In this document: positions 1-64,000 of the stretch, in pieces
How positions within the stretch are numbered: position 1 is the first letter of the stretch
How the letters are laid out: every line of letters begins with the position of its first letter
Assembly (NCBI GenBank): GCA_963766735.1
Contig: CAVYBU010000003.1
Coordinates: 192,001 to 256,000, forward strand
DNA length: 64,000 bases
Direction: 5' to 3'
Source of the DNA: an uncultured Chloroflexia bacterium
GTDB lineage: Bacteria; Chloroflexota; Limnocylindria; Limnocylindrales; CSP1-4
Translations under genes and position numbers: made by a program
The notes under the pieces: model-generated
Database searches by the model: none
Told to the model about the DNA's origin: nothing
Seen by the model: the letters and a program-made list of their open reading frames with translations, nothing else

Positions 1-976
1 TTCCTGGTGGAGCGGTCGACGAACGGCGGTGCCTGGACCACCGTTGGCAAGATCCTGTCACCACTGGACCTGCCGAACATCCACGAACTGCGCAGGTTTG
101 ACGACTTCACCATCCTGCCGTCCAGGACCTACCGGTACCGCATCGTGGCCGAGAACAAGATCGGCTACCTCGTTCCCTCGGCGCCTTCCCGAGCATGACG
201 TCACGTCGTCTCGGCTGCGGCGACCGGAGTTCCCGTCGATCCACCGGTGACCGTCGTGACGCCGGCGTCGCTCGACTTCGGAACCGCGCCGGCCGCGCCG
301 ACCAGCGCTCACGGCGACGCTGCGAGGCCACGGCCCGCAGGTCAGCCTGAGCCGTGGACGTGACAACGCGACCAGCGAGACGCGGCTTCGTCATCGAGCG
401 CTCCGACCAACGGCGGGGACACCTTCACGCAGATCGCCCGCGCGCCGGCCCGCAACATCACCGGCAACGTCGACCTCGCCGACACGCACGGTCGCCCCCT
501 GGGTCACGCCGTACGGGTACCGGCGTGGCCGCCGTCAACGTCGCAGCGGACTCGCACCTACTCGAACTCTGCGACACGGTCGACCGGCTGCCGCCCACAC
601 CGCAGCGGGAACGCCCTCCAGCGTCACGCTGATCGGACACGGGGGTCGCCCCGGCCGCCGCTGACACAACCGTTCCGTCGTGCCGATCACCCAGGACCTT
701 GGCACCAAGAAGGTCGGCGCCACTACCCTCAAGACCGTGCTGGTGACCAACGACGGTCCCAACCCGCTCATCATCACCTCGGCCACCGCGGCCGCGCCCT
801 TCAGCAACGTCACGCTCGGGACTTGCTCCACGCCGGTCGCCGTCGGGAAGACCTGCAAGCTCAACGTCACCTTCGCCCCAACTTCGGTGGGGAACTTCTC
901 GGTGCCGCTGGTGGTGGTGAGTTCCAACGCCACCAACAGCCCGCAGTCGACCCTCCTCACGGCAACCGGGCGGTAG
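1..976 (+). pseudogene. 3' part of a large surface protein (Fn3 repeats plus C-terminal choice-of-anchor D/ASH-like Ig domain), broken by several frameshifts
   Basis: Fn3-like fragments in different frames (ERSTNGGAWTTV..TYRYRIVAENKIG; GFVIERS; VAAVNVA). The intact terminal segment 680-976 (TVLVTNDGPNPLII..CKLNVTFAPTSVG..LTATGR) is typical of ASH/choice-of-anchor D domains. May be sequencing error rather than decay. Confidence 0.6.
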
Positions 977-1003
977 GGGAGTCCGCCCCTCCGCACCCTT
1001 CAC

Positions 1004-1035
1004 GGCGATGGGATGCGTTCCAGCGTCCCATCGCC
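1004..1035 (+). terminator. GC-rich stem-loop after the surface protein gene
   Basis: GGCGATGGGATGC...GCGTCCCATCGCC inverted repeat with one G-U pair; no U-tract. Confidence 0.4.
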
Positions 1036-1257
1036 AAACCCAGCCAGGTGAGTCCCGATCACCGCCAATCCACAACCGCAGCTAGCAGTTCCCCGGCTCT
1101 GGCCTCCGGTCGGCGCCATGATTGGTCAGATCGTCGCCGGCCCCCAATCGAGGGGGTCTGGAGCCCCCATCCACAGGCTCGCCCGGCTTGTGGGGGCGAT
1201 GGATAATAGGTACGTTCGCCCGTTGGCCACGCGGCGGGCCAGGAGGAGCAGGCAATC

Positions 1258-3317
1258 GTGCGTCGGAACCGCCGGATCGCGATCCGGGGCAGTCGCTGGC
1301 AGATGGCCGCCGTCCGCATCATGCGGTTCGAGCTGCGGGCTGTCGTGGTCACGATCCTCGCCTCCGCGCTCATCCTCGGCGCCTATCCGCTCGCGACACC
1401 GACGGTCAATGCGGCGGAGCCGAAGGTGGTGATCATCGTCGGACCGGTCGGCTCCCTGACCGATGCCTACCGGGCCGATGGCGACAAGGCCGCCAAGGCC
1501 GCTCGCGCCGCCGGCGCGGTGGTCGAGAAGATCTACTCGCCGGACGCGACATGGCCCCGGGTCAGGGATGCCCTGCAGGGCGCATCACTCGTCGTGTACC
1601 TGGGTCACGGCAACGGCTGGCCGAGCCCGTACCGGAAGTCGCCCTCGCCCAAGACGCAGAACGGTCTCGGGCTGAACCCGGCGGCCGGCGTCGACGACAA
1701 GGCACACCAGTACTTCGGCGAGGCGTATCTCGCCCGTGACGTTCGGCTGGCACCCCACGCCGTCGTCCTGCTCGTTCACCTGTGCTACGCGTCGGGCAAC
1801 TCCGAGCCCGGCCTGCCCGAGGGCGATCTCGCCACTGGGCAGCAGCGGGTCGACAACTTCGCGGCCGGCTGGCTCGCCGCCGGTGCCGAGGCGGTCCTGG
1901 CCGAGGGCCACGGCGGTCCTGCCTACTACGTCAGCCGGATCCTCGCCGGCGAAGGGACGATCGAGTCGATCTGGCGCAAGGCGCCAACCGCACACGGCCA
2001 CGTGCTTGCGTTCCCGAGCGTGCGGACCCCCGGCATGACCGCGCTGATGGATCCGACGAAGGAATCGAGCGGCTTCTACCGCTCGCTGGTGGCACGCGCC
2101 GAGATGCGCGCAAACGAGGTCGCACGCGGCGCCACGGGCGTGAGGTCCGGTGGCGGCAATGCGACGACACCGGAAGCGACATCGGCCGGACCGACCGTCA
2201 CGGCCGTGACGGTCGACGGTGTCCCGACGGTCGGCTCCGCCCTCCGCGTCACGCTGACGCTCGACAAGGCCGGCAAGAAGCCGGCCCCTGGCCTGGGTCT
2301 CGGCATCCGCTGGGATCCGCTGTCACTCGACCCGTCACCGGTCATCCCCGCGGTTCCCGGCGCGGCGGCCGATGCCGGAACCGACTGCCGACGCCGACCA
2401 GACAGCGTCCGCCCCGCCTCGCCGCACCGTCCGCCGACGCCGGCCCGGCCGCGTCCGATGAGCCCGCCCCTCCGGCCTCGATCGCGCCCCCGGCCGCCGT
2501 CGCAGATGAACCGCCGACGGAACAGGCACCGGCCTCGCCCGACGAGGCGGCGCCGACCAACGCCGTCGATCCCTCGACCGCGGAGGCTGCGTCTCCGATC
2601 GTGGAGACCGACGGACTCCCGGGCGCCCCGCCCATCGTGCTCATCAGCCCGGAGGTCCCGGGCGCCGTCGTCAGCCTGAGCGATGTCAGCGTGAAGAAGT
2701 CCAGCATCTCCGCCGAGCTGGTCACCCCGACGGAGCCGGGCCTGTACCGGCTGGCCGTGTCCATCCACGACGCCGATGGTGTCGCCTTCGACGCGAGGAC
2801 CCAGGAGCGCATCCCGGCCCTCACCGTCAGGGTCACCGGAGAGCTCTCGGCGGTCGTCTCCGCCACCGATCGGCTGAGCGTGGCGGCGGGAGCCACGGTC
2901 GACCTGCCCGTCTCGGTCGCGAACACGGGCCACCTCTCGTGGGTTTCCGGCGTGCTCTGGCAGTCCGTCGACGGCCCCCTCACCACCCCGGCGCTCGGCG
3001 AGTGGTATTCCACGCTGGTGGGCCAGTGGGTTCGCCTGGATGGGTCGGGCTCGGGCTCGGAGACCGTCGCCGCGCGCGCCACGATCCGGCCGCTGCCGGG
3101 TGCCACGGAAGAGGTGTCGCTCGCGCTCACCGCCCCGCCGGAACCGGGTACCTACCTGCTCGTCCTCGATGTGGTCAGCCCACTCTACGGATCGCTGACG
3201 GCCGTCGGCGGTTCCCCCATGGTGGTCAGGGTCGATGTCACCCCGCCCGAGGCCGGGGGCGCAGGACTGCAGCCGATCGAACAACCCCGGAGGCCGGCAG
3301 ACCTCGCGCCAGACTGA
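1258..3317 (+). CDS. Secreted protein: N-terminal clan-CD-like domain, Pro/Ala linker, C-terminal Ig-like domains; frameshift near 2380-2420
   Basis: Signal peptide ending TVNAA-EPKVVIIVGP; motifs VYLGHGNG and LVHLCYASG. Sensible protein sequence switches from ORF 1258..2679 to ORF 1782..3317. Start uncertain (1258/1303/1321). Confidence 0.6.
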
Positions 3318-3356
3318 GTCGCCGAGGGAGCATGGAGATGACGGGACCGTGAACCT

Positions 3357-4310
3357 GTGACCGGGGATGTGCTGGCGCCCGTCCTGACCACGTTCCTCGT
3401 CGTGAACGCGATCCTGCTCATCCGCGCCGGAGCATTGGGTCGACTCAGGCGCCTGGGCCGCGCTGAAGCAGGTCGGCCGCCGGAGCCTCAGCCTGCCGCC
3501 GGTCCGTCCGGGTACCTGGTGGCCGCGGAAGCGGCTGCGCTCGACGCACCCTTCACCCTGGTGGCTGCGGAAGCGGAGGCGCCCGACGGACCCGAGGTCC
3601 AGCGGGCTCAACCATCGACCGGCGGTGACTCGCTCGCGGAGCTCGACGACGAGGCGGCCTGGGACCGGCGCGTCGCCGACGAGACAGCACGAATGCGGCG
3701 GTATCCGCGCCCGGTGACGATCGTCCGCCTCGAGCTCGATGGACTGGAGCGCCTCACGGGACTTCTTGGTGAGGAGGCCGGTGACCGACTCCTCCGGGCA
3801 ATGGCGGATACGGTGCGGCGGCTTGCTCGCGACACCGACCACGTGGCCCGCCTCGGACCAGGAGGCTTTGGGGTTCTCATGCCGGAGACGTCCGAGGAAG
3901 CGGCCGCAGGCTATGTCGAGCGTGTCAGCCGGGCGTGCGAGCTGTGGCTCGAGGCGGGTGCGATCGCGGTCCGCCTGGTCGTAGGCTGGGCGGCGACGTC
4001 GGGCGACGTCGGTCTCCCCGAGATCCAGCGAATCGCGACGGAGCGGATGAACGGAGGCCAGTTGCGCGACCGGCGTCAGGCGGGCGCTGTCGCCGCGCAG
4101 GGTTCCGCACTGAGTCCTTCGGAGCGTCCGCCCTTGGCGGTCGTGCCGGCTGTTCCCTTGGCGGTCGTGCCGGCTGCTCCCGTAGCGGACGTGCCGCCTG
4201 CTCCCGAAGCGGACGTGCCGCCTGCAGCAATCCCGCGATTCGACCCGGACAAGTGTCGTGTCCCCAACTGCGACCATCGGCGAGATCATCGGCGGAACCG
4301 CCAGGGCTGA
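3357..4310 (+). CDS. Membrane-anchored degenerate GGDEF-domain protein
   Basis: N-terminal TM helix; ELDGLERL..GEEAGDRLLR..RDTDHVARLGPGGFGVLMPET fits the GGDEF fold, with the signature replaced by GPGGF. Confidence 0.75.
   Translation: MTGDVLAPVLTTFLVVNAILLIRAGALGRLRRLGRAEAGRPPEPQPAAGPSGYLVAAEAAALDAPFTLVAAEAEAPDGPEVQRAQPSTGGDSLAELDDEAAWDRRVADETARMRRYPRPVTIVRLELDGLERLTGLLGEEAGDRLLRAMADTVRRLARDTDHVARLGPGGFGVLMPETSEEAAAGYVERVSRACELWLEAGAIAVRLVVGWAATSGDVGLPEIQRIATERMNGGQLRDRRQAGAVAAQGSALSPSERPPLAVVPAVPLAVVPAAPVADVPPAPEADVPPAAIPRFDPDKCRVPNCDHRRDHRRNRQG
4131..4226 (+). repeat. 24-bp tandem repeat x4 in the coding region (PLAVVPAV / PVADVPPA)
   Basis: cccttggcggtcgtgccggctgtt, cccttggcggtcgtgccggctgct, cccgtagcggacgtgccgcctgct, cccgaagcggacgtgccgcctgca. 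Confidence 0.85.
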
Positions 4311-4372
4311 GCCGGGAGCCAGGGGTGCCGTCGCCGGGGATCCTGGGGCCGGGACTGGGCGGTGCCGGTTGC

Positions 4373-5275
4373 TCAGGGGCCGGCGCGGACGATCAGCACT
4401 GAGCAGGGGGCGTGGACCAGCACGTTCCGGGCCACGCTGCCCAGGAACAGGCGGGCGAGACCGGTGTGGCCACGCGTTCCCATCACGATGGTGCCGGTGC
4501 CCCGTTCATGCGCGAAGCGGACGATCTCCGTGGCCGGGTCGCCCTCGAGCACGATGGGCGTTGCGGTGAGTCCGGCGTCCGCCAGTCGGTGGGCGGCCGT
4601 CTCCGACTCCTCCGCCACCTCTTTCCGGGTCTCGTCCACTGACCTCGTGTAGGACTCCAGCACCTGGTCGTAGAGTCCGGGCGTGAAGCCCGCCGCCACC
4701 GGCACCGCGACCTCGGCGACGGTGAGCACGCTGATCTCTCGATTGGCAAACAGCGGCCACGCGGCAATGACGGCCTCGGCGGTGCGGGCCGAGTTCGAGC
4801 CGTCGTCCGCGAAGGTGATCGCGCCGAGCGTGTCGCCGCGTGCGACGAGCACCGGGCACGGGGCGTGGTCCACGACCTCCGATGCCGTGCTGCCGAGGAC
4901 CATTGTTGCGATCGTGCCGTGGCCGCGGCTCCCGACAACGACCAGGTCCGCCTCCATCGCGCCGGCTTCGTCCACGATCGCGCTTGCCGGCCGACCCCGC
5001 ACAAGGAAGCCCTCGAGGTTCAGGCCCGGGCGCTTGAGGGTGGCCTCTGCCCGCTCGATGGCCTCGCGCAGGTGGCGGCCGTCGCGCTGCGCCTCCGTCT
5101 CGTTGTCGGCTGCGGTGTCGCCCATGGACGCCCACGACATGGAGAGCATGTCGACGAACGGTTGCTGGACCGCGATCACACGGACAACGGATTCGGGGGG
5201 GAGCGGGAGCGTGGAGACGATCTGGGTGGCCCGGTCGCTGGAGACCGAGCCATCGACGGCAAGCAGGATACGCAT
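4373..5275 (-). CDS. Universal stress protein, tandem UspA domains
   Basis: MRILLAVDGS start with GGAGGT RBS; ADLVVVGSRGHG..LGSTA and IVMGTRGHTG..LGSVARNVLVHAPCSVLIV. Confidence 0.93.
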   Translation of the reverse strand: MRILLAVDGSVSSDRATQIVSTLPLPPESVVRVIAVQQPFVDMLSMSWASMGDTAADNETEAQRDGRHLREAIERAEATLKRPGLNLEGFLVRGRPASAIVDEAGAMEADLVVVGSRGHGTIATMVLGSTASEVVDHAPCPVLVARGDTLGAITFADDGSNSARTAEAVIAAWPLFANREISVLTVAEVAVPVAAGFTPGLYDQVLESYTRSVDETRKEVAEESETAAHRLADAGLTATPIVLEGDPATEIVRFAHERGTGTIVMGTRGHTGLARLFLGSVARNVLVHAPCSVLIVRAGP

Positions 5276-5420
5276 CTGGCACCTCCGAACGGGCCAATCG
5301 TCCTTCGACGGTGATGAAGATGGATCGGCCGAACGGCCCCAAGGCCGCGGCCCGTCGGCCCGGCCGGAACCGGCACTCGGCCGCGTCGGAACCCACTGTC
5401 GGCCGGGCCGGAACCAGTCG

Positions 5421-6479
5421 CTAGGTCGCCTCGGCGGCCAGCGAGCCCACGCGCTCGATGAGGCGTCGCAGGAACTCGTCCGCGTCCACCTCGACAGCCA
5501 CGTCCGCATTCGGCGTCCGGCCCCAGAGCCGACGCCAGTCCGCAATCGTCTGTCCATCCGCGACGCCACCGGACGTGTCCACGTCTACGGTCGCAGGAAC
5601 GGATCGGACGAGATCCGGGTCCATGGCCACGGCCGTCACCAGCGGATCGTGGATGAAGGCGCCGTAGAAGCCGTCGCTCCGGGAATGGAATTCGAAGTAG
5701 TAGCGGAGCGCGTCCGCCAAGAACGCGATGATCGGATTGCCGGCTGTGGACCGGACGGCTGGGTCCGGCATCCGGTCCGGGTCCAGGCCCAGGTCCCCCG
5801 AGATCCCGGCGCGGGCCGCCATTGCAGCGACATCAGCGGGCAGGATCCGTGCCCGCTCCGTCACGTCCAGGCCCAGCACCAGGGCCCGTGGTACCCGGGG
5901 ATCCGCGTCCACCGCGGACTGCCAGCCGGCGAAGGCGATCTTCGCGGCCTCCGGGTCGCAATGGACGTTCCACTCCGTGGTGGGTGTCGTGTTGCCCGGG
6001 ACGCGGAAGGCGCCGCCCATCGCGACCCAGCGCCGGAGGAGGCGCGGCAGCTGCGGCTCCACGAGCAGGGCGATCGCGAGGTTGGTGAGGGGGCCGAGGG
6101 TGACGAGCGTGATCTCGCCTGGCCGCCGGCGCGCCTCGGCGACGATCAGGTCCGGGGCGTAGCGGCGCGAGAGTGCCACCGTCGGCTCCGCCAGCTCCGC
6201 GTAGCCGATGCCGTGGGGCCCGTGCGTCTCGGGCGTGATCTCGAGGGGGCGGAGGAGTGGCACTTCGCGCCCGACGGCCACCTCCACGTCGGCCCGGCCG
6301 GCGAGCTCCAGCAGAGCCCGGGTGTTCCGCTGGACGTCCCCTGCGGTGGCGTTGCCCGACAGGCAGGTCACCGCCACGATCTCCGCCTCGGGGCTCGCGC
6401 AGGCGTACAGGAGGGCCAGCGAATCGTCGATCCCGGTATCGACGTCGAGGATCAGGGGCACGCGATCGGCGGTGCTCAA
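5421..6479 (-). CDS. Nucleoside hydrolase (IUNH family)
   Basis: DVDTGIDD, TLGPLTNLA, EWNVHCDPEAA, IHDPL motifs. Confidence 0.92.
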   Translation of the reverse strand: MSTADRVPLILDVDTGIDDSLALLYACASPEAEIVAVTCLSGNATAGDVQRNTRALLELAGRADVEVAVGREVPLLRPLEITPETHGPHGIGYAELAEPTVALSRRYAPDLIVAEARRRPGEITLVTLGPLTNLAIALLVEPQLPRLLRRWVAMGGAFRVPGNTTPTTEWNVHCDPEAAKIAFAGWQSAVDADPRVPRALVLGLDVTERARILPADVAAMAARAGISGDLGLDPDRMPDPAVRSTAGNPIIAFLADALRYYFEFHSRSDGFYGAFIHDPLVTAVAMDPDLVRSVPATVDVDTSGGVADGQTIADWRRLWGRTPNADVAVEVDADEFLRRLIERVGSLAAEAT

Positions 6480-6482
6480 CGC

Positions 6483-7334
6483 TCAGGGTGCCTTCGGGCT
6501 CACGGCGCGGCAGCGCTCCCGGAGCGGGCAGATCTCGTGGGTGGGGTTCTGCGCGTGGCACATCTTCCGGCCGTGATGGATCAGCAGGACGTGCGCGGCG
6601 TACATCTCGTCCGGCTCCAGGATCCCCAGGAACAGGTCGTGGGCCTGGTCCGCGGAAGCCTTCTCCGGGATCAGCCCGATCCGCTTCGACACGCGCTCCA
6701 CGTGCCGGTCCACGGCCATCACGGGAGCGCCGAAGCAGAACGCGAGCACGATCGAGGCCGTCTTCTTGCCGATCCCGTCGATGGCGGTCAGCCAGTCCCG
6801 GGCCTCCAGGGCCGGCATGTCACCCAGGAACTCCAGCGAGTAGTCCCCACGCTGCTCGCGGATGTAGCGGAGCGTGGCCTGCAGGCGGGGTGCCTTCTGC
6901 GGCGCGAGGCCGCCGGGCCGGATGACGTCGACCAGCTGGGGCAGCGGGGCGTGCTCCACGGCGGTCCAGTCGGGCGGCGGTGCAACAGACAGGCCGTCCC
7001 CGCCCCAGCCGATGCCGTGGGCGTGGATCTCGGGCGCCAGGTCGCTGGGGTAGGCCGCGCGCAGCGCCTCGTAGGCCTTCTCCGCGTTCACGTCCGCGGT
7101 GTTCTGGGTGAGGATCGTGAGGATCAGCTCGCTCGTGGGATCCAGGCGCGAGCTCCAGCGCTGCTCGCCGTATGTGGCCGTGAGCCCGTCCAGCACGAAG
7201 CGCTGGAGCCCCGGGCGGTAGCGGCGCAGGTAGCTCGCCCAGTGCCTGACCGGGTCCGCGGGTTTCCGGGCGGGCGACCTTCTGGCGGGCTTCTTCCCGG
7301 CGGGTTTCGTCCCGCCGGGCCGTGTCGAGGTCAC
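6483..7334 (-). CDS. Endonuclease III-like HhH-GPD DNA glycosylase
   Basis: LILTILTQNT, HhH motif IDGIGKKTA, AVDRHV, C-terminal CHAQNPTHEICPLRERC. Confidence 0.88.
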   Translation of the reverse strand: MTSTRPGGTKPAGKKPARRSPARKPADPVRHWASYLRRYRPGLQRFVLDGLTATYGEQRWSSRLDPTSELILTILTQNTADVNAEKAYEALRAAYPSDLAPEIHAHGIGWGGDGLSVAPPPDWTAVEHAPLPQLVDVIRPGGLAPQKAPRLQATLRYIREQRGDYSLEFLGDMPALEARDWLTAIDGIGKKTASIVLAFCFGAPVMAVDRHVERVSKRIGLIPEKASADQAHDLFLGILEPDEMYAAHVLLIHHGRKMCHAQNPTHEICPLRERCRAVSPKAP

Positions 7335-7717
7335 CAGATCGTCTCGACGTCGTAGAGGTTCAGCAGCGGGTCCGCGGTGATGATGGGCACATCCTCGACC
7401 TGTCCCTGGGCGACGAGCAGCCGATCGAATGGGTCGCCGTGATGACGGGGCAGCGCACCGGCCCGGAGGGCGTGGTCGAGTTCAACCGACAGCACGGCGA
7501 ATCCGTGGTCCCGGATCCGCTCTGGGACGTAGGTCTCCGCCGGTCCCTCCAGCTCCAGGCGTCCCGTCGCGCTCTTGATGGCGATCTCCCACGCCGACGC
7601 GACGCTCACGAGCACCTCGGAATCCCGATCCGCGATCACCGCGCGGGCGCGGGACGTGAGCCGGTCCGCGCCCGAGATCCACCAGAGGAAGGCCTGTGTG
7701 TCGAGCAGGACCCTCAC
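7331..7717 (-). CDS. vapC: VapC/PIN-domain toxin
   Basis: LLDTQAFLW, SVASAWEIAIK, HGDPFDRLLVAQ, IITAD. Confidence 0.93.
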   Translation of the reverse strand: MRVLLDTQAFLWWISGADRLTSRARAVIADRDSEVLVSVASAWEIAIKSATGRLELEGPAETYVPERIRDHGFAVLSVELDHALRAGALPRHHGDPFDRLLVAQGQVEDVPIITADPLLNLYDVETIW

Positions 7718-7962
7718 CGCGAGACCTCGGGCGACAGGTCGGCGGCCCCGAGGTACTCCGCGAACTCCGGCAGCGGATCGTCGAAGTCATCGTGGATGAT
7801 GACCCGGTCGTGCCCCGGCGTACGCGGCGGCGGCGCGTCGATCGCCTGGAGGACGGCGATGGGCCGACCAGCCCGTGCGATCACGATCCGTTCGCCTCGT
7901 TCGGCTCGCTCGAGGAGGCGCGAGAGGTGGGTCTTTGCCTCGTGGACGTTCACAACCGTCAT
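7714..7962 (-). CDS. Phd/YefM-family antitoxin
   Basis: MTVVNVHEAKTHLSRLLERAERGERIVIARAGRPIA; 4-nt overlap with the toxin. Confidence 0.92.
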   Translation of the reverse strand: MTVVNVHEAKTHLSRLLERAERGERIVIARAGRPIAVLQAIDAPPPRTPGHDRVIIHDDFDDPLPEFAEYLGAADLSPEVSR

Positions 7963-7968
7963 GCCGCC

Positions 7969-7999
7969 ATTGTGACTTAGTCCAATTGACTTAGTCAAT
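7969..7999 (-). promoter_or_regulatory. Leaderless sigma70 promoter overlapped by two GACTwAGTC palindromes (TA operator)
   Basis: Minus strand TTGACT-N18-CACAAT-N6-ATG; GACTTAGTC at 7974-7982 and 7988-7996, the second extended to ATTGACTTAGTCAAT. Confidence 0.75.
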
Positions 8000-9137
8000 A
8001 CGCACCCTCAACCGCCGCGGTCCTCCCCAGCGACACCAGCCGCGCGATCCGTTCCCCGCAGCGCTCGAGCGGCGCGCCGCCGGCGGCCATTGCCTGCTCC
8101 ACGGTCTGCGGCCCTTCGCTCACCGGTACCACCGTCACGCCGATGGAGCCGAGCGCCTCGATCCCCTCCTGGGTCACGCCGCCGCCGACGGCGATGCACG
8201 GAACTCCCGCCGCCCGCGCGCGCATCGCCACTCCCTTGGCGGTCTTGCCGAACGCGGTCTGCGCGTCGATCCGCCCCTCGCCGGTGATGACGAGATCGGC
8301 GATCCCCAGGGCAAGGTCGAAGCCGGCCTCCGCCATGACCAGGTCGATGCCGGGTTCCAGGCTGAGCGAGGCGAGGCGATCGGCCAGGCACAGGAGCCCG
8401 AACCCGAGCCCGCCCGCGGCCCCGGCGCCGGGGGTCTCGCGCTCGCGGCGGCCGGCGGCGGCCTCCAGGGCGTCGGCGAAACGGGCGAGACGGGCGTCCA
8501 GGGCGGCGACCAGCTCGGGCGTCGCGCCCTTCTGCGGCCCGTAGACCGCCGCCGCCCCATCCGGCCCGAGGAGGGGGTTGGAGACGTCGCAGGCGATTCG
8601 CAGGCTCGTCTCCGCCAGGCGCGGGTCCAGGCCGGCCAGGTCGATGGCCTGCAGGTCATCATCGACCGTGGCACCCAGCGCGCGGAGGAGTCCTGCGCCG
8701 CCGTCCGTGGTGGCGCTGCCGCCGATGCCGAGGGCGATCGCCCGGATCCCCGCGTCCAGGGCGGCGAGGACCAGGTCGCCGGTGCCGATCGTCGTGGCGT
8801 TCCCGGCGTCGCGCTCCGCGGCGGTCAACCGCGACAGGCCGGATGCGGCGGCCATCTCGATCACGGCGGCACGGCCGTCGTCCCGCGCCAGCCACCGGGC
8901 GCGGATCGGACGGCCGAGGGCATCGCGGGCGATCGTCTCGCGCCACTGCCAGCCGCCAGCCGCCTCGACCGCCACGAGCGTCCCTTCACCACCGTCCGCC
9001 AGCGGGGCCAGGCGAACCTCATCGCCCGGGCGGGCGCGGTTCCAGCCCGCCGCAAGGGCGCGCGCGACCTCCACGCTGGTCAGGCTGCCCTTGAACGAGT
9101 CAGGCGCGACGAGGACGCGCAGCGGTTCATCCCTCAT
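7995..9137 (-). CDS. Glycerate kinase (GlxK/GarK family)
   Basis: VAPDSFKGSL, PLADGGEGT, GIGGSATTDGG, PGAGAAGG, VITGEGRID. Confidence 0.93.
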   Translation of the reverse strand: MRDEPLRVLVAPDSFKGSLTSVEVARALAAGWNRARPGDEVRLAPLADGGEGTLVAVEAAGGWQWRETIARDALGRPIRARWLARDDGRAAVIEMAAASGLSRLTAAERDAGNATTIGTGDLVLAALDAGIRAIALGIGGSATTDGGAGLLRALGATVDDDLQAIDLAGLDPRLAETSLRIACDVSNPLLGPDGAAAVYGPQKGATPELVAALDARLARFADALEAAAGRRERETPGAGAAGGLGFGLLCLADRLASLSLEPGIDLVMAEAGFDLALGIADLVITGEGRIDAQTAFGKTAKGVAMRARAAGVPCIAVGGGVTQEGIEALGSIGVTVVPVSEGPQTVEQAMAAGGAPLERCGERIARLVSLGRTAAVEGAY

Positions 9138-9164
9138 GCCTGCACCACGCACGCTTGGCGAGTC

Positions 9165-11096
9165 CTAGCTGTCCGAGAGCGGATCCGGCTCCGGCACGAG
9201 CTGCGTGCGACGCCTCTCCGCGTACTCCGGGATGCGGATCATCGGCGGGCGCTCGTTGTCGGCCACCTCCTGGACCTCCAGCGAGAGGCGGCCACGCCCG
9301 GAGCGAGGCAGCTTCATCGTGGAGCCCAGCTCTGCGAACAGGCGCACGCGGCGACGCTCCTCCAGCCGCTTCATGACCGCCTGGAGGATCACGAACGACA
9401 TCCGCGACAGGCCCTCGAGCTCCTGGTTCCGGTGGATCCGGCGCTCCAGGTCCACCTGTCCCAGCCCGGCCAGGCCGACGCGCTCGGCGGCATCGATCAG
9501 GTGGCCCATCTCGACCGCGTACCCGGTGAAGAACGGGATCTGCTCCAGCAGGGATCGCCGTCCCGCGTACTCGCCGGCAAGCGGCTGGATCACCCCGGAC
9601 AGTTCCGGGAAGAACAGGTTGATGAGCGGCCGCGCGACCAGTTCCGTGACGCGTCCGCCGCCGCCCTCCTTGAGGACGCCACGCTCGACGATCGGGCGCT
9701 GGTAGTAGCCCTTCACATACTGGAGCCGCGGTTCCACCAGGAGGGGTCCGAGCGTCCCGTACACCATCCGGTGATGCCAGTTGCGCACGTCGGTGTCCGC
9801 CCAGACCACGATGTCGCCGGACGTCTCGAAGAGGGACTTCCAGAGCGCCTCGCCCTTGCCCTGATAGGAGCCGTACCGGGCGAGGACGTCAGGGTGCTGA
9901 ACCACGCGCGCGCCCTCGGCCTCGGCGATGGCGCGGGTGTCGTCGGAGGAGGCGGAGTCGATGACGAGGATCTCGTCCAGCAGCGGGTACCGCTCCTGCA
10001 TCTCGCGGATGGCCCGGCGGACGATGGGGCCGATCGTCTCGGCCTCGTCGAGGGTCGGCAGCACGAGGCTGATCGTGATGCCCTGCTTCTCCTTGAGCGC
10101 CGTCAGGCGGGCCAGGTCAGCAAATTCGCTGTGGTGGAAGTTGGCCTCAGCGAACCAGCGCTCGACGCGGGCGGGGATGGCCCGCGATTCCTCGGCGGCG
10201 CGGTCGGCCGCGGCGAGGGTCTCGGCGCGCTGGGCCAGCTGCTCGAACGTCTGGCGTCCGATCGACTCCCTCGTCTTGACGACGATGACCGTCGACTTCG
10301 CGCGCTGGGCAATGGCCTCCGGCAGGGCCCCGAACAGCGATGTGCCCGGCTCACCCGGTGGTGCCGACGCGCCCATGACCACCAGGTCCGCGTCGTCCGC
10401 CTCGCGGAGGATCGCGGTCCGGACGTTCCGGGTCTCGCGCAGGATCGGCTCGGAGCGGGCGGTCACGTGCTGGCGGGCGAACGCGGCGAGCGCGTGCTCC
10501 GCCTGGGCGCGGACGGGTTCGGTCACGCCAGCCGGCACCAGGTGCATGACAACGACCGTGGCACCGTGCCGGTTCGCCAGGGCGTCCGCGAACCGCAGCG
10601 CCAGCTCCGCGTGGGGGCCGCCCCGGACGGGCACCAGGATCCGGCGGATCTGCCCGGCTCCCCGCTGCTTGACGACGGCGACGTCGCACGGGGACTCGCG
10701 GACCACCTCGTCGATGGTTGGCGAGATGGCCGGCGTGCCGCTCTCCCGGCCGGATCCGGACTTGCCGCCCCAGCCGAAGATCATGAGGTCGGCTTCCTGC
10801 TCGGCCGCCGCCTCCACGATCCCCGCGGACGCGTGGCGCCCGATCCGCACCAGGGGGTGGATGATGGTCCCCTCGGGGACGTAGTCCAGGACCTTCTGAA
10901 GGAGGCGGCGCGCCTGCCGCGCCCGCGTGGCGCCCTCGGAGAGCGGCATCCCCTCCGGCACCTCCACGATGCCGAGCGCCGTGAGTTCGCCGGTCTTCGA
11001 TTCCAGCAGGGACGCGCCGATCCGGATCAGCTCCTCCGCGGTGAGCGGGTTGGCGACCGGGATGAGGATTCGTGCCGGCAGCGGCGGACCGCTCAT
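9165..11096 (-). CDS. gpgS: Glucosyl-3-phosphoglycerate synthase fused to two N-terminal USP domains
   Basis: N-terminal ARILIPVANP..ESPCDVAVVK and RRILVPVRGGPH (USP); C-terminal SLVLPTLDE, GKGEALWKSL, WADTD, GGRVTELVARP, QPLAGEYAGRR (GpgS). Confidence 0.88.
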   Translation of the reverse strand: MSGPPLPARILIPVANPLTAEELIRIGASLLESKTGELTALGIVEVPEGMPLSEGATRARQARRLLQKVLDYVPEGTIIHPLVRIGRHASAGIVEAAAEQEADLMIFGWGGKSGSGRESGTPAISPTIDEVVRESPCDVAVVKQRGAGQIRRILVPVRGGPHAELALRFADALANRHGATVVVMHLVPAGVTEPVRAQAEHALAAFARQHVTARSEPILRETRNVRTAILREADDADLVVMGASAPPGEPGTSLFGALPEAIAQRAKSTVIVVKTRESIGRQTFEQLAQRAETLAAADRAAEESRAIPARVERWFAEANFHHSEFADLARLTALKEKQGITISLVLPTLDEAETIGPIVRRAIREMQERYPLLDEILVIDSASSDDTRAIAEAEGARVVQHPDVLARYGSYQGKGEALWKSLFETSGDIVVWADTDVRNWHHRMVYGTLGPLLVEPRLQYVKGYYQRPIVERGVLKEGGGGRVTELVARPLINLFFPELSGVIQPLAGEYAGRRSLLEQIPFFTGYAVEMGHLIDAAERVGLAGLGQVDLERRIHRNQELEGLSRMSFVILQAVMKRLEERRRVRLFAELGSTMKLPRSGRGRLSLEVQEVADNERPPMIRIPEYAERRRTQLVPEPDPLSDS

Positions 11097-12499
11097 TGGA
11101 GCTTCTCCTCGTGCGCTGCCGTCTCCTCGGCCACGAGCGCGGCCCATCGCTCCACGAGATACGGCTTGAGCAGCTCGAACTCGCGTGCCTGGTGCTCCAC
11201 ACGCTCCTCGGCGTCGGTCGTCGTCAGGTTGCGGTTCTCGATCACGAAGCTGCCGACGCGGCCGAAGTAGATCGGAACGAGCGCCGCCACGAGCTGCGCG
11301 GTGCCAAGGATCCCGCGCCGCGTCGCGAGCACCAGGTCGTAGACCACCCGCGCCCACAGGTCGTCGGGGAAGTGGAAGCTCGCCAGCGCCTCGGCCATCT
11401 CCAGCGTGCTCGGATGCGCCGTGGCGCCCTCGCCGCCCAGACCCAGGCGCCGCGAGGCCAGGTCGACCAGCGTGCCGGCCTCCTCCGCCAGCGCCAGCAC
11501 GGCCTCCGCGTTCAGCGGGTCCAGCATGCGCCGCCAGGTATCGGCCAGGACAAGTGAGCCGGCCTCCAGCTCCGAGAGCAGGCGGATCGCGTTCACCTCG
11601 AGCGGCGGCGGATCGATGATCCGCTCGAAGCCGTAGGCGGGCACCTCGTGGCTGCCGCGCACGTGGAACCACGAGTCGGGGTGGTCGGAGGCGAGGCGCA
11701 GGATCGTGCCCACCACCTGGCGGAACATCGGCCCCAGGTCGGAGCCCGGGTCCTTGGGATCGTGGATCTTTGCCCCGAGCCGCGCCTGGCAGACCGCATA
11801 GCCTCCGGTGAGGGCGGACGTGGTCATCCAGATGTCGATGCCGAACTTGCTGATGTCCTCGGTCCAGTCATCCAGCTCGAGGTAGTGACGGACGAGGTCC
11901 CCGCTGACGCCGAAGTCACCGCCGATCGGCTGGCGGATACGGTGTCCATAGAGGGCGCGGGTCAGCGGATACGTGACCGTGTTGGTGATCGTGCCGTCGT
12001 ACTTGTAGCGGGCGTAGAGCGGGGTGACGTAGTCGTAGCCGCCCTTGAGGATCGGGCCGGCCAGCAACTCGATCCACTCGGGGACGATGCTGCGCAGGTC
12101 GCTATCAACCACGACCAGCGCCTTGACCTCCAGCGCGGCCGCGATCTCGAAGATCGTCCTGAGCGCGGCGCCCTTGCCGCCGACCCCGCCGATCTCCGGG
12201 TAGGTGAGCGTGACGCGGTCGAGGCGGTTGACCGGCCGGACGAGGAGGATCGACTCCACGTAGTCGGGCGGCTCCGTCTCGATGACGACGCGCTGGGTGC
12301 CGTCGGACGAGCCTGCGTCCGAGTTCACCAGAACCGGCTTGAGATCCGGGAAGTACTGGACCAGCCCTGCGTGCGCCGCGCGGACCACGTAGCCGATGGT
12401 CGCGGCGTTCTTGAAGCTCGGGATGCCGACCATGATGTCGGCACGGCCGAGGCGGGCGATCTCGTTCCGGATTGCGGGCGTCAGGGTGGATTCGGGCAC
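11093..12499 (-). CDS. Glucosylglycerate synthase-like glycosyltransferase (Ggs/Mgs family)
   Basis: DIMVGIPSFKN, NSDAGSSDGT, GKGAALR, VDSDLRSI, RYKYDGTITN, RQPIGGDFG, FGIDIWMT. Confidence 0.8.
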   Translation of the reverse strand: MPESTLTPAIRNEIARLGRADIMVGIPSFKNAATIGYVVRAAHAGLVQYFPDLKPVLVNSDAGSSDGTQRVVIETEPPDYVESILLVRPVNRLDRVTLTYPEIGGVGGKGAALRTIFEIAAALEVKALVVVDSDLRSIVPEWIELLAGPILKGGYDYVTPLYARYKYDGTITNTVTYPLTRALYGHRIRQPIGGDFGVSGDLVRHYLELDDWTEDISKFGIDIWMTTSALTGGYAVCQARLGAKIHDPKDPGSDLGPMFRQVVGTILRLASDHPDSWFHVRGSHEVPAYGFERIIDPPPLEVNAIRLLSELEAGSLVLADTWRRMLDPLNAEAVLALAEEAGTLVDLASRRLGLGGEGATAHPSTLEMAEALASFHFPDDLWARVVYDLVLATRRGILGTAQLVAALVPIYFGRVGSFVIENRNLTTTDAEERVEHQAREFELLKPYLVERWAALVAEETAAHEEKLQ

Positions 12500-12680
12500 A
12501 CCGCGACCCTACCACCATCGGGAAGGCCCGGCCCGTTGCACCCCCGATGCGAAGTGCCGGCCCAGCGCGTCGCGCGCCTCCGTGCCGAACCGCCCGATCC
12601 AGGGCCCGTCTACCGCCTATGATCCCGCGCATCGCGGGCCGGCTCCGGACCCGGGGATATCCGAACGTGAGGCACTGCTG

Positions 12681-14037
12681 ATGGCGGCGATCCCGCAGGC
12701 CGATCCCAACCTCAGGAAGGTCGCCCAGGGCTCCTGGACGCTCTACGACTTTGCGAACACCATCTTCTCGTTCGCGGTCGTGTCCGGCGCGATCGGGCTG
12801 TACCTGATCAAGGACAGCCAGTTCGGCGAGCGTGACGGCAACGTCGCGCTGTCGATCGCGATCGTCATCAGCGTCGGGATCAACGCGCTGGTGTCGCCGA
12901 TCCTGGGGGCATTCTCCGATCGCGGCGGGCGGCGGATGCCGTTCCTCCTGTTCTTCACCGCCCTGTGCATCGGCGGCACGTTCTTCATCGCGGACGTGCC
13001 GCCGATCGTCGGCCTCGATCCTGTTCATCGTCGCCAACTTCGCCTACCAGGCAGCCCTCATCTACTACGACGCGACCCTGAAGACCGTGAGCACGCCGAG
13101 CACCCGCGGCAGGCTGTCGGGTATCGGGACCGGGATCGGCTACTGCGGGACGGTCTTCGTGGGGTTGCTCATCTTCTTCCTGGACATCCCGGTCGAGGAC
13201 CGCTTCCGGTGGACCGCAATCCTGTTCCTGGTGTTCGCCATCCCGATCTTCCTGTTCGTGAAGGAGCCTCACCGGCCGGACGAGCAGCCGCTGACCCGCG
13301 CCGACGTTGCCGACTCCTTCGGCCAGCTCAAGCGCTCGATCGCGGACGCGCGCGAGGTGCCGGGCCTGTGGCGGTTCCTGATCGGGCGCTTCTTCTACTC
13401 GGACGCGGTCAACACGGTCATCGTCGTCATGAGCGTCGTGGTCGTGAAGACGATGGGCCTGACCGATGCCAACGCCAACATGGTGCTGCTGATGCTCACG
13501 TTCGTCGCGATCGGAATGAGCTTCGTGTGGGGCTGGCTGGCCGACCGAAAAGGCCCGAAGCGGACGCTTGTCTGGGTGCTCATCTCGTGGGCGATCGGCC
13601 TCGTGCTCGGCGGCGTCGCGATCGGTTTCGGCAAGGACGGGCTGGTGCCATTCCTCATCGCGGGGGCCATTCTCGGCAGCGGGCTGGGCGGGGTGCAGGT
13701 CGCGGACCGGGTCCTGATGGTCCGCCTGTCGCCCCCCGACAAGATCGGTGAGTTCTTCGGGATCTACGGGCTGGTCGGCAAGGGGTCGCAGGTCATCGGG
13801 CAATTGGTGTACGGGGCGCTCATCTTCCTGCTGGTGGACACCATCGGCAACGGCGCCTACCAGGTCGCCGTCCTGAGCCTCCTGGTCACGATGCTGATCG
13901 GCCTGTGGCTGGTCTGGCCGGTGAGCGACCGCTGGGCGGGCTCGGGCGAGGTGGACGGCGGCGAGGGCGGCGGTGCCTCGGGCGCGCCCCCTCCGCGCCT
14001 GGCACCGGACCGCGCCCCGCTGGAGGACCGGGGCTAG
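12681..14037 (+). CDS. MFS transporter (UMF1/Atg22-like), single frameshift near 13015
   Basis: SWTLYDFANT, SPILGAFSDRGGRR, then frame change to ILFIVANFAYQ..GEFFGIYGLVGK. Confidence 0.82.
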
Positions 14038-15050
14038 TCTCCGTAGCCGTCCGGGTGTGCTCGGCGCCACGCCCAGGCTGACGAGAGCATCTCGTTCAGG
14101 GTGGAGCGCCGTGGCTGCCAGCCAAGGATCTCGGCCGCCCGCGCGTTGGACGCGACCAGAACCGGCGGGTCTCCGGCCCGGCGTGGGCCGACGGTGTGTG
14201 GGATCGGCCGGCCGACGACCATCTCCGCGGCCTGGAGGACATCGCGAACCGAGAAGCCGCTGGCCGTGCCCAGGTTGCAGATGAGCGGCGATGCGGGCGC
14301 GCCGCCGCCGACGGGACCGGTCCGCGGATCGTCGGGCGCCGTCGCCTCCAGGGCCGCGAGGTGGGCATCAGCCAGGTCCGATACGTGTATGTAGTCGCGG
14401 ATCGGGGTGCCGTCCGGGGTGGGGTAGTCCTCGCCGAACAGCGTCAGTGCGGGCCCACCATCTGCCGCACGCAGCATGTTGGGGATCAGGTGCGTCTCGG
14501 GCCGGTGGATCTCGCCCAGGCGCCCCGTGGCCCCCGCCACGTTGAAGTAGCGCAGGATCACGGACCGGAACCCGTACGCACCTCCATACCAGTGGAGCGC
14601 GCCCTCGAACGTGCGCTTGGTCTCGCCGTAGGTGTTGATCGGGCGAAGGGCCGCGTCCTCGGGGATGGGTGTGGACTCCGGGGTGCCGTAGACGGCGGCG
14701 GTGGACGAGAAGACGATGCGCCGCACGCCGGCCGCCCGGGCTGCCTCCAGGAGAGCCACGCCACCGGCGACGTTGTCGCGGTAGTACCTGGCCGGGTCCT
14801 GCACGCTCTCCCCGACGAGGGAACGGGCGGCGCAATGGAGGATCGCGTCCACGCCTTCCGTCTCCAGCAGGGTTCGGGTGGCGGCATCGTCTCCATACGA
14901 GCCTGTCACCAGGCGGGCGGCAGGGTTGACGATCGCGGCGTGGCCGGTGGACAGGTCGTCCAGGACGACGACGTCGTGGCCGGCGGCGAGGATGGCGTCC
15001 ACGGAGACTCCGCCGACGTAGCCGGCGCCGCCGGTGACCAGGATCTTCAA
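14034..15050 (-). CDS. galE: UDP-glucose 4-epimerase
   Basis: [44 protein letters not shown]. Confidence 0.93.
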
Positions 15051-15538
15051 GGGCTTCTCCTTCGAAACAGGCGGTCGAGGACGCCGCGGCCGGGCGTCGG
15101 GAGTTCGGCGTCGGTTGTCTCGGCTGCGGTCGTCTCGGCTGCGGTTGTCACGGCGTCGGTTGCCGCCCCCTCGGGATCGGCCCCGCCGGGATCAGCCTCC
15201 TCGGGGTCGGCTCCCTCGGGAGCAGCATCGACCGTCCTGGCGTCATGGATCGACCGGTCGGCCGTCGGGGGCAGCGCCTCACCGCGGTAGGTGAGCACCT
15301 CCTCCAGGCGGACGGCCAGCCGGGATGCCGCCACGTTCTCCGGGTCGATCGCGAGGGCACGCCGCGCCTCCCGGAGCGCGCCGGCGTCGTCCGCTCGTTC
15401 GAGCGCCACCCGCGCCAGCCCGACGACCGCGATGGAGTTCCGCGGGTCGGCATCTGACGCCTGCCGGTACAGCCGCTCGGCCTGGTCCACCATTCCCATC
15501 GTCAGGGCCCGCTCCGCCTGGAGCAGCAGCTCGATCAC
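15047..15538 (-). CDS. TPR-repeat protein with acidic low-complexity tail
   Basis: [26 protein letters not shown]; GTG start overlapping the cca stop. Confidence 0.75.
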
Positions 15539-16941
15539 TCGTCCCCCGTGTCCGTATACATGTCCGCAAGCATGCCCTGCGCGAGGAGCAGGAGCGAGCC
15601 GCGCTCGTTGAGGGCAGGGTCCGCGATCACCGCGTCCACCAGCGCGTCGATGACCCGGCCGAGACGAGGTCCGGGGACGAGATCCAGCTCGCGGATGAGG
15701 TCCTTGCCGTCGATCGCCAGGGCGTAGCGGTCCAGCGCGGCCTCCGCCGCGAGCTCCGCGTCGATGCGGACCCGGAACGCGGTGATGTCCGGATCGTCCG
15801 GGGCCATCCCGCTGCCGATGTCGTCGGCCCGGCGGAGGGCGAACAGCGCGTCGAGGTCCGCCTTGCCGATCCGCTTGATGAACCGGCGGACGGCGGCGTC
15901 TGTCGCATGCGGGTCCACGGTGAACATGTGGTGACGGACGAGATGGGTGACCTCCTCGGCCGCCGTGCGCGGGAAGCGGAGGCGGCGGAGCAGCTCGCCC
16001 GCGAGGCGCGCGCCCACCACGTCGTGGTGGTGGAAGTGCCCGTCCGAGAGGGTGGCGGGCTTGCCGATGTCGTGGACAAGGGCAGCGATGCGGACGACAG
16101 GCCGGTCCGCGGGGCTTGCGTCCACCGTCCGCAGCGTGTGGTCCCACAGGTCCTCCCCCGGGACCTTGTTCTGGGAGATGCCCCGCTGGGCCGCCAGCTC
16201 CGTCGAGATCACCGCCAGCAGGCCGGTCTCCTCCGCCAGGCGCAGCCCGATGGACGGCTGCGGGGCCGCCAGCAGCTTGGCCAGCTCCGCGCCCACCCGC
16301 TCACCCGAGAGGTGTCCCGCGAGCGCGGCGCTGCGCGCAATGGATGCCAGGGTCGCAGCGTCTATCGCAAAGCCCAGGGTGGCCGCGAGCCGCACGGCCC
16401 GGACCATGCGCAGGGCGTCCTCCCCGAACCGCGCGTCCGGGTCACCCACCGCGCGGAGCCGGCCGGCAGCCAGGTCCGCCAGGCCTCCGAACGGGTCCAC
16501 GAGGGTGTTGGGACCCTCCTCGCCGACGGCGCGGCCCCAGGCCATCGCGTTCACGGTGAAGTCGCGCCGGGCGAGGTCCGTCTCGATCTGGTCGCCGAAC
16601 TCCACCCGGTGCGGGCGCCGGAAATCGGCGTAGTCGTGCTCCGTGCGGAAGGTCGTGATCTCGAACACGTCCTCGTCGCGGCGGACGGCGACGGTGCCGA
16701 AGCGGTTCTCGTAGACGGCGCCCGGGAACAGGGTGACCAGGCGGTCTGGACGAGCGTCGGTGGCCATGTCCCAGTCAGCCGGCGTCCGGCCGAGCAGGGC
16801 GTCCCTCAGGCTGCCGCCGACGATGAAGGCGGCGTGCCCCGCATCGTGGAGGATGCCGAGGACGGCAAGGGCGGGTTCCGGAACCGCGGCGGCGAGGCGT
16901 GCCGAGGCATCGGCCCGCGCACCGGGATCCGGGGAGGCCAC
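15535..16941 (-). CDS. CCA-adding tRNA nucleotidyltransferase / poly(A) polymerase family with HD domain
   Basis: [47 protein letters not shown]. Confidence 0.9.
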
Positions 16942-16945
16942 GCGG

Positions 16946-17461
16946 CTAGTTCCGACCGAGGAAGAGGTAGGTCCGCCAGGCCTCGTTCCGGTCGTCCTCG
17001 AGGTATGGGGTGAACAGCGAATACACGTCGCTGCGGGGCTCGAACGGCGGGCGCCGGAGCCGGAGGCGCGCCTCGTCCGGCGTCTGGCCGCCCTTCCGGT
17101 GGTTGCAGGTCTTGCAGGCGGCGACGAGGTTCTCCCAGGTGTGGGACCCGCCGCGGTGGCGCGGGACCACGTGGTCCAGCGTGAGGTCGTGCGCCACCCT
17201 CCCGCAGTACTGGCAGGTGTGGCGGTCGCGGGCGAAGACCTCGCGCCGGGTCAGCTTCACGCGCGGCCGCGGCCGGCGGATATGGTGCTGGAGGCGGATC
17301 ACCGATGGAGCCCGGTAGACGGTCCGAACCGTCCGGATCTCGGCATGGTCGTACTCGATGACCTCGGCCTTGGAGCCGAAGACCAGCCGAAACGCCCGCG
17401 GGATGTTGCAGACGTTCAGCGGCTCGTAGTTCTGGTTCAGCACGAGCACGACGCCGTCCAT
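16946..17461 (-). CDS. HNH endonuclease
   Basis: VLVLNQNYEPL, RDRHTCQYCG, TLDHVVPRHRGG, WENLVAACKTCNHRKG; leaderless TATCGT-N7-ATG. Confidence 0.92.
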   Translation of the reverse strand: MDGVVLVLNQNYEPLNVCNIPRAFRLVFGSKAEVIEYDHAEIRTVRTVYRAPSVIRLQHHIRRPRPRVKLTRREVFARDRHTCQYCGRVAHDLTLDHVVPRHRGGSHTWENLVAACKTCNHRKGGQTPDEARLRLRRPPFEPRSDVYSLFTPYLEDDRNEAWRTYLFLGRN

Positions 17462-17572
17462 CGCGCGAACGATAACAGCGCTCTCGGTCGCGCGCCCCGT
17501 CGGGGCTGAGGTCGCTTCCGATGACCCTCCCGGGTCTGCCGGAGTGCCATACCGGCCCGTCAGACCAGCCCG

Positions 17573-17773
17573 TCAGATGAGAGGCGGATCCATGTCCCGT
17601 TCGATGCGGGCGATCTCGATCTCGAGGCGGCCGACCTCGGCGGAGGCGTGCTCCCACTCCTCGCCGCCGGGCTCGGCAGCGTTGCGGCGATGGCGTGCCT
17701 CGGCGTGCTGGACGAGGATCTCTTCGCGGGTCGTGGCCTGGGCGATGGCGCCTGGCTTCTCGGGTGCGGACAT
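17573..17773 (-). CDS. Small hypothetical protein (66 aa)
   Basis: GGAGG RBS before ATG; helical charged sequence MSAPEKPG..EIEIARIERDMDPPLI. Confidence 0.55.
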   Translation of the reverse strand: MSAPEKPGAIAQATTREEILVQHAEARHRRNAAEPGGEEWEHASAEVGRLEIEIARIERDMDPPLI

Positions 17774-17995
17774 GGTTCCTCCGGGCGGTTCTGTCGAAGG
17801 GTAGCGCGCCGTCGGGGCCGCCGGGTGGGTGGCGAGGCGTCGACAACCGCGTCTGCCGTACGCGTGCCGCACGCCGCCGTTGAGTCGCGCGCGTTCAGGA
17901 TAGAGGCGCGCATGGCTCTGGAGCGGCCGTCGGTCGGCGACAGGGCAGGGCGATCCGGTCTTGCGCCTGGGAGCCGGAGGCAGCAGATTGGGGAC

Positions 17996-18628
17996 ATGAC
18001 AGCACCCTTCACGCACAAGGCCCGACCCCGGGTCTACCTGATTCGCCATGGCGAGACCGACTGGAACGCCCAGGGCAGACTCCTGTCGAGGACCGACGCG
18101 CCGCTCAATGGCGTCGGCGAGGCGCAGGCTGCGGCCGTGGCGGTCGAGCTGGCCGACCTGCGCTGGGACCGTGCGTTCACCTCGCCCCTGGTCCGCGCCC
18201 ACCGGACCGCCGAGGTGGTCCTGGCCGGACGGGCGGATGCACCCCGGCTGACGGTGGACGAGCGCCTCGTCGAGATGGACTTCGGGCCGTACGAGGGCTG
18301 GACGGACGCGGAGCTTGAGGCGGACGCGGTAGCCGTGACGCGACGCCGGGACGGCGCCGAGCTCCAGGGGGTGGAGACCGAGGCCGCTGTCGAAGCCCGC
18401 GTGCGGTCGTTCTACGAGGAGCTCATCGGGCTGCCGGGGCGCACGCTCGTGGTGGGGCATGGACGAGCCCTCCGCATCCTGATCGCCGCGTGCGTGCTGG
18501 GCGTGCCTGCCTCGGTGGCCGCGAACCTGCGAATGCGCAACTGCCGGCCAGCGATCGTGGAGCCCGGCGCGCCGTCGCTGTTGCTCGGGTTCAACATGGG
18601 CGCACCGGCGATCGACTTCACTCGTTGA
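17996..18628 (+). CDS. Histidine phosphatase (phosphoglycerate mutase family)
   Basis: LIRHGETDWN, SPLVRA, EMDFGPYEG, VVGHG. Confidence 0.9.
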   Translation: MTAPFTHKARPRVYLIRHGETDWNAQGRLLSRTDAPLNGVGEAQAAAVAVELADLRWDRAFTSPLVRAHRTAEVVLAGRADAPRLTVDERLVEMDFGPYEGWTDAELEADAVAVTRRRDGAELQGVETEAAVEARVRSFYEELIGLPGRTLVVGHGRALRILIAACVLGVPASVAANLRMRNCRPAIVEPGAPSLLLGFNMGAPAIDFTR

Positions 18629-18665
18629 GGCGCCGGCTGGTCGTGCGGCGGCATCTGACCGGCGC

Positions 18666-19046
18666 TCAGCCCTGCTTGGCGGCCGTCCTCGTCCGGCGTG
18701 TCCGCGGCTTCGTCCGGGCGGTGGCCGGCTCAACCTTTGGTTTCGGCTGCGCCCCTGGCTTCGGTCCCGCGTGCGCCGCCGGCCCATCCACCGCATCCAC
18801 GATCCCAACCACGACCGCGCGCAAGGGCCCGTACGGCGCCCCGACGATCTGGCGTGCGGACGTGCCTTCGTCCAGGATCAGAACCAGCTCGCCCGCTCCG
18901 GCCCCCACCGTGTCCACGGCGATCAGGTAGCCACCGGAGTCCTCACCGGACGGTTCCACCAGGTCGCACAGCAGCAGCGTCCGGTCTTCGAAGATCGGGG
19001 AGTTGATCGTGGACACGACGGTGGCCACCACCCGCGCCAGCTTCAC
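18666..19046 (-). CDS. BMC pentamer vertex protein (EutN/CcmL) with basic C-terminal tail
   Basis: MKLARVVATVVST, AVDTVGAGAGELVL, VVGIVD. Confidence 0.9.
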   Translation of the reverse strand: MKLARVVATVVSTINSPIFEDRTLLLCDLVEPSGEDSGGYLIAVDTVGAGAGELVLILDEGTSARQIVGAPYGPLRAVVVGIVDAVDGPAAHAGPKPGAQPKPKVEPATARTKPRTRRTRTAAKQG

Positions 19047-19327
19047 CGCCTGCCTCCGCGGATCGACTCGACGGCGTCCACGATCCCCACGATCGCGTGG
19101 TCCACCGGCGCGAAGCGGTCCTCCATCGCCTCCGCCGCCTCGCGGGATCCGACGATGTACACCAGCTCTCCGGGTCCCGCCATGTGCACCGCATCGGCCG
19201 CCACGACCGGCTGTCCGATTGGCGCCAGCTTCCGGGTGAGCGGCTGCACGATCAGCAGCCGGACGCCCTCGAGCGAGGGCGACTTGACCGTTGCCACGAC
19301 GGTCCCGATCACGCGTGCGAGCTGCAT
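19043..19327 (-). CDS. BMC pentamer vertex protein (EutN/CcmL)
   Basis: MQLARVIGTVVATVK, AGPGELV, PVDHAIVGIVD. Confidence 0.92.
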   Translation of the reverse strand: MQLARVIGTVVATVKSPSLEGVRLLIVQPLTRKLAPIGQPVVAADAVHMAGPGELVYIVGSREAAEAMEDRFAPVDHAIVGIVDAVESIRGGRR

Positions 19328-19330
19328 CGG

Positions 19331-19990
19331 CTACGCCCCTGTGCCCTTGACCCGGGCGCGGAACCGCGGGTCCGCCTCGAGCTCCTGGCGCATCTCCCCG
19401 TGGAGCTGCGCAATCACCCTCCAGGTCGGCATCCGCGTGCCGGGCAGGGCTCCCGCAGCCACGTCCGTGACCCGCTCGCAGGCGATGGCCACCGCTGCCT
19501 CAACCTCCGACACCGCGCCGTCGAACAGCAGGTAGCCCTTGCCGCCGATGCCGTCACCCAGGCGCAGGTCCAGCAGCCGCACCCGTGCGCCCTTCACGCC
19601 CGCGTCGGCAGCGCAGATCACCGAGGCCACGGTCTCGGTCTCGATGATGCCGAGCGCCTCGCCCGTGCCAACGAGCCGTTCCCCGCGAAGCGCCGCGACG
19701 ACCTGGTCGTGGACGTTGGGCAGGAACACCGTGTCCAGGAGGCACGGCCCGCCGACCTCGCGACCCGCCGCGAACGCCTCCTCCACGTCGCCCACGGCCC
19801 CGCCCACCAGCACCAGGTAGCGACCCGGGTGGATCGTCCCGCTGCGGAGCACGTCGATCGGGGCGCGCTTGGCCATGGCATCGCCCGCCTCGATCCCGAC
19901 CGCGATGGAGTCGAACTCCAGCAGGGCGATCGCGGGCTGCAGCGGGTCGCGCGCGGGCAAGTCATTCGGATCGCGCGCGGGACGGGCCAT
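19331..19990 (-). CDS. Tandem-domain BMC shell protein (PduT-like BMC-T)
   Basis: ALLEFDSIAVGIEAGDAMAK, HPGRYLVLVGG, ALGIIET, AADAGVK, GIGGKG. Confidence 0.88.
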   Translation of the reverse strand: MARPARDPNDLPARDPLQPAIALLEFDSIAVGIEAGDAMAKRAPIDVLRSGTIHPGRYLVLVGGAVGDVEEAFAAGREVGGPCLLDTVFLPNVHDQVVAALRGERLVGTGEALGIIETETVASVICAADAGVKGARVRLLDLRLGDGIGGKGYLLFDGAVSEVEAAVAIACERVTDVAAGALPGTRMPTWRVIAQLHGEMRQELEADPRFRARVKGTGA

Positions 19991-21441
19991 CAGACGATCC
20001 TCAGCGCGCCGACGACGGTGACACGTCGCTCGCGGGAGAACGTCCGGGGGCGTGTCATGCCGTCTCCCGAGGGGCTGGCGATGGACACCGTCGCGAACCC
20101 CTCGCCGCCCTCACCGAGACCCGTGAAGTTGGGCCCGTTGGCGACGAAGATCGAGCAGTTCATCGCCCGCGCCATCCGCGTGATCGTGTCCACGTTGGTG
20201 GAGTGGATCGAGGCCGTGTGGCGGAACCCGTGCTCCGCACGCACCGCCAGGTCGATCGCCGCGTCGACATCCGCAACCCGGACAACCGGCAGCACCGGCA
20301 TCATCTGCTCGGTCCAGACCAGGCCGTGCTCCGCGGGCACCTCGGCGACCAGCAGCCGGGGCTCCACGGCTGGGCGGACCCCGATCTCGGCCAGGATCCG
20401 CGCCGCGTCGCGCCCGATCCAGGCGGGGTTCACGTGCCACGGCTTGCCGGGCGCACCGAGCTCGGTGAAGATCACCCGCTCGAGACGCCGCAGCTCGTGC
20501 TCCGCCAGGACGTAGGCGCCGTTCTGGCCCATGGAGCGGACCAGCCGGTCCGCGATCGACGACACCGCGATGACCAGCTTCTCGTCCGTGCACACGATGT
20601 TGTTGTCGAAGGACGCGCCCTTGACGATATCGGCACCGGCCTTCTCGACGTCCGCGGTCTCGTCCACGACCGCCGGCGGGTTGCCGGGGCCCGCGGTGAT
20701 CGCGCGTTTGTCGGTGCGCAGCGCCTCACGGACGACGCCGGGGCCGCCGGTGACCAGCAGCACGCGTACGTCGGGGTGGGCCATCAGCGCGCGGGCGCTC
20801 TCGATCGTGGGCTCCGCGACGGCGGTGACCAGGTTCGGCGGCCCGCCGGCCGCGATGATCGCGCGGTTGACCAGGCGGACGGCCGCGTTGGACGTGCGGC
20901 GCGCGGACGGGTGGGCGTTGAACACCACCGCGTTCCCCGCGGACACGATGCTGATCGCATTGTTGATGACCGTGGCCACCGGGTTGGTGACCGGCGTGAT
21001 CGCGCCGACGACGCCGAACGGCGCGAACTCCGTGATCATCATCCCCCGCGCCCCGGAGACGGCCTGGACCTCGAGGTCCTCCGGTCCGGGTGCCTTGGTG
21101 GCGACGAGCCGGTTCTTGACCGTCTTGTCGTCGATGCGCCCGAGGCCCGTCTCCTCGACTGCCATGCGGGCCATCGGCTCCGCCTGCTCGACGGCGGCAC
21201 GGCGGACCGCATCGATGATCACCTTCCGCTGGTCCAGCTCCAGGCGGGTGGAGCGGAAGGCCGCGGTGGCGGCTGCCACGGCCTCGTCGAGGCGCGCGAA
21301 GACGCCGTCCCCGACCGCGCCGGTCGTCGGAGCGGCGAGCTCCGCCTGGACGGCCATGCGGCGGCCAGCGCCGGGATCGGGTGAGCCGACACGCCGGCGC
21401 ACCCGGTCGATGATGTCTGCGATCTCGCGTTCGTCGAGCAC
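19990..21441 (-). CDS. Acylating aldehyde dehydrogenase (EutE/PduP-like) with N-terminal encapsulation peptide
   Basis: PFGVVGAITPVTNP, AGPGNPP, SFDNNIVCTDEK, EQMMPVLP; N-terminal helix LDEREIADIIDRVRRRV. Confidence 0.92.
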   Translation of the reverse strand: MLDEREIADIIDRVRRRVGSPDPGAGRRMAVQAELAAPTTGAVGDGVFARLDEAVAAATAAFRSTRLELDQRKVIIDAVRRAAVEQAEPMARMAVEETGLGRIDDKTVKNRLVATKAPGPEDLEVQAVSGARGMMITEFAPFGVVGAITPVTNPVATVINNAISIVSAGNAVVFNAHPSARRTSNAAVRLVNRAIIAAGGPPNLVTAVAEPTIESARALMAHPDVRVLLVTGGPGVVREALRTDKRAITAGPGNPPAVVDETADVEKAGADIVKGASFDNNIVCTDEKLVIAVSSIADRLVRSMGQNGAYVLAEHELRRLERVIFTELGAPGKPWHVNPAWIGRDAARILAEIGVRPAVEPRLLVAEVPAEHGLVWTEQMMPVLPVVRVADVDAAIDLAVRAEHGFRHTASIHSTNVDTITRMARAMNCSIFVANGPNFTGLGEGGEGFATVSIASPSGDGMTRPRTFSRERRVTVVGALRIV

Positions 21442-21492
21442 GTGATCCGTTCCTTCAGGCTCGCGGGTCGGGCCCCCGTCGGAGGCCCGTGA

Positions 21493-21780
21493 CTACTTGT
21501 GGTAGATCTCCGTGCCGCCGACCTCGAAGGTGTCGACGATGGCCATGATCACGGCGTCGCACGGGCGGTCCTTCGTGACCTCCGTCTGGCGCGCCGAGGA
21601 GCCGCTCGCGTAGAGCACCACCTCGCCCACGCCGGCGCCGACGGTGTCCACGCCCACGACGTAGCCGCCGGTCGGCTGGTTGTCCGCGCCGAGCTGCTGC
21701 ACGATCAGGAGCCGCCACCCCTCCATCAGGGGTTCCTTGCGGGTCGAGACGACCGTGCCGGCGATTCGTCCGAGAAGCAT
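21493..21780 (-). CDS. BMC pentamer vertex protein (EutN/CcmL)
   Basis: [36 protein letters not shown]. Confidence 0.93.
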
Positions 21781-21862
21781 CGGGTTCCTCTCCGGCCTGT
21801 CCAGGCCTTCAGCTGCGGGGGCGGCCGATCACGACCGCCCCCGGAGGGTCCTCCAGACGCGA

Positions 21863-22165
21863 TCAGCCGAGCTCGGCCGTCGCCTCGTCCAGACGGCCCA
21901 GTGGCAGCACCGTGTCCACGTTGGCGTGCGGCCGGGCGATCACGTGGGTCGCGACGACCTCGCCGACCTTGGCCGCGCTGCGGGCGCCGGCCTCGACGGC
22001 GGCCTTGACCGCCGCGACGTCGCCTCGCACGACGGCGGTCACGTACCCGCCGCCGGTCTTCTCGTAGTTCACCAGCTCCACCTTGGCGGCCTTGACCATC
22101 GCGTCCGCCGCCTCGACGACCGCGGCGAACCCGCGAGCCTCGATCATTCCCAGTGCGTCTGCCAT
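21863..22165 (-). CDS. BMC hexamer shell protein (EutM/PduA-like BMC-H)
   Basis: [37 protein letters not shown]. Confidence 0.95.
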
Positions 22166-22274
22166 CGGACCCTCTCCCGTATCGGTGCTTGCTCCGGTCG
22201 GCCGGTCGGCCGCCGGATCGGTTGGTGGTTGTCGGTTCTGGGGTTGCCCCTTCGCCGTGATCGCCCGGCGATCG

Positions 22275-22890
<616 letters not shown>

Positions 22891-22904
<14 letters not shown>

Positions 22905-23778
22905 TGGTCCCACCTACTCCCGTCACGATCTTGACCCCGGCCGACGCCCCGATCCGGGTCGCCCCCGCGGCGATCATCTCCTCGACATCGTCCTTGGTCC
23001 TGATCCCTCCCGCGGCCTTGACCCCGATCCGCGGCCCCACCGCCTCGCGCATGAGCGCGACGTCGAACACGGTGGCGCCACCCGAGGCATAGCCGGTTGA
23101 GGTCTTGACGAAGTCCGCCTTGGCGTCCTTCGCCAGCCGGCACGCGACCACCTTCTCGGCGTCCGTCAGGAGCGCGGCCTCGATGATCACCTTGTTGATG
23201 GCGCCCGACTCGTGGCACGCGTCCGAGACCTTGGCGATGTCCTCGCGGACCAGGTCGTGCAGGCCGGACTTGAGCGCCCCGACGTTGATCACCATGTCGA
23301 TCTCGCGAGCGCCGTCCCGGATGACCTGGCGTGTCTCGTGGGCTTTGACTTCCGAGATCGTGGCACCGAACGGGAAGCCGACGACCGAGGCCACAGCGAC
23401 GCCGCTGCCCCTGAGGATCCTCGCCGCGCGGGCGACCCAGACCGGGTTGATGCACACCGACGCGAAGCCGTGCTTCATGGCCTCCGCGCACAGCCTGTCG
23501 ATGTCGGCATCGGTGGCATCCGGCTTGAGCAGCGTGTGGTCGATGTACTTCGCGAGGTTGACCGGGACGTAGCCGGCCTCTCCGCTGTAGCTGACGCGCG
23601 ACGCGCCGCCGGCGACCACCTCCGCCACCTTCGGAGCGCACCGGGCCGCGCACCCGCCAGAGCAGGTGGCGCAGTTGATCCCGTCGGGTCCGGAGCCGGG
23701 GGCGCCCGCGAGCGTCGCCATGACCTGGCGCGTGATCGCCTCGATGAGCTGGAGACGTTCCTCGGGCGGTGCGGTCAT
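22891..23778 (-). CDS. deoC: Deoxyribose-phosphate aldolase with N-terminal encapsulation peptide and Cys motif
   Basis: [50 protein letters not shown]. Confidence 0.93.
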
Positions 23779-24437
23779 CGGGGTTCCTCTGGCTGGGGCC
23801 TGCTGTAACGCTGCTCGATGTCGGTGATCTTCGCGACGCGCTTGCCATGCCGCTCCGCGCCCCAGGGGGTGGCGAGGAACGTGTCGACGATCTCGAGGGC
23901 CATGCCCTCGCCGATCATCCGGGCGCCGAGCGTCAGCACGTTGGCGTAGTTGTGCTCGCGCGCGTTGCGGGCCATCGAGGTGTCGTGGGCATTCGCCGCG
24001 CGCACGCCCGGGACCTTGTTCGCGGTCATCGCGGAACCGATCCCGGCGCCGTCGATGACGATGCCGTTGGCGCACGCGCCGCTCGCCACGAGGCGTGCGA
24101 CGACATGCGCGAAATCCGGGTAGTCCACGGCGTCGGGGCCGTTGGTGCCGCAATCGGTGACGCCGAAGCCATTGTCGGCGAGGTGCTTCGCGAGCACGGA
24201 CTTGAGGGCGAAACCGCCGTGGTCCGCGCCGATGGCAACGGTTGTCGCAGCAGCGGAGAGGACCGGGGCGATGGCCGCAACCGGGGCGATTTCCGCAACC
24301 GGGGCGATGGCCGCAACCGGCACCGGGGGCGTCTGCGCGGGTACGTTTGCTGCCGCCCGTCCGGCCTCCAGACCCTCGAGCGCGCGCTCCACCAGCTGGC
24401 GCACGACCTCCTCGTTCGGTATCCCTCGCTCAGCCAT
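23775..24437 (-). CDS. rpiB: RpiB/LacAB-family sugar-phosphate isomerase with N-terminal encapsulation peptide
   Basis: [46 protein letters not shown]; N-terminal helix [15 protein letters not shown]. Confidence 0.88.
24262..24320 (-). repeat. 18-bp tandem repeat x3 encoding ([12 protein letters not shown]) linker
   Basis: accggggcgatggccgca / accggggcgatttccgca / accggggcgatggccgca on the plus strand. Confidence 0.85.
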
Positions 24438-25407
24438 GGGCCAGCACCCAGGCGGCGGTGGCGTCGTCGCAGGCGAGGACGTTGACGAGGCCCGCCCGGA
24501 TCGACGCGAGGGCGATCGGCCCTCGTTCCGCACCGGCTGCCACACCCATCCGGAACGGCTTCCGAGCGAGCTGGTTCAGCGACAGGCCCACCGTCCGCCG
24601 GTCCAGCTTGGGCCAGGCCACCTCACCGTCAGCATCCAGGAAGTGCCCGATGACGTCGCCCACGGCACCCCGCGCACGGAGGCGTGCCTGCTCGTCCTCG
24701 TCCACGAACCCGGAAGCGAGGTGCGGGCTATCCGGGGCCGGGATGCCCAGGCCGAAGACCGCGGCAGGCGCGGCACGGGCAGCGTCCACCGTCTCGCGAA
24801 TTGCCGGGTCCTTCATCAGGGCGTCGCGCAGATCCGCGCTGCCCACGATGGCAGGCGCCGCCAAACCACGGAAGGTCGCGCCGGACGTCGCGGCGAACCG
24901 CTCGAGGATCTCGTTCGCGCGTGTCGGTTGCGTGGAACGTGACGCCGCCCCGTTGAGCTGCACGATCTCGGTAGCCTGGGTCCAGCCGTCAGGGAGACGC
25001 TGCGCGAGGGCGAGCATCGTGCGACCCCACGAGACGCCGATGGTGCCGGTGGGGCGCCGCGCATGGAGATAGTCAACGACCGCGTTCGCGACCGCGTCCC
25101 GCGCGAGGTCGTCGGCCTCCCGGCCGGCGCCGGTCGCCGCGGGAACGTCTGCGACCACGGCGGCTTCAAGTCCGAAGCGTTGCGCCAGCTGCACCTCGAG
25201 GTCCACCAGCCGCGCGTCGGGGTGGACGACCTCGATCCGCACGATGTCCTCGCGAAGGGCGCGGTCAAGCAGACGACCAACCCTGAAGCGGCTCAACCCG
25301 AGCCGTTCGCCGATCTGCTCCTGGCTCAGGTGCATCCGGTAGTACATCTGCGCGATGCGCACCATCAGCCGCGTGTCGCTCGCCCCCCGACTCCGCGCTG
25401 CGTGCAC
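24430..25407 (-). CDS. SorC/DeoR-family sugar-binding transcriptional regulator
   Basis: AQMYY..SQEQIGERLGLSRFRVGRLL HTH; GVSWGRT, GAVGDVIGHF sugar-binding domain. Confidence 0.92.
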   Translation of the reverse strand: MHAARSRGASDTRLMVRIAQMYYRMHLSQEQIGERLGLSRFRVGRLLDRALREDIVRIEVVHPDARLVDLEVQLAQRFGLEAAVVADVPAATGAGREADDLARDAVANAVVDYLHARRPTGTIGVSWGRTMLALAQRLPDGWTQATEIVQLNGAASRSTQPTRANEILERFAATSGATFRGLAAPAIVGSADLRDALMKDPAIRETVDAARAAPAAVFGLGIPAPDSPHLASGFVDEDEQARLRARGAVGDVIGHFLDADGEVAWPKLDRRTVGLSLNQLARKPFRMGVAAGAERGPIALASIRAGLVNVLACDDATAAWVLAHG

Positions 25408-25429
25408 TGATCCTCCGGGCTCCAGTTAC

Positions 25430-25504
25430 TGCACATATGAGCGAACAGCATCACATATGAGCAACTTGAACGGTAATCTACGCTTCTGCGGGGCCAGATG
25501 TCAA
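25430..25504 (-). promoter_or_regulatory. BMC operon sigma70 promoter with two downstream operator repeats
   Basis: Minus strand TTGACA-N18-TAGATT (25504-25475); CACATATGAGC at 25432 and 25452, 20-bp period, each with a CATATG palindromic core. Confidence 0.78.
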
Positions 25505-25766
25505 GAAGGACGGCCCAAGACTCGACGACGCGGGCCGATTTGTGACGAGGGGGGCCGAATTCGGAGCGAGGATGGCGTTCCGGTGGCCCGGCCGCAGGCG
25601 GCTCCTGCGGAATACGTGACCGCCATGAGGCCGATGGTCTTGTCGGGAGGGGCGCTGGGGCGGGGCGTTACGCAGGAGAGGGGGCGACGCTCCGGGGCGG
25701 GCGTGGAGCAGCGCCGCTCAGCGGTCCACGGCGAAAGAGGCCCTTGTCGTCACCGGTTGACGGATC

Positions 25767-26849
25767 TCAGCGGACTGCCGCGTACACCGCGTTCAGCGCC
25801 GCATCGATCGGGTCGGACGGCAGGCCCCAGACGCCGGTGAGATAGACGAACACCAGGTCATGGGCGGGATCGATCCAGAGGCGCGTCCCGGACATTCCGC
25901 CATGCCCGAACGCCGTGGTTGTTGCCGGCGACGTCGTGCCTCTCCTGCCCCAGCCGATGGCGTAGTGCTCGTCCGCCAGCCGGTCCTCGGCGGCACCCAG
26001 GCCATTGATGGTGACCTCGCGGGTGGCGAGGTCCGCGAAGGCGGGCGCCAGCACGCGCTCGCCTTCCAGCTCCCCGCGGCCGAGCATCGCGCGTCCGAAC
26101 CGCAGCAGGTCCGACGCCGTGCTCCACAGGCCGCCACCGGCCATGCGCAACCCGATGTAGCCCTCGAGGAGAAGCTCCGCCATGGCCGGGTCGGCTACTT
26201 CCGCCAGCGGTCCGCTGTCCCAGCCGCCCACCCGGACGGGTGCCATGCGCGCAGCACGGTCGGGCCGCGGGTCAAAGCTCGTGTCCCCCATGCCCAGCGG
26301 GTCGAGGACCTCGTCGCGCAGCACCCGGTCAAGCGGCTTCCCGGTCGCACGCTCGACGGCCTCGGCCACCAGCTCCCAGGTGCAGGTCACGTATGCAAAC
26401 CGGGAGCCCGGCACCGCATCCTGCGGGAGCGCGATCGTGCGGCGCAGGAGTTCGGCGCGGTCACCGCCCTGGAGCAGCAGCTGCTCGATGTCGACCTCGC
26501 CCAGGCCCGTGGTGTGGGTCAGGACGTGCCAGGCCGTGAGAGGCGGGTGACCAGCCTCGGCCAGTTCCGGCAGCCACCCGGAGAGCGGCGCGGTCAGGGA
26601 GAAGCGCCCGTCCTGGACAAGCCGCATGACGGCGGTGGTGACGATCGGCTTCGTGATCGATGCCAGCAGGCAGACCGCAGCAGATCCGATCGGGGCGCCG
26701 TCGCGGGGTGGCACGGCCTCGAGGCGGATCGTCCCTGCGGCATTGGCCACGCCGAGGATGACGAAGGGCACGGTGCCGTCCACCACTTGGCGGGCGGCGA
26801 GCGCGAAGGCGCGATCAAGCGCGGCAGCGTCAAGGCGATGGGCAGGCAT
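25767..26849 (-). CDS. Serine hydrolase, beta-lactamase/class C-like family
   Basis: ASITK (SxxK), LTHTTGL, PGSRFAY, GGGLWST, FGHGG; leaderless TATCGT-N6-ATG. Confidence 0.88.
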   Translation of the reverse strand: MPAHRLDAAALDRAFALAARQVVDGTVPFVILGVANAAGTIRLEAVPPRDGAPIGSAAVCLLASITKPIVTTAVMRLVQDGRFSLTAPLSGWLPELAEAGHPPLTAWHVLTHTTGLGEVDIEQLLLQGGDRAELLRRTIALPQDAVPGSRFAYVTCTWELVAEAVERATGKPLDRVLRDEVLDPLGMGDTSFDPRPDRAARMAPVRVGGWDSGPLAEVADPAMAELLLEGYIGLRMAGGGLWSTASDLLRFGRAMLGRGELEGERVLAPAFADLATREVTINGLGAAEDRLADEHYAIGWGRRGTTSPATTTAFGHGGMSGTRLWIDPAHDLVFVYLTGVWGLPSDPIDAALNAVYAAVR

Positions 26850-26978
26850 GCCGGAACGATACGCCTCGTTGGACCGCCCGCGGCAGGATCGCCCGCCGCT
26901 CGGTGTCACCCGTTCAGCGGGCGTTGAAATCGGCTAATTGGCAGGGACATGTTTCAGTCTGCCGAGTATCCTCTCCTC

Positions 26979-27728
26979 GTGACCGATGCCGCCCGCGCCC
27001 CTATCGCCCAAGCGACTTCGCGCCCGGCCTCGCCCATTGCGGAGGAGATCCGTCTCGAGCTGGCCAATGCCTGGGGCGAGATGGGTGCCGCGTGGGGCGT
27101 CGCGCCGGCGATCGCCCGTGTGCACGCGTACCTGATGGCCCGCCAGGAGCCCCTCACGGAGCGCGAGGTCCGCGAGGCCCTGGGCCTGAGCCATCGCGCC
27201 GCCAGCCTGGCCCTCGCCGAGGCCGAGGCCTGGGGTCTCGTCGAGCGGGTCGCGGAGCCGCGCCGGGTGGGAAGGCGCGGACCCGCCGGCACCGCCTACA
27301 TGGCCATCGGCGATCACTGGCGCTGGTTCGGCCGCGTCGTTGCGGAGCGCAAGGTCCGCGAGGGCGACCCCATCGTCATCGTGCTTGAGCGCACGCTGGC
27401 GGACACAACCACCGCCCTTGCCCTGCACCCTGGCGAGCCGGAGCTGGTGCGTCTCCGCGAGTGGCTGGCAACGTTCCTGGTCTTCGTTCGCCTGTTCGAC
27501 CGCGCGGTGGGCCTGGTCTCACGCCTCGAGCCCACGGAGCTGGAGCGCGCGCTCCGCCTCCTGGGCGAGGTCCCGGACGACACGGTCCTGCGCCTGATCC
27601 GACTCCTCGATGGCCTTCCCGACGACGACGTCCTGGGCCTGGTCGAGGCGCTGAGCCGCCTCTCGCCAACGTCCGCGCGCCGCGCCACGACGCTGATGTC
27701 AGGAGTGGTCAGGACCCTGGTGCGGTAA
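26979..27728 (+). CDS. GbsR/MarR-family transcriptional regulator
   Basis: WGEMGAAWG..ARVHAYLM..LGLSHRAASLAL..WGLV; leaderless TATCCT-N6-GTG. Confidence 0.8.
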   Translation: MTDAARAPIAQATSRPASPIAEEIRLELANAWGEMGAAWGVAPAIARVHAYLMARQEPLTEREVREALGLSHRAASLALAEAEAWGLVERVAEPRRVGRRGPAGTAYMAIGDHWRWFGRVVAERKVREGDPIVIVLERTLADTTTALALHPGEPELVRLREWLATFLVFVRLFDRAVGLVSRLEPTELERALRLLGEVPDDTVLRLIRLLDGLPDDDVLGLVEALSRLSPTSARRATTLMSGVVRTLVR

Positions 27729-27974
27729 GGCGCGTTTCCCCGGTCGGGCTGGGACGAATCCCGGCCGGACGACGCTGGGGGAGCCTTCGTGAGTCGCGAA
27801 TCCGCGTGACGACGGCTGCGGTCAGGCGCCGGCCGAGCACACCCGCGAAGCCAGCATCAGCCGCCGTGCGATAATCGGGGAGTGACGCCGGACGGACCCG
27901 GTTCGAACGGGCGAGGACCCCGCGGCAAGCTGGACGCCCGACCACTCACGCGTCTCTCGGAGATCCCAATCATC

Positions 27975-28859
27975 ATGACCGAAACCTCCACCTGGGCCAC
28001 CAAGAAGGGCCTCGCCCAGATGCTCAAGGGCGGCGTCATCATGGACGTCGTCACCCCGGAGCACGCCCGCATCGCAGAGGACGCCGGCGCCGTCGCCGTG
28101 ATGGCGCTGGAGCGCGTGCCGTCCGACATCCGCGCAACCGGGGGTGTTGCCCGCATGTCCGACCCGGAGATGATCTCCGGGATCATGGCGGCGGTGTCGA
28201 TCCCGGTCATGGCCAAGGCCCGGATCGGGCACTTCGTCGAGGCGCAGGTCCTCGAAGCCCTGGGGGTGGACTACATCGACGAGTCCGAGGTCCTCACCCC
28301 GGCCGACGAGCGGAACCACATCGACAAGCACGCCTTCAAGGTCCCGTTCGTGTGCGGCTGCCGGAACCTCGGCGAGGCCCTGCGCCGGATCAACGAGGGC
28401 GCGGCGATGATGCGGACGAAGGGCGAGGCCGGTACCGGCAACATCGTCGAGGCCGTCCACCAGCTGCGCGACGTGCTGGCCGAGATCCGCCGGCTCGAGT
28501 TCATGCGCGAGGACGAGCTGTTCGTCGCCGCCAAGGAGCTCGGGGCGCCGTACGACCTGGTCAAGCAGGTGGCGGCCGACGGCCGGATGCCGGTGGTCAA
28601 CTTCGTCGCCGGCGGCATCAGCACCCCATCGGATGCAGCCCTCGTGATGCAGCTGGGCGCCGAGGGCGTGTTCGTCGGCTCCGGCATCTTCAAGAGCGAG
28701 GACCCGGCGCGCATGGCCAACGCAATCGTCCAGGCCACCACGCATTTCCAGGACGCCAAGATCATCGCGGAGGTCTCGAGGGGCCTGGGAGCGCCGATGC
28801 GCGGCATCGCGATGGAGGCCATCCCGGACAACGAGCGCCTCGCGGTCCGGGGCTGGTAG
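27975..28859 (+). CDS. pdxS: Pyridoxal 5'-phosphate synthase, lyase subunit
   Basis: [48 protein letters not shown]. Confidence 0.97.
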
Positions 28860-28887
28860 GCGGATCGCTCGGCTCCGAGCCGGCACC

Positions 28888-29526
28888 ATGAAGATCGGGG
28901 TCCTCGCCCTCCAGGGGGCGTTCGCCGAGCATGTCGTCACCCTGCGCGCCATCGGCGTGGAGGCTGTGGAGGTGCGCCTGCCGGAGCAGACGCTCGATCT
29001 CGATGGCCTGATCCTGCCCGGTGGCGAGAGCACGACGATGCGCCGCCTCATCGACCGCTGGGGCATGCGGCAGCCGCTCCTGGATCTGGCCGCGAGCGGC
29101 GCTCCGCTGTTCGGGACATGCGCCGGCATGATCGTGCTTGCCCGCGAGATCACCGGCGAGGAGGATCCGATCCTGCCGCTCCTGGACGCGACGGTCACGC
29201 GCAACGCCTTCGGGCGCCAGCTGGACTCGTTCGAGACGGAGCTCCCCGTGCCTCTCCTCGGTGACAAGCCGGTGCACGCGGTGTTCATCCGGGCGCCGGT
29301 GATCGAGCGCGTCGGTCCGGACGTGGATGTCCTGGCGCGTCTCCCGGATGGAAGGATCGTCGCCGTGCGGGAGCGGAACATCATCGCGACGTCGTTCCAC
29401 CCGGAGCTCGCGGGCGAGACGCGGTTCCACCGGCTGGTCGCGATGCTGGCTTCCGAGCACGCGGATCCAGGCGAGGGCAGCGGCCGGCGCCCGCACCCGA
29501 TCCGCCGCAGCCTGCAGAATCGGTAG
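28888..29526 (+). CDS. pdxT: PLP synthase glutaminase subunit
   Basis: GVLALQGAF, PGGESTT, GTCAGMI, RNAFGRQ, FIRAP, FHPEL. Confidence 0.97.
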   Translation: MKIGVLALQGAFAEHVVTLRAIGVEAVEVRLPEQTLDLDGLILPGGESTTMRRLIDRWGMRQPLLDLAASGAPLFGTCAGMIVLAREITGEEDPILPLLDATVTRNAFGRQLDSFETELPVPLLGDKPVHAVFIRAPVIERVGPDVDVLARLPDGRIVAVRERNIIATSFHPELAGETRFHRLVAMLASEHADPGEGSGRRPHPIRRSLQNR

Positions 29527-29532
29527 GGACGC

Positions 29533-30579
29533 ATGGCGCGAAGCACCGGCAAGGTTCGAGCGGCCCGGTTGACGGACCTCGCCGCGCTCGGAGAGCTGAG
29601 CAGGCTTGCCCAGGGCGACGGCGAAGGAACCCGATCCCTGGGCCTCCCCGTGTCGGGTCCGCCGATCGGCATGTTCAGCCTGTTCCGGTTGCCGCTTGGC
29701 GCCTTCCAGCCGCACGACCTGCTCTACGTCTTCGAGCGCGACGGTCACATCGCGGGCCTGCTGCGCGTGGAGCGCGAGAGCCAGCGCGACGAGTGGACGG
29801 TGGTGGAGTTGGACGCCGTCGGCGGCCTGGATGCAGGCGATGTGCGATTCCGGCTCATCCAATCCCTGATGCGCGACGGACCGAAGCGCGGCGCGGCGCG
29901 CTTCCACGTGGCATGCGCGGACGCCGACGACAACGTGGAGCTGTTCATGCAGGCCGGCTTCGCGCGGTATGGCGATGAGCGCGTGCTGTTCCGTCCGCCC
30001 GGCCGGCCATCGACATCCCCGCTGACCGACGAGGCCGCCCACGGGGTCGGGATCCGACCCGCGGTGGCCCAGGATGCGGTGGCGCTCTCGCGTTTGTACG
30101 CATCCGTGACACCCGCGCCCGTCCAGCGGCTGGAGGCCGTCCGGATTGCCGACTGGGAACGGCAGGGTCGCGAGCTGCGGGTGCCCCGATCGTCGCTGGC
30201 GCCGATATTGCGGTTCGCGGACGTGGAGGCGTACGTGCAGGAGGCACCGGACGGCGGTCGTGACGGAACGCAGCTGGACGCCCTGGTCCACGTGGGCGTT
30301 GCCAAGGAAGACCAGCCGCACTACCTCAAGCTGCTCGCGCGGCCGGAGGCGGACGTGGTGCCGCTGCTCCGGTACGCGCTCGGCGTCATCGGGACCCGGG
30401 CGGATTCGTCCTCGCTCGGTGGCCGGGGCGTCATCGCGCCCGTGCGAACCTATGAATCGCCGATCGACCGGCGCCTGGAGGAGGAGGGCTTCGAGGCCAT
30501 CGCCACCGTCACGCTCCTCATGAAGGAAACCCTGGTCCGCGTTGCTGAGCCGCGCCTCGTGCCGGCCGGCGTCCGGTAG
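29533..30579 (+). CDS. Hypothetical protein, probable tandem GNAT-like fold
   Basis: VRAARLTDLAAL, ELFMQAGFARYG, GIRPAVAQD, LEEEGFEAI resemble GNAT elements. Confidence 0.55.
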   Translation: MARSTGKVRAARLTDLAALGELSRLAQGDGEGTRSLGLPVSGPPIGMFSLFRLPLGAFQPHDLLYVFERDGHIAGLLRVERESQRDEWTVVELDAVGGLDAGDVRFRLIQSLMRDGPKRGAARFHVACADADDNVELFMQAGFARYGDERVLFRPPGRPSTSPLTDEAAHGVGIRPAVAQDAVALSRLYASVTPAPVQRLEAVRIADWERQGRELRVPRSSLAPILRFADVEAYVQEAPDGGRDGTQLDALVHVGVAKEDQPHYLKLLARPEADVVPLLRYALGVIGTRADSSSLGGRGVIAPVRTYESPIDRRLEEEGFEAIATVTLLMKETLVRVAEPRLVPAGVR

Positions 30580-30604
30580 CGGGTCGCAAGGAGGGCAGGC
30601 CAGC

Positions 30605-32803
30605 GTGGGATCCGTGGACCCGCACCGCGAGACGATCGACGACCTGGACGTCCTGCTGGCCGCCCTGCCGCCCGAGATTGTCGCCGCCGTCAACGCCCTC
30701 CCCGATCGCGAGACGCTGATCGAGGTCGTCCTGGACCTGGGCCGCCGGCCCGAGGCGCGCTACCCATCGAGCGAGGTCACCCTGCTCGAGCGCGAGGTGG
30801 AGGAGGCGGATCTCCAGTACGTCGTGGACCACATCGGCACGTTCGGCGAGGACAACCGCGCTGGCATCGAGCGCACGCTCCACCGAATCAGCGCGATCCG
30901 CAACCGCAACGGCAAGGTCGTGGGGTTGACGTGCCGCATCGGGCGCGCGGTCTACGGGACGATCGAGATCATCACGGACTTCGTGGAGAGCGGGAAGTCG
31001 ATCCTGATCATGGGCCGGCCGGGCATCGGCAAGACCACGATGCTCCGGGAGGCCGCCCGCGTGCTGGCCGACGAGCAGCGCAAGCGCGTGGTGGTGGTCG
31101 ATACCAGCAACGAGATCGCCGGCGACGGCGACATCCCGCATCCGGCGATCGGCAAGGCGCGGCGGATGCAGGTTCGCATCCCCAGCCTCCAGCACGAGGT
31201 GATGATCGAGGCGGTGGAGAACCACATGCCCCAGGTCATCGTCATCGATGAGATCGGGACCGAGCTCGAGGCGCAGGCCGCCCGCACGATCGCCGAGCGC
31301 GGGGTCCAGCTGATCGGCACCGCTCACGGCAACAACCTCGACAACCTCCTGCTGAACCCGACCCTGTCGGACCTGATCGGCGGGATCCAGAGCGTGACCC
31401 TCGGCGACGACGAGGCGCGCCGGCGACGCTCACAGAAGAGCGTCCTGGAGCGGAAGCAGCCGCCGACATTCGACGTGATCGTGGAGATCCAGGATCGCGA
31501 GAAGGTGCTGGCGCACGCTGACGTTGCGGCCACCGTGGACGCGATGCTGCTGGGTGACCCGGTCGCGGCGGAGCTCCGCTGGCGAGACGAGGAGGGGGTG
31601 CACCGATCCCAGTCGCGTCCCAAGCCGTCCGCACGCGAGACGGCCGGGGGCGGGGACCGGTTCAGCGGTTTGACCGGGTCCAGCGCGGGCGCGTGGGGAC
31701 GCGAGCCCGGGTGGCGAGGGGCGTCCACCTACCGGACCGGCGGCTATGCGGGCGAGGAGCGCGGACCGGCCGGGGCACGTCCCGGGTACCGGCCCGGCGG
31801 GTCCGGCGGCTGGCGGGGGACAAGGGGCGGCGCCTCCGACCGAGGCGCGGACCGCGGTGGTGATCGCGGGGCGCGCAGCCCGGAGGGGGACCGATCGGGC
31901 TCCCTGAGCGTCCTGCCGGGCGAGCGGTTTGCCGCGCGCCACGGTTCACCTTCGGGATCCGGTTCGTCGTTCGCCCCCGGACTGCCGTTCGTGACCGCGG
32001 AGATCGCCGATCGCGGGCCGCTGGAGCGGGCCGAGGCAGCCGCAGCCGCAGCCGCAGAGGTCCGGGCCCGGGACGCGCGGGAGCTGGCTCGCCAGAAGGC
32101 GTGGCGCGACCAGGCCGCGCGGGCCCTCGACGCGCTGCACGAGGAAGAGGGCACGCGGCCGGTCAATGCCGCGGAGCTCGAGGCGGCGGAGGAGCAGCGG
32201 ATCGCCCTGATGGTGCCGGGGGAGACGGGGTCCACGTTCGATGACGGCGCCGTCGGCGAGATCGCGGGCGAGGAGGAGGATGACGATGCCTCCTTCGGGT
32301 CCGGGGCGCTCTCCGTCGAAGGCGGGCTCCTGCCGACGCTCCGCGTCTTCCCGCACGGGATCAGCCGCAAGCGCCTGGAGCAGGCGATCCGCGACCTCCA
32401 GCTGCCGGTGGTGATCGCGCGCGAGCCCGACGAGGCCGACGTGGCGATGACGCTCCGCAGCGAGTACCGCCAGAAGCCGCCGGCCCTGCGTGAGGCAGAG
32501 GACCGGGGCATCCCGATCTATGTCCTCAAGGCGAACACCATCGCCCAGATGCAGGCATCGCTCACGTCCGTGTTCGCGCTGGAGGTGGATCCACGAGAGG
32601 CCGCCCTGCGCGAGACGGAGCAGGCGATCGGCCTGGTCGTCAAGGAGCAGGAGCCGGTGGAGCTCGCGCCGCAGAACGCCTACATCCGCCGGCTGCAGCA
32701 CCAGATGGCGGAGCGCGCGAACCTCGTCTCGCGGTCCCGCGGCCGGGAGCCGTATCGGCGGGTGCGGCTGTATCCCGATGCCGCGAGGACCGCCTGGCGG
32801 TAG
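30605..32803 (+). CDS. Ycf45/SpoIIIAA-like AAA ATPase with C-terminal R3H domain
   Basis: DNRAGIERTLHRIS, Walker A GRPGIGKTT, VIDEIG, C-terminal PQNAYIRRLQHQMAE (R3H). Confidence 0.88.
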   Translation: MGSVDPHRETIDDLDVLLAALPPEIVAAVNALPDRETLIEVVLDLGRRPEARYPSSEVTLLEREVEEADLQYVVDHIGTFGEDNRAGIERTLHRISAIRNRNGKVVGLTCRIGRAVYGTIEIITDFVESGKSILIMGRPGIGKTTMLREAARVLADEQRKRVVVVDTSNEIAGDGDIPHPAIGKARRMQVRIPSLQHEVMIEAVENHMPQVIVIDEIGTELEAQAARTIAERGVQLIGTAHGNNLDNLLLNPTLSDLIGGIQSVTLGDDEARRRRSQKSVLERKQPPTFDVIVEIQDREKVLAHADVAATVDAMLLGDPVAAELRWRDEEGVHRSQSRPKPSARETAGGGDRFSGLTGSSAGAWGREPGWRGASTYRTGGYAGEERGPAGARPGYRPGGSGGWRGTRGGASDRGADRGGDRGARSPEGDRSGSLSVLPGERFAARHGSPSGSGSSFAPGLPFVTAEIADRGPLERAEAAAAAAAEVRARDARELARQKAWRDQAARALDALHEEEGTRPVNAAELEAAEEQRIALMVPGETGSTFDDGAVGEIAGEEEDDDASFGSGALSVEGGLLPTLRVFPHGISRKRLEQAIRDLQLPVVIAREPDEADVAMTLRSEYRQKPPALREAEDRGIPIYVLKANTIAQMQASLTSVFALEVDPREAALRETEQAIGLVVKEQEPVELAPQNAYIRRLQHQMAERANLVSRSRGREPYRRVRLYPDAARTAWR

Positions 32804-32830
32804 GTCCGGCGACGGCGACCTGGGCGGCGG

Positions 32831-33283
32831 TCAGTCTGGCGCGGCGACGTAGGCCGCCACCACCTCGCTCAGGCGCCTGCTCTTCACGGGCTCCACGATC
32901 AGCTCGATGTCCGTGAGCGCGAAGTCGGCGCCCTTGAACAGGAGCGGCTCGCCGAGGTCCCGCGCCAGCGCGTACGAGAAGCAGTCGCCCATGTTGAGCC
33001 GGGCCGGGTGCCCGGAGCCGCGCCCGAACTGCTGGTAGGCGATCCGTGCGATCCGTGCCTGCTCGAAGGTGAACGGCACGACCTCGATGTGGAGCGCCCT
33101 CAGGACGCTATCGATGGAGCCCGAGATCACGGGGTCCCGCCGGCCGTCGACGACGGCGCCGAGTTCGACGTAGCTGGCGGCCGACAGTCGCCTGGCCGGT
33201 GCAGAAGCCATCGCTGTTGCGAAGGCAGGGCCGTCGGGTTCGCGGTGCAGGATCGCCACCACGACGGACGTGTCGATGATCAC
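32831..33283 (-). CDS. vapC: VapC/PIN-domain toxin
   Basis: MIIDTSVVVAIL, GRGSGHPARLNMGDCFSYALA, PLLFKGADF. Confidence 0.93.
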   Translation of the reverse strand: MIIDTSVVVAILHREPDGPAFATAMASAPARRLSAASYVELGAVVDGRRDPVISGSIDSVLRALHIEVVPFTFEQARIARIAYQQFGRGSGHPARLNMGDCFSYALARDLGEPLLFKGADFALTDIELIVEPVKSRRLSEVVAAYVAAPD

Positions 33284-33540
33284 TTCGGCAGCCCCATCTC
33301 GTCGTACAGGAGCGCGTCGAAGTCCTGGCTCAGGTAGTCGTGGCCCAAGCGATCTCCGAGCTCGCCCACCATCTCGAGCACCTCTTCGACATCGAACGCA
33401 GGTTCCACACGCTCGGCCCGCGCCTGCTCCAGCCGGACGCGGACCGCGTCGGTGATGGCGGCGGTGAGGGAGACATCCAGCTCGGAGGCGAGCTCCCGGA
33501 CGAGCCGGACCGTCTCTTCGTTCTTGATGTTGAGGCTCAT
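33280..33540 (-). CDS. vapB: VapB antitoxin (Rv0623/PSK-type)
   Basis: MSLNIKNEETVRLVRELA..SLTAAI..LYDEMGLPK. Confidence 0.9.
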   Translation of the reverse strand: MSLNIKNEETVRLVRELASELDVSLTAAITDAVRVRLEQARAERVEPAFDVEEVLEMVGELGDRLGHDYLSQDFDALLYDEMGLPK

Positions 33541-33541
33541 G

Positions 33542-33577
33542 GATAGAAGTCTACCCTTGATACGGTAGATGTCTACC
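33542..33577 (-). promoter_or_regulatory. Two palindromic operators over the leaderless vapB promoter
   Basis: GGTAGATGTCTACC (33564-33577) and GATAGAAGTCTACC (33542-33555), 22-bp period; -10 TAGACT 7 nt before ATG. Confidence 0.75.
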
Positions 33578-33659
33578 TTGACCCGCGCGACTGGGAGTGC
33601 CCGGAGGCGGCCCGCGGGGGCGCCGAGCGCCGCTCGTGCCGACACGCCACGATGTCGCC

Positions 33660-34256
33660 ATGAGCGGCAACGCCGACCGGCCACTCCCGCGTCCCTTCCG
33701 GCGCCTCGAGCGGATCTCGACCGGGCGCTCGGGCCTCGCGCTGGTGGGGGCATGGGCATTCGCGGAGGCGATCGCCTGGCCGATCATTCCGGACGTCGCG
33801 ATCGGCCTGCTCGCGATCGTCGTTCCGCGCCGCACCCTCCCGCTGTTCGCAGTCCTGATCGCCGGCGCGCTCGCCGGGACGGCGGTCCTGTACGCCCTCA
33901 CGCTCGCCGCCCCGGATGCCATCGAGGCGATGCTCCTGGCGCTGCCCGGCATCCACGAGACCACGATGGCAACAGCTCGCGAGACGGTCGCCGCCGGCAA
34001 CCCCACCTCGATTGCCCTCGTGGGTCCCGGCACGCCGCTCAAGGTGTACACGTTCGCCTGGGCGATCGGACCGGCGACGCCGGTTGCGCTCGCAGTTGGC
34101 GCAGTCCTGAACCGGATCACGCGGATCGGGCCCGGGCTCCTGGCGCTCGCGGCCCTGGGGTGGTTCGCGCCGGAGTTCCTGCGCCGTCACGACCGCCTGG
34201 TGCTTGCCACGTACGCCACGGCGTACGTGGTGGGCTACGCGCTCTACTGGCGGTAG
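33660..34256 (+). CDS. YqaA/DedA-like membrane protein
   Basis: WAFAEAIAWPIIPD, GTPLKVYT; several TM segments. Confidence 0.65.
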   Translation: MSGNADRPLPRPFRRLERISTGRSGLALVGAWAFAEAIAWPIIPDVAIGLLAIVVPRRTLPLFAVLIAGALAGTAVLYALTLAAPDAIEAMLLALPGIHETTMATARETVAAGNPTSIALVGPGTPLKVYTFAWAIGPATPVALAVGAVLNRITRIGPGLLALAALGWFAPEFLRRHDRLVLATYATAYVVGYALYWR

Positions 34257-34289
34257 AGGTCCACGCGCTCGCACAGAGCGGTCCACCGT

Positions 34290-35027
34290 TCAGAGTGCCC
34301 GAACGATGGCCTCGAGCCGGGCGGTGAATTCGCGGGCGCGCTCGCCCGGGAGTGCCCGCATCGGCGCCCCGAACCGCACCTCCACCGGGGCCCGGTGCGG
34401 CCGTCGCGCGCCCTTGGGCAGGACGGCAGCGATCCCGATGATCTTCACCGGCAGCACCTGGTGCCCGGTGCGAACGGCCAGCAGCCCGGCGCCCGGGCGG
34501 AAGGATGCGATCTGGCCGGTCATGCTCCGTGTCCCCTCGGGGAAGATCAGCACGTTCCAGCCCGCATCCAGGAGGCCTGCGGCCGTCGCGAACGAATTGT
34601 CGCCCTGACCGGCCCGCTTGAACGCGAACGAGCCGAGCCAGGCGGCGAAGAACCAGCGCTTGCGGCTCGCCGTGAAGTAGTCGGCCGCTGCCGCCGCCGA
34701 CAGTCGCCGCCGGTAGCGCGGGCCGAGGGCCAGCCGCATCGCCGAGAAGTCGAAGTGGCTGGCATGGGTCGGGCAGATGATCGACGGCGGCTCCAGCTCC
34801 GCCAAGTGCTCGGCGCCGATCACTTTCGGACCGCGCAGGTAGTACGCGAGGAACGGTCCGACGATCCGCGCGGTGACCTCCCGCGCGAGGCAGGCGGCCG
34901 GCGAGAACTGCCAGCCATGCGGACGAATGGTCTTGCCGCCCGCGCGCGCCGGCTTCGGGGTGGCGGCCGGCGCCGTGGCGTCCCTCGCCGTCGCGTCCCT
35001 CGTCTCGGGTTCCGGCATCTCGACCAT
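34290..35027 (-). CDS. Lysophospholipid acyltransferase (PlsC family)
   Basis: THASHFD (HxxxxD), AAADYF, IFPEGTRS. Confidence 0.9.
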   Translation of the reverse strand: MVEMPEPETRDATARDATAPAATPKPARAGGKTIRPHGWQFSPAACLAREVTARIVGPFLAYYLRGPKVIGAEHLAELEPPSIICPTHASHFDFSAMRLALGPRYRRRLSAAAAADYFTASRKRWFFAAWLGSFAFKRAGQGDNSFATAAGLLDAGWNVLIFPEGTRSMTGQIASFRPGAGLLAVRTGHQVLPVKIIGIAAVLPKGARRPHRAPVEVRFGAPMRALPGERAREFTARLEAIVRAL

Positions 35028-35968
35028 CAGCCGGCACCCCACAGCCGTGCGATCCAGTAACCCAACGCCACCGTCACCAGCAGCGAGTCAATCCGGTCCA
35101 GGATCCCGCCGAACCCGGGCAGCCAGCGCCCGGCGTCCTTGACGCCCGCCTCGCGCTTCGCCGCGCTTTCGAGGAGGTCTCCCCAGAGCGCACCGCCGGC
35201 CACCAGGGGCACCAGCGCGAGGACGAACGGGAGGCCGAAGGTGGGCACGAGCGCCGGCAGGAACAGGACCAGCCCAACCGCCGCGCCGAGGACGTTGCCG
35301 ACGACGCCCTCCCGGGTCTTGTTCGGCGAGAGGCGGGGCGCCAGCTTTGTCCGGCCGAACGTGCGTCCGACGACGAAGGCGCCCACGTCCGAGAACGCGC
35401 AGGCGACGGCGAGCGCGACGACGAGCGCTGTCCCGGCCTCGCCATCCTCAACGGAGAGCGCCACGGCGTGCACGAGCAGCACGGAGATCAGCACCATGCC
35501 CACGGCTGCCATCCCCATGTCGCGGATCGCACGGCCCGTGTCCGCACGGATCACCGGCCATGCGGCGCCTGCCAGCACGACGCCGCCGACAAGCCAGTCC
35601 GCGGCGCCCACGCCGCCCACTGCGACGGCCCAGAAGATCACCGCGTTCGCAATGACCATCGCGATCCGGTGGTGGGCGGGGAGGTCGAACATCCGCGCCC
35701 ACTCGACCAGGCCGAGGGTCGCGATGGCCCCGAACAAGAGGGCGATCCCGGGGATGCCCGCCCGGGCCGCCACCAGGAGCACGACCGCCAGGACCGCGTA
35801 CGAACCCGCCCGCTGGAGCGCCATGCGCGGCGTCAGGCCGGTGGTCCGCCCGCGGCGCGCCAGCGCGTAGATCGAGGCGCCGGCCAGCCCCAGCACGGCC
35901 CCCGCCAGCAGGACGAGCGAGGCGGCATCGACCGGGGACAGCGTTGCGAGATCGGGGAGCGGCGGCAT
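35027..35968 (-). CDS. Phosphatidate cytidylyltransferase (CdsA/YnbB-like)
   Basis: [47 protein letters not shown]. Confidence 0.9.
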
Positions 35969-35977
35969 TGCCGGTGC

Positions 35978-36643
35978 CTACGCGAGCCGCCGGATGGCCA
36001 CCAGGATCCGCTCGAGCAGCGTGAGCACCGTTCCGATGAGCAGGATCGGTCCGAAGGCCACCCATGCCGTGGTGTCCGCGGGTCCTGCGATGAACGCCCA
36101 CAGGCAGCAGGCCACGAGCAGGGTCATCCGGCCCGGTTTGGACAGGATGCCGCGGTAGATCCGTTCGCCTCCCGCGGCCCTGGCCGTGATCCCCACGTAC
36201 GACGCCATCACGCCCATCAAGACGCCGAGCAGGACGATCTGTGGCGAGGCACCCGGCAGGAAGGCAACCGGGGCCAGGAACGCGATGTCCGCCAGCCGGT
36301 CACCCAGCTCGTTGTAGAGCTCGCCCCGCGGGTGGATCTTCCCGGTCCGGCGCGCCATGTTGCCGTCGATGAGGTTCAGGACGAGCCGCAGGATGACCAG
36401 CAGGGGAATGATGAGGAGGAGTGCCGGCACCGACGGGGAGATGAGCAGGCAGACGCCGCCGAGCACGGCCACGGGTACGGCGGCGAGCGTGACCATGTCC
36501 GGCGTGATGCCTGCCTTCGCCAACCGGTCAACGAGGGGAACCAGGCGCGCGTTAACGGCTCCCTTGGTCGCGTAGAGGTCCACGACTCGCTCCCTGGCTC
36601 GAGTGTCGAGCACCCACCCCCCCGTGATCGTGGATGACGGCAT
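35978..36643 (-). CDS. CDP-alcohol phosphatidyltransferase (YnbA-like)
   Basis: ITPDMVT, NLIDGNMAR..GELYNELGDRLAD. Start uncertain. Confidence 0.88.
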   Translation of the reverse strand: MPSSTITGGWVLDTRARERVVDLYATKGAVNARLVPLVDRLAKAGITPDMVTLAAVPVAVLGGVCLLISPSVPALLLIIPLLVILRLVLNLIDGNMARRTGKIHPRGELYNELGDRLADIAFLAPVAFLPGASPQIVLLGVLMGVMASYVGITARAAGGERIYRGILSKPGRMTLLVACCLWAFIAGPADTTAWVAFGPILLIGTVLTLLERILVAIRRLA

Positions 36644-36810
36644 GGGGCGGCGTCAACGGCCGATCCGCCCTCACACCGCCCTGGCGGTCGAGCTTTCTGG
36701 CGCTGTCGCCCGGTGCGCCTTCCGGCGCGCCACCGACGCGTGTTCGAGGTCAGGAATCCGGCTCTCCAGGGGCGTGTCGCCGCCCTCCCAGAGCCATCGC
36801 CCCGGTCGGC

Positions 36811-38244
36811 TCAGCTCTTCAGGTGGGCGATGACGGCGCGCGCCGCATGGAGCCCGCTCATGCCGTGGACCCCACCACCCGGCGGCGTGGACGAGGAGCA
36901 GAGGTAGATGCCCGGGTCCGGGGTGGTGTACGGGTTCCAGCGGACAACCGGCCGGAACAGGAGCTGGCGCCAGTCGCCGATGCCGCCGTTGATGTCGCCG
37001 CCGACGTAGTTCGCGTCGTACGCCTCCATCGCCGCAGCGTCCTTCGCCGCGCGGGCGAGGACCAGGTCCCGGAATCCCGGCGCGAACCGCTCCACCTGCG
37101 ACTCGATCGCGGCGGTCATGTCCACCGTGGAACCGTTGGGGACGTGGCAGTACGCCCATGCGACGTGCTTGCCTTCGGGGGCGCGCGACGGGTCGGCGGT
37201 CGTGGGCTGGACGAGGATCACGAAGGGCTGTTCCGCGTGACGCCCCCGACCGACGGCCTCCTCTGAAGCCGCGACCTCTCGGTAGGTTCCGCCGAGGTGA
37301 ACGGTGGCGGCCCGCGCCGTGGCCGGATCGCGCCAGGGGATCGGGCCATCGAGTGCCCAGTCGATCTTGAACACGCCCGGTCCGTACCGGAAGCCTTCGA
37401 GCTGGCGCCGGTAACCAGCGGGCAGCCGATCCCCGGCGACGGCCAGCACCTGGCGAGGCGTGAGATCGAGGAGCACGGCGCGAGCCGGCGGCAGATCGGC
37501 CAGGGAGTCGACCCGGTGCCCGGCGACGATCTCCACGCCCAGCGATCGTGCCTCGGCCTCCAGGGCGTCGGCGATCGCCCCACTGCCACCCCGGGCCACC
37601 GGCCAGCCGACAGCGTGCGCCAGGAGCCCGAGCACGAGTCCGAAGGAGCCGCTCAGCGGCTGGGAGAGCCGGAGCATCGAGTGGGCGGCCATCCCGGCGA
37701 ACAGGGCACGAGCCCCCGGTTCGCGGAACGCCAGGCGGGCGAGGGAGGTGGCGGGCAGCAGCGCCGGGAGGCCGAACCGCGCCATGAGGATCGGGTGGCG
37801 CGGCGGACGCACGACCGGTCCGAGGATCGCCGGAACAAGCCGCTCCCACTCGCGGACGTAGGGGCCGAGCAGGCGACGCCAGGCATCCGCGTCCCGGCCC
37901 AGCGCCTCGTCGATCGAGGCCAGGTCACGTTCCAGCACGATGCTCCGGCCGGGCGCCAGGGCGTGGGCGACCGGTGCTTCGGGCTGCACCCACTCGAGCC
38001 CGTGCCGCGCGAGGTCGAGGGACCGGAAGAATGGTGACGCGACTCCCAGTGGGTGGACGGACGCGCATGGATCGTGGATGAAGCCGGGCAGCGTCAGCGC
38101 CGCGGAGCGCGACCCGCCGCCGACGGTCTCTGCCGCCTCGTAGACGCGGACGGACCGGCCGGCGCGGGCGAGCTCGATCGCGGCGGCGAGCCCGTTCGGC
38201 CCCGCGCCGACGACGATGGCGTCCAGGTCACTGGGGCGGTTCAT
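36811..38244 (-). CDS. Phytoene dehydrogenase-like FAD-dependent oxidoreductase
   Basis: VVGAGPNGLAAA, HDPCASVHP, NYVGGDINGG, CSSSTPPGGGVHGMSG; leaderless TAGCCT-N6-ATG. Confidence 0.88.
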   Translation of the reverse strand: MNRPSDLDAIVVGAGPNGLAAAIELARAGRSVRVYEAAETVGGGSRSAALTLPGFIHDPCASVHPLGVASPFFRSLDLARHGLEWVQPEAPVAHALAPGRSIVLERDLASIDEALGRDADAWRRLLGPYVREWERLVPAILGPVVRPPRHPILMARFGLPALLPATSLARLAFREPGARALFAGMAAHSMLRLSQPLSGSFGLVLGLLAHAVGWPVARGGSGAIADALEAEARSLGVEIVAGHRVDSLADLPPARAVLLDLTPRQVLAVAGDRLPAGYRRQLEGFRYGPGVFKIDWALDGPIPWRDPATARAATVHLGGTYREVAASEEAVGRGRHAEQPFVILVQPTTADPSRAPEGKHVAWAYCHVPNGSTVDMTAAIESQVERFAPGFRDLVLARAAKDAAAMEAYDANYVGGDINGGIGDWRQLLFRPVVRWNPYTTPDPGIYLCSSSTPPGGGVHGMSGLHAARAVIAHLKS

Positions 38245-38278
38245 GATTCGAGGCTAGCGCCTCGACGGGCCAGGCGCC

Positions 38279-39037
38279 TCAGCTTCCCGTTGCACGACCG
38301 CCCGCCGCGCGGCGCCGCACCCACCGAACCGGCGCCGTCACGGTGCCGATCGCCGTGGATACGACGATGCTGCCCCGGACGTTGCGCGCGTAGCGCCACT
38401 GGCGCCGCTTGTCCACGCAGACCTTGGCCGTCACGACGTTGGGGTCCGCGACACCCACGGAGCGGGCGAGGTTGTCGAGGGTCTGCTCCCAGAACCTGTC
38501 GTTCTGCCGGTTCGCGCCAAGCACGTAGCTCAGCTCGACGAACGGGTCGCTTGCCCGCTCGAGGGCCTGCACCTGGGCGACCGTGATGTCGCCGTCCCGG
38601 TGCGAGGAGAACGTGATCCAGGCCGAGAGCATGTGACCTTCAGGGGTCATGAAGGTGAACGATTCGGCGTCCGCGTAGATGACCATCACGCCCGTCGACA
38701 TCGTCAGTGGCGCGCCGGGCATCGCCTGGACCTCGAGCAGCGCGACCTCGCCGGGGCTGATGCCCGACAGCGGGGCGTAGAACTTGGCGCCCTTGGGCCA
38801 GAAGGTCGGGAAGTTGGCCTTCCAGTGGGCGACGAGCTCATGCGGCGTCAGCTCGCAGCCCTCGAGGCGGACGGAGAAGGTCTTCTGCCACATCTGGCCG
38901 AAGCCCTGGACGGGCCCGGTGACGCGCTTGCCGGTGACCCGGTCGCTGCCGGCGCCGCTCGCGGTCGTGCTCAACTTGTCGACGGGACGGGCCCACGACT
39001 CCTGGTCGCGGGGGGTGCGGGGCTCGGGTGTGGTCAT
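38279..39037 (-). CDS. Hypothetical protein downstream of the STAS pair
   Basis: GGAGG RBS; globular, aromatic-rich sequence (GPVQGFGQMWQKTF, SFTFMTPEGH); no function recognised. Confidence 0.75.
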   Translation of the reverse strand: MTTPEPRTPRDQESWARPVDKLSTTASGAGSDRVTGKRVTGPVQGFGQMWQKTFSVRLEGCELTPHELVAHWKANFPTFWPKGAKFYAPLSGISPGEVALLEVQAMPGAPLTMSTGVMVIYADAESFTFMTPEGHMLSAWITFSSHRDGDITVAQVQALERASDPFVELSYVLGANRQNDRFWEQTLDNLARSVGVADPNVVTAKVCVDKRRQWRYARNVRGSIVVSTAIGTVTAPVRWVRRRAAGGRATGS

Positions 39038-39126
39038 GGCATGCCTCCGAAGGCAACGGGGAACCAGGGACGGGTTCCGGCGGGGCGGGACGCGGATGAC
39101 GGTGGGCGGCGCTGCCGCCAGGGCTC

Positions 39127-39468
39127 TCAGGCGGATGCGGCAGCGAGCGCCGCGGTCTCGTCGTCGTGGATCGCGATCGCCTCGTCGAGGCGGGTGAGCT
39201 CAAGGATCTGCTTGTAGTGGTCGGACAACCCCACGGCGAGGAGCTTCTGGTTCGCGCGCTGGGTCCGGACGAGCAGGGTGACCAGGAGACCGATCCCACC
39301 CGAGTTCATGTAGTCAAGCTGGCTGAAGTCCAGGACGATCGATCGGGCGTCGCCGGCTTCGGCATAGGCGGCCATGATCGGCGGCTCGCTGCCCCCGGTG
39401 ATCTCGCCATGGATCCGCAGGATCGCGGTCGATCCATCACGGGTCACGTCAACGGTGGTGTCGGTCAT
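39127..39468 (-). CDS. STAS-domain anti-sigma-factor antagonist
   Basis: IVLDFSQLDYMNSGGIGLLV..LELTRLD with the phosphorylatable Ser. Confidence 0.92.
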   Translation of the reverse strand: MTDTTVDVTRDGSTAILRIHGEITGGSEPPIMAAYAEAGDARSIVLDFSQLDYMNSGGIGLLVTLLVRTQRANQKLLAVGLSDHYKQILELTRLDEAIAIHDDETAALAAASA

Positions 39469-39827
39469 CGGGCTGCCTCCTCGGGGACGGGCGTCGCCGG
39501 CTGGCCGTCGGCGATCGTGAGGTAGTCGGACAGGCGCGTGATCCGGAAGATCTCGCGGTAGTGGTCAGAGAGGCCTTCGGCGATCACCTCGCGATGGTCG
39601 CGACGCGCCTCGGCCAGGAGCCGGACGATCAGGGCGATGCCCGTCGAATTGATGTAGTCGACCTGCGTGAAGTCGAGGACGACACGGGTCGCGCCAGCCT
39701 CGGCAGCCTCGGCATAGGCTGCGGCGAGGGCATCGTCTGCGGCGATGTCCACGTCCCCCCGCATCGCCAGGCGGGCCTCGCCGGGGATCGTTGTGACGAC
39801 CTCCACGGCCAGTCGGTTGTCGTTCAT
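39465..39827 (-). CDS. STAS-domain anti-sigma-factor antagonist
   Basis: VVLDFTQVDYINSTGIALIV..IFRITRL. Confidence 0.92.
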   Translation of the reverse strand: MNDNRLAVEVVTTIPGEARLAMRGDVDIAADDALAAAYAEAAEAGATRVVLDFTQVDYINSTGIALIVRLLAEARRDHREVIAEGLSDHYREIFRITRLSDYLTIADGQPATPVPEEAAR

Positions 39828-39850
39828 GGCTGCTCCTTCGATCCTGCGGG

Positions 39851-41512
39851 TCAGCGCCCGTCGCGGGCGATGGTGAGGGTCACGGTCTGCAGGCCGTCCG
39901 CGGCGTGCACGTCCATCCCGTCCACCATGTGGCGGATCAGGAACAGGCCCCAGCCGCGCGGCTTCTGGCGGCCCTCGAGCTTGGCGTCGAGGTCCGGCAT
40001 CTCGGCCTCCGGGACCGGCCCGGACAGCGCCCGATCCGTGACGCGGATGTGGATGGCCTCGTCGTCGGCGTCAACGCGGACATCGACCGGGACCGCGGGA
40101 TCGCCCTGGGAGCCGTACTCGATCGCGTTCATCACGGCTTCCGCGACCGCCGTCTTGAGACGCTCCAGGCGCGCGGGTTCGAGGCCCAGCGGCGCCACTG
40201 CCTCGGCGACGCGCTGCATGGCCGCGCGCTCGTTCCCGATGGCGCCCTCGATGGTGAAGGCGATGAGCGGCTCGGCGTCGGCGATGCCTCCGGCGGCCGT
40301 CACGACCGGCTTCCGGTCGCGGGTCACAGGCACCTCGGGACGCTCCTCGGCCCATGCGTCCGCGGTTCCGTGCGAGCGGCGCAACGTGACGAGCGTGATG
40401 TCGTCCTCCTGCTCCATGCCGGGCCCGGTGAAGGCACGCAGCTCGTCGAGCAGTCGGTCCAGGAGAACGCTCCCGGCGTCGTCGGTGACCATCGCCTCGC
40501 GCAGGCGGGGGAAGCCGTACATCTCCCGGCCGGGTCCGTGCTGCTCCACCAGGCCGTCCGAATAGAGCAGCATGGCGTCGCCCTGGCCCACGAAGCCCTC
40601 GGTCTCCTCGTAGACGATGCCCGGCATCAGGCCGAGCGGCAGGCCGGTCGCCCGCAGCTCGATGACGCCGTCCGTCGTGCGCACGTAGGGCAGGTTGTGG
40701 CCGGCGTTCGCGAACACGAAGCGGCCGGTCTCGGGCTCCAGGACGCCGTAGAGGCAGGTGACGAACATCCGCGCCGGCATCTCGGGGGCGAGCAGCTCGT
40801 TCGCCCGGGCAAGGACCTTGCCGGGCTCGATGAGCCGCGGGGCCTCCGCCCGGAGGATCGAGTGGGTGCGGGCCATGACGAGGGCCGCCGGGACGCCCTT
40901 GTCGGTGACGTCGCCGACGACGACACCGATGCGGCCCTCGCCAAGGTCGATGAAATCGTAGAAGTCTCCGCCGACGACGCGTGCCGGTCCGTAGTACGCG
41001 GCGATCTGCCATTCGGGGAGGTTCGGGAGCTCGCGCGGGAGGAACTGCTGCTGGATCAGCTGGGCGACCTTGAGCTCCTGCTCGTACCGCTCGCGCTCGG
41101 CCGCTTCCGCGGCCTGCTCGCGGACGAGCTGCGCGACGCGGATCGCGGGCGCGGCCTGCGCCGCCAGGGTCGCGAGCAGCCGGCGGTCGTCAGTCGAGTA
41201 GTCCTGCTCGGAGAGGCGTGGCCCGAGGTTGAGCGTCCCGATGAGTTCGCCCTGGGTCACCAACGGCACGACGAGCGCGACGCCCGCTCCCCGCAGCTCC
41301 TCGAGAGCGGGCGAGGCGAGCTCCAGGCGGGTGAGGTCAACGGGTCCCGGTGCCGACTGGAGGTACGCGAACAGCGGGTCGGTCTCGGGGATGTCCACGG
41401 CGACGCCGGGCCGCTCAGCCGTCGGCACGGCGGGCGCGGGCATGACGACGGCCGCCGACTCGGGCTTGGGCCGGCCCATCAGGCGACGGAACGGGCGAGA
41501 GATCGCTGTCAT
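39851..41512 (-). CDS. Partial GAF + SpoIIE/PP2C phosphatase + RsbW-like HATPase fusion
   Basis: VVPLVTQGELIGTLNLGPR..LATLAAQAAPAI (GAF C-part); VGGDFYD, GDVTDKG, YSDGLVE, EDDIT (PP2C); AVAEAVMNAIEYG, GWGLFLI (kinase). ATG 41512 preferred from promoter geometry; 41545 is the alternative. Confidence 0.9.
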   Translation of the reverse strand: MTAISRPFRRLMGRPKPESAAVVMPAPAVPTAERPGVAVDIPETDPLFAYLQSAPGPVDLTRLELASPALEELRGAGVALVVPLVTQGELIGTLNLGPRLSEQDYSTDDRRLLATLAAQAAPAIRVAQLVREQAAEAAERERYEQELKVAQLIQQQFLPRELPNLPEWQIAAYYGPARVVGGDFYDFIDLGEGRIGVVVGDVTDKGVPAALVMARTHSILRAEAPRLIEPGKVLARANELLAPEMPARMFVTCLYGVLEPETGRFVFANAGHNLPYVRTTDGVIELRATGLPLGLMPGIVYEETEGFVGQGDAMLLYSDGLVEQHGPGREMYGFPRLREAMVTDDAGSVLLDRLLDELRAFTGPGMEQEDDITLVTLRRSHGTADAWAEERPEVPVTRDRKPVVTAAGGIADAEPLIAFTIEGAIGNERAAMQRVAEAVAPLGLEPARLERLKTAVAEAVMNAIEYGSQGDPAVPVDVRVDADDEAIHIRVTDRALSGPVPEAEMPDLDAKLEGRQKPRGWGLFLIRHMVDGMDVHAADGLQTVTLTIARDGR

Positions 41513-41519
41513 GGGCGCC

Positions 41520-41552
41520 ATCCTCAAGGTTGTGTGTTCGGACATCGTTACG
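41520..41552 (-). promoter_or_regulatory. SARP-type direct-repeat promoter (copy 1)
   Basis: CGTAACG-atgt-CCGAACA-N9-GAGGAT-N7-ATG. Confidence 0.65.
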
Positions 41553-42738
41553 AAGGCTGGGCAGAGCTGTCACTGCTTGCGTTACGAAGCCATATGCCGG
41601 CGGCAGCCGGTTTGACCGCAGCGCTGGTCGTCGCGACGAGGGCGTCATGCACGGAATTGACGTCGATCTCGTTCCGAAGCCGCTCAGCGAAGGCGTCCGC
41701 CGTTCGCTGCCCGTCGTACCGCGCCCGGTCGAACCGGCGGTCCACGACGCGCTGGACCCGCCGCCGCAGCGGCTGGAACAGCGCGAACGCGACGAGGGTG
41801 GACGCCGCCACCGCGAGCGTGTTCTCGTTCGTGACCGGTGCGAGCACCGTCTGCAGCGCGACGACGAGGCCCGCGAACACCGCCACCAGGATCCCCGTCA
41901 CGATCGCCCAGCCGATCGTGCGGCTGACGATCCGGTCGATCTCATACAGGCGGTACCGGGTGATGGCGATCGCGATCGCGATCGGGATCAGTGGGTAGGC
42001 GATGACGGCCGGCCACCACATCCAGGTGCCCGTCGTGTCGACCAGCAGGATCACCGCGAAGGCGAAGACCACCGTGCCCAGGGTGACGGCGAGGGCCGCC
42101 AGGAGCCACTTGTACTGCTCGCGTTCCGCCCCTTCGGCTCGCCGGAACCGGACGATGAGGGTCCCGATGGCTGCGGCGAGGGCGATGAGCACCGCCACGA
42201 ACACGCCCGTCTGGATGACCGGCCATCCGGGCCAGTCGGGCGCGATGCCGAACGGCAGTCGGACGGCGACCGCGATCCCATCGGTGAAGTTGACGGTGGC
42301 ATCCGGCGCGAAGGCCAGGACGATGGCGAAGACGATCGGGACCGCGACGGCGAGCCGGCCGACGGTACCCAATCGGCCCGCCGGGAACCGCCCGGCTGGG
42401 AACAGGACGGCCAGCGCGACAAACACCCCGAACGCCAGGCCGCTGCCCCACGAGTTGGTCCACGCCATGAGCGTGATCCCCGCGTCGGCATGACCATCGA
42501 CGACCTGGGACGAGGGGCCCGGCACAACGGTGCCGAGCGTCTCGAAGGCCAGGGCGAACGCGACGAGCAGCCAGCCGACGACCTCTCGCGGCCGGCGCCA
42601 GGCCAGGAACAGGCCGACCGCGCAGTACGACCCGATGATCCAGGCGCCCGAGATGTCCTGCCCGGACCACACGGCGATGCCGACGACCAGCATCACCACG
42701 CCGGCATATGGCACGGCGCGCAGGTGCTCCAGCCTCAT
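41548..42738 (-). CDS. Multi-pass membrane sensor-like protein, paralog 1
   Basis: About 10 TM segments; LFPAGR, REQYKW, RYRLYEIDR, FQPLRRRVQ..DRRFDRARYD, ends ..AGIWLR plus 11 aa. Confidence 0.85.
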   Translation of the reverse strand: MRLEHLRAVPYAGVVMLVVGIAVWSGQDISGAWIIGSYCAVGLFLAWRRPREVVGWLLVAFALAFETLGTVVPGPSSQVVDGHADAGITLMAWTNSWGSGLAFGVFVALAVLFPAGRFPAGRLGTVGRLAVAVPIVFAIVLAFAPDATVNFTDGIAVAVRLPFGIAPDWPGWPVIQTGVFVAVLIALAAAIGTLIVRFRRAEGAEREQYKWLLAALAVTLGTVVFAFAVILLVDTTGTWMWWPAVIAYPLIPIAIAIAITRYRLYEIDRIVSRTIGWAIVTGILVAVFAGLVVALQTVLAPVTNENTLAVAASTLVAFALFQPLRRRVQRVVDRRFDRARYDGQRTADAFAERLRNEIDVNSVHDALVATTSAAVKPAAAGIWLRNASSDSSAQPS

Positions 42739-43925
42739 CCCCCCGCCTCCGTCCGCACCCAGACCGCGACCGAGCCCGGCCGGAGGGCCTCGTGCACGGT
42801 GACCGCGATGTCGGTCTCCACTCCGGCGAGGTCGACCCGGTCGCGCAACCGCTCGCCGAATGCGGTCACCACCCGCTCCCCGTCGTACCGGGCCCGGTCG
42901 AACCGGCGATCCACGGCCCGCTGGACCCGCCGGCGCAGCGGCTGGAACAGGGCGAACGCGACGAGCGTGGACGCCGCGACCGCGAGGGTGTCGTTGTCCG
43001 TCACGGGCGCAAGGATCGCCTGGAGGCCAACGATCATCGCCGCAAAGAGGCCCGCCAGCAGCGCGGTGACGATGAGCCAGCCCAGCGTCCGGCTGATGAC
43101 CCGGTCGATCTCGTACAGGCGGTAGCGGGTGATGGCGACGTAGATCGCGGCCGGGATCATCGGGTAGGCGAAGATCGCGGGGAGCCAGGCGAGGCCGCCG
43201 ATCCCCTCCCCGAACACGATGATCGAGCTGAGCCCGGCGATCACCGCGAAGACCATGAACGCGAGCGCGGCGACGAGCCATCGAAGCTGGAGCCGCTCGA
43301 CGCCGGTCGCACGGCGGTACCTGATGAGCATCGAGATCACGCCGATCATCAGCAGGACGACGACCGGCGCAATGAGCGAATCGAGCGGGATCACCGACCA
43401 GATCGCAAGGTCCGGCAGGATGGCGAACCGATTGGGGACCACCACCGTCTCATTGCCGGCTAGGTTGAAGCCGACGACTGGCGCAGCGGCGGCGACGATG
43501 GGGATCATGGCGCACACCCCCAGCATGGCGATCGCAGGTCGTCGCCAGGGTCCTCTCGGCAACCGGCCGGACGGGAACAGGAGCATCAGGGCCACGAATC
43601 CGCCGAAGGTCGCGTAGCCGCTCCACGAGGAGGCCCACGCCGCGAGGAACTGATCCAGGGGTGCGGTTCCGTCCTGCAACGCCGTCGCATCGAGTTGGAG
43701 CTCCGTCGTGGTGCCGATGAACCCGAACGCGATCGCGACGAGGAGCCAGCCAATGCTGTTGCCAGGTCGTCGGATGACCAGGACGGCCCCGATGGCGGCA
43801 TAGCTCGTGTAGAAGAACAGGGTGAACGGATCCAGGCGGGCGAGGAACAGCCCGAACACGAGCAGTGTCAGGAGCAGGATGCGGCCCACGACTCCGAGCG
43901 GGCGCGGCGCCGTGGTCGTCGTCAT
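42735..43925 (-). CDS. Multi-pass membrane sensor-like protein, paralog 2
   Basis: RRPGNSIGWLL, LFPSGRL, RLQLRW, RYRLYEIDR, ends VAVWVRTEAGG; ATGA overlaps at both ends. Confidence 0.85.
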   Translation of the reverse strand: MTTTTAPRPLGVVGRILLLTLLVFGLFLARLDPFTLFFYTSYAAIGAVLVIRRPGNSIGWLLVAIAFGFIGTTTELQLDATALQDGTAPLDQFLAAWASSWSGYATFGGFVALMLLFPSGRLPRGPWRRPAIAMLGVCAMIPIVAAAAPVVGFNLAGNETVVVPNRFAILPDLAIWSVIPLDSLIAPVVVLLMIGVISMLIRYRRATGVERLQLRWLVAALAFMVFAVIAGLSSIIVFGEGIGGLAWLPAIFAYPMIPAAIYVAITRYRLYEIDRVISRTLGWLIVTALLAGLFAAMIVGLQAILAPVTDNDTLAVAASTLVAFALFQPLRRRVQRAVDRRFDRARYDGERVVTAFGERLRDRVDLAGVETDIAVTVHEALRPGSVAVWVRTEAGG

Positions 43926-45124
43926 CGAGCCTTTCTGAGCCACACGGACGCGGCTGCCGGCGCCACGGCATCGTCGACGGTTTGCACGATCGCTGAGCGC
44001 AGCCGGTCCAGGTCCACCTGGTCCCGCAGCTCCCCTGCGAACGATGCCACGACGCGTTCGCCGTTGACCCGGGTCCGATTGAACCGCCGGTCGATCGGCG
44101 CCTGCACGCGACGCCGGAGCGGCTGGAACAGGCCCGCGACAACGAGCGTTGCAGCCGCGGTGACCAGGGTCGAGCTGCCGGCGACATCCGCGAGGACCGC
44201 CTGGAGCGCGAGGTTCGTCGCGACGAAGGCGATCGCGAGGAGTGCCGTGAGGAGCGCGTACGTGATCGTTCGCCCGACGATGCGGTCGATCTCGTACAGG
44301 CGGTAGCGAAGGACCGCGATCGCGATCGAGACGGGCACGAGGCCCAGCGCGATCGTGGTGACGATGAACGCGGCAACGCTCAGCGGATCGGGCAGCACCG
44401 TGGCCCCGAGAATACCCAGGAGAGCAAGCCCGGCCGTGGCGCCGAACCACTTCAGCTGCTGGCGCTCGATCGGCGTCCCCCGCCGATAGCGGATGAACGG
44501 CGCCGCGAGGATGACCGGGAGGCAGACGATGAGCACCAGGCTCCCGACCTCGGACATCGCCGCCGCCAGGTCCGTCAGGCCACCCAGGGCGGCGAAGCCG
44601 GGTGGCAGCGGGACTCCCGGCGCCACATCGACCGAGGTGGGCAGGATGATGGCGGTGACGATCTGGGAGAGCAACGCGGCCGCGATCAGCAGCGCGACGA
44701 TGCGCCAGCGAGAGGACGGCAGGTGGCCGTCCGGGAAGCACAGCGGCAGGCCGGCCAGCGCGAAGGCGAGCGCCGGAGTGAACAGGAGGCTGCCCCACCA
44801 CCCTGCGTACGGCAACGGCAGTGACCCGCCGTAGACCTCGGCGTTGAGAAACCCCCACATCTGGCCGATCAGCGCCACGCCGAACCAGACGCCCGTCCCC
44901 CATACGACCCAGCCGACGAGATGCCCCGGACGGCGGGTCGCGATCACGCTTCCGACGAGTGACCACGACATCACGACGAACGTGTAGACGGGTATCGCCC
45001 AGCCGTCCGACTCCTGTGGAGGGAGCACGGCGACGAGGACGCCCAGGGTGATGGGCACGCCGAGCCCCAGCAGCCACACGAAGCCGGCGACTGGGCGGGC
45101 GAGGCTTCGCTGTTGGACCATCAC
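43922..45124 (-). CDS. Multi-pass membrane sensor-like protein, paralog 3
   Basis: RRPGHLVGW, FPDGHLPSSRWR, ERQQLKWF, RYRLYEIDR, ends ASVWLRKAR. Confidence 0.85.
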   Translation of the reverse strand: MMVQQRSLARPVAGFVWLLGLGVPITLGVLVAVLPPQESDGWAIPVYTFVVMSWSLVGSVIATRRPGHLVGWVVWGTGVWFGVALIGQMWGFLNAEVYGGSLPLPYAGWWGSLLFTPALAFALAGLPLCFPDGHLPSSRWRIVALLIAAALLSQIVTAIILPTSVDVAPGVPLPPGFAALGGLTDLAAAMSEVGSLVLIVCLPVILAAPFIRYRRGTPIERQQLKWFGATAGLALLGILGATVLPDPLSVAAFIVTTIALGLVPVSIAIAVLRYRLYEIDRIVGRTITYALLTALLAIAFVATNLALQAVLADVAGSSTLVTAAATLVVAGLFQPLRRRVQAPIDRRFNRTRVNGERVVASFAGELRDQVDLDRLRSAIVQTVDDAVAPAAASVWLRKAR

Positions 45125-46326
45125 GGTTGCTCGGCCCCTCCCACCGCGATCGGACGCTCAGACCGGAGCCAGATCGTGGCACCCGCTGGCCGAACCGCCT
45201 CCACGACCACCTCCACGACCGCGGTACGAAGACGTCCGAGGTCGACCTCATCCCGAGCCTGACGCGCGAACACGCCAACCAGCTGCTCGGCATTGTGGTG
45301 CGCCCGGTTGAAGCGGCGGTCGATGGGCGCCTGAACCCGGCGCCGGATCGGCTGGAACAGCGTTGCGACGATCAGCGTGGAGACTGCGACCGCAATGGGT
45401 GGCAGCTCTCCCGCGCCGGCGACCAGTGCCTGCAGCAGGAGGTTCGTGCCGACGAAGACCGCGGCCAGGAGCGCCGTCACGATCGCGTACGACAGCGTCC
45501 GGCCGATGATCCGGTCGATGTCGTACAGGCGGTACCGCAGGATCGCGATGCCGATGGCGATCGGCAGCAGGGCGAGGGACAGTTGCCAGGCGCTCCACAG
45601 CCACGCCGGCCCGATGAACAGGCCCGGGAAGAGCACGACCGGCAAGGCGCCTGCGGCAGCAACCCACCGGATCTGGGCGCGGACGACGGGCCCGGCCCGC
45701 CGATAGCGGCGCGCAAGCACAACCGCGGTCACGGCCAGCCCGGCAACGTACAGGAGCAGGGCTGCGTTGGCGATCGACTCCGCGGTCCCGCGGCCAAGCG
45801 CGCTCATGCCGAGCGGGTTGCTCGTCCGTTCGATCCAGCCGGCCTGCACCTGGCCCGGTGCGAAGGTGGCAATTGCCGTGCAGGTGAGCGCAACGATGAA
45901 CATGCCGTTGGCGATCGCGGACAGTCGGTCCCGCTCGAGCCCGGCCGGGAACCGGACGAGGAGGAGGCCCGCGGACATCAGGACCGCGCCCCAGAGCTGC
46001 GACGAGACGACTGCGGCGGCGGCGCCGACCGGCGGGATCGGGCCCGGCGCCCCGTCGAGGGCGACGGCCAGGATCTTGAGCCCGGTTGTGGTGATCGCGA
46101 TGATCCCGATGAGGAGCGCCATCCTCCCGACGGGCTCCCGGGGGCGACGGGTGACGAGGATCGCGCCGACGGTGGTGAACCCGAACCCGAACCCGAACAC
46201 GACGACGACCTCCTCCCACGTGGTTGCCGCACGGGGATCGGTCAGCGCCGCCCACGACGCGACGATGGTCACGAGCAGCGCGAGCAGCCAGGTGACGGAG
46301 ACGAGCCGGACGCGGGTCGAGGTCAT
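45121..46326 (-). CDS. Multi-pass membrane sensor-like protein, paralog 4
   Basis: RRPREPVG, RAQIRWV, RYRLYDIDR, ends ATIWLR plus 12 aa. Confidence 0.85.
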   Translation of the reverse strand: MTSTRVRLVSVTWLLALLVTIVASWAALTDPRAATTWEEVVVVFGFGFGFTTVGAILVTRRPREPVGRMALLIGIIAITTTGLKILAVALDGAPGPIPPVGAAAAVVSSQLWGAVLMSAGLLLVRFPAGLERDRLSAIANGMFIVALTCTAIATFAPGQVQAGWIERTSNPLGMSALGRGTAESIANAALLLYVAGLAVTAVVLARRYRRAGPVVRAQIRWVAAAGALPVVLFPGLFIGPAWLWSAWQLSLALLPIAIGIAILRYRLYDIDRIIGRTLSYAIVTALLAAVFVGTNLLLQALVAGAGELPPIAVAVSTLIVATLFQPIRRRVQAPIDRRFNRAHHNAEQLVGVFARQARDEVDLGRLRTAVVEVVVEAVRPAGATIWLRSERPIAVGGAEQP

Positions 46327-46334
46327 GGCACCGG

Positions 46335-46367
46335 AAGTTGCAGGGACGTCGTTCGGGAAACGTTACG
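46335..46367 (-). promoter_or_regulatory. SARP-type direct-repeat promoter (copy 2)
   Basis: CGTAACG-tttc-CCGAACG-N9-CAACTT-N8-ATG. Confidence 0.65.
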
Positions 46368-46399
46368 GGATTGCGGCCCGACGCTGTACCGTACGCTCG

Positions 46400-49234
46400 A
46401 TGCCGCTCGATATTCGCGTTCTCGGTCCCCTCGAGGTCCAGGTGGACGGCGAGCCGATCCGCGTCGACACCCGCAAGGCCGTCGCGATCCTCGCGCTCCT
46501 GGCGGTGGAGCGGCGGCCGTACGCGCGTGATGAGCTCGCGGCGATCTTCTGGCCGGAGTCCGACGATGGATCCGCCCGGGGCGCGCTGCGCCGGACGCTG
46601 TCGGTGCTCAGGGCGGCGCTCGGCGATCGCTGGCTGCACGTCGACCGCTCGACGGTCTCCCTCGCGGCCCACGGCGCAGGGGTCTGGCTGGACCTCGCTG
46701 CGCTCGAAGCGGGCGCCGCCGGTGGCGACCAGGGTGCGCTCGCGGAGGCTGCGGCCCTGGCCCGAGGCCCCTTCCTCGCCGGGTTCTCGCTCCGCGACAG
46801 CCCGGACTTCGACGACTGGCGTGCCACCCGTGCCGTCACCGTCGAGCGGCGCGTCGTCGAGGTGCTGGAGGGCCTCGTCACGGCGGCGGAGGCTGGTGGC
46901 GACCCAATGGCCGCGATCGCGGCCGCGGCGCGGCTCGTGGAGCTGGATCCGCTCGACGAGCCCGCACGCCAGCGGCTGATGGCGGCGCTTGCCCGCGGCG
47001 GCGACCGGGCCGGAGCGATCCGCGAGTACCGCACCACCGTGGCCATGCTGGAGCGGGAGCTGGGCGTGGTGCCATTGGCGACGACCACGGAGCTGTACGA
47101 GGCGATCCGGGATGGGCGGCTCGCGCCGGTCGTGCACGTGCCACCGGCGCATGTGATGAGCGGTGCACCGGCGGCAACCGTCGTCGAGCCGAGGACCAGG
47201 CTGCCGATGCTGGGCCGGCGGCTGGAGTTGGAGTCGCTCCTCGATGCGTACCGTCGATCGTCGGCGGACGGGCGCGTCGCCAGCGTCACCGGCGAGGCTG
47301 GGATCGGGAAGTCCCGCCTCGTTGAGGCGCTGCTCGCACGGGCGGCGGCCGATGGCGCCACGGTGCTCCTGGCCCGCGCCTTCCCGGCCGAGGGGTCCAT
47401 CGCCTATGCGCCGATCGTGGAGCTGCTCCGGGCGGGGTTCGCGGTGCCCGGAGCCGCCCAGCGCCTCGCAGAGCTCGCGCCAGCCACCCTGGCGGAGGTC
47501 GAGCGTCTCGTGCCGCTGCCCGACGGCGTGGCGACGGACAGCGCGGCACCGGGCGCGGCCGAGTCGCCCGCTGCGCGCGCGAGGCTGCTCGAGGCGATCG
47601 CGGCGGCGCTCGCGGCGATCGGCCATGGCGCCACGCCGGGCATCGTTGCCGTGGACGATCTGCAGTGGGCGGATGACGCATCGCGGGAGGCGCTCCTCTA
47701 CATCGCCCGGAGGCTGACCGGTCGGCCGATGCTCCTCCTCCTCACATGGCGCCCCGGGGACCTGGAGGAGGGAACCCAGCTGTTCGCGGAGGCCATCCAC
47801 GGGCTCCCGGGCGCGACGTCGGTGCGGCTGGAGCGGCTGGACGACGTGGTGGTCGGGGCGCTTGTCGATGCGGCTGCCGCGGCCGGTCTGCCGGCCTGGG
47901 ACGCGGCGGCACTCGCCTCGGAGTCCGAGGGGCTGCCGCTGTACGTGGTCGAGGCCCTGATGGCCGGTCCCGGCGCAGCCGGCCAGGCGCCGCCGCGTGG
48001 CGTCCGCGCGCTGCTGCGAGAGCGCCTCGCGAGCGTCTCGGAGACGGCGAGCCAGGTGCTCGCGACGGCCGCGGTGATCGGTCGCTCATTCGATTTCCCG
48101 ACGGTCCGGGTGGCCAGCGGCCGCTCTGACGACGAGACCGTCACGGCCCTCGAGGAGCTCGTCCACCGGGGGATCGTCCGCGAGCTTGCGAGCGGGCGGG
48201 AGACTGCCTTCGACTTCGGGCACGCCCGGCTCCGGGACGCGGCGTACGAGGAGATCGGGCTGGCGCGCCGGCGGCTTCTTCACCGGCGGATCGCGGAGGT
48301 GCTGCGGGCCGACCCGGCCGGGCGCCACGACCCGGGACGGCTGGCGCAGATCGCTGGCCACGAACAGGCCGCCGGACGGGACGCCGCCGCCGCCGAGGCC
48401 TACCGCGAGGCGGGGCTCGGGTCGCGGCGGATCTACGCCCATCGCGAGGCACTCGAGCTTCTCGAGACGGCCCTGGCCCTCGGGCACCCGGACGTCGTGG
48501 GACTCCAGGTCGCGATCGGCGAGATCCGCACGGCCCAGGGGGACTACGCGGCGGCGATCGCCTCGCTCGAGGCCGCGGCGGCGATCGGCGACGAGGCCGC
48601 CCTGTCGGGCGTCGAGCTGCGCCTGGGGCAGGTCCACGCCCGGCGCGGTGATGTGGCCACGGCCGCGAGCCATCTCGACGCGGCGCTGGCCGGGGCAGAC
48701 GAGCGACTCCGGCCAGGGGTGCTGGTCGAGCGCGGCGCCGTGGCGATGCGAGCCGGCGACCTGGACCTGGCGACCTCGCTTGCGGACCAGGCACTGGCCG
48801 CCGTGGCGGGCACCACCGATGACAGGACGACCGGGGCCGCCCGCCGGCTGCTGGGCCTGGTCGCCCTGCGGCGTGGCGATCTTGATGCGGCGCGCGCCTC
48901 GCTCCGGACGGCCGTCGACGCGGCTGGGCCCGGGCTGCACGGCGACCCGGCGGCCGCGATCGCCGCGCGGAACGGCCTGGCACTCGTCGAGGCGGCGGCA
49001 GGTGACCACGCCGCAGCGATCGTCCTTCTCCAAGAGGCGTTGGCCGAATGCCGGCGGACCGGCGAGACGCATCTCGAGGCTGCGGTCGAGAACAACCTCG
49101 CCGACCAGCTCCGCGCCGCCGGTCGCAGCGACGAGGCCATGGCCCATCTCAAGCGTGCCGTGGCGCTGTTCGCGGAGGTCGGCGGGCGCCCGGGCGAGCT
49201 GGAGCCGGAGATCTGGAAGCTGGTCTCCTGGTAG
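46400..49234 (+). CDS. SARP/AfsR-like regulator: winged HTH + BTAD + AAA (STAND) ATPase + TPR
   Basis: IRVLGPLEV, ELDPLDEPARQRLM (BTAD), GEAGIGKSRL, VDDLQWAD, FDFGHARLRDAAY, TPR tail; leaderless TACCGT-N7-ATG. Confidence 0.9.
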   Translation: MPLDIRVLGPLEVQVDGEPIRVDTRKAVAILALLAVERRPYARDELAAIFWPESDDGSARGALRRTLSVLRAALGDRWLHVDRSTVSLAAHGAGVWLDLAALEAGAAGGDQGALAEAAALARGPFLAGFSLRDSPDFDDWRATRAVTVERRVVEVLEGLVTAAEAGGDPMAAIAAAARLVELDPLDEPARQRLMAALARGGDRAGAIREYRTTVAMLERELGVVPLATTTELYEAIRDGRLAPVVHVPPAHVMSGAPAATVVEPRTRLPMLGRRLELESLLDAYRRSSADGRVASVTGEAGIGKSRLVEALLARAAADGATVLLARAFPAEGSIAYAPIVELLRAGFAVPGAAQRLAELAPATLAEVERLVPLPDGVATDSAAPGAAESPAARARLLEAIAAALAAIGHGATPGIVAVDDLQWADDASREALLYIARRLTGRPMLLLLTWRPGDLEEGTQLFAEAIHGLPGATSVRLERLDDVVVGALVDAAAAAGLPAWDAAALASESEGLPLYVVEALMAGPGAAGQAPPRGVRALLRERLASVSETASQVLATAAVIGRSFDFPTVRVASGRSDDETVTALEELVHRGIVRELASGRETAFDFGHARLRDAAYEEIGLARRRLLHRRIAEVLRADPAGRHDPGRLAQIAGHEQAAGRDAAAAEAYREAGLGSRRIYAHREALELLETALALGHPDVVGLQVAIGEIRTAQGDYAAAIASLEAAAAIGDEAALSGVELRLGQVHARRGDVATAASHLDAALAGADERLRPGVLVERGAVAMRAGDLDLATSLADQALAAVAGTTDDRTTGAARRLLGLVALRRGDLDAARASLRTAVDAAGPGLHGDPAAAIAARNGLALVEAAAGDHAAAIVLLQEALAECRRTGETHLEAAVENNLADQLRAAGRSDEAMAHLKRAVALFAEVGGRPGELEPEIWKLVSW

Positions 49235-49240
49235 GGACGA

Positions 49241-50722
49241 TCAGTCGGCGAGGGTGAACGAGCCCCCGTCCGTGAAGCTGAGGTTCGGCCAGTCGCCGGT
49301 GGCGCACATCACGCCGATCAGGCCTGACGGCAGCTCGCCCAGCACGACCGCGTCCTGTCCTGCCTCCGCGAAGGGGCCCTGGCCCTCGATCTCGATGATC
49401 CAGTCCGGGGGAGCCAAAGCGCTCTCGTCGGACAAGTCGAGCGTCGAGACCCATGCAAGGGCATCCGCCCACGTCCTTGGCTGCACGACCCCGGCGGCAA
49501 CCAGGCCGGCGCCCGTCGTCCCCCTGTTGGCGAAGGAGATCTGCAGGAGCCCTCCCGTCGTCGGCGGATCGCCGTCCATGCGGCAGTTCGTGCCATCCCA
49601 GGTCATGCGGAGCGTGCCCGCGGGCGTGAAGGGCTCCGGGCGCGGCGCGCCGCGGCGGAGGCCGGCGAGGACGGCTTCGCGAACTTTGGCGCCGTCGGCA
49701 CCCATCGCCGCACGGACCGGGCGGCCGGCTGTGTCCCGGTTGATGCGGCCCGCGGCCGAGGACCCGTCCGTCACCGTCACGTTCATCTCCTCCCACGTGA
49801 GGAGGCCGGGGTCGGCAAGGCCGACGGCCGCGACCGAGTCCCACCAGTAGTTGCCCTCCGCGGCGAGGTACGGGTTGCGGGCATAGGTCTCGTAGGCGAT
49901 GTCCGCCCCTGCCGCGCCATGGTCCGTATCGAGGACCGCGAGGATGTCGACGGGCACGGGCGCATCGTTGGTCGCGTCCAGTGGCACGAGGGTGACCGGG
50001 ACGTCGAGCGCCATCACGGCTGCGAACGCCTCCGGGTCCGCGCCGACGTTCCATTCGACCCGATCTGCGGGCGTCGTGGCCCCGAGCTCGATGTTGCCCG
50101 GCGCATCGATCGTGCCGGCCATCGCGTGGATCCCCGTGACGGCAGCCAGGTCGTCCGGGTGCGCCGCGAACAGGTCCTGGAGGTTGGTCCACGTCCCGAC
50201 GGCAAGGACGGTGACCGGCTCCGGTGACATCGCGAGCGCTTCGTGGAGGATCGTGACGGCGTCCGGCGGGAACTCCGAGGCGGCGACCGGCGGGAGCACC
50301 ACGCCGTACATCGCATCGCTCGATGCGCGCCACTCGTCGGGGAAGGAGCGGCCGTTCGGTCCGGGCTCCTCCCGGCCGCATCCGAACGGGATGTCGAGCC
50401 GGTCGAAGGCGCCCAGGATCCGGCGCAGGTTCCGGATCCCTGCGCCGCAGTGGACCAGCCCCGTCCCGTCGATGGCGATGGCGCGGACATCCATCGAGGG
50501 GTCCCGGAGGATCACGTACAGGGCGAGGAGGTCGTCCATGCCCATGTCGGTGTCGAACACGATCGGCCGCACGACCGAGGCCGAGGATGCCGACGGAGAC
50601 ACCGACGGAGACGCCGATTCGAGCGTCGTCGGCACGGCCTCGGATGGGGGGGTGCTCCCGCACGCGGCGAGGGCGACGGCGAGGAGCACGAGGGTGAGCG
50701 TGGTAGCGGCAGGACGCTTCAT
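49241..50722 (-). CDS. Lipoprotein with nucleoside hydrolase (IUNH) domain and extra C-terminal beta domain
   Basis: Lipobox LAAC, Ser/Pro linker, FDTDMGMDD, VGTWTNL, EWNVGADP, VPLDAT, WWDS. Confidence 0.8.
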   Translation of the reverse strand: MKRPAATTLTLVLLAVALAACGSTPPSEAVPTTLESASPSVSPSASSASVVRPIVFDTDMGMDDLLALYVILRDPSMDVRAIAIDGTGLVHCGAGIRNLRRILGAFDRLDIPFGCGREEPGPNGRSFPDEWRASSDAMYGVVLPPVAASEFPPDAVTILHEALAMSPEPVTVLAVGTWTNLQDLFAAHPDDLAAVTGIHAMAGTIDAPGNIELGATTPADRVEWNVGADPEAFAAVMALDVPVTLVPLDATNDAPVPVDILAVLDTDHGAAGADIAYETYARNPYLAAEGNYWWDSVAAVGLADPGLLTWEEMNVTVTDGSSAAGRINRDTAGRPVRAAMGADGAKVREAVLAGLRRGAPRPEPFTPAGTLRMTWDGTNCRMDGDPPTTGGLLQISFANRGTTGAGLVAAGVVQPRTWADALAWVSTLDLSDESALAPPDWIIEIEGQGPFAEAGQDAVVLGELPSGLIGVMCATGDWPNLSFTDGGSFTLAD

Positions 50723-50728
50723 GGCCGC

Positions 50729-50761
50729 AGCGTGGTGCGTGACCGGTACGGCTTCGTTACG
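50729..50761 (-). promoter_or_regulatory. SARP-type direct-repeat promoter (copy 3)
   Basis: CGTAACG-aagc-CGTACCG-N9-CACGCT-N6-ATG. Confidence 0.65.
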
Positions 50762-50770
50762 CGCCCGGCG

Positions 50771-51064
50771 TCAGCCTTCGTCGCGGACGACGGTCAGCCC
50801 GCGGGCGTGGGCCAGCGCCAGCACCCAGCCGGCGGCGCCCATCGCCGGGTCGCTCTCGAGCTCCGGCGCCTCGTCGCCGTCGTCCGCCCGGCCGGTGCCG
50901 CCCAGCAGGCGCAGGGTCCCGCCGTCGGCCGCCAGGCGGTCCAGGATCCGCTCGAGGTCCTCGCCGCCCACGGCCACGAACCGCGCTCCGGTGTCCACGG
51001 ACACGGAGCCGTCGGTCTCGGCGTAGAGCGTCAAGTCGGCGGACGCCCGGTCGCTGATGCCCAT
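50771..51064 (-). CDS. Small acidic hypothetical protein
   Basis: 97-aa ORF directly after pmbA on the same strand. Confidence 0.55.
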   Translation of the reverse strand: MGISDRASADLTLYAETDGSVSVDTGARFVAVGGEDLERILDRLAADGGTLRLLGGTGRADDGDEAPELESDPAMGAAGWVLALAHARGLTVVRDEG

Positions 51065-51073
51065 CGCCCGGTC

Positions 51074-52444
51074 CTACCCGGCCGCCGTGGCGCCGGTGAA
51101 CGAGAACGAGGAGAGCCGCAGCGACGGCACCACGCTCCCGCCCAGCATCCCGCGGATGCAGCGGCGCTCCCGGCTCACGGCCTCCACGTTCGCGAGCGCG
51201 TCCAGGTACGACATCGTGAAGCGGAGGTTCCGGACCGGCCCGACGATCCTGCCGCCCTCAACCAGGAAGGTCCCGTCGCGGGTCATGCCCGTGATGATCA
51301 CCTTCTTGGAGTGGACCGGGTTCGTGTAGTGGAACCGGGTGACCAGCAGCCCGCGATCCAGCCCGCCGACCAGGTCCTCCATGGATGCGTCGCCCGCGCT
51401 CATCACCATGTTGGTCGGGAACGGGCCCCACGGGTTCGGGGCGGGGAGGCCATGGCCGGTGGAGGCGTGGCCGGCTCTCGCGCCGGTCTGCTGGTCGAAC
51501 GCGAGATCCCGGCAGACGCCCGCGTCCAGGAGGGCCAGGCGCTGCTTCGGGACGCCCTCGGCATCGAAGCCCATCGGCGTGCCGGCGGGATCCCGGCCAT
51601 CGTCCGTGATGGTGACGAGCGGCGAGGCCACGCGCCGGCCGGCCTCCCAGAACGAGCGGTCCTCCTGGACCGCAAGAGCCGAGAACCCGAGGTACCCGAG
51701 CATGTCGAGCAGGTCCACCACCGCGTAGTGGTGGAGGACGACGGGGTAGTCGCCGGGGTCGATGGCGACGGGGTTGGCGCTGGCGCGGGCGCGCTCGGCA
51801 GACTCCCGACCGATCGTCGCGGCGTCGATCGTGGTGGCGTCGGTCGCGCACTGCTCCGCATAGCCGGTCCCATCGTCCGGGCCCATCGACACGGTCAGAA
51901 GCTGGCTCGTGGTCCGGCGCTCTGCGGCCCGGATGCCCCTGGAGTTCGCGACCGCGATCGCCTCCGCATCCGTGGAGAACGAGCCGAAGGCGGTGACCCC
52001 GGCCGCGTCCGCTGCCGCGATGACAGCCCGAGCGCCGTCGGCGCGCAGCTCCGGGGTGGCGTTGGCGGTCCCGTCGGACCACGCGATGGCAAGGGGCTCC
52101 GCGGCGCCGGCCTCGGGCAGTCCTGCCCAGTCTTCCAGCTCCTCGACGTTGGCGGCGATGGCCACGGCGCGCTCGACCAGCGCCCGCACGCCCTCGGCGT
52201 CGACGCGACCCGTCGATGCCACACCCACCCGCCGTCCCTTGACGACGCGCAGGCTGACGAGGACCTCGGCGCTGGCGACGTTCTGGTGGATCTCGCTGTT
52301 GGCAAAGCGGGTCAGGGACGACTCGCCGGCCACGACCAGGGCTTCGGCCTCGGTGGCGCCCGCCGCCCCGGCCAGCCGGACGGCGTCCTCCGCGAGGCGA
52401 AGCGCCGCCTCCGGGTCCGACCCGGTGCCGTCTCGCACGGTCAT
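51074..52444 (-). CDS. pmbA: TldE/PmbA-family protein
   Basis: LTRFANSEIHQN, PGDYPVVL, FDAEGVP, STGH, TGMTRDG; lacks HExxxH. Confidence 0.85.
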   Translation of the reverse strand: MTVRDGTGSDPEAALRLAEDAVRLAGAAGATEAEALVVAGESSLTRFANSEIHQNVASAEVLVSLRVVKGRRVGVASTGRVDAEGVRALVERAVAIAANVEELEDWAGLPEAGAAEPLAIAWSDGTANATPELRADGARAVIAAADAAGVTAFGSFSTDAEAIAVANSRGIRAAERRTTSQLLTVSMGPDDGTGYAEQCATDATTIDAATIGRESAERARASANPVAIDPGDYPVVLHHYAVVDLLDMLGYLGFSALAVQEDRSFWEAGRRVASPLVTITDDGRDPAGTPMGFDAEGVPKQRLALLDAGVCRDLAFDQQTGARAGHASTGHGLPAPNPWGPFPTNMVMSAGDASMEDLVGGLDRGLLVTRFHYTNPVHSKKVIITGMTRDGTFLVEGGRIVGPVRNLRFTMSYLDALANVEAVSRERRCIRGMLGGSVVPSLRLSSFSFTGATAAG

Positions 52445-53883
52445 GCCACCACCCCCACGCGCACGTTGCGGAATCGGGCGCCCGAGACGCCGTGGCCCAC
52501 GTGGCCGGACTGGGGCGGTTCGCCCTTGCCGCAGTTCGGTGTGCCCCACATCTGCCACGAAGACGCGTCGCCAACAGCGTCCATCGACCGCCACAGCTCG
52601 TAGGTGATGCCGGTGTACGTCCCGTTGCGGAACAGCCGGCCCACCTTGCCTCCCTTGACCTCGCGGCAGATCTCGGTTCCGAACTGGAAGTTGAGGCGCC
52701 GGTCGTCGATCGACCAGCTGCGGTTCGTCTCGAACAGGAGGCCGTCGTCCGTGTCCGCGACGATGTCCTCGAAGCTCATCCCCGGCTTCGGCAGCAGGTT
52801 CACGTTGGTCATCCGGATCAGGGGAATGCGGTTCCAGCCGTCGGCGCGCATCGCCCCGCCGGACCGGCGCCCGATGCGGGGTGCGGTCTCGCGAGAGCTG
52901 AGGTAGCCGACGAACATGCCCTCCTTCACGAGCGCGACCTGTTGCGCCGCGACGCCCTCGTCGTCCCAGCCGAAGGTTCCCAGGCCGCCCGGGACCGTGG
53001 CGTCGGCCACGATGTCGCACAGGTCCGAGCCGTAGCGGAAGCCGTCGAGCATGTCCGGCGTGAGGAAGCTGGTGCCCGCGTAGCTCGCCTCGCTGCCGAA
53101 GGCCCGATCGAGCTCCGTCGGGTGTCCGCAGCTCTCGTGCACCTGCATGTAGAGCTGGCTGGGGTGCAGGAGGATGGTCCGCGTCCCGGCGGGGAGAGGC
53201 GGCGCGGTCAGCAGCTCAACGGCCTCCGACGCGATGCGCTCAGCGTTGCCGGCAAGGTCCAGGCCACGAACCCACTCGTAGCCGGCCGAGGCCCAGGCGC
53301 CGCCGTTGTCGGGGTAGCTCCGGCGCTGGTGCTCGTCGCCGTCGATGGCATTGGCTTCCAGGCCGCTGCCGACGTGGGTGATGACCTGCTCCGTGTAGCT
53401 GCCGTCCGAGGCGGCGAAGGTCTTCCACTCCCGCTGCGCGGCGTAGAGCGATTCCGTCCAGGCGACCCCCTTGACGGCATTCAGGGCGCGGTCGGCGGCG
53501 AGCAGGTCCGCGATCTTGCGCTCCAGCGGGACCGCGAACGGGTCTTCCGCCACGGGCGTCTCGAAGAGGCCGTTGGCGGGCGGGCGGTCGTCCAGCAGGA
53601 CGGGGTGGCGGAGAGCGGTGGCAGAGGCCTTCGCGATGCGGATGGCCTGCGCTGCGACGCGGTCCGCCTCCGTGTTGGTCAGGTCGTGGCTGGAGGCGAA
53701 CCCCCAGGCGCCGTCCACGAGGACACGGACACCGAAGCCCTCGCTCTCACCGGACTGGACGCCCTCCACGCGGGTGGACTTGATGTTGATCGATTCCTCG
53801 AGCCGCCGGACAACGCGCACATCCGCGTACGTGGCGCCCAGGGCGTTGGCCGTGTCGAGGGCACGGCTTGTCAGATCTCGCAT
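52441..53883 (-). CDS. tldD: TldD metalloprotease
   Basis: GFGVRVLVDGAWGFA, HESCGHPTELDR, WDDEGV, RMTN, CGKGEP. Confidence 0.92.
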   Translation of the reverse strand: MRDLTSRALDTANALGATYADVRVVRRLEESINIKSTRVEGVQSGESEGFGVRVLVDGAWGFASSHDLTNTEADRVAAQAIRIAKASATALRHPVLLDDRPPANGLFETPVAEDPFAVPLERKIADLLAADRALNAVKGVAWTESLYAAQREWKTFAASDGSYTEQVITHVGSGLEANAIDGDEHQRRSYPDNGGAWASAGYEWVRGLDLAGNAERIASEAVELLTAPPLPAGTRTILLHPSQLYMQVHESCGHPTELDRAFGSEASYAGTSFLTPDMLDGFRYGSDLCDIVADATVPGGLGTFGWDDEGVAAQQVALVKEGMFVGYLSSRETAPRIGRRSGGAMRADGWNRIPLIRMTNVNLLPKPGMSFEDIVADTDDGLLFETNRSWSIDDRRLNFQFGTEICREVKGGKVGRLFRNGTYTGITYELWRSMDAVGDASSWQMWGTPNCGKGEPPQSGHVGHGVSGARFRNVRVGVVA

Positions 53884-53936
53884 TGGGACCGAGGGTAGCG
53901 CGTGGGGCGCCGGTTGGCGCTAGGGCGAATCTCGTA

Positions 53937-53974
53937 CTCGCGGGCGCCGGGGCTCGCGGGCGCCGGGGCTCGCG
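53937..53974. repeat. 16-bp tandem repeat x2.4, intergenic
   Basis: ctcgcgggcgccgggg twice, then ctcgcg. Confidence 0.75.
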
Positions 53975-54186
53975 CGCTTCGTCGCCGGAGCTCCCCGGGA
54001 CCTTTGGCCCCCGAGGCCGGCCCCCATCGGCCCTGTGTGCCCGGGCCGCCGGGTCCCGAAATTACCCCAACCCGACGACCTTCGGCTCCCAGCGCCTGGA
54101 GCTGGTGACCGACCAGGGCGTCGCGCACGTCCCGGGGTGTTCGCGCATCGGCCCGACACCTGCAAGCTGACCTGGAGGAGTACGAG

Positions 54187-55410
54187 ATGGGCGATGCCGG
54201 AGGGCTCCCTGCGAGTCCCGTCCTGCCTGCGAGCGCGAGCGCCGCGCCGCCTCCGGTCGCCGACCAGTCAGGGAACTGGCTGCAGGCGGCCCTCGAGTAC
54301 CAGGGCATCAGTCGCCGCCGGTTCCTGGGCTTCGCGTCCGCGATGACCGCGCTGCTGGCGCTGCCGGCGTCGATGACCCCGAGGATCGTCAACGCCCTCG
54401 AGACGAAGCCGAAGCCCACCGTCATCTGGATGGAGTTCCAGGACTGCGCCGGCAACACCGAGTCGATGCTCCGCAGCAGCCACCCGGCGATCGCCGACAT
54501 CGTCCTGGACGCCATCTCGCTCGAGTACCACGAGACGATCATGGCGGGAGCCGGCTCGGCTGCCGAGAAGGTCCGCGAGGACATCGTCAAGAGCGGCCAG
54601 CCCTACGTCCTGATTGTCGAGGGTTCGATCCCCACGGCCGAGAACGGCATCTACTGCACCATCGGCGGGCGCACGGCGTTGGACCTGCTCAGGGAGACGG
54701 CCGCAGGCGCAGCCCTCGTGATCGCGGTTGGTGCGTGTGCCTGGGACGGCGGCTTCCCGCGGCTCGGCCCCACCGGCGCGGTGGGCGTCGGCGACGTCAT
54801 CGGCGACAAGGCGCTGGTGAACCTCGGCGGCTGCCCGCACAACGCGGCCAACACCACCGCCACGCTCGTCCACTACCTGACGTTCGGCTCGGCGCCCGCG
54901 CTGGACCAGTACAACCGACCCCTGTTCGCCTACGGCCACCTCATCCACGACCAATGCGAGCGCAGGGCGCACTTCGACGCCGGCCGCTTCGTGGAGGAGT
55001 GGGGCGACGAGGGTCACCGCAACGGCTGGTGCCTCTACAAGACCGGCTGCAAGGGGCCACAGGCGACCTACAACTGTCCGATCGTGCGCTGGAACGACGG
55101 CGTGAACTGGCCGATCGGTGCCGGGCACGGCTGCGTTGCCTGCGCTTCGCCCCGGTTCTGGGAGCGAATGAGCCCGTTCTACGAGCGGCTCCCGGGCGTG
55201 CAGATGTTCGGCGGTGACGTGGACGCCCAGACCATCGGCCTGGCCGCCGTCGGGTTCGTCGGCATCGCCACGGTCGCCCACGGTGCGGGCGTCGCCGCTC
55301 GACGGGCGAGAGAGCGGAAACGAGCGACGGTCGCCCCGGATGGGACCGTCGTGCCCGAGACCACGCCCACCCCCGCCGAGGCGTCGGACGACGCCGGCAC
55401 CAACGCGTAG
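54187..55410 (+). CDS. hyaA: Group 1 [NiFe]-hydrogenase small subunit (Tat signal, C-terminal TM anchor)
   Basis: SRRRFL, QDCAGNTES, VGACAWDGG, GCP, HDQCERR, WCLYKTGCKGP, GHGCVAC. Confidence 0.93.
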   Translation: MGDAGGLPASPVLPASASAAPPPVADQSGNWLQAALEYQGISRRRFLGFASAMTALLALPASMTPRIVNALETKPKPTVIWMEFQDCAGNTESMLRSSHPAIADIVLDAISLEYHETIMAGAGSAAEKVREDIVKSGQPYVLIVEGSIPTAENGIYCTIGGRTALDLLRETAAGAALVIAVGACAWDGGFPRLGPTGAVGVGDVIGDKALVNLGGCPHNAANTTATLVHYLTFGSAPALDQYNRPLFAYGHLIHDQCERRAHFDAGRFVEEWGDEGHRNGWCLYKTGCKGPQATYNCPIVRWNDGVNWPIGAGHGCVACASPRFWERMSPFYERLPGVQMFGGDVDAQTIGLAAVGFVGIATVAHGAGVAARRARERKRATVAPDGTVVPETTPTPAEASDDAGTNA

Positions 55411-55419
55411 GAGCGGACG

Positions 55420-57132
55420 ATGGCCGATCGAATCGTCATCGATCCCGTCACACGGATCGAAGGTCACCTCCGGATCGAAGCGCAGGTCGAGGGTGGCAAG
55501 GTCAGCGCCGCCTACTCGTCCGGCACGATGTTCCGGGGCATGGAGCTCATCCTCAAGGGCCGCGATCCGCGCGAGGCATGGATCTGGGCACAGCGCATCT
55601 GCGGCGTCTGCACCACGGTCCACGCGCACACGTCGGTCTACGCGGTCGAGGACGCGCTGGGCGTGGAGATCCCGCCCAACGCCCGCCTGATCCGCAACCT
55701 GATCGCCGGCGCCCAGCACATCCAGGACCACGTCATCCACTTCTACCACCTGCACGCCCTGGACTGGGTGGACGTGGCCAGCTCCCTCGCCGCCAACCCG
55801 GCCGCGACCTCCAGGCTCGCCCAGTCGATCTCCCCCTGGGGCCTGAGCTCCGAGCAGTACTTCGCCGGTGTCCAGGCCCGGGTGAAGAAGCTTGTGGACT
55901 CAGGCCAGCTCAGCCTCTTCGCCAGCGGGTACTGGGGCCACCCGGCCTACAGGCTGCCGCCAGAGGCCAACCTCATGGCAGTCGCGCACTACCTCGAGGC
56001 CCTCACCTGGCAGCGCGAGGTCATCCAGATCCACGCTGTTCTCGGTGGCAAGAACCCTCATCCGCAGACGTACCTCGTCGGCGGCATGGCCTCGGCAGTG
56101 GACCCGAACTCGCCCAACGTCATCAACTGGGAGCGACTCACCTTCCTCAAGTCGCGCATCGACCAGATGCGGGAGTTCGTCACCCAGGTCTACGTGCCCG
56201 ACGTGAAGGCCGTGGCCGCGTTCTACCCGGAGTGGTGGGAGCTGGGTGCAGGCCACAAGAACTACCTCTCCTACGGTGGCCTGCAGGGCGGCAACCGGGA
56301 CGACGAGGCAAAGTTCGGCTTCAACCGCGGGATCATCGTCGGCGGCGACATCGGCAACCTCGTCCCGCTCGACCAGGCCAAGATCACCGAGGCGATCGCC
56401 CACTCCTACTACGAGTACGGCGGCGGCGATCAGGCCGCGCTGCACCCGTGGGATGGCGAGACGAAGCCGAAGTACACGGGCCCGACGCCCCCGTTCGAGA
56501 GCCTCGACGTCGAGGCCAAGTACTCGTGGCTGAAGTCGCCGCGCTACGACGGCATGCCGATGGAGGTGGGCCCGCTGGCCCGCATGCTCGTTGGCTACGC
56601 GGCCGGCAACCCGCGGATCCAGGAGATCGTGAACGGTGCGCTCACGGAGCTCAAGCTGCCCGCGACGGCGCTGTTCTCGACGCTCGGCCGGGTCGCCGCC
56701 CGCGCGCTCGAGACCGTCTACCTCCTGGACATGATGGACGGCTGGCTCGCCGAGCTCACGAACAACATGGAGTCCGGCGACCTGCGCATCCACGAAGGCG
56801 GCAAGTGGGATCCGTCAACCTGGCCCGACGAGGCCGAGGGCTGGGGCTTCCACGAGGCGCCGCGCGGCGCCCTGGGGCACTGGATCAAGATCAAGGACAA
56901 GAAGATCGAGAACTACCAGGCGGTCGTCCCCTCGACCTGGAACGCCGGACCGCGCGACGCGGGCGGCGTGCCCGGACCCTACGAGGCGTCGCTCGAGGGC
57001 ACGCCCGTCGCCGTCCCCGAGCAGCCGCTGGAGCTGCTGCGCACCATCCACTCGTTCGACCCGTGCCTCGCCTGCGCGGTCCACGTCGTGGACGCCACCG
57101 GCAAGGAGCGGGTGCGCGTCGAGGTGCGGTGA
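55420..57132 (+). CDS. hyaB: Group 1 [NiFe]-hydrogenase large subunit
   Basis: DPVTRIEGHL, L1 QRICGVCTTVH, L2 SFDPCLACAVH plus cleavable tail. Confidence 0.96.
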   Translation: MADRIVIDPVTRIEGHLRIEAQVEGGKVSAAYSSGTMFRGMELILKGRDPREAWIWAQRICGVCTTVHAHTSVYAVEDALGVEIPPNARLIRNLIAGAQHIQDHVIHFYHLHALDWVDVASSLAANPAATSRLAQSISPWGLSSEQYFAGVQARVKKLVDSGQLSLFASGYWGHPAYRLPPEANLMAVAHYLEALTWQREVIQIHAVLGGKNPHPQTYLVGGMASAVDPNSPNVINWERLTFLKSRIDQMREFVTQVYVPDVKAVAAFYPEWWELGAGHKNYLSYGGLQGGNRDDEAKFGFNRGIIVGGDIGNLVPLDQAKITEAIAHSYYEYGGGDQAALHPWDGETKPKYTGPTPPFESLDVEAKYSWLKSPRYDGMPMEVGPLARMLVGYAAGNPRIQEIVNGALTELKLPATALFSTLGRVAARALETVYLLDMMDGWLAELTNNMESGDLRIHEGGKWDPSTWPDEAEGWGFHEAPRGALGHWIKIKDKKIENYQAVVPSTWNAGPRDAGGVPGPYEASLEGTPVAVPEQPLELLRTIHSFDPCLACAVHVVDATGKERVRVEVR

Positions 57133-57968
57133 TGGCCGCCGTCACCCAACCCCGGCCCACCGTCCCGAGCGACGACGAAAGGATCGGCTCGCAGCCGATC
57201 TACGTATGGGAGGTCCCGGTCCGGGTCACCCACTGGCTGATCGTCATCTCGATCGTCGTGCTCAGCGTGACCGGGATGTACATCCACGGGCCGTTCCTCG
57301 TGCCGTCGTCGCCGCTCGAGGCAAGCTCCCAGATGGCGAGCGTGCGCTTCTGGCACGAGATCTTCGCGATCGTGTTCAGCCTGTCGGTCGCCGTCCGCTT
57401 CTACTGGGGCTTCGTGGGCAACAGCTTCTCGAGCTGGAGCCAGATCATCCCCCACCGTCGAGACCAGTTCTACTGGCTCAAGGAGATGGGCAGGTACTAC
57501 TCGTTCCGGCGCCGGCACCCGGTGCCGTACACGGGCCACAACCATCTCGCGGGCCTCGCCTACACGGTCGTCTCCGTGGGCCTGTTCGCACAGGTGCTGA
57601 CGGGGTTGCTCCTGTTCGGCTGGATCATGCCCGCGGGTCCGTTCCACGTGCTCTTCGGGTGGGGGAACGCGGTCCCCGGCGGCATCCAGTTCGTCCGGTT
57701 CCTGCACAACCTGCTCACGTTCCTGTTCCTCGCCTTCGCGATCCACCACGTGTACAGCGCGATCCTGGTGGACATCGAGGAGCGCATCGGCGTCATGTCA
57801 TCGATGTTCAGTGGCTACAAGAACATCCGGACCGAGCAGACCGTCGAGGCCCTCGGTCTCGTCGGTCACGCCCCGGAGGAGAAGGCGCGCGCCCAGGCCG
57901 AGGAACGGGCCAACGGCAACCGGGCCAACGGCAAGGGCAGCGGCACGGGCAACGGCGCCGATGCATGA
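57132..57968 (+). CDS. hyaC: Hydrogenase b-type cytochrome subunit
   Basis: YVWEVPVRVTHW, RFWHE, GHNHLAG, RFLHN, IHHVYSA, SSMFSGYK. Confidence 0.92.
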   Translation: MAAVTQPRPTVPSDDERIGSQPIYVWEVPVRVTHWLIVISIVVLSVTGMYIHGPFLVPSSPLEASSQMASVRFWHEIFAIVFSLSVAVRFYWGFVGNSFSSWSQIIPHRRDQFYWLKEMGRYYSFRRRHPVPYTGHNHLAGLAYTVVSVGLFAQVLTGLLLFGWIMPAGPFHVLFGWGNAVPGGIQFVRFLHNLLTFLFLAFAIHHVYSAILVDIEERIGVMSSMFSGYKNIRTEQTVEALGLVGHAPEEKARAQAEERANGNRANGKGSGTGNGADA

Positions 57969-58293
57969 AGCCGGCCTCCTGGCCGCGGCGGTGGCCGATG
58001 CCCTCGCTGCGGCCGGACCGGGCCGACCGCGTCCCGTCGCGGTGGAGATCCGCATCCACGACCCCGTCCATGTCGCCCCGGAGTCTGCGCGCCTGCACGC
58101 GGAGCTCGCCCTCCGGGCACGTGGCCTGGACGACGTCGCCATCGAGGTGACCGCGGACCCCGTCGTCTGCGTGCTGTGCGACACGTCAAACGAGGCGCGG
58201 GCGGAACACCCCTTCTGCGCCGAGTGCGGCTGGCCCCTGCCCGACAAGGGCGGCCACGCCGTCGAGGCAACCCTGCGCTGGGCGTCGGCGTGA
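57961..58293 (+). CDS. hypA: HypA/HybF-like nickel metallochaperone
   Basis: N-terminal MHE; CVLC and CAEC zinc pairs. Confidence 0.75.
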   Translation: MHEAGLLAAAVADALAAAGPGRPRPVAVEIRIHDPVHVAPESARLHAELALRARGLDDVAIEVTADPVVCVLCDTSNEARAEHPFCAECGWPLPDKGGHAVEATLRWASA

Positions 58294-58778
58294 GCCGCTA
58301 CGCGGTCCTCGGGCTGGGCAACCGGCTCGAGACGGACGAGGCGCTGGGCGCGCTGGTGGTCGAGCAGCTCCTGTCGGAGCCCCATCACCTGGCCGGGCTG
58401 CCGGATCGGGACTCGGTGGAGCTGATCGATGGCGGGACGGTCGGTCTCGCGCTGCTGCCGTACCTGATGGACCTGGACGGCCTGCTGGTGGTGGACGTCA
58501 TCAACGCCGACCGTGCGCCGGGCACGCTGATCGACATGGACGGAGCGTCGCTCATCCGCCACGAGCAGGTGATGAGCGTCCATGACCTTGGGGCCGGGGA
58601 GCTCCTCGGCGCGCTGCACGTGCTGGAGGCCTGGCCAAGACGCGTGCGGGTCATCGGGCTGGAGCCGCACACGATTGAGCTGGGGCTGGAGCTCACGCCG
58701 CCCGTTGCCGCCGGGGTCCCGGGTCTGCTTGACGCGATCACCGGCCACCTTGGGGACTGGCAGCGCGCGGACGCATAG
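58290..58778 (+). CDS. hyaD: Hydrogenase maturation protease
   Basis: VLGLGNRLETDEALG, LIDGGT, VVDVI, SVHDLG. Confidence 0.9.
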   Translation: MSRYAVLGLGNRLETDEALGALVVEQLLSEPHHLAGLPDRDSVELIDGGTVGLALLPYLMDLDGLLVVDVINADRAPGTLIDMDGASLIRHEQVMSVHDLGAGELLGALHVLEAWPRRVRVIGLEPHTIELGLELTPPVAAGVPGLLDAITGHLGDWQRADA

Positions 58779-58884
58779 GCCGGTGGCCGGCGTGGCGCCG
58801 CAGTTCCGGGCCTGCGCGCGGGACCGCGGTCCCGGCCGGCGGTCGGACGCCAGGGCCGCGGCGCCATCCTCTACACTCGACAGC

Positions 58885-59559
58885 GTGTCCGCGACCATTG
58901 CCCGGCGAGGCGTCTTCATCACCCTCGAGGGCCCGGATGGGTCCGGCAAGTCCAGCCTGATGCCCCGGCTGGCAGGGGTTCTGCGGGCGCGCGGCTGCGA
59001 CGTGGTCGCGACGCGAGAGCCCGGTTCCACCCCCTTGGGCGAGCAGATGCGCCGGCTGGTGCTGGACACGGAGCCCCGCATCGACCGCACGGGCCGCGCG
59101 GACGCGCTGCTGTTCGCCGCCTCGCGGGCCCAGCACGTTGCGGAGATCATCGAGCCCGCCATCGCGCGCGGTGCCGTGGTCCTCTGCGACAGGTACGCAG
59201 ACTCCTCGCTCGCCTATCAGGGGGCCGGCTCCGGGGTGCCGATGGACGAGCTGCGCGCGGTCCAGCACTTCGCCACGGGTGGCCTCGCCCCCGACCTGAC
59301 GATCCTCCTGGACCTGCCCGTGGAGGCCGGTCTGAGCCGCAAGGCGGACGAGGTCACGCGGTTCGAGGCGTACCAGGATCTCGCCTATCACGAGCGCGTG
59401 CGCGCGGCCTTCCTGGGGTTCGCGGCCGCGGAGCCTGACCGCTACGCAATCGTGGACGCGAGCGGGGACGCGGACACCGTCCTCGAAGGCGCAGTGGCTG
59501 CGCTGGCCCGCATCGCGGACAGGCTGCCGTGCCCCGGAGGGCCAACCCGCCTCGCCTGA
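58885..59559 (+). CDS. tmk: Thymidylate kinase
   Basis: FITLEGPDGSGKS, TREPG, LFAASRAQH, CDRYADSSLAYQG; leaderless TACACT-N7-GTG. Confidence 0.95.
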   Translation: MSATIARRGVFITLEGPDGSGKSSLMPRLAGVLRARGCDVVATREPGSTPLGEQMRRLVLDTEPRIDRTGRADALLFAASRAQHVAEIIEPAIARGAVVLCDRYADSSLAYQGAGSGVPMDELRAVQHFATGGLAPDLTILLDLPVEAGLSRKADEVTRFEAYQDLAYHERVRAAFLGFAAAEPDRYAIVDASGDADTVLEGAVAALARIADRLPCPGGPTRLA

Positions 59560-59603
59560 CCTGCCCGGCGGGCAGCCCGATCGTGCCCGGCGCCTCGCCT
59601 GAC

Positions 59604-60617
59604 CTACCCGGCTGCCTCGATGATCGCCGCCGGCTCCCCTGCGCCCTTGACCGCAGCTCGCGCCGCGGCCAGCACCGTCTCGGCATCCACGCCGTCCTGC
59701 GGGAACCGGGCGACGCCCGCGCTGACCGTTACGGTCCGACCGTCAACGGCGTCCAGCCGGGCGATCCCGTCCAGCACCCGCCGCGCGACCGTGACGCCCG
59801 CGGAGCCCGGGGCGACCAGCACGAACTCGTCGGCGCCGGTGCGGGCGATCGTGTCCACGAGACGCACGGTCTCGGCGAGGATCGTCGCGACCTGGCGCAG
59901 GACCTGGTCCCCGGCCGGGGCGCCCGCGGCGACGTTGAGGGCCGTGAAGGCATCGATGTCGAAGACGGCAACGGAGACCTCGCTGCCCTGCCGCTGGGCC
60001 CGGGCCACCTCGAGCTCCAGGACGCGTGCCAGGGTCCGGTCGTTGGCAAGACCCGTCAGGCCATCGGTGTGGGTGATCCGCTGCAGCCACTCCGCCCGCT
60101 CGGACACCATTGACGCCAGCCGGAACGCGGAGATCGTCGCCGCGGCCAGGTCCGCGGTCCCGACCAGCAGCGCCTCCTCGTCCGTGTCCACGTGGTGGGT
60201 GCCTGGCCAGCCGAACGACAGGACGCCCACGCAGTACTCCGCCCCGCCGCCACTCGCGACGACCAGGGGCAGATCCGCGAACGTCATCGGCAGCCCATCG
60301 GGCGCCGTGCCGTCCCGGCCCAGGGATCCCGTGCGATCCAGCGCAGCGCGGCGGATCGGATGATCCGGGTCTCCGGAGACTTCCGCCGCGATGGCAGTGG
60401 CCCCCGCATCGTCGATGCCCAGCGTCACCAGCATCTCCAGCCCGTCGCGGTCCGGGTCATGGCCAAAGACGGCAGCGACGGGCGCCCCGACGGCTGTTGC
60501 CCCGGCCTGGACGATCACAGCCAGGGCGGTATCCAGGTCGGCTGCCCGCGCGAGCGCCGCGGCGCCGGCGGAGAGGACGGCGAGGGGGCCGCGATCGGGG
60601 ACGGTGGGTTCGGACAC
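59604..60617 (-). CDS. GAF + GGDEF diguanylate cyclase
   Basis: GAF region, then TDGLTGLAN, FDIDAF, GDQVLR, ARTGADEF, VSAGVA; GGAGG RBS before GTG. Confidence 0.85.
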   Translation of the reverse strand: MSEPTVPDRGPLAVLSAGAAALARAADLDTALAVIVQAGATAVGAPVAAVFGHDPDRDGLEMLVTLGIDDAGATAIAAEVSGDPDHPIRRAALDRTGSLGRDGTAPDGLPMTFADLPLVVASGGGAEYCVGVLSFGWPGTHHVDTDEEALLVGTADLAAATISAFRLASMVSERAEWLQRITHTDGLTGLANDRTLARVLELEVARAQRQGSEVSVAVFDIDAFTALNVAAGAPAGDQVLRQVATILAETVRLVDTIARTGADEFVLVAPGSAGVTVARRVLDGIARLDAVDGRTVTVSAGVARFPQDGVDAETVLAAARAAVKGAGEPAAIIEAAG

Positions 60618-60775
60618 GTGTGCCTCCGCGTGCTGCTCGCTCGAGACCGGTCGCGGGATCGACCCGGGGCGTCCATCGCACCCGAGCGGCGCGATTGGGA
60701 TCGTACACCGGGCATCCATCCGGGTTCGGGTCAACGGGTGCATCGGGGTTGCGTCGGTGGGCTATCCTCCGCCTC

Positions 60776-61105
60776 GTGAAGCTCGTCGTGGCCATCGTGC
60801 ACAATGAAGACGCCCGCGCCCTTGTGGATGCCCTGCTCGAACGCGAGTTCCGGGCAACCCGCCTCAACAGCTCCGGCGGGTTCCTCAAGCAGTCCAACGC
60901 CACGGTCATGCTGGGCGTCGAGGACGACGAGGTGGACGAGGTCATGGGGATCGTCCGTGAGGCGTGCCATGCGCGTACCCAGATCGTGAACCCGATGCCG
61001 CCGATCATGGAGCCGGGCGAGTTCTTCATGCCGTACCCGCTCGAGGTCGAGGTGGGCGGCGCCACCGTCTTCGTCCTTCCGGTGGAGCGCTTCGAGCGCC
61101 TGTGA
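60776..61105 (+). CDS. darA: Cyclic-di-AMP receptor, PII-like (DarA/PstA)
   Basis: KLVVAIVHNED, TRLNSSGGFLKQSNAT, VEVGGATVFVLPVERF. Confidence 0.92.
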   Translation: MKLVVAIVHNEDARALVDALLEREFRATRLNSSGGFLKQSNATVMLGVEDDEVDEVMGIVREACHARTQIVNPMPPIMEPGEFFMPYPLEVEVGGATVFVLPVERFERL

Positions 61106-61113
61106 GGTTCTGA

Positions 61114-62046
61114 GTGAACCGCCTGATGCGCAAGGTCCTGCTCTGGTGCGCCCGCAGCCCCTGGCTGGGCGAGCGCCTCCCGAACCTTCCCTTCATGAAG
61201 CGGGCCGTCCACCGGTTCATGCCGGGCGAGGCGATCGAGGACGCTCTGGGCGTGGCGGTGGAACTCCAGGTGCTGGGGATCGGCACGCTGTACACGAAGC
61301 TCGGCGAGGCGATCACGGACGCGGTGGGGGCCCAGGCCGTGGCCGACCACTACCAGGAGCTCCTCGAGAGGATCAAGGCCGCGGAGATCGACGGTGAGAT
61401 CAGCGTCAAGCCCACGCAGCTTGGCCTGGACATCGACGAGGATGTCTGCTTCGGGCACCTGCGCGTGCTGGCCGCGGCGGCCGAGGCCCAGGGGACCTGG
61501 CTCTGGATCGACATGGAAGACAGCACCTACGTGGACCGGACGCTGGACCTGTACCAGCGGCTCCGGGCCTCGCACGCGAACACGGGCATCTGTCTCCAGG
61601 CCTACCTCCGGCGCACGGCGAAGGACGTGGAGCGGCTGCTGCCGCTCGGCCCGGCCATCCGCCTGGTCAAGGGCGCCTACGACGAGCCGCCGGCGGTGGC
61701 GTTCAAGACGAAGAAGGAGGTCGACGCCAACTTCCTCGGCCTTGCGGTCACCATGATCCGGGAGAGCCGGACCAGGCCGATGCGGGTGGGCCTGGGTACG
61801 CACGACGTGGAGCTGATCGAGCAGATCGCGACGCATGCGGCGGCGGCCGGGGTGCCGAAGGACGGGTTCGAGATCCAGATGCTCTACGGGATCCGGGCCA
61901 GGGAGCAGCGACGCCTGGCGCGTTCCGGGTACAAGGTGCAGACCCTGATCGCCTACGGCGCCGCGTGGTATCGCTGGTACATGCGCCGCCTGGCCGAGCG
62001 GCCCGCGAACGTGCTGTTCGCGCTGCGGCAGCTGCTCCCGGGCTGA
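61114..62046 (+). CDS. Monofunctional proline dehydrogenase
   Basis: RFMPGE, SVKPTQLG, IDMED, LQAYLRR, RLVKGAY, QMLYGIR, YMRRLAERPAN. Confidence 0.93.
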   Translation: MNRLMRKVLLWCARSPWLGERLPNLPFMKRAVHRFMPGEAIEDALGVAVELQVLGIGTLYTKLGEAITDAVGAQAVADHYQELLERIKAAEIDGEISVKPTQLGLDIDEDVCFGHLRVLAAAAEAQGTWLWIDMEDSTYVDRTLDLYQRLRASHANTGICLQAYLRRTAKDVERLLPLGPAIRLVKGAYDEPPAVAFKTKKEVDANFLGLAVTMIRESRTRPMRVGLGTHDVELIEQIATHAAAAGVPKDGFEIQMLYGIRAREQRRLARSGYKVQTLIAYGAAWYRWYMRRLAERPANVLFALRQLLPG

Positions 62047-62141
62047 TCGCTCCAGCGCCGCAGGATCCGCGACCTGCGCGCGGTGGCGTGTCGGCTCACC
62101 GGTGGGTACGCTCCCGCCCCGGCGCGGTACGCTCCGCGGCG

Positions 62142-62720
62142 ATGGTCTCCCGGTTCGGCATCCTGGCCTCCGACGCGCCCGACGTCGTTGCGGCGTGGCG
62201 CGGCATCAACGCGGGCACTCCGATCAGCGTCCGCCGCGAGGTCCGACGGCGGGCCGGCGCGGGCAGCACAGAGCTGATCGTCCCGCAGCTGGCGGCGGTG
62301 GCGGCGGCGCTTGCGAGCGTCGTTGCGGCGCTGCCGGAGAGGGCGTTCGCCCTGCCGGGCGGCGAGGAGGACTGGAACGTCGCCCAGGCGATCGGGCACA
62401 CGGCGAGCGCCCGGGCGGGGCTCGTGACGGCGGCATCGCTGGCGGCTTCCGCCCGCTGGCCGGCAGATGCGCCGGTCGTCGTGCCCGGGGTGCCAGGCCC
62501 CGGCGGGGCCGGGCGTGAGGATCTCGTGCGGAGGCTGGCAACGAGCCAGCGGATCATCGAGCGCGCAGCCCGGAGCATCGCCGGTCACGAGACCGAGCCG
62601 TGCCCTCTGGACCATCCGCTCGTCGGGCGGCTCCGGTGCGGGGAGTGGCTTCTGTTCTCGGGCGTCCATGACCTGATGCACCTCGAGCAGCTCGAGGACC
62701 TGGAGGCCTCCCTGGCATGA
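62142..62720 (+). CDS. DinB-family four-helix protein
   Basis: WNVAQAIGH, HPLVGRL..EWL..HDLMHLEQL. Confidence 0.8.
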   Translation: MVSRFGILASDAPDVVAAWRGINAGTPISVRREVRRRAGAGSTELIVPQLAAVAAALASVVAALPERAFALPGGEEDWNVAQAIGHTASARAGLVTAASLAASARWPADAPVVVPGVPGPGGAGREDLVRRLATSQRIIERAARSIAGHETEPCPLDHPLVGRLRCGEWLLFSGVHDLMHLEQLEDLEASLA

Positions 62721-63250
62721 GCGTCCGCCCCGATCTCGTCGAGTGCTGGGTGTTCCGGGTCCTGCCGCCGGCGGATCCGTCGGATGCGCGCCCCGCCGCC
62801 GAACGCCTGGAGATCCTCCTGATCCGCCGGGCGCCTCACCGGATCTTCCCCGGCCTGTGGCAGTGCGTCACCGGTGGCGTGGAGCCGGGCGAGCGGATCC
62901 CGGCCGCGGCGATGCGCGAGGTGGTGGAGGAGACGGGCCTTGGCGCGGCCGACATCGAGGCCTTCTACGACCTGGACCAGGCCGCACCGTTCTACGACGA
63001 GGGCTCGGACGCCGTCGTCGTGAGCGCGATCTTCGCCGCCCGGGTTCGTCCGGATGCGGCCGCCCGTCCGTCCCACGAGCATGACGACATGCGCTGGGTG
63101 CCTGCGGCCGCGGCGCCGGGCCTCGCTGTCTGGCCGTCCTATGCGGAATCCGTGCGGCGCGTGCGGGACCTGCTGCTGGACCCGGAGCTCGCTCGCTGGT
63201 TCCTGCTGGACGCTGGCGGGCGGCGTGTCGCGCGGCGCCCGATGGCCTGA
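62717..63250 (+). CDS. NUDIX hydrolase
   Basis: WQCVTGGVEPGE..AAMREVVEETGL, SHEHDDMRW. Confidence 0.9.
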   Translation: MSVRPDLVECWVFRVLPPADPSDARPAAERLEILLIRRAPHRIFPGLWQCVTGGVEPGERIPAAAMREVVEETGLGAADIEAFYDLDQAAPFYDEGSDAVVVSAIFAARVRPDAAARPSHEHDDMRWVPAAAAPGLAVWPSYAESVRRVRDLLLDPELARWFLLDAGGRRVARRPMA

Positions 63251-63254
63251 CCGC

Positions 63255-64000
63255 TCAGTAGACCTCGGGGATGAACGTCTGCTCGTCCATCGGCGGGCGG
63301 ACGTAGCCGCGGTCCGGCTCCCGCGGCGGCAGGACAATCGGTTCCGGCGTCAGGTCCTCGTACGGGATCAGCGACAGCAGGTGGTGGATGACGTTGAGGC
63401 GGGCGCGCCTCTTGTCGTCGCCGGTGACCACGTACCAGGGCGCCTGCTTGATGTCCGTGTGGCGGAACATCTCGTCTTTCGCGATCGAATACTCCACCCA
63501 GCGCGTCCGCGACATCAGGTCCATCGGCGAGAGCTTCCAGCGCTTGGTCGGATCCTTGATGCGGGCCTGGAACCGGCGCTCCTGCTCCGCGTCGCTGACG
63601 GAGAACCAGTACTTGATGAGGATGATCCCGGAGCGGACGAGCATCCGCTCGAACTCGGGACAGGAGCGGTAGAACTCCTCTATCTCGGCCGCCGTGGCAA
63701 AGCCCATGACCCGCTCCACGCCGGCACGGTTGTACCAGCTGCGGTCCAGCAGGACGATCTCGCCGGCCGCGGGCAGGTGGGCCGCATAGCGCTGGAAGTA
63801 CCACTGGGTCCGCTGGCGCTCGGTTGGCGCCGGCAGGGCCACGATCCGGGCGACGCGGGGATTGAGGCCGAGGGTGATCGTCTTGATCGCCCCGCCCTTC
63901 CCGGCGGCATCCCTCCCCTCGAAGATCACGACCACCTTGAGGCTGCGCGCCTTGACCCACTCCTGCAGCTTCGAGAGCTCCACCTGGAGCTTCTGGAGCT
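63255..64000 (-). CDS. ppk2: Polyphosphate kinase 2 (5' end beyond the window)
   Basis: FEGRDAAGKGG, WYFQRY, DRSWYNRAGVERVMGF, WKLSPMD. Confidence 0.95.
   Translation of the reverse strand, partial: LQKLQVELSKLQEWVKARSLKVVVIFEGRDAAGKGGAIKTITLGLNPRVARIVALPAPTERQRTQWYFQRYAAHLPAAGEIVLLDRSWYNRAGVERVMGFATAAEIEEFYRSCPEFERMLVRSGIILIKYWFSVSDAEQERRFQARIKDPTKRWKLSPMDLMSRTRWVEYSIAKDEMFRHTDIKQAPWYVVTGDDKRRARLNVIHHLLSLIPYEDLTPEPIVLPPREPDRGYVRPPMDEQTFIPEVY

Follow-up and report, generated by a model that had tools for sequence, protein, structure and literature searches.

How could four membrane receptors and one phosphatase/kinase share a single sensor domain? This is the question raised by an operon in a 64,000-nucleotide stretch of an uncultured Chloroflexia bacterium (hereafter the window), in which an array of receptor genes lies directly upstream of a PP2C-HATPase gene, followed by two STAS genes (Table 1). 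A preliminary description of the window proposed that a GAF domain is split across these genes. We favour, with moderate confidence, a closely related reading: partner-switching signalling with a GAF input domain shared out between genes, the receptor tail completing the half-GAF of the phosphatase.

Table 1. Features of the operon, in window coordinates.
Feature	Coordinates	Strand	Basis
Receptor paralog 1 (P0001, 401 aa), multi-pass membrane protein	45124..46326	-	ORF reading, paralog and fused-profile matches
P0001 tail past DRRF (first helix and first strand of the GAF; IWLR plus 13 aa at end)	~45124-45309	-	
Receptor paralog 2 (P0002, 400 aa)	43925..45124	-	ORF reading, paralog and fused-profile matches
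P0002 tail (VWLR plus 3 aa at end)	~43925-44080	-	
Receptor paralog 3 (P0003, 396 aa)	42738..43925	-	ORF reading, paralog and fused-profile matches
P0003 tail (VWVR plus 5 aa at end)	~42738-42899	-	
Receptor paralog 4 (P0004, 396 aa; TAA stop 41548-41550)	41548..42738	-	PrsK and fused-profile matches
P0004 tail, residues 337-396 (IWLR plus 11 aa at end)	41551-41730	-	
Half-GAF/PP2C/HATPase_c_2 protein (P0005), 553 aa from M12	39851..41512	-	Pfam, orthologs, AlphaFold2
Conserved basic N-terminal motif of the phosphatase, MTAISRPFRRLMGR, 14 residues	41471..41512	-	Ortholog alignment
GAF C-terminal part, residues 54-146 (564-aa numbering)	41108..41386	-	Pfam, fused profile, AlphaFold2
PPM/PP2C phosphatase domain (SpoIIE family), residues 203-390	40376..40939	-	PF07228, E 2.3e-48, profile 2-191/192
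RsbW/SpoIIAB-like kinase domain (HATPase_c_2), residues 440-558	39872..40228	-	PF13581, E 2.9e-22
STAS protein 1 (120 aa)	39465..39827	-	PF13466 at 4.5e-13, PF01740 at 6.1e-12
STAS protein 2 (113 aa)	39127..39468	-	PF01740 at 1.4e-13

Four receptors with a common stop zone

The open reading frames, overlaps and identities agree with the initial picture of four coupled membrane paralogs of about 400 aa with divergent N-termini and conserved C-terminal motifs. Each of the four reading frames is uninterrupted, with its own start codon and translational coupling to its neighbour: P0002 begins with a GTG that overlaps the stop of paralog 1 (GTGA), and P0003 and P0004 each join the preceding paralog through an ATGA overlap. 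The paralogs match one another at E 1e-41 to 1e-90, well beyond chance, and RYRLY[ED]IDR, FQP[LI]RRRVQ, DRRF and W[LV]R are present in every one of them. Pairwise identity among the four is 25% over residues 1-250, 61% over residues 251-336 (RYRLY to DRRF) and 41% over the tail (337-388); the N-terminal halves are thus divergent and the C-terminal parts conserved. Within the tail, P377, W383 and R385 are nearly invariant. Pfam detects nothing in the receptors, GAF included, and for P0001 no family appears at E<=1. Among the paralogs the tail varies more than the membrane segment that precedes it, an observation that counts against the split-GAF reading.

The receptors end in a common zone, 13, 3, 5 and 11 residues past W[LV]R in P0001, P0002, P0003 and P0004, a range marginally wider than the 3-12 residues given at first. 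This stop point is conserved far outside the window. The short-receptor family counts 3,503 cluster representatives when matches are limited to E<=1e-30, and 20,717 with a limit of E<=1e-3; of the best 150, 122 end 50-69 residues past the last DRRF-type motif, and a stop within 15 residues of the match end was found in 231 of 246 receptor ORFs from 79 loci. Conservation across so large a family argues for selection and against decay, as had been suggested from the four paralogs alone. Several long family proteins with unrelated sequence where WLR is expected (P0007, P0013, P0019, P0021 and P0022) seem to be adjacent genes read through as one because of frameshifts, so sequencing errors do occur in such genomes, and one could suspect that the operon is itself a broken full-length sensor gene or a product of MAG frameshifts. 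We give this hardly any credence: it is contradicted by the conserved stop point, the four receptor genes are open and coupled, and residues 30-200 of the phosphatase are 86-100% identical across 120 clusters, among the matches listed.

Complementary pieces of a probable split GAF domain

The gene that follows the array encodes a PP2C-HATPase, as previously read, with matches to PF07228 and PF13581; its kinase domain matches spIIAB and RsbW weakly, under the cut-offs. Translation likely starts at M12 (41512), because GAGGA lies 8 nt upstream, the 553-aa record P0276 has this form and the orthologs begin there. This start puts a 35-nt gap between P0004 and the phosphatase, while an alternative ATG at 41545, 2 nt past the P0004 stop, would yield 564 aa. 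The linker before VDIPETDPL had been called short, but VDIPETDPL begins only at residue 40 of the 553-aa form. Since MTAISRPFRRLMGR and a variable low-complexity stretch (down to ~41396) come first, the linker is not very short; AlphaFold2 models residues 1-34 with pLDDT below 50.

The motif MTAISRPFRRLMGR resembles the receptor motif LFQPLRRRVQR. Its R9, R10 and R14 are conserved at 90% or more among the phosphatase orthologs, and it is the whole-protein best match to a matrix of the receptor motif in 37 of 42 orthologs, although the scores are negative and the orthologs mutually related. A motif so conserved must have a role, which lends some weight to the idea that receptors and phosphatase cooperate without completing a GAF, the homology of the tail to GAF helix 1 and strand 1 being a historical relic. 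For example, the motif could bind the receptor or the membrane, or tails could form dimers with one another. We regard this as unlikely, albeit with a real chance of being correct, and return to it below.

That the phosphatase might carry a complete GAF of its own had been named as an outcome incompatible with a split domain. Residues 42-135 correspond only to positions 57-133 of the 133-position Pfam GAF profile, and residues 54-135 to positions 52-127 of 129 in GAF_3. The elements are, in order, a short helix, a short strand, a further helix, a pair of long strands and the beginning of a long C-terminal helix; the AlphaFold2 model shows the long strands at 80-86 and 89-96, a strand of two residues, a pair of short helices and that C-terminal helix. 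With only two long strands modelled, the N-terminus is not a whole GAF, and solved GAF structures align to the model only from about chain residue 68-105 onward. Modelled alone, the half-GAF reaches pLDDT 92-94, which favours cooperation without completion. It may be an autonomous, stable mini-domain, or two copies of it may pair.

The receptors map to the part that the phosphatase lacks. On an HMM built from 39 natural fused TM-GAF-PP2C proteins, the four receptors (about 1e-45) end at positions 442-447, P0004 covering 102-447, and P0005 (E 4.6e-165) starts at 478. The receptors span 1-125 of 129 positions in an HMM of 88 fused TM-GAF-kinase/phosphatase proteins, and on the TIGR02916 (PrsK) profile P0004 lies at 128-349 and the phosphatase at 411-467. 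The alignment to full-length proteins that had been proposed as a check therefore places the pieces consecutively and without overlap. In all seven fused relatives tested, PF01590 is covered over its full span (from 1, 2 or 8 up to 130-133), and the match starts at the helix homologous to the tail. In fused P0081, AlphaFold2 places helix 418-433 and strand 437-443 (GVSLWTR) within the GAF, and P377, W383 and R385 align to this strand 1 stretch. Seven long proteins carry the module twice: the internal membrane module stops right after LFQPLR, and helix 1 and strand 1 are found on the last module only.

Every sequence test that we ran thus upheld a single GAF of which the receptor genes encode one part and the phosphatase gene the other. 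The share of the receptors is smaller than first described, one helix and strand 1 rather than helices 1-2 with strand 1. About 30 profile positions (448-477; P0081 strand 2, residues 455-464), which make up the second strand hairpin in P0081 and its fused Actinomycetota family, are absent from both pieces, so any reconstituted domain would be a reduced GAF. The missing strand 2 is also what a relic might look like, and the tail occurs in TM-tail-TM-WD40 proteins such as P0459, where the rest of the GAF is absent. Cooperation without completion fits less well with the fused relatives, which have the tail in cis before the half-GAF and in which Pfam reads one GAF, and with the position of the near-invariant residues in the stretch that aligns to strand 1.

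Shared loci, fusions and a predicted complex

A half-GAF-PP2C gene is present in 41 of 79 receptor loci, and in 30 of the 43 with full 10-kb flanks. STAS genes follow it among the loci listed, and both STAS proteins (the start of the second overlaps the stop of the first, ATGA) are kept next to the phosphatase in related loci. The same gene order (receptor array, phosphatase, STAS, STAS) is seen again in MAGs that bear the label Limnocylindria/Chloroflexota and, also by MAG labels, in several Actinomycetota lineages. The 13 orphan receptor loci belong to 12 genomes, each of which has a phosphatase ortholog elsewhere.

Co-occurrence of truncated receptors and half-GAF outputs, another of the proposed checks, was strong in genus, class and phylum samples, whose counts overstate the support since related genomes are not independent. 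The ortholog occurs in 13 of 24 genomes of the genus sample, all among the 14 that bear receptors; in 42 of 201 genomes of the class sample, all within the 79 with receptor matches and none among the 122 without; and, in the phylum sample (301 genomes), in 17 of 18 receptor-positive genomes. Short receptors are found in 17 of the 20 ortholog-bearing genomes of the phylum sample; the other three (G362, G376, G390) have none and carry tail and half-GAF in one protein. In these and in G246, tail and half-GAF-PP2C lie within a single ORF, joined by a linker of ~14-60 residues, and HATPase_c_2 is also present on three of five such fused ORFs.

Receptors that were common in genomes lacking the partner would speak against a split domain. 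The ortholog accompanies receptor matches in 42 of 79 class-sample and 17 of 18 phylum-sample genomes, and no partner was detected in receptor-bearing G011 (genus sample) and G509 (phylum sample) or in eight class-sample genomes with receptor matches at E<=1e-40, all of them incomplete assemblies. A second short-receptor subfamily has no half-GAF-PP2C nearby in 79 of 80 metagenome loci, on contigs that are mostly short (ten measure 13-21 kb). Such receptor-only genomes and orphan receptors (13 of 43 full-flank loci and nearly all of the second subfamily) are what one would expect if there were no direct contact, that is, if independent membrane proteins were merely co-regulated with a phosphatase that has a reduced, self-sufficient GAF-like domain or another control.

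The proposed prediction of a complex between receptor tail and phosphatase gave weak support, which also suits the absence of contact: the score was 0.47, against 0.00 for the best of three controls, with at least 85% contact agreement between runs and partner pLDDT of at least 59. Of 80 solved complexes, 58 reach the mark for this score, as do 2 of 110 mismatched pairs; at 0.60 or under it is reached by seven of the solved complexes and both passing mismatches. These counts apply only roughly here because our own alignments were used as input. A score of 0.47, which came with neither a map of contacts nor an interface, falls in a range more often wrong than right unless the pairing is likely beforehand, and two halves of a fold already known may pass because they resemble solved GAF structures. 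Nevertheless, we consider the absence of contact quite improbable, given that no class-sample genome has the ortholog without receptors, that all three apparent exceptions in the phylum sample are fusions, that the gene order recurs across phyla and that the pieces map complementarily on fused proteins.

A proposed mechanism and its closest relatives

On the divided-GAF reading, each receptor ends with a juxtamembrane helix and then the first helix and first strand of the GAF (D[LV]..L......V.P....W[LV]R), and the soluble phosphatase/RsbW-like kinase opens with the basic motif and a disordered linker, after which come the other GAF strands and helices. Docking of a receptor tail on the half-GAF would complete the fold and keep the enzyme at the membrane. 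It could also couple the state of the transmembrane region, via the GAF C-terminal helix and the coiled-coil linker, to the PP2C domain, and the balance of phosphatase and kinase would set the phosphorylation state of the two STAS proteins, of which STAS protein 1 is the presumed substrate of both activities. Tandem duplication of the receptor gene would then provide several alternative inputs to a single output. What the sequences show is the domain content, the complementary mapping, the conserved stop point and, in other genomes, adjacency, co-occurrence and fusion; docking in trans, interchangeable receptors, the direction of regulation and the ligands are inferred.

The nearest relatives are the fused TM-GAF-PP2C ('RsbU-like') sensors, namely the fused orthologs of G362, G376, G390 and G246 and the P0081 family, whose members measure about 790-886 aa and come from Actinomycetota-labelled MAGs. 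They share with this operon the RYRLYDID/FQPLRRR/DRRF membrane module, the GAF and the PP2C. However, they are one polypeptide. The operon instead breaks the chain behind GAF strand 1, has the receptor half in multiple copies as an array and lacks the strand-2 hairpin found in the P0081 family. PrsK (XrtA/PEP-CTERM histidine kinase, TIGR02916) is alike in having a multi-pass membrane region, a GAF and an output, which here is PP2C/HATPase_c_2 instead of a histidine kinase. Membership of that family was rejected, with 24.7 and 19.9 bits far under the 300-bit cut-off.

Excerpts of work on the general stress response of Bacillus subtilis describe how a separate input protein, RsbT, binds the N-terminal region/linker of the PPM phosphatase RsbU and acts via a coiled-coil linker and phosphatase dimer, with dephosphorylation of a STAS protein as output; GAF, PAS and receiver domains are proposed to use this linker mechanism too (PMC12143880). 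As far as those excerpts go, RsbT is a soluble, kinase-like protein that the stressosome releases, and its binding partner is a complete N-terminal domain of four helices (PMC12143880), whereas the input proposed here is a membrane protein that would donate part of the sensor fold. In the same excerpts, Rv1364c of Mycobacterium tuberculosis has an N-terminal PAS and also carries a STAS domain (PMC12143880). Like P0005, it unites sensor domain, PPM phosphatase and anti-sigma-type kinase in one protein, but the GAF of P0005 is incomplete and its STAS proteins are encoded separately. Naturally split proteins are exemplified, in the portions of the literature drawn on here, by the split NpuDnaE intein, which reassembles its fold (PMC8707292), and by split membrane proteins that arise by gene fission (PMC3464245). 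There, too, a single fold is spread over two gene products, whose reassembly is established or presumed. Judging from those portions, such splits are one-to-one pairs, whereas here one C-terminal fragment would serve many alternative N-terminal ones, and their assembly would itself be the signalling link.

Full-text literature searches found no description of a split-GAF receptor/phosphatase arrangement. It belongs to membrane-sensor/partner-switching signalling and, as far as those searches go, is a previously undescribed form of it. If the proposed reading is true, several membrane sensors may plug into one signalling switch.

The receptor operon and its products

The four receptor paralogs of about 400 aa (P0001-P0004), the phosphatase P0005 and two STAS proteins are transcribed in that order from a single minus-strand operon in a genome of 70% G+C, and successive receptor genes join through GTGA, ATGA and ATGA overlaps. 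A genome-wide search turned up no receptor copies beyond these four and a single P0005. The underlying observation, four truncated receptors beside a half-GAF partner, is confirmed.

Features of the receptor-phosphatase operon (window coordinates)
Feature	Position	Strand	Remarks
Receptor paralog P0001	46326-45124	minus	
Receptor paralog P0002	45124-43925	minus	
Receptor paralog P0003	43925-42738	minus	
Receptor paralog P0004	42738-41551	minus	
P0005, 553/564 aa	41512 or 41545 down to 39854	minus	
P0005 basic motif MTAISRPFRRLMGR	41471-41512	minus	conserved in orthologs
STAS proteins, two	39827-39468 and 39468-39130	minus	Pfam STAS

Translation of P0005 likely starts at M12, because GAGGA lies 8 nt upstream, the window protein is recorded at 553 aa in the database and orthologs begin there. 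Its N-terminus then consists of the conserved basic motif MTAISRPFRRLMGR, a variable low-complexity linker and VDIPETDPL. Further on, PF07228 (SpoIIE/RsbU-family PP2C) matches almost end to end (profile 2-191 of 192, E 2.3e-48, 165.1 bits where the cut-off is 25), and the GGDFYD, GDVTDKG, SDG and EDD motifs vary little or not at all among 42 orthologs. P0005 is thus a predicted phosphatase of the PPM/PP2C SpoIIE/RsbU family. Its kinase domain is assigned to the RsbW/SpoIIAB type by PF13581 (HATPase_c_2; E 2.9e-22, 79.5 bits against 27.4), but the protein scores below the cut-offs of the NCBIfam equivalogs spIIAB and RsbW and is therefore an ortholog of neither. Both STAS proteins have a D-Y-x-N-S-x-G stretch, which we take to be the place of the serine that is phosphorylated in SpoIIAA and RsbV. 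Judged by sequence, the operon encodes a partner-switching gene set, PP2C phosphatase, serine kinase and STAS antagonist together, and this set recurs in the partner-holding loci listed. Within the operon, neither a sigma factor nor any other target of the kinase or STAS proteins is encoded. Directly downstream of the second STAS gene lies a 252-aa protein (38282-39037, minus strand) with no Pfam family at E<=0.001, which could belong to the output of the operon. Upstream and divergent from the receptors, a 944-aa BTAD, AAA_16 and TPR (SARP/AfsR-like) regulator is encoded at 46400-49234 on the plus strand.

Pairwise identity among the receptors is 25% over the first 250 residues, rises to 61% between RYRLY and DRRF and falls to 41% in the tail beyond. 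All four stop shortly past W[LV]R, as the preliminary description had noted; the distances are 13, 3, 5 and 11 residues. That description also read the common stop as a product of selection rather than decay, and the wider family bears this out. P0004 matches 20,717 cluster representatives at E<=1e-3 (3,503 at E<=1e-30), and 122 of the top 150 stop 50-69 residues past the last DRRF-type motif, like the copies of the window; of the 246 receptor ORFs in 79 loci of named MAGs, 231 stop no more than 15 residues from where the match ends. We therefore rejected a pseudogene reading, given a stop point common to so large a family and to so many reading frames. Pfam and NCBIfam profile searches found no model for the receptor family: the receptors had no Pfam match at E<=1 (P0004 none even at E<=10), HisKA_7TM (PF16927) included. 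That family was listed for the receptor only in an Atlas feature search, at 0.84, a value rated as no more than a lead. No Pfam family is common to the 30 nearest Atlas clusters, and the three shown are called 'hypothetical protein'.

Some relatives depart from the common form. In two small-genome relatives of about 1.9 Mb, receptor matches (G151:C89:6011-6973 and G189:C51:3456-4400) extend only to DRRF, query residue 337-339, without reaching the tail, and may be a tail-less variant; no P0005 ortholog was found in either genome. P0459 carries the helix 1/strand 1 tail after its membrane module, then one more membrane helix and a WD40 propeller, but nothing else of a GAF. Four other proteins, P0442, P0457, P0461 and P0462, are listed with WD40 families.

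One GAF domain on two polypeptides

The preliminary description proposed that a single GAF domain is divided between the receptors and the phosphatase, and profile mapping agrees with it. P0005 covers only positions 57-133 of the 133 of PF01590, 52-127 of the 129 of GAF_3 and 91-135 of the 136 of GAF_2, and neither P0005 nor any receptor contains a whole GAF profile (PF01590, PF13185 or PF13492) in one polypeptide. On the NCBIfam model of the histidine kinase PrsK (TIGR02916), P0004 covers 128-349 and P0005 covers 411-467. These matches score 24.7 and 19.9 bits, far below the equivalog cut-off of 300 bits, and therefore indicate resemblance rather than membership; PrsK also has a histidine-kinase output, whereas a Pfam search found no HisKA domain in the P0004/P0005 set. 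Against a profile of 88 fused TM-GAF-kinase/phosphatase proteins, from which P0021-P0024 were excluded as probable frameshift read-throughs, the receptors span positions 1-125 of 129 and finish at the 'vwlr' strand. Against a profile of 39 natural fused TM-GAF-PP2C proteins, built from the fused-only alignment A4, the receptors end at 442-447 and P0005 starts at 478 (E 4.6e-165), so that the two pieces are placed consecutively and complement each other without overlap. About 30 profile positions between them are in neither piece. That the receptor tail and the P0005 N-terminus correspond to consecutive parts of one GAF, the receptors holding helix 1 and strand 1 and P0005 the later part, is well supported by four independent mappings. 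One match was set aside: HMMER placed P0005 residues 8-50 on positions 78-125 of the 88-protein profile, the region of helix 1 and strand 1, but we rejected homology because these residues are low-complexity, variable in length among orthologs and modelled as disordered, and because the match to the closer profile starts at residue 54. Also dropped was A3, a MAFFT alignment that combined fused proteins, receptors and phosphatases and misplaced the phosphatases onto the membrane region.

Proteins with both pieces in one chain show where the tail belongs. In three fused proteins of the TM-GAF-PP2C family PF01590 is whole from the helix homologous to the tail (P0081 417-561, P0398 419-564, P0408 446-591), and fused relatives altogether cover it from position 1, 2 or 8 to 130-133. 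Seven proteins have two complete membrane modules in tandem (P0020, P0025, P0026, P0030, P0040, P0080 and P0088); the internal module ends just past LFQPLR..., and helix 1 and strand 1 occur only in the last one, which assigns the tail to the GAF rather than to the membrane module. The second module leads into a GAF and then a histidine kinase, or in P0025 into an AAA-type ATPase, and these proteins are a version in cis of 'several sensors, one output'.

The two pieces of the split system are themselves joined in nature. Fused proteins of tail and half-GAF-PP2C are encoded in G362, G376, G390 and also G246, in the order last membrane helices, FEPLR...ERRF, helix 1, strand 1 (ITVWMCK, GALWLRT, LALWIHT or VSFWVRA), a linker of about 14-60 mostly low-complexity residues, and half-GAF-PP2C. 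HATPase_c_2 follows in three of the five fused ORFs, a STAS gene lies downstream of the fusion in G362, and the Pfam GAF is whole in four fusions (from profile position 1-8 to 130-133). Here too the linker replaces the strand-2 hairpin; helix 1 and strand 1 floppily joined to the later elements is therefore an arrangement that already exists in cis. Other apparent fusions were discarded. The long matches P0006-P0019 (P0013 among them) and P0021 have unrelated sequence in place of WLR, and P0007, P0013, P0019, P0021 and P0022 are probable frameshift read-throughs of the same gene order. Many database 'proteins' of 700-1,400 aa (P0006-P0019, P0013, P0021, P0022) resemble read-throughs of adjoining receptor and phosphatase genes in MAGs, and receptor-phosphatase fusions in such entries should not be taken at face value.

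Structure models follow the same division. A GAF domain is a five- to six-stranded antiparallel sheet between N- and C-terminal helices. In the AlphaFold2 model of the fused P0081 (from MAGs labelled Actinomycetota; mean pLDDT 77.5), an unbroken helix from the last membrane span (365-412) precedes a GAF of five strands and helix 1: helix 1 at 418-433, strand 1 at 437-443 (GVSLWTR), strand 2 at 455-464, a short strand at 478-481, helices, strands at 518-524 and 527-534, and a long helix (545-595) into PP2C. The model of P0005 alone (mean pLDDT 84.5, below 50 for residues 1-34) has equivalents of the later elements only, namely helices 46-53 and 68-75, strands 80-86 and 89-96 and helix 107-157. 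Apart from a strand of 2 residues, its only strands are these two long ones, and the N-terminal helix 1 is missing. Solved GAF domains (CodY, DevS and an MCP GAF) align to it only from about their residue 68-105. As modelled, P0005 alone does not form a GAF fold, which answers the concern that its N-terminus might be a complete GAF by itself; it is an incomplete one, with helix 1 and strand 1 carried by the receptors.

How the phosphatase came to lack these elements may be hinted at by its basic N-terminal motif, which in other lineages reads MTFIQSLRRTVG, MVQLMRRRR or MAYFFTTLKRRFR. In 37 of 42 orthologs this motif is the best match in the whole protein to a matrix of the receptor juxtamembrane LFQPLRRRVQR, though the scores are negative and the orthologs related, which makes the likeness only a lead. 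As such, it suggests that the ancestor of P0005 was a fused sensor, and that its membrane part, helix 1 and strand 1 were lost. The motif may then be a relic of the lost membrane anchor, or a second site of contact with the receptor or the membrane.

Distribution of receptors and phosphatase

In all three samples the ortholog was confined to genomes with receptors or the fused form. Among 24 other genomes of the genus, receptors occur in 14, where arrays reach 11-12 matches, and 13 have the P0005 ortholog (79-91% identity), all 13 within the receptor-positive 14; in the 12 loci retrieved the ortholog always adjoins the receptor array. G011, 86% complete, has a receptor and no ortholog that we could find. 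Neither gene was found in 16 sister-family genomes of about 1 Mb. In the class (201 genomes of at least 80% completeness; ortholog at E<=1e-100, receptor at E<=1e-20), 42 genomes carry the ortholog, all among the 79 receptor-positive ones, against none of the 122 receptor-negative. The 37 receptor-only genomes comprise 29 with weak matches (1e-21 to 1e-31) and eight at E<=1e-40. These counts take in three genomes flagged as unpublished, G147 with both genes and G114 and G179 with a weak receptor match only. Across the phylum (301 genomes of at least 85% completeness), 17 of the 18 genomes with P0004-type receptors carry the ortholog, the exception being G509 (91% complete), and of the 20 genomes with the ortholog the three without a short receptor (G362, G376, G390) encode the fused proteins. 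All of these counts describe a pattern and are no statistic, because related genomes are not independent.

By label, the 79 MAG loci belong to Limnocylindria/Chloroflexota and to Actinomycetota (Thermoleophilia, Rubrobacteraceae, Acidimicrobiia, Nocardioidaceae and others), apart from a few labelled Acidobacteriota, Gemmatimonadota, Dormibacterota and Patescibacteria. A half-GAF-PP2C gene is present in 41 of the 79, with STAS genes after it in the loci listed, and in 30 of the 43 with full 10-kb flanks; the 13 orphan receptor loci come from 12 genomes, all 12 of which carry the ortholog elsewhere. Residues 30-200 of P0005 are 86-100% identical across the 120 clusters listed. In several Actinomycetota (G045, G046, G050, G051; L071, L074, L091, L102) PP2C and HATPase_c_2 occupy separate adjoining reading frames, and loci L071, L074, L091 and L102 have the gene order phosphatase, STAS, STAS, receptors.

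A second subfamily of short receptors (about 450-485 aa, RYRLWDID type, alignment A5) also ends directly past strand 1, at fused-profile position about 441-456, and as many as nine copies can stand in one array. In 79 of 80 metagenome loci no half-GAF-PP2C gene was found near these receptors; four of five genomes with this subfamily have a single ortholog, which in some lies 2-4 kb from the receptors and in others far from them. The two genes thus mostly co-occur, although they are not generally neighbours.

Proposed completion in trans and its meaning

The split of the GAF has good support from sequence and evolution. We regard completion in trans as the most likely mechanism, and hold this with moderate confidence. 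The receptor tail would complete the half-GAF of P0005, and the completed GAF would tether the phosphatase-kinase to the receptor. The state of the receptor could then pass through the C-terminal GAF helix to PP2C; in the P0005 model helix 107-157 runs unbroken toward PP2C, which starts near residue 168. One study (PMC12143880) reports or proposes that such a coiled-coil linker controls the dimerisation and activity of RsbU and other PPM phosphatases, including GAF-linked ones. At the output, the fused kinase domain and PP2C would set the phosphorylation of the two STAS proteins.

Several observations count against completion in trans. Neither piece contains the strand-2 hairpin, the half-GAF alone is modelled at pLDDT 92-94, conservation is lower in the tail than in the preceding membrane segment, the second receptor subfamily is mostly without a nearby partner, and TM-tail-TM-WD40 proteins exist. 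The proposed docking drew weak support from complex prediction with P0005 residues 1-150 (alignment A2) and P0004 residues 316-396 (alignment A1), which scored 0.47 (runs 0.47, 0.46 and 0.50) against 0.00 for the best of three controls, but the contacts themselves are not in the output. The runs share at least 85% of contacts, with partner pLDDT of at least 59. Of 80 solved complexes 58 passed the mark used, as did 2 of 110 mismatched pairs, a calibration that is only rough for our own alignments; at scores of 0.60 or below, only seven of the 80 solved complexes passed, together with both of the passing mismatches. Halves of a well-known fold can also pass through their likeness to solved GAF structures. 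The prediction is a small addition to the case for completion in trans, and not proof.

More tentatively, since we think it somewhat less probable than not, the system may work as plug and socket, with one hub whose unfinished GAF is finished by the tail of any of 3-12 receptors. The helix-strand tail of whichever receptor docks would finish the GAF of the single soluble phosphatase-kinase, the receptors would compete for this output or alternate on it, and duplication of a receptor gene alone would supply new inputs. The basic N-terminal peptide of P0005 might pair with the receptor juxtamembrane helix, so that the complex would mimic the dimer of a fused sensor.

The components are ordinary (a membrane sensor module, GAF, PP2C, an RsbW-like kinase and STAS proteins), and the fused architecture is common. 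What is new is the cut inside the GAF domain, the multiplication of its N-terminal fragment into arrays, and many receptors to one output. Sensor domains like GAF are usually regarded as indivisible modules, and many-to-one integration of signals is usually ascribed to separate complete proteins. The architecture seemed undescribed at the outset, and full-text searches of openly available articles, main text only, yielded neither a paper using the phrase 'split GAF' nor an account of a split GAF or of this receptor-phosphatase system. PMC8707292 was rejected as a precedent, as it concerns split inteins.

The intradomain cut is kept in thousands of protein clusters, from genomes and MAGs labelled Chloroflexota, Actinomycetota and a few other soil and freshwater phyla. 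Since fused and split forms both occur naturally, the case is directly testable, also by simple binding experiments; the system should be of clear interest to signalling biologists. If the pieces assemble, they would provide a natural case of domain completion coupling a membrane receptor to a phosphatase, a simple input-swapping design for engineered signalling, and a role for a very large family of 'hypothetical' membrane proteins of about 400 aa that has no Pfam model.
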